Positions 1 to 64,000 of a stretch of 64,000 bases of DNA are shown here, in pieces (position 1 is the first letter of the stretch; every line of letters starts with the position of its first letter). The DNA lies in contig CM059432.1 in assembly GCA_030390025.1 (NCBI GenBank), positions 57,786,001 through 57,850,000 of the forward strand. Direction: 5' to 3'. Origin of the DNA: Squalus acanthias (lineage: Eukaryota). Under the pieces are notes generated by a model. That model saw only the letters and a program-made list of their open reading frames with translations. It ran no database searches and was not told the DNA's origin. Made by a program: the position numbers and the translations under genes.

Positions 1-1171
1 TATGGACTTTAGCAAGGCTTTTGATAAGGTTCCACATGGCAGTCTGGTCACGAAGTTAAAAGCCCATGGGATCCAGGGCAAAGTGTCAAGTTGGATTCAA
101 AACTGGCTTGGAGGCAGGAAGCAGAGGGTACTGGTTGATGGGTGTTTTTGTGACTGGAAGGCTATTTCCAGTGGGGTTCTGCAGGGCTCAGTACTAGGTC
201 CCTTGCTTTTTGTGGTATATATCAATGATCTTGACTTGAATATAGGGGGTATGATTAAGAAGTTTGCAGATGATACTAAAATCGGCTGTGTGGTTGATAC
301 TGAAGAAGGAAGCTGTAGACTGCAGGAAGATATCAATAAATTGGTCAGGTGGGCAGAACAGTGGCAAATGGAATTCAGTCCGGAAAAGTGTGAGGTAATG
401 CATTTGGGGAGGGCTAACAAGGAAAGGGAATACACATTAAATGGTAGGACACTGAGTAGTGTAGAGGAACAAAGGGACCTTGGAGTGCATGTCCACAGAT
501 CCCTGAAGGTAGCAGGCCAGGTAGATAAGGTGGTTAAGAAGGCATACGGAATGCTTGCCTTTATTAGCCGTGGCATAGAATACAAGAGCAGGGGGGTTAT
601 GCTTCAACTGTATAAAACACTAGTTAGGCCTCAGCTAGAGTACTGCGTGCAATTCTGGTCGCCACATTATAGGAAAGATGTGATTGCACTAGAGAGGGTA
701 CAGAGGAGATTTACGAGGATGTTGCCGGGAGTAGAGAATCTTAGCTATGAGGAAAGACTAGATAGGCTGGGTTTGTTTTCTTGGAATAGAGGAGGCTGAG
801 GTATATAAAATTGAGGGGCCTAGATAAAGTGGATAAAAGGACCTATTTCCCTTAGCAGAGGGGTCAAAAACCAGGGGGCACAGATTTAAAGTAATTGGTG
901 GAAGGTTTAGAGGGGATTTGAGGGGAAATGTCTTCACCCAGAGGGTTGTGAGGGTCTGGAACTCACTGCCTGAAAAGGTGGTAGAGGCAGAAACCCTAAC
1001 CACATTTAAAAAGTACTTGGATGTGCACTTGGGATGCTGTAACCTGCAGGGCTACGGACCAAGAGCTGGGAAGTGGGATTAGGCTGGATAGCTCTTTGTT
1101 GGCCGGCGCAGGACACGATGGGCCGAAATGGCCTCCTTCCGTGCTGTAACTTTCTAGGATTCTATGATTCT
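1..1171 (+). mobile_element. CR1 LINE 3' part (RT domain, C-terminus, 3' UTR, TTCTATGA-type tail); cut off by window start
   Basis: ORF 2-799 has DFSKAFDKV, QGSVLGP and KFADD RT motifs; 3' end ggccgaaatggcctcc followed by ttctaggattctatgattct. Confidence 0.92.
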
Positions 1172-2335
1172 CTGCACTGCCTCCAATGCAAGTATATCCT
1201 TCCTTAAATATGGAGACCAAAACTGTACGCAGTACTCCAGGTGCGTCTCACCAGCGCCCTGTAAAGTTGCATCAAAACTTCCTTACTTTTATACTCCATA
1301 CCCCTTGCAATAAAGGCCAACATTCCATTAACCTTCCTAATTACTTGCTGTACCTGCATGCTAACTTTTTGTGTTTCATGTACTAGGACCCCCAGATCCC
1401 TTTTGTACCGAAGCATTTTGTAGTCTCACTCCATTTAAATAATTTGCTTTTTCATTCTTCCTTCCAAAGTGAATAACCTCACATTTTCCCACATTATACT
1501 CCATCTGCCAAATTTTTGCCCACTCACTTAACCTATCTATATCCCTTTGCAGACTCTGTGTCCTCCTCATAACTTGCTTACCCACCTATCTTTGTATCAT
1601 CAGCAAATTTGGCTACAGTACACTCAGTCCCTTCATCCAAGTCCTTAATATAGATTGTAAATAGTTGAGGCCCCAGCACTGATCCCTGTGGCACCCCACT
1701 AGTTACAGTTTGCCAACCGGAAAATGACCCATTTATCCCGACTCTCTGTTTTTTGTTAGTTAGCCAATCCCCTATCCGTGCCAGTATATTACCCCCAACC
1801 CCGTGCGCTCTTATCTTGTGCAGTAACCTTTTATGTGGCACCCTATCGAATGCCTTCTGGAAATCCAAATACACTGCATCTACTGATTCCCCTTTATCCA
1901 CCCTGTTTCTTACATCCTCAAAGAACTCTAGCAAATTTGTCAAACACGATTTCCCTTTCATCAAACCATGTTGACTCTGCTTGATTGTCTTATGATTTTC
2001 TAAATGTCCTGCTATTACCGCCTTAATAATGGATTCCAGCATTTTCCCAATGATAGCTGGCCTATAGTTTCCTGCTTTCTGTCTCCCTCCTTTCTTGAAT
2101 AGTAGCGTTACATTTGCGGTTTTTCAATCCGCTGGGAGCTCTCCAGAATCCAGGGAATTTTGGTAGATTACAACCAACTCATCCACTATCTGCAGCCACT
2201 TCTTTTAAGACCCTAGGATGCAGGCCATCAGGTCCAGGGGACTTGTCGGCTTTTAGCCCCATTAGTTTGCCTAGTACTTTTTCCTCTAGTGATAGAGATT
2301 GTTTTAAGTTCCTCCCTCCCTATAGCCCCTTGATT
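1172..2335 (-). mobile_element. Degenerate CR1 LINE ORF2 fragment
   Basis: Minus-strand ORFs with [37 protein letters not shown], broken by frameshifts. Confidence 0.9.
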
Positions 2336-3269
2336 ATCTAATAGATTCGAGCATTTTCCTGACTACTGATGTCTGGCTAACTGGCCTATAGTTCTGTTTT
2401 CTCACTTCCTCCTTTCTTGAACATTTAAAAGGGAGGTTGAGAAGTATTTGGAAAAAAATAGAATACGAAAGGTTACAAGGAACGGATAGTGAAATGAGAC
2501 TGTAGTACATAGGTCCATGATGGGCTGAATGGCCTCCTACGATTCTTTTGAGCAGTGCAGCAGATTGATGTGACAACTATTGAGTGGAATCCATATGACT
2601 ATCACTTTTGACTGGCAGAATCACAAGTAAATACTACGTCCAACTCCCAAAATATATTGCATTTATTGGAGTCCTTGTATCGTGACTTTTCCATCAAACA
2701 AGCCTGTTAAAAAGAATAGGAATGGGATACCTTTGGACGTCAGGTCTTATACAAACACACTTCTCTATGATGATGCTGAGTGCTTTGTAGTAACCTTGCA
2801 GCCAAAACCACTGACCTAAAGGGAAGAAAAAACAGATATCAGATATTAGTTCCTACCTCCTTTGCAATGTACTGGAAAAGGTTACATATTTTGTCCAACT
2901 CAATTTGTAATTTCTGAACTGCCTCCTTTGAAACCATAGCCCTCCTAGTTTATTCATTCTGAATAGTTGGAGGAAGTAAACATTTAGAATATTAGCTATC
3001 TTGTACTCATCCTCCTTTCAGGCCTATTTCAATCTTTTATGCTTCTCTACTCTTATTTGACTCCCTTTTACTGTTGCAATACTGGAAGAATTTCTTACTG
3101 TTGTGTTTTGCATTTGCAGTTATACTTTGTCCCCCCAGGTTTCTCTTTGCCCCTCTGACCACCCCTTGAATGTCTTTCTGCATGTTCCTAGATTCTTTCC
3201 AGTGAACCCTGTCCCCTTTCTAGCTGCAGAATTTGTAGAGTTCATTCTTTTCACTTCTGGTGAATGACT

Positions 3270-3660
3270 TGAATTTATAAAGCACCTTTCATGTCCTCAG
3301 GATGTCCCTGTTTTTTATAGGCAATCAATTACTTTTGAAGAGTCACTGTTTTTATGCAGACAACAAGGTCCCACAAACAGCGATGAGATAAATGACCATT
3401 TAATCTGTGTTGGTGGTGTTGGTTGAGGGATGAATATTGGACAGGATGCCACGTGAACTCCCTGCTCTTCTTTGAAAAAGTATCATGGGATCTTTTAAAT
3501 GTCCACATGAGCAGGTAGACAGGCAGCTTCAACAACACAGCAGTCCCTCAGTACTACACTGAATTGTCACTTTAGATTATGTGCTCAATTCTGTAGTGGA
3601 GTTTAAATCTACAATTTTCTGACTCGGGTGTGAATGGCGTCAACTGAGCCAAGCTAACAC
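3270..3660 (-). mobile_element. Degenerate tRNA-derived SINE with L2-type tail (DeuSINE-like)
   Basis: Reverse complement resembles the SINE at 50394-50685 (tRNA-like head, tail ending aggtgctttataaat). Confidence 0.6.
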
Positions 3661-3934
3661 TTAATTTGATAATCTCTTTAAGTTAAAGCTTATTTAGTTT
3701 GTCCTTGCTGATTCCATAAACATATTCTTTCTGCATGCTCAGCACTTGTCCTTTACTGAATTTGTTACAACAGCCCCCCACCAACCAATTTGCTTAAGCT
3801 GTTCCCTCACTTCTTTGAAGATGGGTATAAAATTATACAAGTCCTTGGTATTTCTGAATCCCTTGATTGTTCTATGGTCGTGATCTCCTAGGGGTGCCAT
3901 GACTTCCATGTCCTATATGTTGTCTGGTTCAATA

Positions 3935-5550
3935 CAAATTGTCATAGCGAAAGAGGAGGTAGTGGAGATACTGGATGGGATAAAAATTGATAAAGAGGAG
4001 GTACTAGAAAGACTGTCTGGACTTAAAGTTGATAAGTCACCAGGACCGGATGGGATTCATCCTAGGATGCTGAGGGAAGTTAAGGTGGAAATTGTGGGGG
4101 TACTGGCCATAATTTTCCAATCCTCCTTGGATACAGGAGTAGTGCCAGAGAACTGGAGAATTGTAAATGTTACACCCTTGTTCAAAAAAGGGTGCAAGGA
4201 TAAACCCAGCAACTACAGGCCAGTCAGTGTAACCTTGGTAGTGGGGAAGCTTTTAGAAACGATAATCAGGGACAAAATTAACAATCACTTGGACAAGTGT
4301 GGATTAATCAAGGAAAGCCAGCACGGATTTGTTAAAGGCAAATCGTGTTTAACTAACTTGATTGAGTTTCTGGATGAGGTAACAGAGAGGGTTGATGAGA
4401 GCAATGCGGTTGACGTGGTGTACGTGGACTTCTAAAAGGTGTTTGATAAAGTGCCACATAATAGGCTTACCAGCAAAGTTGAAGCCCATGGAATAAAAGG
4501 GACAGTGACAGCATGGATGCGAAATTGGCTAAGTGACAGGAAACAGAGTAGTGGTGAACGGTTGTTTTTCGGACTGGAGGAAGGTATACAGTGGTCCCCA
4601 GGGGTCGGTACTAGGACCACTGCTTTTCTTGATGTATATTAATGACTTGGACTTGGGTGTACAGGGCACAATTTCAAAATTTGCAGATGACACAAAACTT
4701 GGAAGTATAGTGAACAGTGAGGAGGATAGTGATAGACTTCAAGAAGACACAGACAGGCTGGTGGAATGGGCAGATGAAATTTAATGCACAAAAGTGTGAA
4801 GTGATACTTTTTGGTAGAAGAACGAGGAGAGGCAATATAAACTAAAGGGTACAATCCTAAAGGGGGTGCATGAACAGAGAGACCTGGGGGTATATGTGCA
4901 CAAATCATTGAAGGGTGGCAGGGCAGGTTGATAGAGGCATAGAGTACAAAAGCAAGGAAGTCATGATGAACCTTTATAAAAGACTGGTTCGGCCTCAACT
5001 GGTGTATTGTGTCCAATTTTGGGCACCGCACTTTAGGAAGGATGTGAAGGCCTTAGAGAGGGTGCAGAAAAGATTTACGAAAATGGTTCCAGGGATGAGG
5101 GACTTCAGTTAACGTTGATAGACGAGAGAAGCTGGGGTTGTTCTCCTTGGAGCAGAGAAGGTTGAGAGGAGATTTGATAGAGGTGTTCAAAATCATGATG
5201 GGTCTAGACAGAGTAGATAGAGAGAAACTGTTCCCATTGGCAGAAGGGTCGAAAACCAGAGGACACAGATTTAAAGTGATTGGCAAAAGAACCAAAAGTG
5301 ACATGAAGAAAACTTTTTTGCTCCGCGTGTGGTTAGGATCTGGAATGCTCTGCCTGAAAGGGTGGTGGAGGCAGATTCAATCATGGCTTTCAAAAGGGAG
5401 TTGGATAAGTACCTGAAAGAAAAAAACATTGCAGGGCTACGGGGAAAGGGCGGGTGAGTGGGACTAGCTGAAGTGCTCTTGCAGAGAGCCGGCAATGGCT
5501 CGACGGGCCGAATGGCCTCCTTCTGTGCTGTAACCATTCTATGATTCTAT
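3935..5550 (+). mobile_element. 5'-truncated CR1 LINE with frameshifts
   Basis: [31 protein letters not shown] in successive ORFs; tail attctatgattctat ends at 5550. Confidence 0.92.
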
Positions 5551-5882
5551 AAATATTAGACCAAGATGAGAACTGCTTCTCTGATATTCTGGCTCATGAT
5601 GCAGTCATGTATTACATTTACCGACCTTGACTCTAACCCACTTGGCTATTCCCAGTTTATATTTGGTTGATTGATATCACCCATTGAAGTAACTTTCCTG
5701 TTCTTGGATACCATTCCTATTTCTTCATAGAGCAGACTGTTTTCCTAGTGCTCTGTATCATACCCCTAGTATTAGCTTTGGTTTTTTTTTGCATTGAAGA
5801 TATTTAACCAGAGTTCTTCATGATGTAGCTTTTCACCTCCCACAAGGTTGGCTTCAGTTACCTCCTGTGTGTCCCTGATATA

Positions 5883-6126
5883 CAGTAAACTCCCGTTTAA
5901 ACAGCACCTAATCAACCGGAATTCTTTAATAACCGGCAAAATAGATAGCCGGTAATCTTGCCAAATCCATCCATTTTTCGTTTTTCCGAGTTTCCCGCGG
6001 TGGCCGAGTTAGTCACTGGTTTTTATTTTTTTTTGTTAAAAATTGCCTACCTCTCTGTTACCCGGAATTTTTAATCAACCGGCACCATCCCGGTCCCATC
6101 GGTGCTGGATATGAAAGAGTTTACTG
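5883..6126. mobile_element. Tc1/mariner (pogo/Tigger-like) MITE
   Basis: TIRs cagtaaactc / gagtttactg with TA on both sides (5881-2, 6127-8); no ORF. Confidence 0.75.
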
Positions 6127-6209
6127 TATAGGGCTACATCATCTCATTTTCTGACCACTCTACCCCTGAATGTTGTATTTTTTAAAAGTTTGTTTATAGA
6201 TGTCTACCC

Positions 6210-6500
6210 TGGCAAGGTTGCATTTATTGCCCATACCTAGTTGTCCTGATGTATTAAGAGTCAATCATGTATTATGGGTCTGGAGACATGTATAAGCCAG
6301 ACCAGGGAGGAGAGGCTGGCTCCCTTCCCTGAATGACATTACTGAGCCAGTTGGGTTCTTATGACAATCTGGCAGCTTTCATGGTCATTTTGTTCTGGTG
6401 TCAGCCCACGATTATTGAATTTGATTTCACAATTTGCTATGGTGGGATTTGAATTCATAATCACTGGGTTGTTAGTCCAGTATCATAACCATCAAGCTAC
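6210..6500 (-). mobile_element. Degenerate tRNA-derived SINE related to the copy at 13061
   Basis: Reverse complement contains ggttatgatactggactaacaacccag head, B-box-like gaattcaaatccc and gggcaataaatgc tail. Confidence 0.55.
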
Positions 6501-6798
6501 CATTACCATCCACTGGAGTCAGCCATGTTTCTAATTTTCCTAATACACCGTAGTTCCCAACTGACACAACAGCCTCCAACAGTTGGTATTCTTTGTCAAA
6601 TTACTCCATTTCTACACCAGCAGTCACTACTGTGTTCACAGATGTGATGCCTTGAGTTCAATTATTTTGTGATACCCTAACTATATTATTTTTTTCTTCC
6701 CCCTCTACTTCTGTTTCCGTGTCCTTCTCTATCCTACAGCACAAAGATCTTGTTTCTGGAAAGTGAAAAACTTAAAGTAATCTTTCGAGAAAGTTAAT

Positions 6799-9340
6799 GG
6801 CCCAGAATTTGCTGTAACCCGTTTACTCTCCATGATATTTTGCACTGCAAGTTATTGGAAGTGCGAGATGGAAATGGCGCAGCACCCTCTACAGGGGATC
6901 TGGTACCTGAGTGAACAGGACAAGCAACTGTGTATCTCCTTAACCAATCAGACTGAAGGCTTGTGAAATGAACAGTGCAAGGTCTGAACATGGAAGTGTA
7001 AATTAGAATGTGAATTCAATGTCAAATCAAGTACAGAAAGAGAAATAGAGAGGGAAAGAAAGATTGGATAGAGAGAGAGAAAAAAGACAAAGGAAATATA
7101 AAAAATAATTACATTTTTTAATAAAAAATCTCCAACAATAATTAAAACCTGAAGGAGTAAGACTCCACGCTTGTAATAGTTAATTTTCAATGACAGAGAG
7201 TTTGACTGGCAGAAATTAGACTGAAATGGACAAGGGCTAACCTCCTGTGGCGTGTTTAGTTCATTTCTACCGTGCAAGTACAGGAGCTTCACGCAGTTCA
7301 ACAACAACAACTTGTATTTATATAGCACCTTTAACATAGTAAAACGTCGCAAGGCACTTCACAGGAGTGTTATAAATCAAAAAATTTGACACCGAGCCAC
7401 ATAAGGAGAAATTAGGGCAGATGACCAAAAGCTTGGTCAAAGTGGTAGGTTTTAAGGAGTGTCTTAAAGGAGGAAAGAGAGGGGGAGATATTTAGGGAGG
7501 GAATTCCAGAGCTTAGGGCCTAGGCAGCTGAAGGCTGTGAGTGAATAAAATCAGGGATGCTCAAGCAGCCAGAACTAGAGCAGCGCAGATATCTCGGGGT
7601 GGGGGGGTGGGATTGTGAGGCTGGAGGAGATTGGAGATAGGAAGGGTCGAGGCCATGGAGGGATTTGAAAACAAGGAGGGATTTGAAAACAAGGATGAGC
7701 ATTTTGAATTCGAGGTGTTGCTTAACTGGGAGCCAATGTAGGTCAGCGAGCACAGGGGTGATGGGCGAATGGGACTTGATGCGAGTTAGGACATGAGCAG
7801 CCAAGTTTTGGATGACCTCAAGTTTGTATAGGGTAGAATGTGGGAGGCCAGCCAGGAGTGCGTTGGAATAGTCAAGTCTAGAGGTAACAAAGCATGGATG
7901 AGGGTTTCAGCAGCGGATGAGCTGAGGCAAGGGAGGAGACGCCGACGTTACGGAGGTAGAAATAGGCAGTCTTTGTTATGCTGCGGATATGTGGTCGGAA
8001 GCTCATTTCAGAGTCGAGTATGACACCAAGGTTGCGAACAGTGTGGTTCAGCCTCCAACAGATGTTACGGAGAGGGATGGAGTCGGTGGAGGGAATGGAG
8101 TTTGTGGCGGGGACTGAAGACAATGGCTTTGGTCTTCCCAATATTTAACTGGAGAAAATTTCTGCTCATCAGTACTGGATGTCGGACAAGCAAGTGACAA
8201 TTTAGAGACAGGTCGAGAGAATTGGTGGTGAGGTAGAGCTGGGTGTCGTCAGCGTACATGTGGAAACTGACGCTGTGTTTTTGGATAATGTCGCTGAGGG
8301 GCAACATGTAGATGAGAAATAGGAGGGGGCAAGGATAGATCATTTGTGACTTTGATGAGAGCCGTTACAGTACTGTGGCAGGGATGGAAGCCTGATTGGA
8401 GGGATTCAAACATGGAGTTCCGGGAAGGGTGGGCACGGATTTGGGAGGCAACAACACGTTCAAGGACTTTGGAGAGGAAAGGGAGGTTGGAGATGGGGCG
8501 GTAGTTTGCAAGGATGGAGGCGGTCAAGGGTTTTTTTTTGAGGAGAGGGGTGATGGTGGCAGATTTGAAGGAGAGGGGGAACAGTACCTGAGTTAACAAT
8601 GTCAGCTAACATGGGAGCCAGAAAAGGAAGTTGAGTGGTCAGTAGTTTGGTGGGAATAGGGTCAAGGGAGCAGGAAGTGGGTCTCCTGGACAAGATAAGC
8701 GCCGAGAGGTGATCGGAGAGAAACTGGAGAAAGATGTGAGGCTAGGGCAGGGGGGATCTTTGCGGAAGTTTGACTTGGTGGGCTAGGGGAAGGAAGGGAA
8801 GTGGCAGAGGCAGCTGATCGGATGGTCTCAATGTTTGAGAGACAAAGAAGTCCATGAGCTCCTCACACTTGTTGGAGGTGAGGGTGGAGAAGTCAGGGGA
8901 CAGGGGTTTAAGAAGACGGATAGCAGTAGAGAATAGAAGCCAGGGGTTATCTTTGAACTCCAGAATGATCCTGGAATAGTGAGCAATTTTGGTAGAGGAG
9001 AGCAGGAGCTGATGATGCTTTATCTGGTCCAGCCAGATCTGGCGGTGAATGGCTAAACCAGTTGTCCGCCATATCCGTTTAAGTCTGTGTCCCTTGGACT
9101 CAAGGGAGCGAAGATGAGGGTCATACCAGGGGGAACGGCCAGGTTCGATGCATTTGAATGGTGAGTCAGTGAGTTTTCGCGCAGCTAACGGTGGAGTGGC
9201 GGATCTCGGACAGCAACTTTCAGATTTTCGTGTTTAACTGTGCATCTGCCCTCGTCTGAAGTTGCTGTGTGATTTGCATATAAATAATGGTGAGGGAACA
9301 CTGTTAGCCTCACCGTTATTCTGACAGCAAATTCTGGGCC
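6799..9340. mobile_element. Non-autonomous TIR element (PIF/Harbinger-like MITE) interrupted by an L2 LINE
   Basis: Perfect 17-bp TIR ggcccagaatttgctgt / acagcaaattctgggcc, flanks aat/att; internal similarity to 28752-29573 and 51919-52655. Confidence 0.72.
7298..9143 (-). mobile_element. 5'-truncated L2-clade LINE
   Basis: Minus ORFs with [44 protein letters not shown]-like SPITPVLADLHWLP; (ttg)n tail after tataaatacaag. Confidence 0.9.
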
Positions 9341-10204
9341 ATTGTTTCTGCACTAATAAGGTGAGAACTTGGTATTCATAACACCCTAGTGTTACATTGG
9401 TTGCAAGAAAAAGGCAGAACAATGCAACAAACCTCTCCAGCCATGCCAGCTCATTCACAGCCGCACTAGCAAACTGAAATCATACGGTTGCTTCGTCACC
9501 TAGCATTTGAGCCAACCAGTCAAAACAATGAACCAGGACAACCCCCTGAGCTTTCACTGGCCAGAAACTGCTCATCAACTATAGTGCATTGGGAAATTGA
9601 ACCAGAAGTTGTTGTTTGAGTCGTATGCTGTACGGCTACTGCAAGCTGGATGAAATGCTGAAGTGGGTTGCATTTGTGGGACGTAGGTTGGACAGTGTAG
9701 GTGTATTGGTCGCTGATCTGAGTGTACGCAATGTTGACGAGTGGTGACATTCATGGAAGATTGATTTAGTATTACATATTTTTGGTAAATTTTGTGCTGG
9801 AAAATGGGACAGTCATTTTGCGATCCAAGTTGCTTTATTAATGTAATATTAGAACTTTTATGCAGTTTTGTGCTGCTTGAGCAAAAATCTTTAAAAAAAA
9901 AAAGAGGCCAGCCCAAGGAGCACAGAATTTCCTAAATCTGACAAAATTTAACTGTGCAGGAATCACTGGAACCCAAGTGGTCATCTGCCTTCAAGTTACC
10001 AATCAGCTGTGGTAGACGGCTAAATAACTGATGATGTTTGTAAGGGAACAGTGTGAAAGAAGTCGAAGAACCTAATCTTTCTCCATTATATTTTACCTTT
10101 CTCCATTATAATATCATCATTGATTCCCTCACACACAATTTTTTGCTCCTCAAATTTTATTGATTCAAGCTGCCTCATTGGACTATGGCCTCTAACAACT
10201 ACAA

Positions 10205-11210
10205 TCAATCATCTCAACCCCAGGACATTGCTGCAGTAGTTTCCTCAGGGCAGTGTGCTAGGCCCAACCATCTTCAGCTACTTCATCAATGACATTCCCT
10301 CCATCATAAGGTCAGAAGTGGGGATGTTCACTGATGATTGCACAGTGTTCAGTTCCATTCGCAACTCCTCCGCTAATGAAGCCGTCCATGCCCCTATGCA
10401 GCAAGACCTGGACGATATTCAAGCTTGGGCTGATAAGTGGCAAGTAACATTCGCGCCACACAAGTGCCAGGCAATGACTATTTCCAACAAGCGAGAGTCT
10501 AACCACCGCCCCTTGACATTCAACGGCATTACCATCGCCAAATCCCCCACCATCAACATCCTGGAGGGTCACCATTAACCAGAAACTTAACTGGACCAGC
10601 CACATAAATACTGTGGCAACAAGAGCAGGTCAGAGGCTGGGTATTCTGCGATGAGTGTCTCACCTTTATATCAAAGCCTTTCCACCATCTACAAGGCACA
10701 AGTCAGGAGTGTGATGGAATACTCTCCACTTGCCCAGATGAGTGCAGCTCCAACAACACTCAAGAAGCTCGACACCATCCAAGACAAAGCAGCTCGATTG
10801 ATTGGCACCCCGTCCACCACCTTAAACATTCACCCCCTCCACTACCGGCGTACCGTGGCTGCAGTGTGTACCATCTACAAGATGCACTGCAGCAACTCGC
10901 CAAGGCTTCTTCAGCAGCACCTCCCAAACCCGTGACTTCTACCACCTAGAAGGACATGGGCAGCAGGCGCATGGGAACACCATCCCCTCCAAGTTCCCCT
11001 CCAAGTCCCACACCATCCTGACTTGGAAATATATCGCTGTTCCTTTATCGTTGCTGAGTCAAAATCCTGGAACTCCCTCCCCAACAGCACTGTGGGAGTA
11101 CAGACTGCAGCGGTTCAAGAAGGCGGCTTACCACCACCTTCTCGAGGGCAATTAGGGAGGGCAATGAATGCTGGCCTTGCCAGCGACACCCACATCTCAT
11201 GAACAAATTT
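10205..11210 (+). mobile_element. 5'-truncated CR1-clade LINE (family distinct from the TTCTATG-tailed CR1s)
   Basis: LGPTIFSYFIND..MFTDD, IYKAQVRSVMEYS; 3' end shared with 53690-56012. Confidence 0.85.
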
Positions 11211-11598
11211 TTTTTTAAATGAGTTCGGGCAGGCTATCTGTTCTCGGGCATCTGCCAGTGTTGCTGTGTAGCTGTCCACATGGAGTTTGTGACAGCTCCA
11301 TGCGCTAATTTGCTCTTGGTATTAATTCACTTTCTCGTGCTAGAGAAGTGTCTCACTGCCGTGTGAAAGCCTGGCTAAGTTCAGAGAATTTGAGGATGAA
11401 ACCCATTTGATTTCTTCACTTTAGTTTTTGTTTTCTCCACTATGATTTTAAAAAAAAAGTAAAAGTACATTTAAAAAAAAAAAAAATTGTATAAACAAAC
11501 GGTGAATCTTTTCTGATGTAGATGTCTTGGGTTGAGCAAACCGCACTAAGTGTGATCTGCAATAACATTTTTAACTGTTTCAATTGCTTCATTTGTAG

Positions 11599-11639
11599 AT
11601 ATAATGAAGAGAAATATGGACAGATGTGTTGGAGGAGTG
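11599..11639 (+). CDS. TATDN1: TATDN1 coding exon (41 nt): (D)IMKRNMDRCVGGV
   Basis: tttgtag acceptor and gtaagt donor; peptide matches recalled vertebrate TATDN1 DIMKRNRDRCVGGV; phase fits next exon. Confidence 0.93.
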
Positions 11640-11850
11640 GTAAGTCTAACTGCAATGCTTATGTCAATCCATCTGGCCCATTATAGAGAATCACGGAGTT
11701 GATAATCACCGTATGTGCTCTTTGTAATATGATTTTACACATCTATAATTCAGGAATTGCATAGAAAGTCTCCACACCAGTAGGGAGGTTTACTGATTTA
11801 ATCACGTGGTGGAAATGGAAGTGATATATGGATATACAAGTAGCAGACAT

Positions 11851-12004
11851 GGGGTAAATTTTTGTCTTCACCGCATGGGTGGTAATGTGGCTGAGTGGAC
11901 CACTTGCCTGTTATAGAAATCAATGGAATGAAAATTGGGTGAATTCTATAACAAGTGATCCACTCTGGCAAATTACCATCTGTGGTGAAAACAAAAATTC
12001 ACCC
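11851..12004. mobile_element. Small palindromic MITE-like element
   Basis: Imperfect IR gggtaaatttttgtcttcacc / ggtgaaaacaaaaattcaccc plus internal symmetry ttatagaa / ttctataa. Confidence 0.5.
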
Positions 12005-12094
12005 ACTGGACTTTGGAACTCAACTTACATGATAATTACAATCAAAGCAAATATTTTTCAGCTAAGATATGTTAAGTATTGGCTCATGTAAAAA

Positions 12095-12420
12095 AGAAAG
12101 AACTTGTATTTATATAGGGTCTTATTGCCTCCTCAGGATGTCCCAAGCGCTTTACAACCAAGGGATTACTTTTGCAGTGAAATCACTTTATTATGTAGGC
12201 AAATAGTTTGTAGGACAGCAAGATCCTACAAAAAGGAAATAAATGAATGACTAGATAATCTGTTTTTGTTGGTGTTGCTTGAGAGAGGAGTGTTGGCAGA
12301 CGGGGTTTCAGTTTAACATCTCATCCGAAATTCGACACCTCCATCAATGCAGCACTCCCTCAGTACTGCACTAGCGTGTTCACCTATAATATTGTACTCC
12401 GATCCGTAATGGGCTAAAAT
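12095..12420 (-). mobile_element. Degenerate DeuSINE-like SINE
   Basis: L2-type tail (aacttgtatttatatag..tcccaag) and cactccctcagtactgcact core shared with 3270-3660. Confidence 0.55.
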
Positions 12421-13060
12421 GCTGAATCTTATAACACAGATGTGTCCTTGAAGCAATATGTGTTAAGATGTTTTCTCCCCCAAAATTTGATACAGGTCGT
12501 GCCTGGTATTTTCCGCTTCCCATTCATCTTAATGGCTAGAAAATTGTGGGCTAGCAAGCACACAGCAACAAAGCCCCGGGCGCCTTGTCATTTAATTTCT
12601 GTGCGTTTTATAAATATTTTATAAATATTCTGATCCTTTTCTTTGCTTGTGGCTTTATCTATCTTGTCTATCAAGCTTTTATGTATCTTTCATCACCTTT
12701 CTAGTTTTTTTCAACTTCTTGTTTCCCCTAACGATCTTTCACTTTTCACCTAGTTTCATCTGTTATTTGTTTTTTCTCTATTGATCCTCAGTCTGTCGCT
12801 ATAGTTTGCATTTTGTTTTTGTTTTCTTTTAAGCCTTCTCAAATGACGTGTAGATCACCTGCCCAATCTATGTGTCCTTGCAGAATGCTTAAGTTGTCAA
12901 AGCTGAAACTTGATTTGGGCCTCTGCTAATGTGGTCAATAGGTGCTGTCTTGGTGCATTAGCTGATTCTGGAAGGAAAGATTTAGAATAACAAACTTTCA
13001 GAAAATTATTTAATCATATTATCTATCCTACTTAAAATGATAATTTATGACCTTACCCAG

Positions 13061-13463
13061 GGTATGGTAGCATAGTGTTTATGTTACTGGATTAGTAATC
13101 CAGAGGCATCTGGAGATGATGAGTTCAAATCCCACCGTGGCAGCTGGAGAATTTAAATTCAGTTAATTAAATAAATCTGGAATAAAAAGCTAGTATCAGT
13201 AATGGTGACCATGAAACAAGCGGATTGTCATAAAAACCCATCTGGTTCACTCCTGTACTTTAGGGAAGGAAATCTGCCGTCCTTACCTGGTCTGGCCTAT
13301 ATGTGGTTGACTCTTAACTGCCCTCTGAAATGGCCTAGCAAGCCACGCAGTTGTCTGCTACAAAAAACTGCAGCGGTTCAAGAAGGCCTTCTCGAGGGCA
13401 ATTAGGGATGGGCAATAAATGCTGGCTTTGCCAGCGATGCCCACATCCCATGAATGAATAAAC
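13061..13463 (+). mobile_element. tRNA-derived SINE sharing its 3' tail with the CR1-clade LINE
   Basis: A-box-like tagcatagtg, B box gagttcaaatccc (13121-13133); tail gggcaattagggatgggcaataaatgctgg..cccacatcccatgaatgaataaa. Confidence 0.75.
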
Positions 13464-13559
13464 AAAAATCTCATAAAAGCCAGCACTTAATAGTTAATGC
13501 ATTTTAAAAACAAGAATTATTTAGGTGATTTGTAAGTTTCATGTATCCATTTTCTTTAG

Positions 13560-13636
13560 GTGCACTCTTTTGATGGTACAAAAGAGGAAGCTGCTGCACT
13601 TGTAGAATTGGGTCTCTATATTGGAATCAATGGCTG
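13560..13636 (+). CDS. TATDN1: TATDN1 coding exon (77 nt): VHSFDGTKEEAAALVELGLYIGING(C)
   Basis: tttctttag / gtaagt boundaries; TatD HSF motif. Confidence 0.96.
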
Positions 13637-14855
13637 GTAAGTTTCAATACACAATTTCAGTTATGGTTACTGTGAATCTGTGGCCTTTAGAGTAAATAAA
13701 GCAATGATTTCCTTGCCTCAGCAGCTGAAGTCATAAACAGACTGAAGCTAGAGCCTGCTAGTCACTTATCCACTAAGCAGTTCGTTACAAGGGGAAGGGG
13801 AGCTATTGGGCAACAGCAAAATGTTTTCAAAGAGCTACTTGACATCTCTTTGGAGCAATCAAAGGTGAATTATGATGCAGCATGTCATGAGGTCATGAGG
13901 GTTATTAGGGAGATGAAGCAGGATCAGTGGGCTGTATCCATAGGGTTGTGCAATTACATACAAGTGATCCACCAATCATGGTCAGTCTAGTGCAAATGAC
14001 TAACTCTCCAACAGGCCTGAGATGGCACCGTCAGCATCTGGAGAGAACATTATAGTAAAGTGGCATCTGACCCAACAGATCATAGTAAGGACCATCTACA
14101 TGGAGGTTGGAACAGCCAGTGGAGTGCACTACGCACATCGAAGAGTTTAATAAACCAGTTCAGTGGGAGGAAGTAGACTCTGTACTGCGCTGCCTAGTTA
14201 ACAGTAGGATGGAGGATGTGGATGCTATTCCTTCTAAATTTCTAAAAGCTGTTCTAGATGAGAGGTGGGGGGGGGGGGGGGGGTCAACAATGGTCTCGGA
14301 GAAGACTGCCAGGAACCACCGACATCAAGATCCCCATTCAAGATCCCTTCGCTCCTCATTCTCTGACCAGTTGCTGTCTCTTCTACTCTATCCCCATTCT
14401 CCAGTCAGCTTTTACCTCCTCCTTTAGTCTCCAAACAGCTGCTGCCTCCTCTGCTTCCCCAAGCCTTTTCCCCAATCTGCTGATGTGCTAAGCTCCCAAT
14501 ATGAGGACCACCTGTGCATCCTCCAAGTGCAGGGCCTAATTATAAAGTTACACATTAAAATATATATTTAAAACTCATAACAATAAATAGGAAATAACCC
14601 ATATGTACCACAGACCAGGATTTATTTTCTTTTTAAATGTAATTCATCTGCTAATACATATTTTTAATAAATATACATCTATATGTATTAAAAATCTTAT
14701 GCATGCATTTTCTATTTACAAACTTCACTTCCTCTCTTCACAATTTGGATCATGCTTTTTATATCAACATTTAACATTGATATTGTTGACGTAATAAGTT
14801 CTAATAGGAATTCCCTTATAAATAGATCCTGGGACACTGTAGTTGAAGGCTGTAT

Positions 14856-14868
14856 CCACTAGGTGGCA
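14856..14868 (+). promoter_or_regulatory. Candidate CTCF binding site
   Basis: CCACTAGGTGGCA closely matches the CTCF core consensus; lies in sequence not recognised as a repeat. Confidence 0.4.
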
Positions 14869-15076
14869 TTATAGCTCCACCATATCCGGTAACACTGCAT
14901 CCTCTGACACATTGTAAGCAACGCCACAGGAAATCCGATTGTAATATATTAAAAATCTTGCATATAACGCACAATTCCTGTGTTTCATTTATTTCCTATA
15001 ACACTTTCCCTGTCACATTTTCCTGATAACACCCATATTATTATAAAACAGCCATATTATTATAAAACAGCCTATC

Positions 15077-15885
15077 AACAACAATTTGCATTTTATATAG
15101 CATCTTTAGCATAGTAAAACGCCCCAAGGCACTTCACAGGAGCGTTATCAAACAAGATTTGACACCGAACTACATAAGGAGATATTAGGACAGATGACCA
15201 AAAACTTGGTCTAAGAGGTAGGATTTAAGGAGCATCTTAAAGGAGGAGAGAGAGGTAGAGTGGCAGAGAGGTTTAGGGAGGGAATTCCAGAGCTTTGGGC
15301 CTAGGCAGCTGAAGACACAGCTGCCAATGATTGAGCGACTAAAATCGGGAATGCTCAAGAGGCCAGAATTGGAGCAGCGCAGACATCTCGAAGGGTCGTA
15401 AGGCTGGAGGAGGTTACATAGATAGGGAGAGGCGAGACCATGGAGGGATTTGAAGATAAGGATGAGAATTTTAAAATTGAAGCATTGCTGGATCGGGTGC
15501 CAATATAGGTCAGCGAGCACAGGGGTGGTGAATGGGACTTGGTGTGAGTTAGGAAACGGGCAGCAGAGTTTTGGATGAGCTGAAGTTTATGGCCAGGAGA
15601 GAATTGGAATAGTCAAGTCTAGAGGTAACAAAGGCAGAGGTAATGAGGGTTTCAGCAGCAGATGAGCTGAGGCAGGGGCAGAGTCGGGCGATGTTATGGA
15701 GGTGGAAGTAGGCGGTCTTGGTGTTGGAACTGATATGTGGTCGGAAGCTCATCTTGGGGTCAAACACTACAACAGGGTTGTGAACGGTCTGGCAATTGCC
15801 AGGGAGAGGGCTGGAGACGGTGGCTAGGGAATGGAGTTTATGGTGGGGACCAAAGACACTGGCTTCGATCTTCCCAATATTTATT
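15077..15885 (-). mobile_element. L2-clade LINE 3' fragment
   Basis: ORFs with SRLDYSNSLL, LYWHPIQQ..FKIL, LWNSLP; (ttg)n tail. Confidence 0.85.
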
Positions 15886-16649
15886 TAGTTGGACTGATGC
15901 AATATATCCACTGACTCGCATGAGAAATATCATGGGAGATCTGCTAATTTTCTTTTAATCCAATTTTATACCAGTAAAAGTATCCCTTATTGGCAAATCA
16001 ATGGTTTGTATACCAAGAAACAGCGATTAGTCTCATATCACAGTTTCTTGCCTGCTGTCTCTTTTGTCCCACGGTTTTTTACTGATTGTTCTGAATGAGG
16101 GTAATTAATGTTGGAACGGAATAGTAATAAGAAACTGGACTAACTGCCATTACCATGGAACTAATAGTGAGAAACTACAGAATAACTAGACTACTCTTGT
16201 CAGTTTATAAATTCTAATGTTTTAAGTAGATCATTAACAGGAATTATTGTTGCATTATTAATTCTTGAGGGTTGGAGCAGCATTTATGCAGCAAATTAAA
16301 AAAAATATTCCAGTGGTTGCATGCATTTGACTGACTACATTTTAACACGAGGTGTTGCTTATAATCAGAGATGTGAATCATGCTTGCGAGAAATTATCTA
16401 TTTGTCTTGCAAAGTCTGCCATTATACCAGTGGCCTTATCTAAGGTTCTGAAGGGTTTACGGAAACAGTTTTCAACCATTTTCCCGATTGCACCGTCCCA
16501 CAGATTCATAGCCATTTCTCCTCTAGCCAAAAGATTAAACGGAAAAACTTTTCTCCCCCTACCTCGTCCATCTTAGAACATAGAACAGTACAGCACAGTA
16601 CAGGCCCTTCGGCCCTCAATGTTGTGCCGAGCATTGTCCGAAACCAAGA

Positions 16650-19565
16650 TCAAGCTATCCCACTCCCTATCATTCTGGTGTGCTCCATGTGCTTATCCAA
16701 TAACCGCTTGAAAGTTCCTAAAGTGTCTGACTCCACTATCACAGCAGGCAGTCCATTCCACACCCCAACCACTCTCTGAGTAAAGAATCTACCTCGGACA
16801 TCCCTTCTATATCTCCCCCCATGCACCTTATAGTTATGCCCCCTTGTAACAGCTACATCCACCCGAGGAAATAGTCTCTGAACATCCACTCTATCTATCC
16901 CCCTCATCATCTTATAAACCTCTATTAAGTCGCCTCTCGTCCTCCTCCGCTCTAAAGAGAAAAGCCCTAGCTCCCTCAATCTTTCCTCATAAGACCTCCC
17001 CCCCCCCCCCCCCAAACCAGGCAGCATCCTGGTAAATCTCCTTTGCACTCTTTCCAATGCTTCCACGTCCTTCCTATAGTGAGGTGACCAGTACTGCACA
17101 CAATATTCCAAATGTGGTCTCACCAAGGTCCTGTACAGTTGCAGCATAACCTCACGGTTCTTAAACTCAAACCCCTTGTTAATAAACGCTAACACACTAT
17201 AGGCCTTCTTTACTGCTCTATCTACTTGAGTGGCAACCTTCAGAGATCTGTGGATATGAACCCCCAGATCCCTCTGTTCCTCCACGTTCCTCAGAACCCT
17301 GCCGTTGACCCTGTAATCCTTATTCAAATTTGCCCTACCAAAATGAATCACCTCGCACTTATCAGGGTTAAATTCCATCTGCCATTTTTCGACCCAGCTC
17401 TGCATCCTATCAATGTCTCTTTGCAGCCTACAACAGCCCTCCAACTCATCCACTACTCCACCAATCTTGGTGTCATCAGCAAATTTACTGATCCACCCTT
17501 CAGTCCCCTCCTCCAAGTCATTGATAAAAATCACAAACAGCAGAGGACCCAGCACCGACCCCTGTGGCACACCGCTGGTAACTGGTCTCCAGTCTGAAAA
17601 TTTTCCATCCACCACCACCCTCTGCCTTCTATGAGATAGCCAGTTACTTATCCAATCGGCCAAATTTCCCTCTATCCCACAACTCCTTACTTTCTTCATG
17701 AGCCGACCATGGGGAACCTTATCAAACGCCTTACTAAAATCCATGTATACGACATCAACTGCTCTACCTTCATCTACACACTTAGTTACCTCCTCAAAGA
17801 ATTCAATCAAATTTGTTAGGCAAGACTTACCCTTCACGAATCCGTGTTGACTATCCCGGATTAAGTTGCATCTTTCCAAATGGTCATAAATCCTATCCCT
17901 CAGGACCTTTTCCATTATCTTACCAACCACCGAAGTAAGACTAACCGGCCTATGATTACCAGGGTCATTCCTATTTCCTTTCTTGAAGAGAGGAACAACA
18001 TTCGCCACTCTCCAGTCCTCTGGCACCATCCCCATGGACAGTGAGAACCCAAAGATCAAAGCCAAAGGCTCTGCAATCTCCACCCTTGCCTCCCAAAGAA
18101 TCCTAGGATATATCCCATCTGGCCCAGGGGACTTATCGACCCTCAGGTTCTTCAAAATTGCTAAAACATCTTCCCTCAGAACATCTACCTCCTCCAGCCT
18201 ATCCACCTTTTATCACACTCTCATCCTCAAGAACATGGCCCCTCTCCTCGGTGAACACTGACGAAAAGTATTCATTCATCACCTCTCCTATCTCTTCTGA
18301 CTCCATGCACAAGTTCCCACTACTGTCCTTGACCGGCCCTACCCTCACCCTGGTCATTCTTTTATTTCTCACATAAGAGTAAAAAGCCTTGGGGTTTTCC
18401 TTGATCCGACCCGCCAAGGACTTCTCATGCCCCCTCCTAGCTCTCCTAAGCTCTTTTTTTTAGCTCATTCCTTGCTACCTTGTACCCCTCAATCGACCCA
18501 ACTGAACCTTGTTTTCTCATCCTTACATACGCTTCCTTTTTCCTCTTGACTAGACGTTCAACCTCTTTTGTGAACCATGGTTCTCTCACTCGGCCATTTC
18601 CTCCCTGCCTGACAGGGACATACCTATCAAGGACACGCAGTAATTGCTCCATGAAAAAGCTCCACTTTTCGTTTGTGCCTTTCCCTGATAGTTTCTGTTC
18701 CCATCTTATGCTCCCTAATTCTTGCCTAATCGCATCATAATTACCCCTCCCCCAATTATAAACCCTGCCCTGCCGTATGGCCCTATCCCTCTCCATTGCA
18801 ATAGTGAAAGTCACTGAATTGTGGTCACTATCTCCAAAGTGCTCTCCCACATACAAATCAAACACTTGGCCCGGTTCATTACCCAGTACCAAATCCAATG
18901 TGGCCCCACCTCTTGTCGGCCTATCCACATATTGTGTCAGGAAACCCTCCTGCACACACTGCAAAAACTATCCCATCCGAACTGTTTGACATATAAAGGT
19001 TCCAATCAATATTTGGAAAGTTGAAGTCACCCATGACAACTACTCTGTGACCTCCACACCTATTCATAATCTGCTTTGCAATTTCTTCCTCCACATCTCT
19101 ATTACTATTTGGGGGCCTGTAGAAAACTCCTAACAACGTGACCGCTCCTTTCCTATTTCTAACTTCAGCCCATATTACCTCAGACGGCAGATCCCCCTCG
19201 AACTGCCTTTCTGCCGCTGTTAAACTATCCTTGATTAACAATGCTACTCCTCCACCTTTCTTACCACCTTCCCTACTCTTACTGAAACATCTATACCCCG
19301 GAACTTCCAACAACCATTCCTGTCCCTGTTCTAACCATGTCTCCGTAATGACCACCACATCGTAGTCCCAAGTACCAATCCACGCTCCAAGTTCTCCTAC
19401 CTTATTCCGGATGCTCCTTGCATTGAAGTAGACACACTTCAAGCCACCTTCCTGTCTGCCGGTACATTCCTGCGACCTTGATACCCTCCTCAGTACCTCC
19501 CTACACTCACCACTGGCTCCTGGACTACAGCCCTTTTTCCCATCCCCCTGACAAATTAGTTTAAA
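16650..19565 (-). pseudogene. CR1 ORF2 (APE endonuclease + reverse transcriptase) with three frameshifts as assembled
   Basis: NARSIRNK, ITETW, GDFNFP, SDHN (APE); KSPGPDG, QGSVLGP, KFADD (RT); split over ORFs 18921-19676, 18446-18964, 18199-18417, 16650-18206. Confidence 0.9.
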
Positions 19566-20479
19566 CCCCCCCGAAGAGCCGTAGCAAATTTCCCTCCCAG
19601 GATATTGGTGCCCCTCTGGTTCAGGTGCAAACCGTCCTGTTTGTACAGGTCCCACCTTCCCCAGAATGTGCTCCAATTATCCACATAACTGAAACCCTCC
19701 CCTCTACACCATCCCTGCAGCCACGTGTTTATCTGCACTCTCTCCCTGTTCCTCAACTCGCTAGCACGTGGCACCGGCAACAAACCAGAGATTACAACAT
19801 GGTTTGTACTGGCTCTCCGCTTCCAACCTAGCTCCCTAAATTCCTGTTTTAAATCCCCGTCCCTTCTCCTACCTATGTCGTTGGTACTGATGTGTACCAC
19901 GACTTGTGATTGTTCCCCCTCCCCCTTGAGGATTCTGAAAACACGGTCCGAGACGTCACGGACCCTGGCACCCGGGAGGCAACATACCATCCGTGAGTCT
20001 CTTTTGCTGCCACAGAACCTCCTATCTGTCCCTCTGACTATTGAGTCCCCAATAACTATTGCTCTCCTGCTCTTCCCCCCCCTTCCCTTCTGAGCCACAG
20101 GGACGGACTCAGCGCCGGAGATCCGGTCACCGTGGCTTACCACTGGTAGGTCGTCCCCCTCAACAGTATCCAAAGCGGTACACTTGTTACTGAGGGGAAC
20201 GACCACAGAGGATCCCTGCACTGACTGCTTCCTCCTAGCCCCTCTCACCGTCACCCATCTATCTTCATTCTTTGGAGTAACTACATCCCTGAAGCTTCTA
20301 TCTATGACCACCTCTGCCTCCCGAATGATCCGAAGTTCATCCAGCTCCAGTTCCCTAACGCGGTTTTCGAGGAGCTGGAGATGGGTGCACTTCCCACAGG
20401 TGTAATCAGCAGGGACACCGACGGCGTCCCTCACCTCAAACATTCTGCAGGAGGAACATTTCACTGCCTCCCCTGCCAT
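19556..20479 (-). CDS. CR1 ORF1p (307 aa): N-terminal Cys/His zinc-finger-like region, coiled coil, SGNH/GDSL esterase domain
   Basis: CSSC..CGKC, LENRVRELEL, IVIGDSIVR, CLPGA, VVHISTND, DGLHL. Confidence 0.9.
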   Translation of the reverse strand: MAGEAVKCSSCRMFEVRDAVGVPADYTCGKCTHLQLLENRVRELELDELRIIREAEVVIDRSFRDVVTPKNEDRWVTVRGARRKQSVQGSSVVVPLSNKCTALDTVEGDDLPVVSHGDRISGAESVPVAQKGRGGKSRRAIVIGDSIVRGTDRRFCGSKRDSRMVCCLPGARVRDVSDRVFRILKGEGEQSQVVVHISTNDIGRRRDGDLKQEFRELGWKRRASTNHVVISGLLPVPRASELRNRERVQINTWLQGWCRGEGFSYVDNWSTFWGRWDLYKQDGLHLNQRGTNILGGKFATALRGGLN

Positions 20480-20687
20480 CCCCTCCAGCTAACTTGCGGG
20501 TTAAACTAGAACAAGAAAGAGCTTACCTGATATTCACTCACCCCCTTTAGGTTAGAGGAGGTGGAAGGGTGGGGGACACTACAAGTGTAGTGTCTCGGGT
20601 TTAGGAACCGCCCAGCTTATATATAGGTAAAAATTATTCACTTACCCAGCAACCACTGCGACCCGCACTATAAAAGCACTCAACAGG

Positions 20688-20934
20688 TCCGCTGCTGCTC
20701 CCGCTGCTGCTCTGGGCCTCGCTGCCGCCTCGGGCTTACCTTTTGTACTCCGCTCTCCTCCGCTCCCTCACAAGTCCGCCGCCTCCGCCGCCGCGCTGCT
20801 CTGGGCCTCGCTGCCGCCTCGGGCTCACCTTTTGTACTCCGCTCCCTCACAGGGCCTCCGCCGCCGCGCTGCTCTGGGCCTCGCTGCCGCCTCGGGCTCA
20901 CCTTTTGTACTCCGCTCTCCTCCGCTCCTCACAT
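20688..20934 (-). repeat. Three tandem GC/CpG-rich monomers (about 70-100 bp) at the CR1 5' end
   Basis: gctgctctgggcctcgctgccgcctcgggctYaccttttgtactccgctc occurs three times. Confidence 0.9.
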
Positions 20935-21379
20935 CATCTTAGCTGATGTTTCAAAATTAAAGGAGAATTTTTCCACTTATCGTCCTGATAGGTTTAAAAC
21001 TGAATTTCTATTCCAGATGGTGGTCCTATGTTAACACATTTATTTAAACAGATTTAAGGATGTTGAAAAGACATTCAATAATCACATCCTTAATACTTGG
21101 ATATACTTTTCATTGCAGTTTTTTAATGCTGTGCATTTACTACAATTTAATAAAATATCAAAAAAGTCACAGTTGGTGATTCTACATTATGCAGGTGGCA
21201 GCCAGTGCGATAAATATAGACCGACGACAGTAATTTACAGCTAAATTGATTGTTATAATCAGAACCTATTCTCTTTGTAATTAAAATTTCTGGTCTCTTA
21301 ACAAAGATAATCAGTATCCTGTCAGTTAAAGTGAATAAACTCAATCAACCCCAGTTTAATATAAAAACATTTTTTTTAA

Positions 21380-21586
21380 TTTGTTCATGGGATGTGGGCG
21401 TCGCTGGCAAGGCCAGCCTTTATTGCCCATCCCTAATTGCCCTTCCCTAATTGCCCTTGAGAAGGTGGTGGTGAGCCGCCGCCTTGAACCACTGCAGTCA
21501 GTGTGGTGAAGGTTCTCCCACAGTGCTGTTAGGTAGGGAGTTCCAGGATTTTGACCCAGCGACAATGAAGGATTGGCGATATACTT
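21380..21586 (-). mobile_element. CR1-clade LINE 3' end fragment
   Basis: Reverse complement of the 3' end of 10205-11210. Confidence 0.8.
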
Positions 21587-21996
21587 GTAATTGTAGAGCT
21601 TAAATTTGCTTCCAGTTTTACTTAAAAAAAAAAAAATACTTCTTTAACAGCAGTTTCTGCTTCTTCAACGCCAATTCCTTTTTCTGCTTGAGTTGGTAGG
21701 TGTATTTATTGTGAATAATTGACTGATGAGTAACTGGAAAATTCAAGCAGAATATTGATCGAGTAGATTTGAATTAATAGAGTGGTATATGATAGACAGC
21801 ATGCATCATGTGTAGAAATAGCGGAAGGCTGGGGGAGAGGAACCAGTAACGTTAATTATATCGATATAATAGAAGCATTCATTAAATAATTTGAAACATT
21901 ATCCCAGTTAAAATTAAAATTAGGATATTTCTGAATGAATAATGGGCTTACAATTCTTAATACTGCTCGTATTAAGTGCAAACTTGATTCTTTCAG

Positions 21997-22067
21997 CTCC
22001 TTAAAAACGGAATCCAATCTTGAAGCCATGAAATCTATCCCGAGTGAAAGGCTGATGATAGAAACTG
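21997..22067 (+). CDS. TATDN1: TATDN1 coding exon (71 nt): SLKTESNLEAMKSIPSERLMIET
   Basis: tctttcag / gtaagt boundaries; forms ETDAP with the next exon. Confidence 0.96.
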
Positions 22068-22155
22068 GTAAGTTATTTTTCTAGGGTTACCCAAGACTTA
22101 AATTTTACTTTTAGGATAGACCAACAATAGAACACCTGAATTTCTATTCAGAGGT

Positions 22156-22882
22156 AACAGAAAACGCTGGAAAAACTCAGCAGGCCAGGCAACATCCGTG
22201 GAGAGAGAAACCGAGTTAACGTTTCAGGTCGAAACCCTTCGTCGGAACTGAGAAAAGAGCAGGAAATTAAACAGATAAAAATTCAAGGGGGAGGCTGGGG
22301 GGAGGAATAAAAGAACAAAAGGGGTGGTCTATGGTAAGTAGAGACATTAAGAGATGCTCAAGGCAAGACGAGATGGTAATGGGACAGGTTAAGAAACAAA
22401 AGGTGAGGTGTGAAATGCTGGCAGAATGAGAGACAGCTGCCGTAGGGGGAGCGAGAGAAAAAAAAGGAAAAAGGCACGGACCAAAAGGGTAGATAAAATG
22501 TGTATATATATGTGGGAGGGGCCGGGGTTATGATCTGAAATTGTTGAACTCTATATTGAGTCCGGAAGGCTGTAAAGTGCCTAAACGAAAGATGAGGTGC
22601 TGTTCCTCGAGCTTACGCTGAGCTTCCGTGGAACAATGCAAGAGGCCGAGGACGGTGAGGTCTGAGTGGGCGCGGAGGGGTGAATTAAAATGACAAGCGA
22701 CCGGAAGTTCGGGGTCACCCTTACGGACTGAACGGAGGTGTTCCGCAAAGCGGTCACCCAATCTGCGTTTGGTCTCCCCAATGTAGAGGAGACCACATCG
22801 TGACAGCGAATACAGTATACTAGATTGCAAGAAGTACAAGTAAATCGCTGTTTCACCTGGAAGGGGTGTTTGGGGCCCTGGA
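22156..22882 (-). mobile_element. Penelope-like element 3' fragment (GIY-YIG endonuclease C-terminus + 3' UTR with hammerhead motif)
   Basis: NLVYCIRC and CGLLYIGETKRRLGDRFAEH..VACHF..EQHLIFRLGTLQPSGLN across a frameshift. Confidence 0.88.
22213..22250 (-). ncRNA. Minimal type I hammerhead-ribozyme-like motif (core CCGACGA instead of CUGANGA)
   Basis: Minus strand: AGUU-CCGACGA-A-GGGU-UUCG-ACCU-GAA-ACGU-U-AACU. Confidence 0.6.
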
Positions 22883-23819
22883 GAGCTTGGTCTAAAAATT
22901 AGCTGACATATTTGTGAGCAACTGGATCCGTTTTTAATTGGGGTGAAGTTCTACACCGTTCACCCTCCAGTACTTCACCCAAGTGGTCATTATTCAAGTG
23001 TGAGCTGTGAAAGTGAGCATCAGCATGCTGCTCAATCGCAGGGGCATTACAGTCCTGTCCTCTTCCAAGATCCACACCTGTACTTCCAACAGGGGCTGTT
23101 GGATAACAGCTATGATCAGGGGTCCAGCAATTCCCCACTACCGCCCCCCGCCAACTTCTCTGTTTTCCACCTTCCTAATACAGTTGTGTTGAGGCCATTT
23201 GTAACTCCCCACCATTGTCACTGCTGAGATCAGATAACTCGGCAAAGACTGGGAATCAAACCTGGACCCTTCCTAGGCTTCATGGCTCAGCTATTTACTA
23301 AGTAAACTCACTGAGCCATTAGGTGGAACCATTGTGCCAGTTTCGTTCCTCTAATTTTCACTGCTCCTCTCCTGAAGGCTGTGCCTCATGCTGGGGTATG
23401 GTTCCCTGAATTTCTGACAGCGCTGTATGTTAACCAATTGCCCATTTTTCATGTCTGTGCCAGTACCAGCAGACCTTTTTACCGTGGGGGGGGGGCGGTG
23501 GGGTGGTCATAACATCTGAACCCTACCCTGTTCATATCCAACCTGCACTTTATAGCAGGAGTCATTAAAAGTGATCAGTGGTGGCGACCATGACTTGTAT
23601 TTTTCTTCCTTCCCTCATCAAGGGTTACTGAGTCCGGTTGTGCCCAGTTGTTACCTGAACGATATCAGCTAACTAAGCAGACTAGAGATAGATTCTGGGC
23701 CCTTTCTAAATTTTACAGCTCAGTACCACACCACATGTTGCCCTTACTGCCTGAACTATTGGCAGAGATTGTATTTTAAAGTTTTTTGAATTTTTGTGCT
23801 TATTAAGACAGGATGTCCG

Positions 23820-24442
23820 TGATGAAGGCAAATTGTATGTTAGCCTTTATTGCAAGGAGGTTGGGGTACAAGAGTTAGGAAGTCTTGCTGTAATTATATA
23901 GGGCTTTGGTGAGACCACACCTGGAGTACTGTGCACAGTTTTGGTCTCCTTACCTAAGGAAGGATATATTTGCCTTGGAAGGTTCACCAGACTGATTCCT
24001 GGGATGAGAGGGCTGTCCTATGAGGAGAGACTGAGTGGAATGGGCCTATATTCTCTGGCGCTTAGAAGAATGAGAGATGATCTCATTGAAACAAATAAAA
24101 TTCTTAGAAGGCTTGAGAGGCTGTTTCCCCTGGCTGGAGAGTCTAGAACTAGGAGTCATCAGTCTCCGGATAAGGGGCCGGCCATTTAGGACTGAGATGA
24201 GGAGAAATTTCTTCACTCAGGGCGTTATGAATCTTTGGAATTTTCTACCCCAGAGAGCTGTGGATGCTCAGTCATTGAGTATATTCAAAACCGAGATCTA
24301 TAGATTTTTGGACACTAAGGGAATCGAGGGATATGGGGATAGGGTGGGAAAGTGGACTTGATGAAGATCAGCCATGATCTTATTGAATGGCGGAGTAGGC
24401 TTGAGGTGCCGTATGGCCTACTCCTGCTCCTATTTCTTATGA
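23820..24442 (+). mobile_element. CR1 LINE 3' fragment
   Basis: [18 protein letters not shown]; 3' end ggcctactcctgctcctatttcttatg. Confidence 0.85.
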
Positions 24443-24843
24443 AGAACAGAACACTTATTCTATGTAGCATCAGGATTGAGCATTTTTAGGTCAGGTGTTA
24501 CATGGGTTGGATGCAGTGCAAAGCTCTTTCAGTAGTGCCCCAACAATATGCCTCAACTCCAACCATGAAAGGGCACCTTCTACTGTACCATTTTCTACAT
24601 CTGCATCCTTATGGCTGAATTAGGATAAACTCACTTCATGTAGCATCTTTATTGCTGGCAGAGAAAGCTTAAGGTCGGTTTAAACCCAGGCTCCAGAAGT
24701 GAAAGGATAGTGCACTAACCCCTTTATTTATTAAGTGTCTGGATTAGAAACTGATTGAGAGGATCTTGTTCGGAACAGGTGTCTGTTTGGTTGTAGCACA
24801 TCAAAACCTTTCATGTAATTATTTGTTTATATTCTTTGAAAAG

Positions 24844-24970
24844 ATGCACCATGGTGTGGAGTAAAGAGCACTCATGCAGGTGCTAAATTTGTGAAAACAA
24901 CCTTTCCGACAAAGAAGAAGTGGGAAGAGGGATACTGCCTCAAGGACCGGAATGAACCGTGTCATATTAT
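24844..24970 (+). CDS. TATDN1: TATDN1 coding exon (127 nt): (D)[41 protein letters not shown](I)
   Basis: aag / gtgagt boundaries; DAPWC and RNEP TatD motifs. Confidence 0.96.
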
Positions 24971-26739
24971 GTGAGTACCTGTACCAAGGATAGTTTCCAC
25001 AAACCTGACTCAAATGCTCAACATGTTTTGTGTCCATGCATTTTGTTGGGACTATCTCTCAAGATGATTATTGTAAATGAGGGACCATTAGGGACATATT
25101 TCCAAGACACCACATACACTAGAGCTTGATAATGTGTGAACAAGAAACAGCTATTCAGCATGCTTCATTACCCAGATCGTATTTTGGCATCCAATAGCAT
25201 CACTTTGTTTCCTAGATGGGGAATATATCTAGTTTCCTTCCCTGTGCTTCTTCCAAGGTAGAATGCAATGCACTAGGCACAATCGTTCCACAAGTTGCTA
25301 AATGTACACACAAAAAAGTTATTTCTTAAGTTCCTCTAATTCTTAAACTATCAATCTCTGATCCAGGGAATCAGGTACACAGCTTACAAATTGGGGACAA
25401 ATGCTCAAAAAAGGAGAAACACGTTGTCTGTGCATGCCAATTTTCGCAATTTAAGTAGGGAATCTATCTATAATACAAGTGCTGTGAACATGTACACTTC
25501 TTCTTTAGACACCCTTTATTATTTCCTCCTGACATGTTCTTTTTACTGTCCTTGCCCCTCTCTCCTAAACTATACCTATCTAAACTTACTTTAAGTCTTC
25601 CCAGCTCCTATTTCCACCGAAGGTGGTACTGCCTGAGGTGTCCTTGGCCTCTCGCCTCACCTGGCTCCCTCCAGCCCTTGCCATCACTCCAAGCCCCCAA
25701 CAGACAGTCCCAGCACTTAACCAGTTGGTTCCCTGTCTTCCCCCTCGCGGTACTATCCTGCCACTCCCATCTACCCTGAGCACCCATTCTTTTTACGTGC
25801 TCCTTCTGATCGCCTCTTGCTGCTCCCACTCTCCTGTCCCAAGAGCCTTATCTTCCTCCCCCTGCCACTCTCGCTTCTTTTTACCATGTCACTGCTTCCA
25901 AACCAACAACTCGTATCGGCCAAATCGCGTTAACTATTTCCACTAGCATAGGTGTCAATTACAAAGGCGTGTTAAGCGGGCCGGCTATTTCAGGCAGTTC
26001 AAGCAGCTGTTACCTGTCATTAAGTCCTTTCAGGCAGCCCCAAGTGATAAACGAGTGACAGAGTTGGCTGAAAACTCGAGTTGCATTTACAGTACCAGCT
26101 GTAGTGGTGAAACTGACCAGATCGCTGCATATTTCAGCCCTCCATAGCTGAATAAGGCTTATAGGTTCCACCTCACATTGCTTGTCTGTAGCCAGGAATA
26201 TTTTCCACAAGTATAATTAGAAGAAATTTTACCAATATAGAAGCCCAGAATTCCTCTTCCAATCACCAACAGCAAATTCTGCCTGGGAGTGGGAGAGAAG
26301 TGGAGAGACTGCCTGCAAAGGGGAATTTTCTGACCGCTACTTCAGAGAATCACCTCCGTGCGAACGAGAGAGGGGGTGGGAATCTGAACTCCTATCACAG
26401 AGCTGACGGTACTTAAACAACGAGTCAAGTTTCAATTTCTGAAGTTGTAAAAATCTAAACCGATAAACTGGCCATCGCAAATAACAGGCAAATCGCATTC
26501 GCACGAACGCACCCGCTACAAACGATGGGAACTGTACCTAACCCTCCCCACAGGATCCTACCATGTCTTACCACTCTCACCCAAGCCTTTCCCCATACTT
26601 GCCACTACTGATCCGTCCCCAACAAAATCCCCGTCAGTGTGCTTCTCAGCCACAGCCACAACCAGCTTTTCACTGTTCCCACCCTAAGGATTCCCCTTCA
26701 CAATACTGCAAACCCAGTTTCCTATCTTCAAGGTTCCAC

Positions 26740-27142
26740 GGCCTGCCACTGCCATTCAAGTGCTACCACACCTCAAGGCACCACTCCCACCACTAGCTTA
26801 AACATCCACTCCATTGGTGTACTGCAGCAACTCCCGAGCACCTCCAAAATCCGTGACCTCCACCACCTAGGACAAGGGAAACAGGTGAATAGGCACACCA
26901 TCACCTCCAAATTCCCCTCCATGTCACACACCATCCTGACTTGGACATATATCACCGTCCTTTCATTGTCGCTGGGTCAAAATCCTGGAACTCCCTATCT
27001 AACAGCACTGTGGGAGCACCTTCACCACACGGACTGCAGCTGTTCAAGAAGGCCCACCACCACCTTCTCAAGGGCAACTAGGGATGGGCAATAAATGCCG
27101 GCCTAGCCAGCAATGCCAACGTTCCGAGAATGAATTAAAAAA
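26740..27142 (+). mobile_element. CR1-clade LINE 3' fragment
   Basis: Similar to 55600-56010. Confidence 0.75.
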
Positions 27143-27516
27143 GTAAAGTTGTGCTCTCCTGGAGATACTCTACCTTGCGGGGGAGGGAAACTAGAATCCG
27201 ATACATGCAGAAACAGAGACGAAAGTAATGTAGAGGAAGCTCGTGCCAGTTAAACTCAGGAAATGAACTTTTCTATTTCAATGTATATGAATATTCAGCT
27301 GTAAGACAGACCATCAGTTGTGACCAAAACTAGCTTTTCTGAAACATACTGCTGCAGAATCTTGGCAATCTTTCATATAGAACATCTTTATTATGCTAGC
27401 AAAACTAATTCAAGAACACAAAATCCGAGTAGGTTTAGAAAGATATGGTTTGCCAATATTAACAGTCTCTAATTACCAGTTACATTAGTCCATACTAATT
27501 ATTTTTTCCTTAATAG

Positions 27517-27619
27517 TCAAATATTGGAGATAATGGCTGCAGTGCGAGAAGAGGACACACGTGAACTGAGCAACACTATGTACAATAATACTGTAAAGGT
27601 GTTCTTTCCTGATAGTTGA
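27517..27619 (+). CDS. TATDN1: TATDN1 last coding exon: [33 protein letters not shown]
   Basis: ttttttccttaatag acceptor; matches recalled TATDN1 C-terminus; TGA at 27617-27619. Confidence 0.96.
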
Positions 27620-28420
27620 TCAGCAAGCATATCATTCTGATCAATTTGTTTTAAAATCGAAACAACTTAACGGGCAGCTAGCAGTGACACCCATTTCCAG
27701 GGGTACTACTCCCTAGTTTATTCTATTGTTCAAACTGGATGTTGAACTCAATGCACGAGCTACTATAGAGTCAATGTGAATTTACCCTCACCATTATCAT
27801 ACATTTTCTGTTGAAAGTGAGTGAAAATTGCTCACTTTGGTAACATAGGGAGATCCTTTTGAAAAGTTGCAATTTAGATAGGAGGGAAAAAATAGACTGT
27901 GCCTGTGATGCATGGACGGCAGCTTCCCTCCTACCTGAACAAGTCAAAAAGTATAATTAAACTGATATAATATTCAGTAAAGTACCTTAAAGTGGGATTT
28001 TTAAAAATATATATAGTACCTCAATGTATGAAATCAGCATATTGTACTATTGCTGTATTATTGTATTATAATCCTGATTGCTTACAACTTCGTTGTAATA
28101 CATCTCTGGCACAGAGATCAGTATTGATTAAATATCTAGCTCTTATGTAAAAGAATCGATGGTCAAGGATAAATTACAGTGGGTTTGTTTGGTTTGGAGC
28201 AGGATACGTGGCATAGTTCAGAACAAACAAGGAACCACATAGCATTAGTATGCAATTCTATCTGATCAGTTTTAGCATATACTGGATATATATATATGTA
28301 TTATGATCTGAAGATGTATTGCAGTTCCTCATGTTGAGCAGACCGTTGTAATTTAAGATTGTGCATATATGGATGAAGATGTTATGTTACAGTTTTGTTC
28401 TAGTGCCCGTTGAGACAAAA

Positions 28421-28571
28421 AATAAATGGTTGAAGATGATGTGGAACAATAGTTATCATGTTGTACAAAATCCATATTAATGACCCAACATTGGGACAAA
28501 ATTATTTCTGGAATCTTAAGATGTATGGGCAAATATTGCTAGATTAATATGATCATTTGTTTGAAAATAAA
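28421..28571 (+). terminator. Candidate TATDN1 polyadenylation signals (AATAAA at 28421 and 28566)
   Basis: Hexamers at the end of about 0.9 kb of AT-rich sequence after the stop; the second is followed by a T/GT-rich tract. Confidence 0.45.
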
Positions 28572-28751
28572 ACTCTCGTGCTTAACTATGATGCATTCTT
28601 TTGTGCTTAAAATTTCTTAAGTTGCATGTTCCACATGTTCAATGAAAACTACAGCTTACACCAAGTCACATTTTGAAACAATGTATTTTGATATTATAGA
28701 AAGGCACTATATAATTGCAAGTTCTATTACCCCTCTCACAAATGTCACAAT

Positions 28752-29573
28752 GAGCTGGATTTTGCTCTCAGGGCGAACGAACGGCACCAGCCATTCATTA
28801 CACTTGCACTTGCTATGGGATTTTGCACAGGAACTTATTATAAAATTAGAGAGCCAAAAAGATGCAGCACCCTCTACAGGGGATCTGGGACCTGTGTGAA
28901 CAGGGCAAGCAACTGTGTATCATCTTAACCAATCAGATTGAAGAATCGTTAATGAGCAGCGCAGTCTGAACCAGGAAGTGTCAGTTAGAATATTTAATTC
29001 AATGTCAATCAGGTACAGAAAGCAAAATCATGAGCGTAAGAAAGATGGGATTAAGAGAGAGATTAAAAAAAGGCAAAGAAAAAGTAAAAAAACAATTTAA
29101 TTTTTTTTTAAATCTTCACCAATTAAAATCTGAAGGAGTGAGACTCCACACTTGTTAATTTTCAGTGCCAGCAAAGTTGTTTGACAGTAATTAAGACTTA
29201 TCACAATATTAAAAGGGTACTTGCATGGGAATGGACAAGCCCTAACTTTTTCTGGCGAGTTTAGTGGGTATATATCATGCAAGTACATAGAACATAGAAC
29301 AGTACAGGCCCTTCGGCCCTCGATGTTGTGCCGAGCATTGTCCGAGACCAAGTACCGCAACTTCACATCATTCCATGTATTTCACTGGTGAGTCTCTTAG
29401 CGAGATACCATCATAGCACAGATTCTGGAAGAGCAGGGCAACTCGGACAGCAACTTCTGGATTTCCGCATTTAACTGTGCATCTGCAGTCACCGGACGTT
29501 GCTGTCCAATTTACACTTTAATAATGGTGAGCACTGTTAGCCTCACTGTTATTTCTACAGCAAAATCCAGCCC
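28752..29573. mobile_element. Harbinger-like MITE with AAT TSD
   Basis: TIRs gagctggattttgct / agcaaaatccagccc; aat on both flanks. Confidence 0.75.
29287..29348 (-). mobile_element. Very short 3' stub of the same CR1 family as 16577-20934
   Basis: Near-identical to 16575-16648; flanked by caagtac direct repeats (29280-6, 29349-55). Confidence 0.8.
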
Positions 29574-29659
29574 AATAAATAAGTGCAGTGAAGACAAATA
29601 CCACAACCAATTTAGCAAGATCCCATGAACAACAATCAATACAATTTTTTAATATTAGG

Positions 29660-31575
29660 GAAAAAAAGTGGGTGGTCAAGCAATGTGGGCCCCTTGAAAA
29701 CTGGTAACTGATGCTGTAAATGAAAATAAGGAAATGGCAGACATGTTGAATAATTACTTTGCGTCAGTATTTACAGTAGCTGAAGAGGATAGCATACCGG
29801 ACATCCCAAGGAAACTAATATTGAATCCGGGATGGGGACTCACCAAAATTAATGTAAGCAAAATAACAGTAATGAAGAAAATGGTACTAGTGACAAATCC
29901 TCAGGTCCACTAGGTTTCCATCCCAGGGTTTTAAAGGAAGTAGGCGAGAACTTTACAAATGCCCTAACTATAATCTTCCAAGTTCTCTCGATCCAGGAAC
30001 CGTTCCTTTAGATTGGAAAATGTCACTCTGCTATTTGAGGGAAACAAGGGCATTATAGACCAGTTAGCCTAACATCTGTTGTCCGGAAATTACTTATGTT
30101 ATTAAGGATAGAGTGATTGAACACCGTGAAAATTTTCAGCTGATCAGAGAGCATGAATTTGCAAAGGGTAGTTCATGCCTGATGATTGAATTTTTTGAAG
30201 ATGTGACTATAGTAGACAGGGGAATGTCTATGGATGTTATTTATATGGACTTCCAGAAGGCATTAGCTAAAGTTGAAGCTCATGAAATTGAAGCCAAATT
30301 ATTGACCTGGTTAGGAAATTGGCTGAGCGGCAGGAGACAGATTAGGGATAACAACAGAAAACGCTGGAAAAACTCAGCAGGCCAGGCAGCATCCGTGGAG
30401 AGAGAAAGTGAGTTAACGTTTCAGGTCGATGACCTTTCATCGACCTGAAACGTTAACTCTCTTTCTCTCTCCACGGATGCTGCCTGGCCTGCTGAGTTTT
30501 TCCAGCGTTTTCTGTTGTTATTTCGGATTTCCAGCATCCGCAGTATTTTGCTATCGTGACAGATTAGGGATAATGGGCAAGTACTCTATTTGGCAGGATG
30601 TGACGAGTGGTGTCCCATAGAGATCTGTGTTGGGACCTCAACTATTCACCATATTTATTAACAACTTAAGTGATGAGATAGAGAGCCACATAGCCAAGTT
30701 TGCTGATGACCCAAAGATAGGTGTCATTGTAAGCAGTGTAGATGGAAGCATAAAATTACAAATTAATAGATTAAGGGAATGGTGGGCAAAGCTGTGGCAA
30801 ATGGATTTTAATGTTGTCAAGTGAGGTCATCTACTTTGGACCTATAAAGGATAGATCAGAGTACTGTCTAAATGGTGAAATGCTAGAAACAGTGGAGGTC
30901 CAGAGACTATGGGGTTCATGTACATAGATTGTTAAAATGTCATGGACAGGTACAGAAAATAATCAAAATGGCTAATGGAATGTTGGGCTTTATATCTAGA
31001 GGACTGAAATACAAGGAGGTAGAAGTTCTGCTACAGCTATACAAAGCCCTAGTTAGACCACACATGGAGTACGGTATTCAGTTCAGTTCTGGGCGCCACA
31101 CCTTGGAGGGAGTGCAGCGTCCATTTACCAGAATTATACCTGGACTCCAAGGGTTAAATTGAGACATTACACAAACTAGGGTTGTATTCCCTGGAATTTA
31201 AAAGGTTAAGGGGTGATTTGAGTGAAGTTTTAAGATATTAAGGGGAACTGATAGGGTGGATAGAAACTATTTCCACTGGTTGGAGAGTGTAGGACTAGGG
31301 TACATAGCCTAAAAATTAGAGCCAGATCTTTCAGGAATGAAGTTAGGAAACACTTCTACACACAAAGGGTGGTAGAATTTTGGAACTTTTCCACAAATGG
31401 CAGTTGATGCTATGTCAGTTAATTTTAAATGAGATTGATAGATTTTTGTTAACCAAAGGTATCAAGGGATATGGGGCAAAGGCAGGTAGATGAAGTAAGG
31501 TCACAGATCAGCCATGATCTCATTGAATGGCAGAACAGGCTCAAGGGGCTAAATGGTCTACTCCTGTTTCTAATT
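29660..31575 (+). mobile_element. Old, degenerate CR1 LINE
   Basis: [34 protein letters not shown]1 3' UTR. Confidence 0.85.
30348..30557. mobile_element. Penelope-like 3'-terminal sequence inserted as a foldback
   Basis: 85-bp inverted arms (30348-30432 / 30437-30521) similar to 22156-22240; 16-bp direct repeat gacagattagggataa at both sides. Confidence 0.85.
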
Positions 31576-32689
31576 AGACAAATGACTAGTTTTTGGTGAT
31601 TAGGAGAATAATTCCCTGCTCTTCCTATTGTACCATGGGATCCTCAACATCCGCCTGAACCACAGAAACAGGCAATGTCTTGTTTAATGTCTCATTTGAA
31701 GGATTACATCAGACAATGCAGCCCTGGAGTGGGACTTAAACACACAACTTTTCAACTCAGGTGAGTGGTGCCAACTGAGCTAAGCTGATACATTTACAGG
31801 TTTTTGTGTTTTCTGCACTAGCAAATATGGCTTAATTGTACTAGTTTCAGGTATCAATCAATCAATATCCTGTTTTTCTTTAAATGGCAGTCTAGATAAG
31901 TAGTTATGGGACAACTTCAACTTTTCAATAAACAAAGCACCCTTGATAATGTTTCTGGAATAAAATTAGAATGCAGCTTCTCATGATGGTTTATTAAGTT
32001 TATCCAGTGATTAGATGATCAAAATCAGGATGGTTAGAGGTGCAACATTTTTATTGAATTAGAAAGAGGAAAATTGGCCAGGGTTCATGCTCTTTATTGC
32101 CATTCAGCAATTTGCTAGAAATTGCACGTGAATGTTGGGCTAGGACAAAATTGGGCTTAGCTGTGATGTTCCTGCAATTCAATGGCTTACTGACATTCAT
32201 AAGGCTTATAGATGAATAATGGCCTTATGGGTGAGGTCAGAACTACATATATATTTTAAAAAATTGAACAAAGACATGAATAAATAAGGTAGGTGGAAGT
32301 AAGCCACCACCCAATGAAGGACCAGAGTAAAAATCCTTGTGTGTTCTGGTAATGTGATTCAACACAAACCAAGACCAGACCCTGCTTCACCAGTGTGAAT
32401 TTTTACATTTTCCACAATTATGGCCTCTGAAGTGGAGGACATGGACAAGGGGGAATCATGTCACAGTTGAGGAGAAAGGGAAAAAGCATAGGAAACAGCA
32501 TGGAGCTGGTTAAGGATCACAACCACGACAAAGGAGACTCAGCTGAGGATAAAGGAGGAAACTTCAGGAACTCTGGTGTGGAAAGTAGAGGCATCAGAGC
32601 AGGTGCAATGGAGACAGAAATTAAGTCTTTACAGGAATTTGGGTGAGAGTCAGTGGGCCCATAATAAATATCAGTGGAAAGCCCATCAC

Positions 32690-32965
32690 CATAACTATAG
32701 AGATATAGGAAAAAATTTACAAGGATGGTATCAGAACTGAGAGCTTGTAGCTATTGAGACAGATTGAACAGGCTGAGGCTTTTTTCTGTAGAAAAGTGAA
32801 GACTTAGGAGACCTGATAGCAGTCTTTAAAATTATGTATGGGTTGGACAGGGTAGATGTGGAGAGAATGTTTCCACTTGTGGGAGAATCTAAAATGAGGG
32901 GCCATTAATACAAGATAGTTACTAACAAATCCAACAGGGAAATGAGAAATTTCTTTACTCAGTGG
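32690..32965 (+). mobile_element. Degenerate CR1 C-terminal fragment
   Basis: agattgaacaggctgaggcttttttct..atgtttccacttgtggga CR1-like sequence. Confidence 0.65.
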
Positions 32966-34437
32966 TTAGAATGTTTCAATAAGATCGCCTCTCATTCTTC
33001 TGAACTCCAATGAGTAGAGTCCCAATCTACTCAACCTCTCCTCGTATGTCCACCCCCTCATCCCCGGAATTAACCGAGTGAACCTTCTTTGTACTGCCTC
33101 GAGAGCAAGTATGTCTTTTCTTAAGTATGGACACCAAAACTGTATGCAGTACTCCAGGTGCGGTCTCACCAATACCCTATACAACTGCAGCAATACCTCC
33201 CTGTTTTTATATTCTATCCCCCTAGCAATAAAAGCCAACATTCCATTGGCTTTCTTGATCACCTGCTGCACCTGCATACTAACTTTTTGATTTTCTTGCA
33301 CCAAGACCCCCAGATCCCTTTGAACTGCAGTACTTTCCAGTTTCTCGCCATTAAGATAATAACTTGCTCTCTGATTTTTCCTGCCAAAGTGCATAACCTC
33401 ACATTTTCCAATATTGTATTGCATCTGCCAAATCTCTGCCCACTCACCCAGCCTGTCTATATCCCCTTGTAGGTTTTTTATGTCCTCTTCACTCTCTACT
33501 TTCCCTCCCATCTTTGTATCATCTGCAAACTTTGATATGTTACACTCGGTCCCCTCCTCCAAATCGTTAATATAGATTGTAAAGAGTTGGGGACCCAGCA
33601 CCAACCCCTGCGGAACACCACTGGCTACTGGTTGCCAGTCCGAGAATGAACCATTTATCCCAACTCTCTGCTTCCTGTTAGATAACCAATCCTCCACCCA
33701 TGCCAGAATATTACCCCCAATCCAGTGATTTTTTATCTTGAGTAATAATCTTTTATGTGGCACCTTGTCGAATGCCTTCTGGAAGTCTAAATACACTACA
33801 TCCACTGGTTCCCCTGTACGTTATGTCCTCAAAGAACTCGAGCAAATTTGTCAGACATGACTTCCCCTTCATAAAGCTATGCTGACTTTGTCCTATTAAA
33901 TTATGTTTATCTAAATGTTCCGTTACTGTCTCCTTAATAATAGACTCCAAAATTTTACCCACCACATCTGTTAGGCTAACTGGTCTATAATTTCCAGCCT
34001 TCTGCCTACAACCCTTTTTAAATAAGGGTGTTACATTAGCAGTTTCCAATCTGCCAGGACCTTTGCTGAGTTCAGGGAGTTTTGGAAAATTACCAAAGCA
34101 TCCACAATTCCTACTGCCACTTCTCTCAAGACCCTAGGATGTAAGCCATCAGGTCCAGGGGATTTATCCGCCTTGAGTCCCATTATTTTACTGGAGTACC
34201 AATTCCTTAGTAATTTTAATCGTATTTAGCTCCTCCCCCACTAGAGCCCCCTGTTTGTCCAGTGTTGGGATATTCTTAGTGTCCTCTACCGTAAAGACTG
34301 AAACAAAATATTTGTTCAGCATTTTTGCCATCTCCATGTTTCCCACCATTAATTTCCCGGTCTCATCCTCTAAGGGACCTACGTTTGCCTTAACCACCCT
34401 TTTTCTTTTTATATAACTATAGAAACTCTTGCTATCT
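32966..34437 (-). mobile_element. Internal CR1 ORF2 fragment (RT)
   Basis: 279-aa ORF with [21 protein letters not shown]; upstream NYRPVSLT. Confidence 0.92.
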
Positions 34438-34590
34438 ATGGAGCTATCACTCAGGCTGGGTCACTCACTTCAGAAAAGAGTAGGGAAAAATAAAAACAGG
34501 TTGTACTCATGGCAAGATCCTTTCTTTAATGGCAAGTAGATGTCTGAAGAGGCTGGCATTAATTTTTTTATATTAAACACACCCAGCAAC

Positions 34591-34630
34591 TTTATTAATA
34601 AAGAATTTTATGTAAGTCAAACTTTTTATT
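34591..34630 (-). terminator. Candidate RNF139 polyadenylation signals (AATAAA at 34630-34625 and 34596-34591)
   Basis: tttatt hexamers about 330-370 nt past the stop. Confidence 0.5.
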
Positions 34631-34957
34631 TCATGTACAGTATACACAAATTTTACGGTTGCACAAGAGGCCAGCAGTTTTTAAAGAGGTAAACAGTACA
34701 ACAGCAGGTCATAATAAATAAGTTGGCTGAAAACCATTACTTGCCCATAACCAGTGTCTTTTCACAGCTGTTGTGCTTTGCCTATTCTGCACTCCAGCGA
34801 GAAGTGGAATGTAATTCATTTCCTAACCCCTTTTGATCACTGGTCTGTCGTAACTTTGAACAATCACCCAAGCAAAAGAAAAATCACTTTCTTCCCTGAT
34901 GTTTGATTGGCAGTCTTTTTTTTTTTAAGTTGCAACACATCTCTACAATCAGCAGCC

Positions 34958-36792
34958 TCACTCATCACTTGCATCTGTGTCATCATCGAGGTACTCATCC
35001 TCCACTCCTGCATTGCCGTTTTGAGTTGCCCACTCTTCTTCATCATACTCAATGCTATCATTGTCTTCATTGAGATCATTGTCGACATCAACAGCAGCAG
35101 CTGCCACCACCAAGTGTTCCACCACTTGTTGGTGCTGTGGAACATTTCCATTGTTATTGACAAATACTGTGCTTTCACTCTGGTTCTCCTCGATGTACAC
35201 TCCCTGATGGCACATGGGACATGTATCCTGAATGTACAGCCACTTGCGCAGGCAAAGGGCATGGAAATAATGATTGCAAGGTGTGATGCGTGCCGAAGTG
35301 GTGAACTCCTGGTAGCAAATTGCACACACATCACCAATGTCATGCAACCTGTTGCCTCTTACTTCTGGCAGGGAGTTAATTTTCTTAACTGCAGTCCTCC
35401 GGTTTATAAATGTTTTCCATCCATTTTTAGCTTGCAAATAAATGTTAAAGTAAGCATGTAAGCACATCATACAGGCACGAATTTTACTACCAGATTCAAA
35501 CATCATTGTGTAAGCTCCATTTCCAAACATTATCACTCCAAAAATGAACTCAATAACGTTGCCTGTTGAACGAACATAGTAAATGTAATCATCTAGTTTT
35601 TCCCATAACACATTGTAGTATCCATCAATTATAAACAGAGTGTACACAGTGAGGGAAACAATTACTTTTAAGCACAATTCAACACAGAATGCTGTCACAG
35701 CAAACAGCCAAGTGTTCAACGTGTGGACCTGCCACAAGGTGCAGCTGAGTACAATTGGAAGAATGAAAAGGCTAATGGAAACCATGAGAACAGGCAAGTG
35801 TCTTCTGAAGGAGGAAACATGGGAGGCACTAAGTGACATCAGCACAGGGTCTGTCATTCCATGGATGAAATGCAGGATTGCAGTCAACAGAAGGCACATG
35901 TTTCGACTGAGGCGAACTAGTCTTTCTTCAGGCTCCAGTCCACTCAAACCTGTCTGCAGAGCCAAAATGAAAAATAAAACTGGGGCCACAAACCCCAAGC
36001 GTTTATCTTCCTCCTCAGTAGATCCAATGAAGGCCAAGATTCCAAGTCCCAAGTAGTGTGCTAATGATGAGATGACTGCACTCATGCCAAGGACAGTCAA
36101 TGTTGAATCACACCCACTTATTATGAGATTGCAGAGCACTTCCCAGCTGTCACTCCAGGAAATAAAATAGCTTTTCTTCTCTGAATCACCCTGTGTTACT
36201 TTAACAACATAAACTAAAATAATGGCCTGTGCCATTAGTCGAGTCAACCAGAAAACCCTCAATACATCAGGAAAACGAATCCTCTTCCACGTGTCCTCCA
36301 CAATAACTTGTAATCCATATATACGATACATGTGTCGTACCAGCAAATAAACATATCTTATTGTATAATAAAACCATTTTAAATTCAGAGTTATGTAAAA
36401 TGCAGTCTGTGCTGTTATATACATGCCTGAAAAGGCAACTAACAGATTCTGAATGTCTTCTGGTAACTCCAAGGCCAGGCCTAGTATAGGCAGTAAGAAG
36501 TTTACCATGGTCAATGCAGAAAACACTGATGGAATGCTGAGTAATGTTGCATACCCAATACCAAATGTGAGCTGAACTGCAATAAGGGCCAACCATAATG
36601 TTGGGCCATTGCGTGGTAACAGCTGCATCCCAAACACTGCGGAGTAGTATGCATTGTAGAAGTCTATGTGGAGCGTTGTGTAGTAGTTCACTAGGACAGA
36701 AGTTGCAGCAAGTAGAACAACACAGCCAAACACGTACAGTCTGAAGAGTGCTCTTTGGGATAATACAAGGACAACACACGACACTAATAGAC
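34958..36792 (-). CDS. RNF139: RNF139 (TRC8) ER-membrane RING-H2 E3 ubiquitin ligase, large terminal coding exon
   Basis: Multi-TM region (WKRIRFPDVLRVFW, LFFILALQTGL, WEKLDDYIYY), RING-H2 CAICYQEF..PCNHYFHALCLRKWLYIQDTCPMCH, acidic tail; acceptor tctttttcag ending at 36793; the GTG start in the ORF track is not the real start. Confidence 0.96.
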
Positions 36793-36889
36793 CTGAAAAA
36801 GATTGGAAAAAATATCAATTAAATTTAATTTCAGAATACATTACATACAATTCCATAAGCATTTTCACTTGAAATCATTCTTACAAGAT

Positions 36890-39800
36890 GTATTACAAAG
36901 TATTTACAGCACAGAAACAGGCCATTTGGCCCAATAGGTCTATGCCGGTGTTCGTGCTCCACACGAGCCTCCACCCACCCTTCATCTAACCCCATCAACA
37001 TATACTTCTATTCCTTACTCCCTCATATGCTTATTATCTAGCTTCTCCTTAAATGTATCTATGCTATTCACCTCAACTACTCCTTGTGGTAGTGAGTTCC
37101 ACATTCTAACCACTCTCAATCAGAAATGTACGGCACAGGAGGCCATTTGGCACATCATGTCTGTCCTTGCCGAAAGAGCTATCTAGCCTAATCCCATTTT
37201 CCAGCTCTTGGTCCGTAACCTTGTAGGTTAAGGCACTTCCAAGTGCATATCCAAATACTTTTTAAATGCAGTGAGAGTTTCTGCCTCTACCACCCTTTCA
37301 GGCAGAGTTCCAGACCTCCACCATCCTCTGGGTGAAGAAAGTTCTCCTCAACTCCCCTCTAATCCTTCTACTAATTACTTTAAATCTATGCCCCCTACTT
37401 ATTGAAGTCTCTGCTAGGGCAAATAGGTGCTTCCTATCCACTCTATCTAGGCCCCTCATAATTTTATACACTTCAACTAAGTCTCTCCTCTGCTCCAAAG
37501 AAAACAACCCCAGCCTATCCAATCTTTCCTCATAGCTAAAATTCTCCAGTCCTGGCAACATCCTCGTAAATCTCCTCTGTACCCTCTCTAGTGCAATCAC
37601 ATCTTTCCTGTAATGTGGTGACTAGAACTGTACGCTGTGACCTAGCTAGTGTTTTATACAGTTTAAGCATAACCTCCCTGCTCTTCTTACTCAGAGTGAA
37701 GAAGTTTCTCCTGAATTCCCTATTGGAGTTATTAGTGACTATCTTATATTTATGGCCCTTAATCTGGTCTCACCTGCAAGTGGGAACATCTTCTCTACAT
37801 ATACCCTATCAAACCCTTTCACAATCTTAAAGACCTCTATCAGATCACCCATTAGTCTCTTTTTCTAGAGAAAAGAGTCCCAGCCTGTTCAATCTTTCCC
37901 GATAGGTATAACACCTCAGTTCTGGTATAATTCTAGTAAATCTTTTTTGCACCTTCTCCAGTATCTCTATTATAACATGGAGACCAGAACTAGTTACAGT
38001 ACTCCGCTTTAGAACCTTGGTTAGACAGTTTAACATAACTTCTCTGCTTTTCAATTCTATCCTCTAGAAATGAACCCTAGTGCCTGGTTTGCTTTTTTTA
38101 TGGCCCTATTCCCTCTGGCGAGTGGGTCAATAACCAGAGGTCATAGATTTAAAATCAGTGTCAAAAGATCTAGAAAAGAGATGAGGAGAATTTATTTCAC
38201 TCAGGAGAGTTGTTAGAATCTGGAACGCTCTACCTGAAAAAGGTGGTGGAAGCTGATTCCATAAATCATTTTTAAAAAGTTGGACAGGTACTTGAGGATG
38301 AGGAACTTACAAGGTTACGGACAAAAAGCGAGGGTGTGGGACTAAGCACGACTGCTCTTTCAAAGAGCCAGCACAGGCACAGCAGGCCGAATGGCCTCCT
38401 TCTGTGCTGCAAGTTTCTATGATTCTATGATTAACCTACGTCACTACTTTTTAGTGATTTGTGTATCTGTAGCCCCAGATCTCTGTTCCTCTACCCCATT
38501 TATAAACTCGTTTTCCAAGGAGTATGTGGCCTGCTTATTCTTCCTATCAAAATGTACTACAGGTTGAGCGTCTAAAATCCGGAGTTCCGGAATCCGGACT
38601 CTGGGACGATTGGTGGCAGGGTTGTCCGGAATCCGTAAAATGTTCCGGAATCCAGACACCCTGTCAAACCGCAACCTGGGCCCAGGCATTTCCGGACTCG
38701 GAACGAGTTTCTGATGTCCGAAGTCCGGAAACGCCCGATCCCAGGTTGTGATATTTCCAGACTTCGGACAACAGAAACACGTTCCAAAGTCCGGAAAAAC
38801 ATGAAAACCGGCTCGGCCTCGGTCCCGAGGTTGCCGGATTCAGGACGCTCAACCTGTACCTTACACTTCTCTATATTGAAGTTCATTTGCCAATTACACG
38901 CCCATTCTGCAAGTTTATTAATGCCTTCCTGTATAGTCAGTCCTCCTCTGTATTAACTACACGCAATTTGATGTCATCCGCAAATTTTGAAATTATACTT
39001 CAGATTAGAGTCCAAATCGTTTATGTAAATGGTGAAAAAGTGGTCCCAGCATAGATCCTTGTGGAGCACCATTTCCCACCATTTGCCAATCTGAGTAACT
39101 ACCTTTAACCCTTGCTCTCTTCTGTAGCCAGCTTGCTATCCATTCTGCTACTTGTCCCTGACTCCAGATGTTCTGACCGTAGTCATGAGTCTACTATGCG
39201 GTACCTTATCAAAGGCTTTTTGGAAATGCAAATATATTACATCTACATTACCCTTACCTACCCTTTCTGTTACTTCTCCAAAGAATTCAATAAGGTTGGT
39301 CAAGCATGACTGTCCCTTTTGGAATACGAACTGACTATTTTTTTTTCAGTTTCTAGATGATTTTCTATTACATCTTTGGATAAGGATTGCATTATCTTTC
39401 CTACCACCGACGTTAAGCTAATTGGTCTATGGTTCCCTGGACTTGTTCCATCTCCTTTTTATATATAGGAATCACATTAGCTGTCTGCCACTCCTCAGGC
39501 ACTATTCCCTTTTCTAACAATATTTTAATATATATGTAATAGTGCCTCTATTTCTTCCCTAACTTCTTTTAATATGCACGGATGCAATCCATCCAGACCA
39601 GGGGTTTTATCCTTTATCAAATTATCTCCTCCTTTCTATCTTAAATATATATTTTTTTAAATCTCTTCTAATGCCATGTCCACCATGTTAGTCTCCCTGG
39701 TAAATCTGAGGCAACGTAATTATTTAATATTTCTGCCATTTCACTTTGAGTTTATCGTGTGTATGCCTTGGTGGCCCTATCCCTATCCTGATTTTTCTTT

Positions 39801-40070
39801 GTGTTTGTAGAATACTTTACTATTTTTTTTATATTCCTTGATAATTTAATTTTGTAGTTTCTCTTTGCCTTCCTAATTTTTTTTGATTTCTTTCCTAACC
39901 TTATGTATTCCCTTTTGTCATCCTCTCCTTTGTTATTTATGTACTTAGTGTATGTCTTTTTCTTTAGTTTCAATTTTGCCGATATTTCTCTATTCTTCTA
40001 TGGTGTCATTACTGGCTAGTTTGTTCTGGCTTTCCAGTGGGATATATTTCTCCAGGACTCTATCACTGCT
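36890..40070 (-). mobile_element. Cluster of nested CR1 fragments in the RNF139 intron (mostly -, one + 3' end at about 38108-38432)
   Basis: ALERVQRRFTRMLPGL, LEKVQKRFTRIIP, KAFWKCK shadows; several TTCTATGA-type tails. Confidence 0.85.
38560..38856. mobile_element. Tc1/mariner (Tigger-like) MITE inserted in CR1
   Basis: 13-bp perfect TIR caggttgagcgtc / gacgctcaacctg, TA on both sides; CR1 resumes after it. Confidence 0.85.
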
Positions 40071-41124
40071 TTAGTAGGAAGCAATTATCTGAACACCTTG
40101 GGACTAGAAGGGAATCTGTTAAAATTTACATTGTATAAAATCAGGAAGTAACACAGCTGGAGAAATAAGACACTGACCCACCTACAAACAAACCAGAACA
40201 GTGACACAAAGCAAGACCACCAGTGTCCCAAATCCAAATAACTGAACAAATTGCTTCAGCTCTCAAACCTGTCTTGCTTAAACTCAAGCACAATCATTCT
40301 AAGAATCATGCTTTCAGTGGTATAAGTAGCCATAGTTATATACTGAAGTATGAGTGCCCAAACTAAACAGAAGGATAAAGTACACTGTAGCAAGTTTGAA
40401 TGATTTACATTGTAAAATTTAAGAGCTGAAAAACAGGGTCCTTGTAACATGATGCTGGGCATTATAACAAAGTGTTCATAACTCCAAAGTTATATGTTGG
40501 AACATCACATATTGGAAGGGATATTTACAAGGAAATAACACAGGATAGCCAACTAGCATCTCGTAAGCCACATGAAGCTCTCTTGGCTGAATTGTGAATG
40601 TTTTGTTTAGCTGTACCGTGAATACTTTATTTAGCTATATTGCAATGCACTCAGTTTGAATGTAATGGGTGCAGAACAAAGGATGGATTCAGCCTTAAAA
40701 TAGGTAGCCATCTTTCCAGTCTAACCCAACCAACATATCTTAAATTCATTGTAATATATTTATTACTGGTTGTGCAGTAACTAGTGCCCTTCTCCATTAT
40801 GTCACAAAACTAATGACGATCCCTATCCTAAACTTATACATCACCTTCATGCAAAATGGAGCTGTTTCTGTTATGATGGTTAATGTTAGGAAATAAGCTA
40901 TATGCACATCTTAACTAAATCCCCCAATGTTAATGGTGGATTAAGTTGGAATTTTTTTCTAATGTGATACTGCAATATTTTTAGCTCAAAGTAGTCCATT
41001 CCTGATTTCAGCAAGGTTGCATGAACTACTTGTAGGCTATACCAGAGAGCTCATTGCAAAATGTTTCTTTATTTTTACATTAAAAAAGTCACTGTGCAGT
41101 TTGTCACTGGTATTAATAGTTACA

Positions 41125-41580
41125 GGCCTAGAAATTCAGGTGGTTTGCGCCACCCGTTACCACCCAGCTGGTGGCGGGTCCCACAACGACCGCCATTTTC
41201 GGCAGGTCGGCAGCGCTGCCGTTGCTTGCCATCGGCGAGAGTATTCTAATGAGTTGGAGCATGACGTCAATTGGCGTGCAACACCGAGTTGACGCCAGCT
41301 CATCCATTTTGGAGTTCTCCACTTGCATTGCCGCCCGCGCTAAAGCATGCCCGTAAGTGCTGCTGCTAAAAGGTGTTTCAGCAGCGTTAACGGCCATGAG
41401 GATTTTGGCCGGACTTACGAGGATGGTCACTGACAAGTGGAAAACACCTCAGACGGATGCCGGAACTTCCGTCAAACACCTCCTTTGCCAAGGTTCTTCT
41501 TTTAAACTTTCATTTTTTGCCCATCAGCGGCCGGGGCGGGGGTGTTCCAGGAGGCCTACAGCATTTGTGGGTCAGTAAAT
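41125..41580. mobile_element. Probable partial MITE, CpG-rich
   Basis: Starts ggcctagaaatt, resembling the TIRs of the other MITEs; second TIR not found. Confidence 0.35.
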
Positions 41581-41586
41581 AATTTC

Positions 41587-41785
41587 ACAAACAACCACAA
41601 CCACCACAACCTGTATTTATATAGCGCCTTTATAGTAAAATGTCCCAAGGCACTTCACAGGAGTATTATAAAACAAAATTTGATGCTGAGCCACTTAAGG
41701 AGAAATTAGGGCAATGACCAAAAGCTTGGTCAAAGAAGTAGGTTTTAAGGAGCATCTTAAAGGAGGAAAGAGAGGTAGAGAGAAA
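41587..41785 (-). mobile_element. L2 LINE 3' tail
   Basis: Similar to 7298-7500. Confidence 0.8.
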
Positions 41786-42064
41786 CATACCCATTTCTTA
41801 TCAATACTCGACTCAACAACTGAACGTAAACAGAAGTTGTTGTTCAAGGTCCGCAAAAAACATAACACTCGCAGTGAAGTTCACATCCACTTCTGTTGAT
41901 GCAGCTCTTGATAATTAAATGTTATTCCATTTATTGATACAGGTCAATAGTATAATTCCATCTGCCTAAACTGAAAACCAAACATGATCGAAATATATTT
42001 GAGACCTGTGGAGGCGGATTCAGACTGTATTATATGACAAGACTCACAGTTGGATTTCAGATGG

Positions 42065-45000
42065 ATAGGCCCAGATAATCATATTAGCATGGATAGAGGA
42101 TTGGTTAACGGACAGAAAACAAAGAGAGGAGATAAACAGGTCATTTTCCAGTTGGCAGGCTGTAACTAGTGGGGTGTTGCAAGGATCAGTGTTGGGGCCT
42201 CAGCTATTTATAATCTATATTAATGACTTAGATGAAGAGACCGAGTGCAATGTATCCAAGTTTGCTGACGATACAAAGCTAAGTGGGAAAGTAAGCTGTG
42301 AGGAGGACACAAAGAGCCTGCAAAGGGATATAGACAGGTTAAGTGAGTGGGTAATAAGGTCGCAGATGGAGTATAAATGTCGGGAAATGTGAGGTTATTC
42401 ACTTTAGTAGGAATATTTTTTAAATGGTGAGAAACTATTAAATATTGGTGTACAGAGAGAGCTAGGTGTCCTCGTACAGGAAACAAGAGTTAGCATACAG
42501 GTACAGCAAGCAATTAGGAAGGCAAATGGCATGTTGGCCTTTATTGCAAGGGTGGGAGTACAAGAGTAAGGAAGTCTTGCAATAATTGTACAGGGCTTTG
42601 GCGAGACCACAACTGGAGTACTGTGCATAGTTTTGGTCTCTTTATCGGAGAAAGGACATACTTGCCTTCGAGGCGGTGCAACGAAGGTTCACTAGATTGA
42701 TTCCTGGACTGAGAGGGCTGTCCTATGAGGAGAGATTGAGCCTATGCGCCAATTTAGCCATCATCTTTCTGCATTGCTACTGACTCTCATTCCTACAGCA
42801 ACAACCGCCATCCTTGAACTCTCTACCCTTCAATTAGCTTCTGGACTTCACTCACCTGCTTTGGACAGCGGTTCGTCGATGCTCCGGGCCGGCCCCATCC
42901 TGCTTACGTCAGCTTGTCCTTCCATGGGACCTCTGACTTTGACCCTGGTCTCCCTACTATTGTCCCCAACCTATTCCCTGCTATCAGGAAATATGTATTC
43001 CATTAATTATTACATTTAAACAGGCCTATGTAACCTGAGCTGATCCCGTGTCCATTCGCGTGCGCACTTTGGCTGCCGCGCCGGACCCGAGCCATTCCAC
43101 TTTCCCCCCCTATTTTCCTTTTCTCTCTATCCCTCCCTAACCACTCTCTCCTGTCGTCATGCCTCCTTTCATCTCTCCGATACACTGCCCTCCCAAATCC
43201 CTACCCCAATCCTTCATTACTCTTCGACCTTCCTACTCTCCTGCCGCTGTCCTAGGCTTCACTCCCTCTTGGATAAGCCCACAGCTTCCCTCTGTGCCTC
43301 TCTTGGCATCCTACGAAGGGCCCATTGAGTCACTTGTCGCTGCCGCCTTACGAGCAGCAACCCCAACTGTCCCATCCTACTCCCTCGCCGACCTTCCCAC
43401 CCAGCGCGCTCACTGGGGGAAAATCTTGCCAATCTCCTCTCCATCCAACTCATACCCCCCAACGCTGACCCTGTGAACGCTGACAGTGGGGCAGCCATCA
43501 CTGATCCTCTTCACATCTCCCTCCAGAACGTCCGTTCACTTGCGAGCAAGGCCCTTGCCATCCATGAGCTTATCGTGGATGATTGCATCGACATCATGGC
43601 CCTGACGGAAACTTGGTTGAGGTGCGATGACACCTTACCCTTAAATGAAGCCTCCCCACCTGGCTATACCTTCCACCACTTGCCCCGCTCATACTGCCGT
43701 GGTGGTGGTGTGGCTCTCATCACCAAATCACACCTCGGTCTGTCACCCTACTCCTCCGGCAGTTTCTCCTCCTTTGAGCATCTCACCTTATTCCACCCCT
43801 CTCACCTCATTTAAAATTCTTGTTCTCTACCGCCCACCCAAGTACCATAAAATTTTATTACTGAGATATCTTCACTGCTCTCCTCCCTCAGCATCGAACG
43901 ACTTCTCATCCTCAGTGATTTCAACCTCCATCTCAATTCATCAGGCTCTCTCTCCTCTGAGTTCACTAGCATCCTATCCTCCCTTAATCTCTCCCTCCAT
44001 GTAAACTCCCCAACCCATATTCACGGCCACCCCCTCGGCCTTGCCACTCCCATCGTGTCAATCGCAGATAAGACCATCTCTGACCACTTCCTCGTATCGC
44101 TCTCCACCTACATCCCCCTTCCACCACCCCCCCCAACCCGACTTCCTTCGGTGTCCGGCCCTGGAAAAAACTCTCTCCCAACTGCACTTATGAAATCCCA
44201 ACTGTCTAGCCTTTGGCCCTCCATTCACCATGACATTTCTGCAGCTACCGATCTGCTCAACCACACCCTCACAACCACCTTTGATGTCCTAGTCCCTGCT
44301 AAAACAATTGCTCACACCCTGGCCGTTCCCCCTGGTACAGCTCTCATCTTCGCTCCCTTAAGTCCAAGGGACGCAGACTCGAACGGATATGGCGGACAAC
44401 TGGTTTAGCCATTCACCGCAGATCTGGCTGGACCACAAAGCATTATCAGGTCCTGCTCTCGTCTGCCAAAATTGCTCACTATTCCAGAATCATTCTGGAA
44501 TGCAGAGATAAACCCTGGCTCCTATTCTCTACCGCTAACCATCTTCTTAAACCCCTCTCCCGTGTCTCCTCCACCCTCACCTCCGATAACAAGTGTGAGG
44601 AGCTCATGGACCTTTGTCTATAAGATTGAGATCATCCGTTCAGCTGCCTCTGCCACTTCCCTTCCTTCCCCTAGCCCACTGGGTCAAACTTCCTCTAAGT
44701 GTCCCCCCTGCCCTAGCCCTGAACTCACATCTTTCTCCAGTTTCTCTCCGATCTTCCCTCATGACCTCTCCGCGCTCATCTTGTCCATGAGACCGACCTC
44801 CTGCTCCCTCGACCCTATTCCCACCAAACTGCTGACCACCCAACTTCCTTTTCTGGCTCCCATGTTAGCTGACATTGTTAACGGTTCTCTCTCCTCAGGT
44901 AGTGTCCCCCTCTCCCTCAAATCTGCCGTCATCACCCCACTCTTCAAAAACCCAACCCTTGACCCCTCCGTCCTTGAAACTACCGCCCCATCTCCAACCT

Positions 45001-46795
45001 CCCTTTCCTCTCCAAATTCCTTGAATGTGTTGTCGCCTCCCAAATCCATGCCCATCTTTCCCACAATTCCAGGTTTGAATCCCTCCAATCAGGTTTCCGC
45101 CCTTGCCACAGTACCGAATGGCTCTCATCAAAAAGGCACAAGTGACATCCTTTGTGACTGACAAAGGTAAACTATCCCTCCTCATCCTTCTGGACTTGTT
45201 TGCAGCCTTTGACACGGTTGACCACTCCATCCTTCTCCAACGTCGTCCAGCTGGGTGGAACTGCACTCGCCTAGTTCCATTCTTATCTATCTAATCATAG
45301 CCAGAGAATCACCTGCAACGGCTTCTCTTCCTGCTCCCACATCATTACCTCTGGTGTCCCCCAAGGATCTATCCTTGGCCCCCTCCTATTTCTCATCTAC
45401 ATGTTGCCCCTTGGCGACATCATCAAAACACACAGCGTCAGTTTCCATATGATCACTGACGACACCCAGCTCTACCTCACTACTTCTTCTCTAGACCCCT
45501 CCACAGTCTCTAAATTGTCAGACTACTTCTCCGACATACAGTTCTGGATGAGCAGAAATTTTCTCCAATTAAATATTGGGACGACCGAAGCCACAGTTTT
45601 GGTCCCTGCCACAAACTCCGTTCCCTAGCCACTGACTCCATCCCTCTCCCTAACATCTGTCTGAGGCTGAACCACACTGTTCGCAACCTTGGTGTCATAT
45701 TTGACCCTGAAATGAGTTTCCGACCACATATCCGCAGCATAACAAAGACTGCCTATTTCCACCTCCGTAACATCACCGTCTCCACCCTTGTCTCAGCTCA
45801 TCTGCTGCTGAAACCTTCATCCATGCCTTTGTTACCTCTAGACTTGACTATTCCAACACACTCCTGGCTGGCCTCCCACATTCTAGCCTATGTAAACTTG
45901 AGGTCGTCCAAAACTTGACTGCCCGTGTCCTAACTCACACCAAGTCCCGTTCGCCGATCACCACTGTGCTCGCTGACCTACATTGGCTCCCGGTTAAGCA
46001 GCGCCTCGATTTCAAAATTCTCATCCTTGTTTTCAAATCCCTCCAAGGCCTCGCCCCTCCCTAATCTCCTTCAGCCCCACAACCCCTCCCGAGATATCTG
46101 CGCTCCTCTAATTCTGCCCTCTTGAGCATCCCTGATAATAATCACCCAACCATTGGTGGCCATGGCTTCTGTTGCCTAGGCCCCAAGCTCTGGAATTCCC
46201 TGTCTAAACCTCTCCGCCGCACTACCTCTCTTTCCTCCTTTAAGACGTTCCTTAAAACCTACCTCTTTGACCAAGCTTTTGGTCACCTGCCCTAATTTCT
46301 CCTTATGTGGCTTGGTGTCAATTTTTTTGTCTTATAATACTACTGTGCAGCGCCTTGGGACGTTTTACTACGTTAAAGATGCTATATAAATACAAGTTGT
46401 TGTTATGCTCTCTGGAGTTTAGAAGAATGAGAGACGATCTCATTGAAACACATACGATTCTGAGGGGGAATGACAGGGTAGATGCTGAGAGTTTGTTTTC
46501 TCTGGCTGGAGTGTCTAGAACGAGGTGTCACAGTCTCAGGACAGGGGGGTCAGCCATTTAGGACTGAGATGAGGAGGAATTTCTTCACTCAGAGGGTTAT
46601 GAATCTTTGGAATTCTCTACCCCAAGGGCTGTGGATGCTAAATCGTTGAGTATATTCAAGGCTGAAACAGGTAGATTTTTGGATTCATGGGGAATGAAGG
46701 GATATGGAGATCAGGCAGGAAAGTGAAGTTGAGGTCGGATGGCGGAGCAGGCTCGAGGGGTCGTATGGCCTATTTCTGCTCCTATTTCTTATGTT
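42065..46795 (+). mobile_element. CR1 fragment split by an L2 insertion (42065-42747 and 46404-46795)
   Basis: [15 protein letters not shown] left of the L2; SLEFRRMRDDLIE and CR1 3' UTR right of it. Confidence 0.85.
42748..46403 (+). mobile_element. Long (about 3.65 kb) decayed L2-clade LINE, APE + RT
   Basis: LQNVRSL, ALTETWL, GGGVA, SDHF, SCSLDPIPT, LLDLFAAFDTVDH, DDTQLY; (ttg)n tail; tatgc direct repeat at both ends. Confidence 0.9.
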
Positions 46796-47310
46796 CACTA
46801 TTTGGATGTTGAGGATGATTTGGCGATAGCTCCTGAAACTTGGCTGGATCAAGGGCCTTACAAATGTGAGGAGCCGTGCAGAGTTCCAGCATCGCCTTTG
46901 TCAAAGAATTGCGTCTTTGCGGTTTCTCATGGAACGAAGAACATAGGGACTTGAAGGATTTCTTTGTGCAAACTGTATTCTGGACATTCATGTAGTTTAC
47001 ATTAAAAAAATGTCTTGGTTTGCAATTGTGCCTCATCTTGCTAGAGCGCTTTTCAATCCACCTTCTATAAAAAGACAGGAGAATTCTCATGACAGCACGA
47101 GATTACAGTAGCAACAAGTTACAATCGCAACATCCCACTACAATTTAAATCTATACTGGACAGTAAAGTGGGACCTCTGGATCATAAGAGGATAGAAAAC
47201 CCACTTACAAGAGTATCCGGTGACATGGAACCCAAGGGAATATTTAGCAAAGAACCATGAAAATTTGTAACACCACTTATAATTTAATGAGCACCAAAAA
47301 CGAAGACCAC

Positions 47311-47995
47311 GGCTCGTAATTTGCAGTCAGCGGCGAAGCAAAGGCGCTCGCCGCTGGCCTCGAAGAAAGCTGCACACAGAGATCTCGATCTCTGTGGTGA
47401 AAAGTTTGCCTTTCTCGACGTGCAATTCATTATAGCGCAGTGTAATAGGAATTCCCAGCGAAAGGCTGCAGTGGCGTCAACAAGCTGTCTAAGCAGCCAT
47501 CACGTTGAAGAATTCGCAGACAGCAAACCAGGAAATGAAAAGCAGCTTTTCTAAAAATGTTAAGAGTGAAATAAAGATTGGGACCTTCATATGGGGATAA
47601 GGTAGAGGCTGAAATATCAACAAACTTTTTAAACAATTGTAATTTTTAATCATAATGGAGAAATGTGACACTCCACAAATATAAAAATTAGTTTTTCAGG
47701 GCCAGAACGGTTGTTTGGCAGTCGATACGCTGTTAAAATCCCCAACAAGGCTTAACATTTAATGGGGTATTTAACAGCGATATTAGTGTGGAAAAGCCCA
47801 AGTTTTTGTCAGTTTCACCGATTGCCGGCTATTGGGGGGGGGGGGGGGGGTCCACAGTGCAGCCTGTGTCGGAACTTCAGGATTTCCACGTTTAGATGCA
47901 CATGCGCTAAATCCTGAAGTTGCAGACAGTTTCAGAGGGGTAACGACGGCGAACGCGGACAGTTCGTCGTCATTACCCACTGCAAAATCCGGGCC
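47311..47995. mobile_element. Harbinger-like MITE
   Basis: Imperfect TIRs ggctcgtaatttgcagt / actgcaaaatccgggcc; cac on both flanks. Confidence 0.6.
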
Positions 47996-48164
47996 CACGT
48001 ATCCCAATTTCCAGAAAACTCGACCTGACTGGTCCTGTAGACAATTAGTTTCCAGGGCTCCATTTCGAAATTGGGTAAGGAAAGATCAGTTCCATCCAAC
48101 TCTAGCTATACAAAATACTCCATACTTGTGTCTGTTACATTCCTCGTTTGGAAAGAGGACTTCG

Positions 48165-48650
48165 AATCATAGAAACTTACAGCACAAAAGGAGGCCATTT
48201 GGCCAGTCGTGCCTTTGAAAGAGCAGTTGTCCCATGCCTCTGCTTTTTGTCCGCAACCCTGTAAGTTCCTCATCCTCAATACCTGTCCAACTCCCTTTTA
48301 AAATTATTTATGGTATCAGCTTCCACCACCTTTTCAGCTGGAGCGTTCCAGATCCTCTCAATTCTGAGTGAAAATATTTCTTCTCATCTCCCCTCCAGAT
48401 CTTTTGCCAATGATTTTAAATCTATGATCTCTAGTTATTGACCCATTCGCCAGAGGGAATAGCTTTTCTCTATCTACTCCATCAAAACCAATCATCTTGA
48501 AAACCTCTAGGTCACCTCTGAACCTTCTCTGTTCCAAGGAGAACAGTTCCAACACTTCCAACCTCTCCTCATAACTGAAGTCCCTCAATCCCTGGTAACA
48601 TCCTGGTAAAGGCAGGCCTTTACATCTTTCCTGAAGTATGGTGCCCACAA
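48165..48650 (-). mobile_element. CR1 3' fragment
   Basis: FSYEERLEVLELFSLEQRRFRGDL; tail. Confidence 0.85.
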
Positions 48651-48845
48651 ATAGCTGATGGAGAATTTTTTTTATTTTTACCAGTGAATAAGCAGCAAAA
48701 TTCTAAACAATGTTTTCTACAAACAACGGCCATTTGGAATCAGCACACACGAGGAATTAGAGAAAACAAATAACTGTATAATCCAGATTTAAAATTGTTG
48801 AAATAAAAAGTCAAAAGTCATACCGATGAACTGCTGTAGCTTAAT

Positions 48846-48975
48846 TCTAATGAAAAGGTCACCAACCTGAAATGTTAACTGTTTCTCTCTCCACAGATGC
48901 TACATGACCTGCTGAGTGTTTCCAGCATTTTGTTTTTATTTCAGATTTCCAGCATCCAGTAATTTGCTTTCGTTT
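48846..48975 (+). mobile_element. Decayed Penelope-like 3' terminus with degenerate hammerhead motif
   Basis: Similar to 30437-30553; tagcttaat direct repeat at 48837-45 and 48976-84. Confidence 0.7.
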
Positions 48976-50393
48976 TAGCTTAATACAAATTGAAATCATG
49001 CAAAAAGCAATTCCCAATGCAAATTTGGGCATGGAGTTTCTGCTAGGGGTGCGATTGGCAAAATGTGGGCAGAATGCGCTGGACTCTGCGCCAGTTTTAC
49101 AGAGATGAAGTTACGCCCAAGTTTCCGCACAAACTTATTAGCATTCAGCTTGAATATAAAATCTCCCATGAATCAGTGCAAACAAGCAACGTTGTAACTG
49201 GAGCAGGGCAACCTCTAGCATGACAAAGAGGAGTGGGATTGCCAGTAAATGAGCCATTCTTCACATTTTTAAACCAACTGATCTGCAGCAGAGCAGATCA
49301 ATTGACGGATTTAATTCTCTTGGTCTTACTTTTTAAAATTGGCTTCAATTGACTGCTGGTCAGGTGATTAACGCTGGATTCACATGACCATGAAGCTGTG
49401 CGCCTGAGACTCTGGGCTCGACTTGATAACCCCCTCCCCCCCACTCCGCAGCTGGCACAATTGTCAGAAACTCGCTATTCCGACTGGGGACGTGGCCAAT
49501 TTTGTGGGTGGGAACTACTTCAGGTGAAGGGACTTTTGAACCAGTGTAAAAGATCACGGATACGCCAGCGTGAAGTGGTTATGGCCACAAAAGTTCTGTG
49601 ATCTTTTGCGCTATTTCATTTAATTATTTAATTCCATCCAGATTAAGCTGAAATCATGCGGAAGCATGATTTAGTTGGAGGAAATTTCTGCTAATCCAGT
49701 ACTGGATGTCGGACAAGCAGTGTAACAAATCAGAGAGTGGAGGGGTTGAGAGAGGTGGTGGTGAGGTAGAACTTAATGGAACAGCACAGCAAAACACTAA
49801 GATGCCATAAAGCATCATAGAAACGATTAAAATACATGCAAATGAAACTTGAGCACTGTGCAAAGCAAAGTTCAGTCATTTTGTAAAATGTGTGTGACTG
49901 TGGTTTGAACTGTAGGTTTTAAACTTTCTGGTACAGTTATCTCTAAATATATCAAATACTTGTTTTTTCTTCTGGCTCAAGGCTTCAAAAGTTGGCCTGG
50001 AAAGATGTCACAGCATGGGGGGGAAACCCATGCAGTTATGTCAACACATTTCTCAGATGCATTACGTCCTTGAAATACACTTGGCAATGACTCTTCCTGT
50101 TCCATGTCGAGAGATGCCTGGCCTTAGCTGCAAGCATATATGTAGCAGTATGGAAGAGATTGAAGTTTACCAGAGGAAGGTGGGGGGGGGGGGGGGGGAG
50201 AGAGAGAGGGGGGCAGTGGAAAGGGAAGGAGAGGGGCAAGAAGAGAAGAGAATTTAAATAAATCTGTCTCTCTACTTGGTCATGCATTTTTTAACTAGAA
50301 TACTAAAACAAAACCCCCAGCCTACTTTAAGAGTTTTACTAGTTATGCTGCAAGCAAGGAAAAGCCATTAAATTGATCTCTCACTTCCTAGGA

Positions 50394-50685
50394 CTGAGTG
50401 TCAGCGGAGGGTCAGTTGGTAGCACTCTCGCCTGAGTCAAAAGGTTGTGGGTTCAATTCCCACTCCAGAGACTTGAGCACAAAAATCTAGGCTGAAATCT
50501 CAAACAGATTATCTGGTCATTATCACATTGCTGTTTGTGGGAGCTTGCTGTGTGCAATTTGGCTGCCGCGTTTCCTATATTACAACCGTGACCACACTTC
50601 AAAAAATACTTCATTGGCTGTAAAGTGCTTTGGGACGTCAGGTGGTCACGAAAGGCGCTATATAAATGCAAGTCTCTTTCTTTTT
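50394..50685 (+). mobile_element. tRNA-derived SINE with L2-type tail (DeuSINE/SacSINE1-like, internally deleted)
   Basis: A-box-like gggtcagttggtag, B box ggttcaattcc; core attgctgtttgtgggagcttgctgtg; tail aggcgctatataaatgcaagt. Confidence 0.7.
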
Positions 50686-51370
50686 AAATGAGGAAAAACT
50701 GGAAAAATGTGGGTTTCTCAAGTTTGAAAGGAGTTGACTGAGAAGTGAACTTGTACACCAACAGAACTAGACAAATGGATGTTTGTAGTAGGGAGTTACA
50801 AATTTGGTTCCAAACCACTTCCAATGTTAAGTGATCCAAAACAGTAAACTTATTCAATGAGCATTTTAGTATGCCTAGTAATATAAAACCATCACTAAAA
50901 ACAGCTTATGCTGCTGCATTCTTTACATCAATTAGGGAGTGTATTAGCAGTGAAATATGCATATTGAATTCCTCAGTAACTACTTTCTGATAAGTGTTTG
51001 AACTAGTTTTACAGGATTGAATTTTCACCTGAAGCTCAAGGTATGGAAGACAATACTGCACTGTACACCTTTTGCAGTACTGGGAAGAATCTAAATCAAC
51101 TTCTAGCCATTACTTTGCTCTGTCTTTTGCTTATGATTTTGAATACAACTACAGCTTTCATTTATATAGTGCCTTTAATATAGAACGTGTCCCAAGCTTT
51201 GTTGAGACGTCAGGAAAGAAAGGAATGAAAACCAAGCCAAGCTGGGCCAGTTAGAGAGGACTGACAGCCTGGTGAAAGATTTTTAAATAGTGGAAAAATA
51301 ACTAGAGGGTTGGTGCTTAGCGAGTGAATCCCAGAATGTGGGGCCAAGGTACCAATGATGACGCAGAGAA

Positions 51371-51401
<31 letters not shown>

Positions 51402-51918
51402 AGGGGTGGAAGAAGCGTATAGAAGACTAGAGTGAGAACTGCAGAGGGCACAAAAAGGGCTGATGAAATGTACAGAAGGAGAGCGGGGCGAATGGAGGGG
51501 TTCGAAGACAGAATGAGGATTTTATATTCCAAAATGCACCAGGAACAAATGGAACCAAAATAGATCAGTGGCAACTGGGGTGATGGGCAAGGGGGAAGCG
51601 GGTATGGACTTCTGAGTTTTGAACAAGCTAGAATTTATTAGGGGGGGGGGGGGGAGGAGGGCAAGAGGCCAGGAAGCTATGTTTTGAATGGTGTTCTTAA
51701 ATTGCAGAAGCAGTCAGGACTCAGGACTGAGAATGCTCTCACCAATATATGTGATAAACAGCTAACCCTCACAGAGTCTCATCAGTAGCAAGGAAGAATT
51801 AGTGCCCTGAAAATGGTACACAACAAAAACTAAGCTATTTATATTAACATTTTGGGATAAAAATATTCTTATTTACAGTTCTAGCCGCAAGACCAAATAT
51901 TGCTAGAGGTGGAATAAT

Positions 51919-52655
51919 GGCTCAGATTTTCCAGTCAGCAGCAAAGGAATGGTGCTCGCCGGTCACCTTGCTGACAGCTGCCCACAAAGTTTTTGCAGGT
52001 TTGAGAGAGGAGCATTGCTCTAATCCGGTGTCTGATCCAGTGTGGTGTCCTCTACGGGGGATCTGTAGTGTCTGTGAGCAGGTCAAGAAATAGTGAGGCT
52101 CTTCAACCAATCAGATTGCGTGTCTCAGTGAGGATTTTTCAGAGTCTAATGCAGGAAGTCTAAAGCAGATTTAAATCATGTACAGAAAGCGGAATTGGGA
52201 AAGATTGGGAAAGACAGATGGGATTAAAAAAAAGAGATTGAAAAGTTTAAAAAAAAATCTCCAACACTAATTAACTTCTGAAGGAATGAGACGCCACACT
52301 TGTAAAATTAAATATTCAGAGCCAGACAGGTTGTTTGGCAGTAATTATCAATCATCACTCAGTTAAAGATTCACTTACTCATGAATGCACCAGCCCTAAC
52401 CTTTAATGGCATCTTTAGTGGGGAACTCGTGGGCAAGTACCCCAAGTTTACGCCATTACGTCTTTCAATGCCAAGTCCATCAGTGAGGACTGCTACAGCG
52501 CACCCTGCGGAGGAGCGAGGCATCTCGGACAGCAACTTCCAGATTTCCACATTTAAATGCGCATGTGCAGGTGCCAGAAGTTGCTGTCCAATTTACTCCA
52601 TAGTAATGGTGAGCGCAGTTAGCCTCACTGTTGTTATGAACGCAAAATCTGGACC
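51919..52655. mobile_element. Harbinger-like MITE with AAT TSD
   Basis: TIRs ggctcagatttt / aaaatctggacc; aat on both flanks; similar to the other copies. Confidence 0.7.
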
Positions 52656-53689
52656 AATATTTTCTGAAAGCAAAAAAGAGAATGTTTCAGCTGCAAGGTT
52701 ATGTATTATTTACATTTATGCAGAGCACTAGAAATTGCCAAACAAGAAGCTCCAGTTACAGACATACAATGCCTGTGTTTAAAGTTGGTTTCAAATATGA
52801 AACACCAGCAGAAAAATGAAACACACAGTAGCACAGAGTGTTTAGAACATTTCTCTAGCAGTTCCTGGTGCTTAGCATAACATTCAAAGTTGTCTCCTTT
52901 GCGTAATGTTGCCTAGATGGTATTATAGCTTTTTTCACAGACACTTAGTTGGCAAAACCAACTACGGTAATATTAAAATTAAATGAAGACAGATGACTTG
53001 CCCCAAATGCAGTGATAATGTATAGCTTAGGTCTCCACATTTAATCCTGTATTAATTTCTAGGGATTGACCAGTGAATTCTGAGCAGCTGACAGCAAAAT
53101 CATCTTGGACCAGCTCTGACCAGACATCTGTCCCTCCCCAAAATTTTCTGAATACATGTTACCCATATCCATGTATGTTCTAGCATGGCAGTAAATACAG
53201 CAGATTATCCCATAATAAATGTCCTTATTCTTTTGGATTACAGAACAAGGACAGAGGGTCATTTCTTCAGCCCTACTGAAGCAACTCAGTGGATCTTTGA
53301 GCAGTGGTTTGGTTATCAAACAGTGCAGTGAGGTCAAAGTTTAATTACTTTTCAGACTGCAACTCACAATGTAATCCAAAAGTTTGGCTTTCTTTTTAAG
53401 TGGGATTGTTAGGGCTTTTAAATCACAGGCTACAGACATTTTGAGTCCCATGTCAAGAAAATCTATTGTTTGCTGACTTTCTCTGTATATTTTAAATACC
53501 TGTAACTGCTGTTTTTAAAGATTGAAGAAATTTGCCCAGATTTAACATGCCTATGTGTGACCAAGACAAGGAATGGGCACATAATTTGAATGTACTAGCA
53601 GATCTCCAATGGCATTGCTTATGGTATCAACTAGTGTTTTATAGCAATAGGGAAGGACATAGCTGCCAGTCTGGGCCTGTGACAGGTGG

Positions 53690-56012
53690 AGAGAGAACCA
53701 ACACGAGGGGAAAAACCTACTTGACCTCGTCCTCACCAATCTACCTGTCGCAGATGCGTCTGTCCATGACAGTATTGGTAGCAGTGACCACCGCACACTC
53801 ATTGTGGAAATGAAGTCCCGTCTTCAACTGAGGACACCCTGCATCGTGTTGTGTGGCACTACCACCTTGCTAAATGGGATAGATTCAGAACAGATCTAGC
53901 AGCTCAAAACTGGGCATCCATGAGGCGCTGTGGGTCATCAGCAGCAGCAGAATTGTATTCCGTCACCATCTGTAACCTCATGGCCTGGCATATCCCTCAC
54001 TACCATTACCATCAAGCCAGGGGACCAATCCTGGTTCAATAAGGAGTGTAGAAGAGTATGCCAGGAGCAACACCAGCTGTATCTAAAAATGCGGTGCCAA
54101 CGTGGGGAAGCTGCAACACAGGACTACATGCATGCTAAAAAGCGGAAGCAGCATGCTATAGACAGGGCTAAACGATCCCATAATCAACAGATCAGATCAA
54201 AGCTCTGCAGTCCTGCCACATCCAGTGGTGGACCATTAAAACAACTAACGGGAGGAGGAGAATCAATGAATATCCCCATCCTCAATGATGGTGGAGCCCA
54301 GCACGTGAGTGCAAAAGACAAAGCATAAGAGTTTGCAACCATCTTCAGTCAGAAGTGCCGAGTGAATGATCCATATCAGCCTACTCCCGAGGTCCCCACC
54401 ATCCCAGAAGCCAGTCTTCAGCCAATTCGATTCACTCCACGTGATTATCAAGAAACGGCTGAGCGCACTGGATACAGCAAAGGCTGTGGGCCCCGACAAC
54501 ATCCCGGCTGTCGGGCTGAAGACTTGTGCACCAGAACTAGCCGCGCCTCTAGCCAAGCTGTTCCAGTACAGCTATAACACGGGCATCTACCCGACAATGT
54601 GGAAAACTGCCCAGGTATGTCCTGTCCACAAAATGCAGGACAAATCCAATCCGGCCATTTACCGCCCCATCAGTCTACTCTCAATCATCAGCAAAGTGAT
54701 GGAAGGTGTCGTCAACAGTGCTATCTAGCAGCACTTACTCACCAACAATCTGCTCACTGATACTCAGTTTGGGTTCCGCCAGGACCACTCGGCATCAGAC
54801 CTCATTACAGCCTTGGTCCAAACATGGACAAAAGAGCTGAATTCCAGAGGTGAGGTGAGAGTGACTGCCCTTGACATCAAGGCAACATTTGACCAAGTGT
54901 GGCATCAAGGAGCCCAAGTAAAACTGAAGTCAATGGGCATCGGGGGGAAAACTCGCCACTGCCTACCACAAAGGAAGATGGTTGTGGTGGTTGGAGGTCA
55001 ATCATCACAGCCCCAGGACATCACTGCAAGAGTTCCTCAGGGCAGCGTCCTAGGTCCAACCATCTTCAGCTGTTTCATCAATGACCTTCCCTCCATCATA
55101 AGGTCAGAAGTGGGGATGCTCGCTGATGACTGCACAGTGTTCAGCGCCATTCACAACTCCTCAGATAATGAAGCAGTCCATGCCCGCATGCAACAAGATC
55201 TGAACGACATTCAGGCTTGGGCTGATGTGTGGCGCGAATGTAACCTGCCACCTAAGTGCCAGGCAATGACTATCTCCAACAAACGAGCATCCAACCACCA
55301 CCCCATGACATTCAATGGCATTACCATCGACGAATCCCCCACCATCAATATCCTGAGGGTCACCATTGACCAGAAACTTAACTGGACCAGCCACATAAAT
55401 ACTGTGGCAGCAAGAGTAGGTCAGAGGCTGGGTATTCTGTAATGAGTGTCCCACCTCCTGACTCCCCAAAGCCTTTCCACCATCTACAAGGCACAAGTCA
55501 GGAGTGTGATGAAATACTCTCCAATTGTCTGGATGAGTGCAGCTCCAAGAAGCTCGACACCATCCAAGACAAAGCAGCCCGCTTGATTGGCACCCCATCC
55601 ACTACCTTAAATATTCACTCCCTCCACCACCGGTGTACCGTGACTGCAGTGTGTACCATCTACAAGATGCACTGCAGCAACTCACCAAGGCTTCTTCGAC
55701 AGCACCTCCCAAACCCGCGACCTCTACCAACTAGAAGGACAAGGGCAGTAGGTGCATGGGAACACCACCACCTCCAAGTTCGCCTCCAAGTCACACACCA
55801 TCCTGACTTGGAAGTATATCGCCATTCCTTCATCGTTGCTGGGTCAAAATCCTGGAACTCCCTCCCTAACAACGCTGTGGGAGTACCTTCACCACACAGA
55901 CTGCAGCGGTTCAAGAAGGCAGCTCACCACCACCTTCTCAAGGGCAACTAGGGATGGGCAATAAATGCTGGCCTTGACAGCAACGCCCACATCCGATGAA
56001 CGAATAAATAAA
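53690..56012 (+). mobile_element. Decayed CR1-clade LINE (late APE through RT to 3' tail)
   Basis: [45 protein letters not shown]; tail gaacgaataaataaaa. Confidence 0.9.
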
Positions 56013-57133
56013 AAATAGGGGTGTTTATGCCATGTGGGGCCGTCAGGGTCACCGACTTAATGACTGAATAATTCAAATTCTATTTTTATTAATTGGTATT
56101 TGGGGGAGTGAATTCATGGCTCCGTGCAATATTCTGTGTAAGCCATAAATGGGTGGCCTTTATTTCATAAATATTCCTTTGCCTCGGTGTATAACCTTTA
56201 TTCTTACCACCTTTAAAGGCAATAATACACAGCAAGAGGATATGAAAAATGTACCAATCACAGTTATACATGTTATTTAGCAGTAAGTGAGGTTTAGTTG
56301 CATAGAGGATATGGTCCTGGGCTTTGGTAGCACTGGGGTGATACTGCAATGATTTGGTAGTGTTGGGAGCAGGGAAGATGATCTTTTAATCTGGCATTAC
56401 AGTGGAAGGAGAACCTAGAGTTTGGTAGAACTAGGGGTGTTGCTGGTGGATTTGTGACACTCATGATGTGAGGAGAGGGAAGGCATGGGCTTGACATTAC
56501 TGGGTGGGAGCATCCCAGATTTGGCAGCATTGGTTTGTAACTTTCCAAGAGCCTTCTGCAAACATTAAATTTGATGTTCTGTTATTGGATCTCGAGAGTG
56601 CACGTGCCTCGCAGCTTCTCTCCTCCTTCGATACAGCCGGTGTCTCAGAGGGGTTAGTAATTAGAATCATTATATTTTCTACCCATCAACAGAACGCAGG
56701 TGATAAATTGAGCCTTTGAGAAAGGGGGAGGAAGGGGAACAGTTTGGCAGGTCATTCTAGTTTGTGTGTGACTGGGTACTGTTTCTGGTTAGTCCCATTC
56801 CCAAATGCCAACCATAGGTAACATTTTGATTTTAAATATATTCTTGTCTATTTGAAAGGGAAGGCAGTTTAAGACAGGGGAGTGGAACAGGCAAAAGGAG
56901 AGCAGAGAGGGGGACAAGAGGGAGCAGGAGCAGATGGAAGAGAGGGCAGCGGAAAGAGGGGCGGAAAAGTGAATGCTGCATACTTTCACTGAGAAGGTAG
57001 TCTTTCCTCCCACAGGCCTGGATTATCTTCTCAGTGAAAGGAAAGGGACTGCAAGGTGGTCCTATCTCTGCCAAACTACAATTTTATGTTCAGTAGTTGG
57101 GGGGTGGGGGAGATGAGCAAGAGCCTGAAATCT

Positions 57134-57146
57134 GGGGGGGGGGGGG

Positions 57147-57224
<78 letters not shown>
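57134..57224. repeat. Poly-G run followed by (GA)n microsatellite
   Basis: Directly visible. Confidence 0.95.
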
Positions 57225-57229
<5 letters not shown>

Positions 57230-60200
57230 CCCTGATTTCTACAGTCACTGATTAACTGCTTAATGTGGGGGGGCAGTAGCATGGAAGATTACCTTCCTCC
57301 CTATACTAAGTTTCTGCTTAGTGGGGAGGAGGGAGGGATTTCAAAGTTTACCCATGAAAGTGTCTTGCATTGACAAGTGATTAGTGCACGAAGACACGAT
57401 TATCTGGAGTTACTCTGCAGGGCAAGAGTATTTTTGATAGGTTCAATGGAATGTGAGGGGTTTTATGTCAGGAGCTTGCTTTCTTGCAGGAAGGGACAAA
57501 GCAGTGAAAACTTAGCAAGCAAGTGACAATGGTGATAACAAGGAATTGATTCCAGGAAGCAAGTGCGATTTTGAGAATTGCTGCCTACAGTTCAGATTTT
57601 TGCTGGTAGGGATAATTAATTACTCTGAATTATTTTACTTACGAGATTATAGATATTCCAAAAATACTTCACTGTCACAGGATAATCTGAAATCCAGGAG
57701 GTGGTCACATATTGTTGCAGAGCCACATATTGCAATCTAGTAGAAACTGCTCATACATTGGAATGCTGCCACCCAGTGTCTTTATAGTGGAACTGCATGC
57801 CAACTCAAGGCTAAAACGTAGTACCAGTCAAGGTTATCAAGATAGGCAGTTAACACGATCACAACGCCGCTACAGGCATAACTGGCACTGTAGGTAAAGG
57901 TCAACTCACTCACCATTTTTAATATATAGCTAGTCAACCTCCCATGGTGTTACACATGGGTATTCATGACCAATTTTAATTTTTTTAAATTCAACCAGGA
58001 TGGGAGAAATAAATGGATCTAATATGGGGGCGCCGGGGATACAAGAGAGAGGAGGAGAAAGAAAGTGCTAAGGAAGAGGAATTAAGATCAGTGGAGGTAG
58101 GGATATTGAACCATAGAACAACCAGCCATCAGGGAAGGAGAAATATACCCAGTAGTGGCTGTGGATGGAAAATGTCGTTGGGAGGGAGAATTAATAGAAG
58201 AGAATTGAAGCAGGGCAAGAGTAGCCTGTGAGGGAAAACCATTGGGTGAGTTGGAAATGCAGCCAGCTTTGGGGGGTTGGGGGCTGAAGTACTGCCGAGT
58301 TGGGAGGATGGCTGAAATTTTGCTCATTTGGGGGACGGCGAGGGTCACAATCATGCTCTGTAGACGAGGTGGGGATGTGGTGGAATGCAGAAATCTTGCA
58401 TTCCATTCATTTGCTCCACTTACCTGTATGTTGCATTCGACTTCTTGTTACAGTCCTGCTTTTGTGTCAACAGCTGCCTTAAGGTTTTTGCAATTACAAT
58501 GTAACTATTTAATTCACTACTTGTGTTCCGTTATCGTTGCCGTTGGGTGGGAGTTGTTCTCGTATCCTCAAACGCACTTTAACAATGCACCAACAAACAT
58601 TTTTACGATGCTCTTTGTTTGTTCCTGGTTGTGGATTAGTTTTTCCTCTGTGCTGTAATCGACTTATTTTTCATTCTATTTAGGATTTTTTACATTTTTG
58701 ATTGAATGTTGGCCTTTCAATTTTTGGATGGAATGTGAATTGAATTCTCCTGAATATAGTAAGCCCCTCATATTGCAATATAATATACTGACAATACTAC
58801 AAGTGCAGTTCCAATGGAACGTTGCAATCACTCACCATTTTTAATATTGAACAGATTTATAATTCTAAACTAACCAAAGCTGTTTTATAACACATTGTAT
58901 CGAGTTCACCGATTTATAGTGACTGATGAAATTGTATTCTGGGATTTGATTTTGTAATTGTTGACTTTTCACTGAAAATTGTAAATCAGTGGCCTTGATT
59001 ATTATATGTTCCTTCAACTAAGTACCCAATTTTTACCTTTTTTGAAGCCCAGGATACATGGTACAATGGTAGGCAAGATGCATCAGGTTGGAGGAAGTAT
59101 ATAGCAGCACTATGGAGGGCTCCCAGGGTTTGGAATCACTGGAGAAGAGGGTCCTTTGCTTTGTCAACACTGAAGAAAGTAATTTGGTTGAAGGAAGGGG
59201 AGGAAATGAGTGTGGGGTTTCCTTCAATGGGAAATTCCTGGAGTCTGGAAGCACTGGGAAGCATCCAGGAGAAAGCTGATGATTTTAATGTAAAACAAAT
59301 TTCCCATATCTACTGAAGATGCATAACTGCATAATTAAACATTTCTATAAATTACTGTTTGACTTTTAGGCATAAAGAAAAGAAAGCACAGGTGATCTAA
59401 TCACTCCTTTTGAGTGCCTCTCTCTCACCAAGATGGAGCCTCTTTCTCTGAAATGCATCATCTTACAGATTTTTGCAATGAGAAAAATGAATAAATCTTT
59501 TGCCGTCATTCTCAAATTTTAAGTAGCTTTCAATAAACAAGATTTGTTTTCAAATGATAAAGCACAGGTGTTATTAATCACAATCTATTCACTGAGCTTT
59601 TCTTTGTGTCTCTCTGCCCACTCATGATTGGAGTACTCCTGAATTGAAACCAGGCATTTCTCATGTCCAGCACAAATTGTTTGACATATTATTAAACAGA
59701 AGTCAGAGCAAACATAGATTTCACTGGCTCAAAAGGCTATTAAACATAGTCTTGATTCAAAATAATAAATGTGTCAAAATTCTAAGAGATATTGGGACCA
59801 ATGCCATGAGTTTGTACCAGGCATGAAGATTTTATGCATGGTTAGAGCTCTCCAATAACCCTGCCTCGTCAGCTGCCTGCTAAAATAGAAACACTAAAGA
59901 ATCATTGCTGCTGGCCATATAAATGCAAGTCTTTCTTTCTTTTAGTTGTACCGCTCTCTTCACTTTGAAGTCCACACTTAGACAAAGGAAAATCAATAAA
60001 GTATCCTTCACAATTAAATAAAGCAACCATAATGCTACCAATAACATATAGGTTTCAAAGACACAGAGACTGCCTGACAACATATCAGCCAAGGACTCCA
60101 CACCTGTTCAGGACATAAGCCAGACTGAAAGCCTTCTTTAAGGGACTCCCTGATGGGACAATTGTAAAAACCATGGACCACTACACAAGTGATTAATAGC

Positions 60201-60544
60201 TCAGGTGATCAATCCTAGTTGTCTCTAACCTGGATGGGCTGAGAGTCTTCTCATACTTGTTCAACACAGTGAAAGAACATCCACTTCCATAGCTTGTCTA
60301 GTCATGCATATTTTCCTCAAATGTAATTGGAGAAGGACAGGATAAACCTATTTACAGAGACATGAGTCAGATGGTGGAGTCCTGGCCCAGGTGCATATTC
60401 CATGTGGATTGGCTGCTCTAAGCCATGCAGTGATCAATTTAAAATGGGCACAATTCTAGCAAGCTATAAACTCCCACAAAAGAAGAATGAAAACATAGAA
60501 TCTTTTATGAAATAGGACAAAGCTCTGACCAATCACATTCAGGA

Positions 60545-60950
60545 TACAGTAGTATAGTGGTTATGTTACTGGACTAATAATCCAGGAGATTAATTCACCA
60601 TGGAAGTTTGAGACTGTGTATTAACTTTTTTAAATCTGGAAATATAAAGATGCCATCAGTAAAAGTGATTATCGTATAAACCCTCCTGGTTCACTAATGT
60701 CCTTTAGGGAAAGGAACCTGTGTCTTTACCCAGTCTAGCCTATGTGACTCTAGTCCCACTGCAAATGTGGTTGACTCTTAACTGTCCTCTCAAGCCACTC
60801 AGTTGAATCAAATCACTACAACGAATGACAAGAGTATTATGAGAGCAGACTGTAGTGGTTCGAGAAGAATGTCCACCACCATTTTGTCAGGGCATGGGAA
60901 ATAAATGACAGTCTTACCAACAACACTCACATCCCAAGAATAAAAATTCA
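60545..60950 (+). mobile_element. Degenerate copy of the SINE at 13061
   Basis: tagtatagtggttatgttactggactaataatcc head and matching tail. Confidence 0.7.
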
Positions 60951-60954
60951 AACA

Positions 60955-61185
60955 GCAATAACCAGCATTTATATAACTTTAACATAGGAAAATGTCCCAA
61001 GGCACTTCACAGAAGCACAATCAGACAGAAACTGATACTGAGCCAAACAAGGAGATAATAGGAGGGGTGACTTAAAGATTGATCAAAGAGGTAGATTTTA
61101 AAAGGAGGGTTAAAAAGGAGAAGTGGAGAGGCAGAAAGGTTTAGGGAGGTAATTCCAGAGCTTCAGGCCTAGATGGCTGAAGGTT
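60955..61185 (-). mobile_element. L2 3' tail fragment
   Basis: gcatttatata..tcccaaggcacttcacag. Confidence 0.7.
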
Positions 61186-62937
61186 CCAAATGAAAACATT
61201 AACAATGGTACTCAAACACAAAAGTCAATTTTATAGGTAAATTTATTTTAATCTGAAATACGACATTTTTCAATGTTTGTTAGAAAATTTATTGAGTTTT
61301 AGTGGCAGCCCGAGGTGAAAAGAGGAAAATATTTTGCTTTCAAAAATGTATTTTGAGCTACTTGATTGGTTTGCTGCCCTTTCTTTATTGGAGTTGTTGC
61401 CGAGTGCCCATTTTTGATGTGCGGTTTTTCTGAACTTCACAACTGGTGGTTTTAACTCCAGATTACTACTTGCTGATTGGTACAATGTCTAATCTGTAAA
61501 ATGGTGATCTTTCTCAGTGATCATTGATTGGTAGGGTGGCTATCTATTCCATTGTGATCTGTTTTATGAATATGTAATTTCAACCAGAAGTTTGAATGAG
61601 TTAGTGTGACAAGGGAAGTGTGCACATATGCATACACAAACAAGCAAACTGAAATGGTCTGAAAATGTTTTGCTGCTTTTCCTTAGTAGAACTGCTTTTA
61701 CTCTTCTGATCTATCAATACCAGTGAATTAAATGTTATTCAAGTTGGCTTGGAATGCTTTATATTGGTCTCTTTTTCCCCTTCTGTCAGATCTGGTAATG
61801 CATCTTGGTTCAATTATGCCTACTGTTCCGTTTCATAAAATTTTTGCCTACTGCAGTCTAAAGCATCCAAAACCAACTTTACCTCTGCTTGTAGCCCCAG
61901 GACTCTATGGTACTCTGTTTCATCTTCCTATCAATTACTCCACTAATCATATAACTGTACCCACTCTTCTGCTATGATACACTCACCAGCTTCTTGTAAA
62001 TTGTACATAACATCCATTACTCATCATTACATCTTGATGTCCAAGCCCCTGATGGGGAAAATGAAAGTTTGGTTTCTTTCAATTCTTCAAAGAGCTTCTT
62101 TGTATATCATGTGTAAATAACAGATTTCATTTGATGGTTTCAACTTTTATCTTTTAATCAATTAATACTTCGCTCAATCAATACTCTTGACTTTGCTATC
62201 TCCTCTGACCTCAGATGGAACCCCCATATCTTCTCCATTGCTAAAGCTGCCTCTAAGAAGCTCAGATTGTGCGAAGCGCTTTTTCCCTTAACAACTGAAA
62301 TATGCACAGCTGAAGTCCATCCAACACTTGAATACAGGCCCCATATCTGATGAAAGCGCCTTAGGATGTTTTAGGACATTAAAGGTGCTATATAAATACA
62401 AGTCATTATTGTTAAAACTCTAACAATTCTAGGAAGGAACAACCATGTTCCTTATTACATTCAATCATTTCTATCTGTACTTTTGACATGTAAACTCATT
62501 CTTAATCAAATATTTATCTGGGACTTAAAAAAAAACCTGATGTTAATCAACATAGCATTAACTGTCTACGTGGTACTCTTATCTACATACTCAGTGACTC
62601 ACATTCCTATAGAACTGATATAGCTCAAATCCACCAATGAAAGCAGTACAGAGTTCAAATCTTTTCTAAACTTCAGTCCTGTCAAATTAAAACAGGCAAA
62701 CCCAGCTCCATTAAAAAATAGAGCCAAAATACATTGGAGCAGCAAATTCAAATAGCCCAATAGTTGAAAAAAGTGCTTTAGGTGAGTAATTAATAATTTT
62801 TTTTCACTTTAGTAGTAATAGATTAGAAATAATCATTTTGGAATAGTTAATTTTGACAATATTGACTGACGATCATGAGGCTTCATGGTGTGTAACTAAG
62901 GAGCTCATTATGGCAAAAAAGCTTGGACACTCATCGA

Positions 62938-64000
62938 AGAACATAACATAAGAAATAGGAGCAGGAATAGGCCACTTGGCCCCTCGAGCCTGCTCCGCCA
63001 TTCAATAAGATCATGGCTGATCTTGGGCTCAAAGCCACTTCCCCGCCCGCTCCCCATAACCCTTCACTCCCTTATCTTGCAAAAATGTGTCTATCTCCAC
63101 CTTAAATGTATTTAATGACCCAGCCTCCACAGCTCTCTGGGGCAGAGAATCCCACAGATTTACGACCCTCAGAAGAAATTCCTCCTCATCTCAGTTCTAA
63201 AAGGGCAACCCTTTATTCTAAAACTGTGCCCCCGCGTTCTAGATTTCCCCACGAGGGGAAACATCCTCTCTGCATCTACCTTGTCATGCCCCCTCAGTAT
63301 CTTATATGTTTCAATAAGATCACTCTCATTCTTCTAAATTCCAATGAGTATAGGCCCAGCCTGCTCAACCTTTCCTCATAAGTCAACCCCCTCATCTCTG
63401 GAATTAACCTAGCGAATCGTCTCTGAACTGCCTCCAATGCAAGTATATCCTTCCTTAAATAAGGAGACCAAAACTGTACGCAGTACTCAAGGTGTTGTCT
63501 CACCAATGCCTTGTACAGTTGCAGCAGAACTTCCCTGCTTTTATACTCCAACCCCTTTGAAATAAAGGCCAACATTCCATTTGCCTTTTTGATTACTTGC
63601 TGTACCTGCATGCTAACTTTTTGTGTTTCATGCACAAGGACCCCCAGGTCCCTCTGAACTGTAGCATTTTGTAATCTCTCTCCATTTAAATAATTTGCTT
63701 TTTTATTTTTCATCCCAAAGTGTATAACCTCGCATTTTCCCACATTATACTCCATCTGCCAAATGTTTGCCCACTCACTTAGCCTGTCTATATCCCTTTG
63801 CAGGTTCTTTGAGTCCTCTGCACAACTTGCTTTCCCACCCATCTTTGTATCATCTGCAAACTTGGCTACATTACACTCGGTCCCTTCATCCAAGTCATTA
63901 ATGTAGATTGTAAATAGTTGAGGCCCCAGCACCGATCCCTGTGGCACCCCACTAGTTACCGTTTGCCAACCGGAAAATGACCCATTTATCCCAACTCTCT
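62938..64000 (-). mobile_element. CR1 LINE 3' part, running off the window end
   Basis: 217-aa RT ORF ([13 protein letters not shown]); tail tttcttatgttatgttct. Confidence 0.92.

Follow-up and report, generated by a model that had tools for sequence, protein, structure and literature searches.

The window analysed here is a 64,000-nucleotide stretch of the Squalus acanthias genome (GenBank assembly GCA_030390025.1, contig CM059432.1, positions 57,786,001 to 57,850,000). On its minus strand, to which all features below belong, it carries a full-length copy of a CR1 LINE of about 4.36 kb (16577..20934), recognised by its open reading frames and domains, with ends read from the sequence. The copy is flanked by a target-site duplication, CTAAGATG on the minus strand, found at 20935..20942 on the 5' side and at 16569..16576 on the 3' side. 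A 5' UTR made of repeated G+C-rich units, again recognised by reading the sequence (20480..20934), precedes ORF1 (19556..20479), which starts with an ATG at 20479, encodes 307 amino acids and has the C-terminus Leu-Asn-stop. ORF1 includes an SGNH esterase domain (19610..20056; Pfam PF13472, E 1.4e-10), and the ORF1 family profile matches the ZfL2-1 esterase 4c1b (E 4.7e-40); in its N-terminal part a CX2CX16CX2C motif and a leucine-rich stretch can be seen by eye in the translation, with no Pfam profile match for this zinc-finger/leucine-zipper part. Downstream lies an APE endonuclease domain (18921..19430; PF03372, E 2.5e-17) that also matches L1 endonuclease structures. The ORF2 frame breaks near the end of this domain in the copy studied, and the remaining ORF2 (16650..18967) is split over three frames, as in a broken copy, with a reverse transcriptase at about 17978-17259 (PF00078, E 3.8e-36). 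The 3' tail, by sequence reading, consists of two TGTTCTA units without poly(A) (16574..16587).

By its ORFs, domains, tail and target-site duplication the element fits a canonical CR1 LINE with a type IVB ORF1, an assignment that is based on ORFs, domains and ends, the only tree built being that of the ORF1 esterase. Canonical vertebrate CR1 (subgroup 7, type IVB ORF1; PMC4120745; PMC13343379) has the same zinc-finger/leucine-zipper and esterase ORF1, the same APE and reverse transcriptase ORF2, and a short-repeat 3' tail.

The junction between the two ORFs is the subject of this study. As a preliminary description of the locus had noted, ORF1 ends GGG GGT TTA AAC TAA, with the heptamer T_TTA_AAC (19559..19565) in X_XXY_YYZ phase with ORF1 and directly adjoining the TAA stop (19556..19558), and this heptamer is the predicted -1 slip site. 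A second X_XXY_YYZ word, G_GGT_TTA (19562..19568), overlaps it one codon to the 5' side; it is present in 8 of the 17 lineages compared below and is not general. Beyond the stop follow a 7-nt spacer of variable sequence and fixed length (19549..19555) and then a candidate stimulator, the G-run GGGGG-AT-GGG (19539..19548), which starts 10 nt past the heptamer. The G-tracts previously pointed out downstream are in place (GGGGG at 19548-19544, GGG at 19541-19539 and GGG at 19533-19531). An ATG at 19543-19541, unmentioned in the preliminary description, belongs to the frame of ORF1 and not to that of ORF2, and the reading frame it starts is just 17 codons long. The -1 frame, said to be open into the APE domain, indeed has no stop between 19676 and 18924, the span in which that domain lies, and its linker from the heptamer to the start of APE (19431..19565) comprises 45 codons without Met. 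It was also right that ORF2 has no early ATG: the first Met past the site is codon 166, near 19067, which is 121 codons beyond the APE start motif.

Within the coding region of the element TTTAAAC occurs once, and the G5-N2-G3 word, common in this G-rich strand, occurs 10 times, such that the conserved aspect of the latter is its position. Given Gly-Leu-Asn and ORF1 codon use (third-position T in Gly, 0.22; TTA for 40 of 340 Leu; AAC for 60 of 123 Asn), the chance of finding the heptamer in one copy is about p = 0.013. A single copy is therefore weak as proof, and the argument rests on conservation across lineages.

Conservation is extensive. The pattern TTTAAAC-TAR-N7-GGGGG occurs 29,779 times in the Squalus acanthias genome, against 20 occurrences for a reversed control, and a version of the motif with G_GGA_AAC shows no enrichment in this genome (16 against 130 for its control). 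When ORF1 ends were located by protein profile, TTTAAACTAR lay within 14 nt at 123 of 141 and TTTAAAC preceded the stop in 108 of the 120 whose located end coincides with a stop codon; among junctions from 600 kb sampled at even spacing, 8 of 9 agree. The stops at 140 anchored junctions are TAA (102), TAG (33) and TGA (1). Across 17 linker lineages, a count that omits three junctions adjoining unrelated or deleted DNA and in which the shark lineages are related to each other and most copies are top search matches, T at -7 is found in 16, TTA in 16, AAC in all 17 and a TAA or TAG stop in all 17. The lone exception to T at -7 reads G_TTA_AAC, and G_UU(A) is listed as a variant in equine arteritis virus (Atkins 2016). 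The first G-run keeps its place across lineages, and the heptamer is shared by CR1 copies of shark type, of bird type and of more distant kinds; 10 of 30 metagenome loci show the junction, the others stopping before the ORF1 end or being unusable. Thus the two things by which the preliminary description proposed to judge its reading across lineages, the heptamer-stop pair and the -1 offset, are both conserved.

The offset can be seen in the ORF2 frame itself. Among the copies of five large lineages in which an APE motif was found, 74 of 94 have APE in the -1 frame, and 18 of the remaining 20 off-frame copies carry linker stops, as expected for decayed copies. A copy open from heptamer to APE is included in 13 of the 17 lineages, the linker being 33-70 codons long in lineages other than that of the studied copy, and in one copy no stop interrupts the 968 codons up to the natural end of ORF2. 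To the 5' side, most lineages have the -1 frame closed 1-6 codons before the heptamer, and this short interval contains no ATG. In 24 of 30 copies of the studied CR1 family, the earliest Met in the ORF2 frame is 121 codons inside APE, beyond the ETW and YRPP motifs, and a Met before APE was found in 0 of 29 open copies.

These positions bear on termination-reinitiation, by which ribosomes would stop at TAA or TAG and restart at a nearby AUG or non-AUG codon, ORF2p being made as a separate protein with the heptamer word and the G-run as restart signal. SART1 and L1 have been described as using this route, of which caliciviruses offer another example, and the identity of the start codon can be immaterial to it. 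It should be noted that an absent AUG does not by itself exclude it, since, according to PMC1965478, L1 can do without the AUG of its ORF2. Of 8 bird-type loci, 4 do have an in-frame ORF2 AUG 2 nt past the stop, and a Met occurs somewhere before APE in lineages 2, 3, 5, 6, 7, 10, 12 and 14 and in some copies of lineage 1, but no AUG or near-cognate codon occupies a common place across lineages, none being conserved upstream of APE, and an ORF2-frame AUG within 25 nt of the ORF1 stop is absent from the studied family and from 15 of 17 lineages. For a CUG start to overlap the stop, the stop would have to be TGA, which is found in 1 of 140 junctions. The TURBS core UGGGA, expected 40-90 nt 5' of the stop in systems of the stop-restart type, is present at 41 and 96 nt in the studied family; its positions vary and it is missing in 3 of 17 lineages. 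Furthermore, in lineages 2, 3 and 7, which have a Met before APE, the 43-62 codons 5' of that Met are still open in the -1 frame, and in example copies the other frames contain stops over that stretch. Reinitiation leaves unexplained both the X_XXY_YYZ word in exact phase and the open linker 5' of the AUG where there is one, and we consider it improbable.

We regard as very improbable that the motif is a non-translational signal in RNA or DNA, for example a splicing signal in which a branch point and 3' splice site (CTAA...AG|G) would connect ORF2 to an upstream exon, or a site bound during retrotransposition, as such a signal would not need to be in codon phase with both ORFs. The resemblance of CTAA followed by AG|G to a branch point and acceptor holds for the studied family, and splice-like signals can be picked out by eye in its 5' UTR, but CTAA and AG are just 7 nt apart and a pyrimidine tract is lacking; 9 of 17 lineages have TAG as their stop, and 4 of 17 lack the A at +9. 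Contigs from the sequencing runs X1 and X5, guessed to be RNA, span the junction without a joint, which is a weak point against splicing, as the contigs may be DNA and may miss rare forms; contigs from 4 of the 24 listed runs were compared and are uninformative on expression, and no runs recorded as RNA were found to contain the stretch.

At the protein level, ORF1 ends in Leu-Asn in 51 of 55 full-ended homologs in one set and 83 of 86 in another, and these homologs come from sharks, rays, coelacanth, Xenopus, birds, turtles, lizards, a snake and the sea cucumber Apostichopus. In a set of 110 deep esterase ORF1s, the last two residues of 61 could be encoded by a slippery heptamer (LN 46, GN 11, KN 3, KK 1), the background for such dipeptides inside the esterase domain being 5.2%, and 49 have other ends. 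Gly-Asn and Lys-Asn, which are codable by other slippery heptamers, are found mostly in a separate deep clade represented by protein only, searches of viral and genome contigs for the corresponding DNA having given at most weak matches in bacterial records, and an L2-like ORF1 clade has 0 of 10 such ends, this clade split being based on a quick tree of protein sequences. The ZfL2-1 esterase is active with its C-terminus at His+20, short of the position of Leu-Asn (His+22/23), and thus the esterase fold does not need these residues; the tail preceding the terminal Asn varies from 3 to 19 residues, so that Asn tracks the stop and not the fold. In a silent-site control that omits two lineages without a usable representative, identity of third positions, taken over four-fold codons in common, is 0.10-0.38 for the four deepest lineages and reaches 0.88 among shark lineages, and the terminal Leu is TTA and Asn is AAC in 10 of 10 lineages, with mixed codons at 7 other invariant residues. 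Because TTA and AAC are fixed although silent sites in the deepest lineages are saturated, codon choice appears to be under constraint beyond the protein, and on these sequence comparisons the heptamer as a whole is conserved beyond what protein constraint would explain. The view that there is no signal, Leu-Asn being kept for ORF1p function with codons common by descent, is therefore strongly disfavoured, for although terminal residues may be functional and the shark lineages are related, these codons and the third base in front of them do not vary despite silent-site saturation among the four deepest lineages, and the ZfL2-1 esterase is active without the terminal Asn.

We propose that the ORF1-ORF2 junction is a likely programmed -1 ribosomal frameshift site giving a fusion protein, a reading to which we assign a probability of roughly 0.85. 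It is suggested by the phased heptamer, the adjacent TAA or TAG, the 7-nt spacer, the G-run, the open -1 frame into the endonuclease and the lack of a usable AUG in the studied family. It sustains the earlier suggestion of a gag-pol-like ORF1-ORF2 fusion, for which none of the sequence features that the preliminary description named as refuting it was found. In this mechanism a minority of ribosomes would slip at U_UUA_AAC, with the Leu-tRNA on UUA and the Asn-tRNA on AAC re-pairing one base back, on UUU and AAA, to yield a single chain that would read Leu-Asn followed by Leu-Ile-Cys and extend to about 1,270 amino acids (307 + 966). The majority would terminate and release free ORF1p, which would set a high ratio of ORF1p to enzyme. 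By way of the fusion, the endonuclease and the reverse transcriptase would enter assemblies of ORF1p in the manner of Gag-Pol, and no element-coded protease was seen among the domains of the element.

What would stimulate the slip is a more tentative matter. The preliminary description implied a folded stimulator role for the G-tracts, and this was not borne out for the studied family, where folding is no better than that of shuffled sequences and no G-quadruplex is predicted. Folding 60-100 nt to the 3' side of the stop gave no significant hairpin in the studied copy (z-scores 0.13 to 1.09), nor was one significant or shared across the 17 lineages (-1.17 to 1.48), and Rfam matches at the junction numbered 0. 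For a quadruplex, there are 3 tracts in 50 nt, and the first begins at 10 nt, with the optimum spacing for quadruplex stimulators reported as 6-8 nt; the lineages with a predicted quadruplex number 5 of 17, and in none of them does the z-score go beyond -1.55. A distant pairing partner for the G-run was also sought, but the best partners differ among lineages and none is shared in 20 long copies, and lineages 2, 5, 6, 7, 12 and 16 do not preserve the candidate CCCCC of the YRPP codons. It may be that the G-run 10 nt downstream, together with slow termination at the adjacent stop, acts as the pause in place of a pseudoknot, although this step has less support. A still wider proposal would extend the uncleaved fusion to esterase-ORF1 CR1 LINEs from echinoderm-type to bird, with U_UUA_AAC, G_GGA_AAC and A_AAA_AAC exchanged as the heptamer in deep lineages and the vertebrate slip promoted by an unfolded G-run and adjacent stop; we hold this to be somewhat short of an even chance.

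U_UUA_AAC is the slippery site of coronaviruses. The CR1 junction shares with the gag-pol-type -1 frameshifts of coronaviruses, arteriviruses, retroviruses and Ty3/gypsy elements a phased X_XXY_YYZ heptamer of the shiftiest class, a downstream ORF in the -1 frame, and the order of a structural or chaperone protein first and a polymerase second. It differs from them in that a G-run at 10 nt is found instead of a pseudoknot or hairpin, in that the stop adjoins the heptamer, and in that CR1 is a non-LTR host element in which no protease domain was found. Like CR1, L1 and SART1 have a bicistronic LINE RNA and low-level ORF2, in their case obtained by termination-reinitiation; the ORFs of L1 are separated by a 63-nt spacer and ORF2 has an AUG, and SART1 has an overlapping stop and start, whereas the CR1 ORFs overlap in -1 and the studied family has no AUG before APE. 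HeT-A is also a recoding non-LTR element, but its frameshift lies within gag and it lacks a reverse transcriptase, and the 2A peptides of CR1/L2 ORF2, although likewise non-standard decoding, split one ORF. For Dictyostelium TRE5-A a frameshift was reportedly proposed earlier. A review says of that element only 'overlapping ORFs'. Quadruplex reporters (PMC3919603) used the same U_UUA_AAC heptamer with G-tracts on its 3' side, but with four G3 tracts 5-8 nt away, compared with three in 50 nt and the first at 10 nt in the studied CR1. The word 'frameshift' is absent from the main texts of PMC4120745 and PMC13343379 and from the supplement of the latter, and passages of both leave the mode of ORF2 translation untreated. 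Within the literature searched, which did not extend to two 1997 CR1 consensus papers, we found no description of an ORF1-ORF2 ribosomal frameshift in CR1, and an unfolded G-run with adjacent stop was not found as a stimulator.

The two LINE proteins, ORF1p and ORF2p, are regarded as distinct products, and in reviews the question of how ORF2 is translated is described as open. CR1-group elements are, according to the abstract of PMC13343379, the dominant retrotransposons in most vertebrate species. The junction site is short, and this genome contains about 30,000 exact copies of it. If slip occurs without folded RNA, it would represent an additional type of stimulator. If the fusion is real, ORF2 starts that have been assigned to the first Met would be wrong, and assays that express ORF2 only would miss the natural form. 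The picture of the CR1 particle would also change, to one in which the enzyme is tethered to an esterase-bearing ORF1p and the rate of slipping sets their ratio.

The CR1 LINE copy occupies 20934-16577 on the minus strand, bounded by two copies of CTAAGATG, and its 3′ end consists of two TGTTCTA units. From ORF and domain matches, ORF1 (minus strand) starts at the ATG at 20479 and encodes a 307 amino acid protein with an SGNH esterase domain, whose closest named homolog among the 100 protein matches listed is from Mustelus (74%). Read directly from the minus strand, ORF1 ends GGG GGT TTA AAC TAA, so that the heptamer T_TTA_AAC (19565-19559) stands in ORF1 phase before the stop (19558-19556), as the preliminary description stated. 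Its further observations, that the -1 frame relative to ORF1 runs into the APE endonuclease and that it has no ATG until inside this domain, also hold in the window copy, as does its account of the downstream G-tracts; a post-stop ATG at 19543 is in frame with ORF1, where it starts an open stretch of 17 codons. ORF and domain searches place the RT in later frames beyond APE, because this copy is broken. By eye, a TATA-like word can be read near 20625 in the 5′ UTR (20650-20500, minus strand), along with splice-donor-like words near 20645 and near 20528; a pyrimidine tract with an AG end follows near 20506, with the ORF1 ATG just downstream. Nearby on the minus strand, going by translation alone, a frame at 22528-22950 resembles a piece of the GIY-YIG endonuclease from a Penelope-type element, and broken frames at 15185-15884 resemble the 3′ portion of ORF2 from an L2-type LINE.

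The chance of the junction word in a single copy is approximately 0.013, from ORF1 codon use, and the identical junction in the 30 best copies of the window's young CR1 family only shows recent descent. A single copy thus means little, and ORF1 ends were therefore located by protein profile, without use of the motif, across all loci collected by then. Of 141 ends located, 120 fell exactly on a stop, and TTTAAAC directly preceded the stop in 108 of these, the other 12 being variants one or two letters off; TTTAAACTAR lay within 14 nt of the ORF1 end in 123/141. An evenly stepped 600 kb sample had a junction of this type at 8/9 ORF1 ends, and TTTAAAC-TAR-N7-GGGGG has 29,779 matches genome-wide vs 20 for the reversed pattern.

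Sorting junctions by linker, the ORF2-frame stretch from heptamer to APE, gave 20 groups, and exclusion of three with unrelated or deleted downstream DNA left 17 lineages. Aligned, these retain T before Leu in 16/17, TTA in 16/17, AAC in 17/17 and a TAA or TAG stop in 17/17, the conservation for which the preliminary description had looked to such an alignment. Between the four deepest lineages (the window family, a second shark family, L061 and L062), third-position identity at shared four-fold codons is 0.10-0.38, near saturation, and in a 10-lineage alignment Leu is TTA and Asn is AAC in 10/10, whereas seven other invariant residues have mixed codons. The heptamer junction is a real, deeply conserved signal. 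Separately, a G at 19568 (minus strand, -10 from the stop) is present in 17/17 lineages as the third base of the codon two before Leu, where the residue varies, and completes a second slippery word, G_GGT_TTA, in 8 lineages; loci L107-L119, of one shark family, have a variable-length G-run just upstream of the heptamer that shifts ORF1 phase in many decayed copies.

At protein level, a Leu-Asn C-terminus is found in 51 of 55 ORF1 homologs ending at the family position (from 100 matches listed, with sharks, rays, Latimeria and Xenopus among the sources), and in 83/86 from 120 matches listed for birds, turtles, lizards and a snake. The ORF1 of L062 shares 60% identity with a protein of Apostichopus japonicus whose last residues are Cys-Leu-Asn; the L062 junction reads G_TTA_AAC TAG and is accompanied by a G-run, and its ORF2 stays open in -1 through 492 codons. 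When 1.84 billion proteins were searched with a profile, 8,166 relatives emerged, of which the best 150 were examined; these and earlier matches supplied 110 proteins with a full esterase core, and 61 end in a slippery-codable dipeptide (LN 46, GN 11, KN 3, KK 1) vs 5.2% inside the domain. The terminal Asn position is fixed, after a tail of 3 to 19 residues. In a quick tree, most Gly-Asn and Lys-Asn ends belong to a distinct clade of 26 rows; in a further clade Lys-Asn occupies the same place but the protein continues past it, and slippery-codable ends number 0/10 in a clade called L2-like from its likeness to 4c1b, the structure of the ZfL2-1 esterase. The active ZfL2-1 esterase, a subject of the passages used from PMC3905857, ends at I302, 20 residues past the catalytic His and short of the Leu-Asn position. 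From these protein ends, a heptamer swap is inferred for the Gly-Asn and Lys-Asn lineages. In four deep esterase ORF1s (P0301, P0327, P0357, P0362), one or two residues short of the C-terminus, stands Phe-Phe or Phe-Leu, which a U-rich slippery word could encode. Two CR1 ORF1 proteins on short contigs, filed as Pseudomonas aeruginosa (P0007) and Klebsiella pneumoniae (P0175), probably reflect animal DNA within these records.

The -1 offset of ORF2 claimed from the window copy recurs in 74 of 94 copies with an APE motif found, from five large lineages, and 18 of the 20 exceptions carry linker stops. The frame from heptamer to APE is open in at least one copy for 13/17 lineages (33-70 codons, variable in sequence); no open frame was found in the other four, each represented by a single copy, and one copy stays open across 968 codons, as far as the natural end of ORF2. 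Upstream of the heptamer the -1 frame is closed within 1-6 codons in most lineages, and open for 37 codons in the window family, in both cases without an ATG. The first ORF2-frame Met in the window family lies 121 codons into APE in 24/30 copies, beyond the ETW and YRPP motifs, which align with L1 endonuclease. ORF2 might instead be produced by reinitiation after termination at the ORF1 stop, which we regard as unlikely and as most plausible in bird-type copies with a nearby AUG: an in-frame AUG lies 2 nt after the stop in 4/8 such loci (L065, L066, L068, L069), the others having GTG, GTG, TCG and TGG. A Met also precedes APE, in unrelated positions, in lineages 2, 3, 5, 6, 7, 10, 12, 14 and some lineage 1 copies. 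Both observations count against frameshifting. No conserved ATG upstream of APE was found. Splicing as the origin of the junction motif is a poor fit and very improbable, and contigs from two sequencing runs, presumed to be RNA, span the site without a joint, a weak sign against it.

No stimulator of the usual type was found by hairpin folding, quadruplex prediction, distant pairing or Rfam. In the downstream stretch that the preliminary description proposed to fold, post-stop folding is no better than for shuffled sequence; quadruplexes are predicted in 5/17 lineages, the window family not among them, and none beyond z -1.55; no distant partner for the G-run common to the lineages and no Rfam match at the junction were found. 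In the passages used, a reporter study found quadruplexes best at 6-8 nt spacing, with up to 10 tested (PMC3919603), and natural quadruplex stimulators were not known as of 2016 (PMC5009743). The G-run itself is conserved: counted from the stop's first base, positions +10 and +11 are G in 17/17 lineages. Its Gly codons in the ORF2 frame are GGG in 13/15 vs 66/229 further down ORF2, an excess which points to RNA-level constraint.

The full-text literature searched, whose coverage excludes the 1997 chicken/turtle CR1 papers, the primary SART1/L1 papers and Repbase/Dfam notes, yielded no description of a CR1 ORF1-ORF2 frameshift, and an earlier remark on the ORF overlap is possible. Among the passages covered, frameshifting concerns retroviruses in PMC11835228 and mutation only in PMC4255032 and PMC1925062; PMC5009743 treats HeT-A and TART with 'CR1' absent; the word 'frameshift' is absent from those of PMC13343379 (one supplement included) and of PMC3894237 and PMC3708506, which call ORF2 translation unclear. 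Passages of PMC5972666 and PMC1965478 concern ORF2 reinitiation in SART1 and L1, those of PMC5633606 mention overlapping ORFs in TRE5-A, and PMC4120745, on CR1 elements, lacks the word 'frameshift' in its main text.

We propose, with a probability of about 0.85, that ORF2 is expressed by -1 frameshifting, on the basis of the observed junction anatomy, conservation, frame and missing AUG. Ribosomes would slip back at the heptamer at some rate, the adjacent stop may act in the slip, as may the G-run at a guess, and an ORF1-ORF2 fusion of ~1,270 aa would result, whatever its later fate. In the bird-type loci with a nearby AUG, both routes to ORF2 might work.
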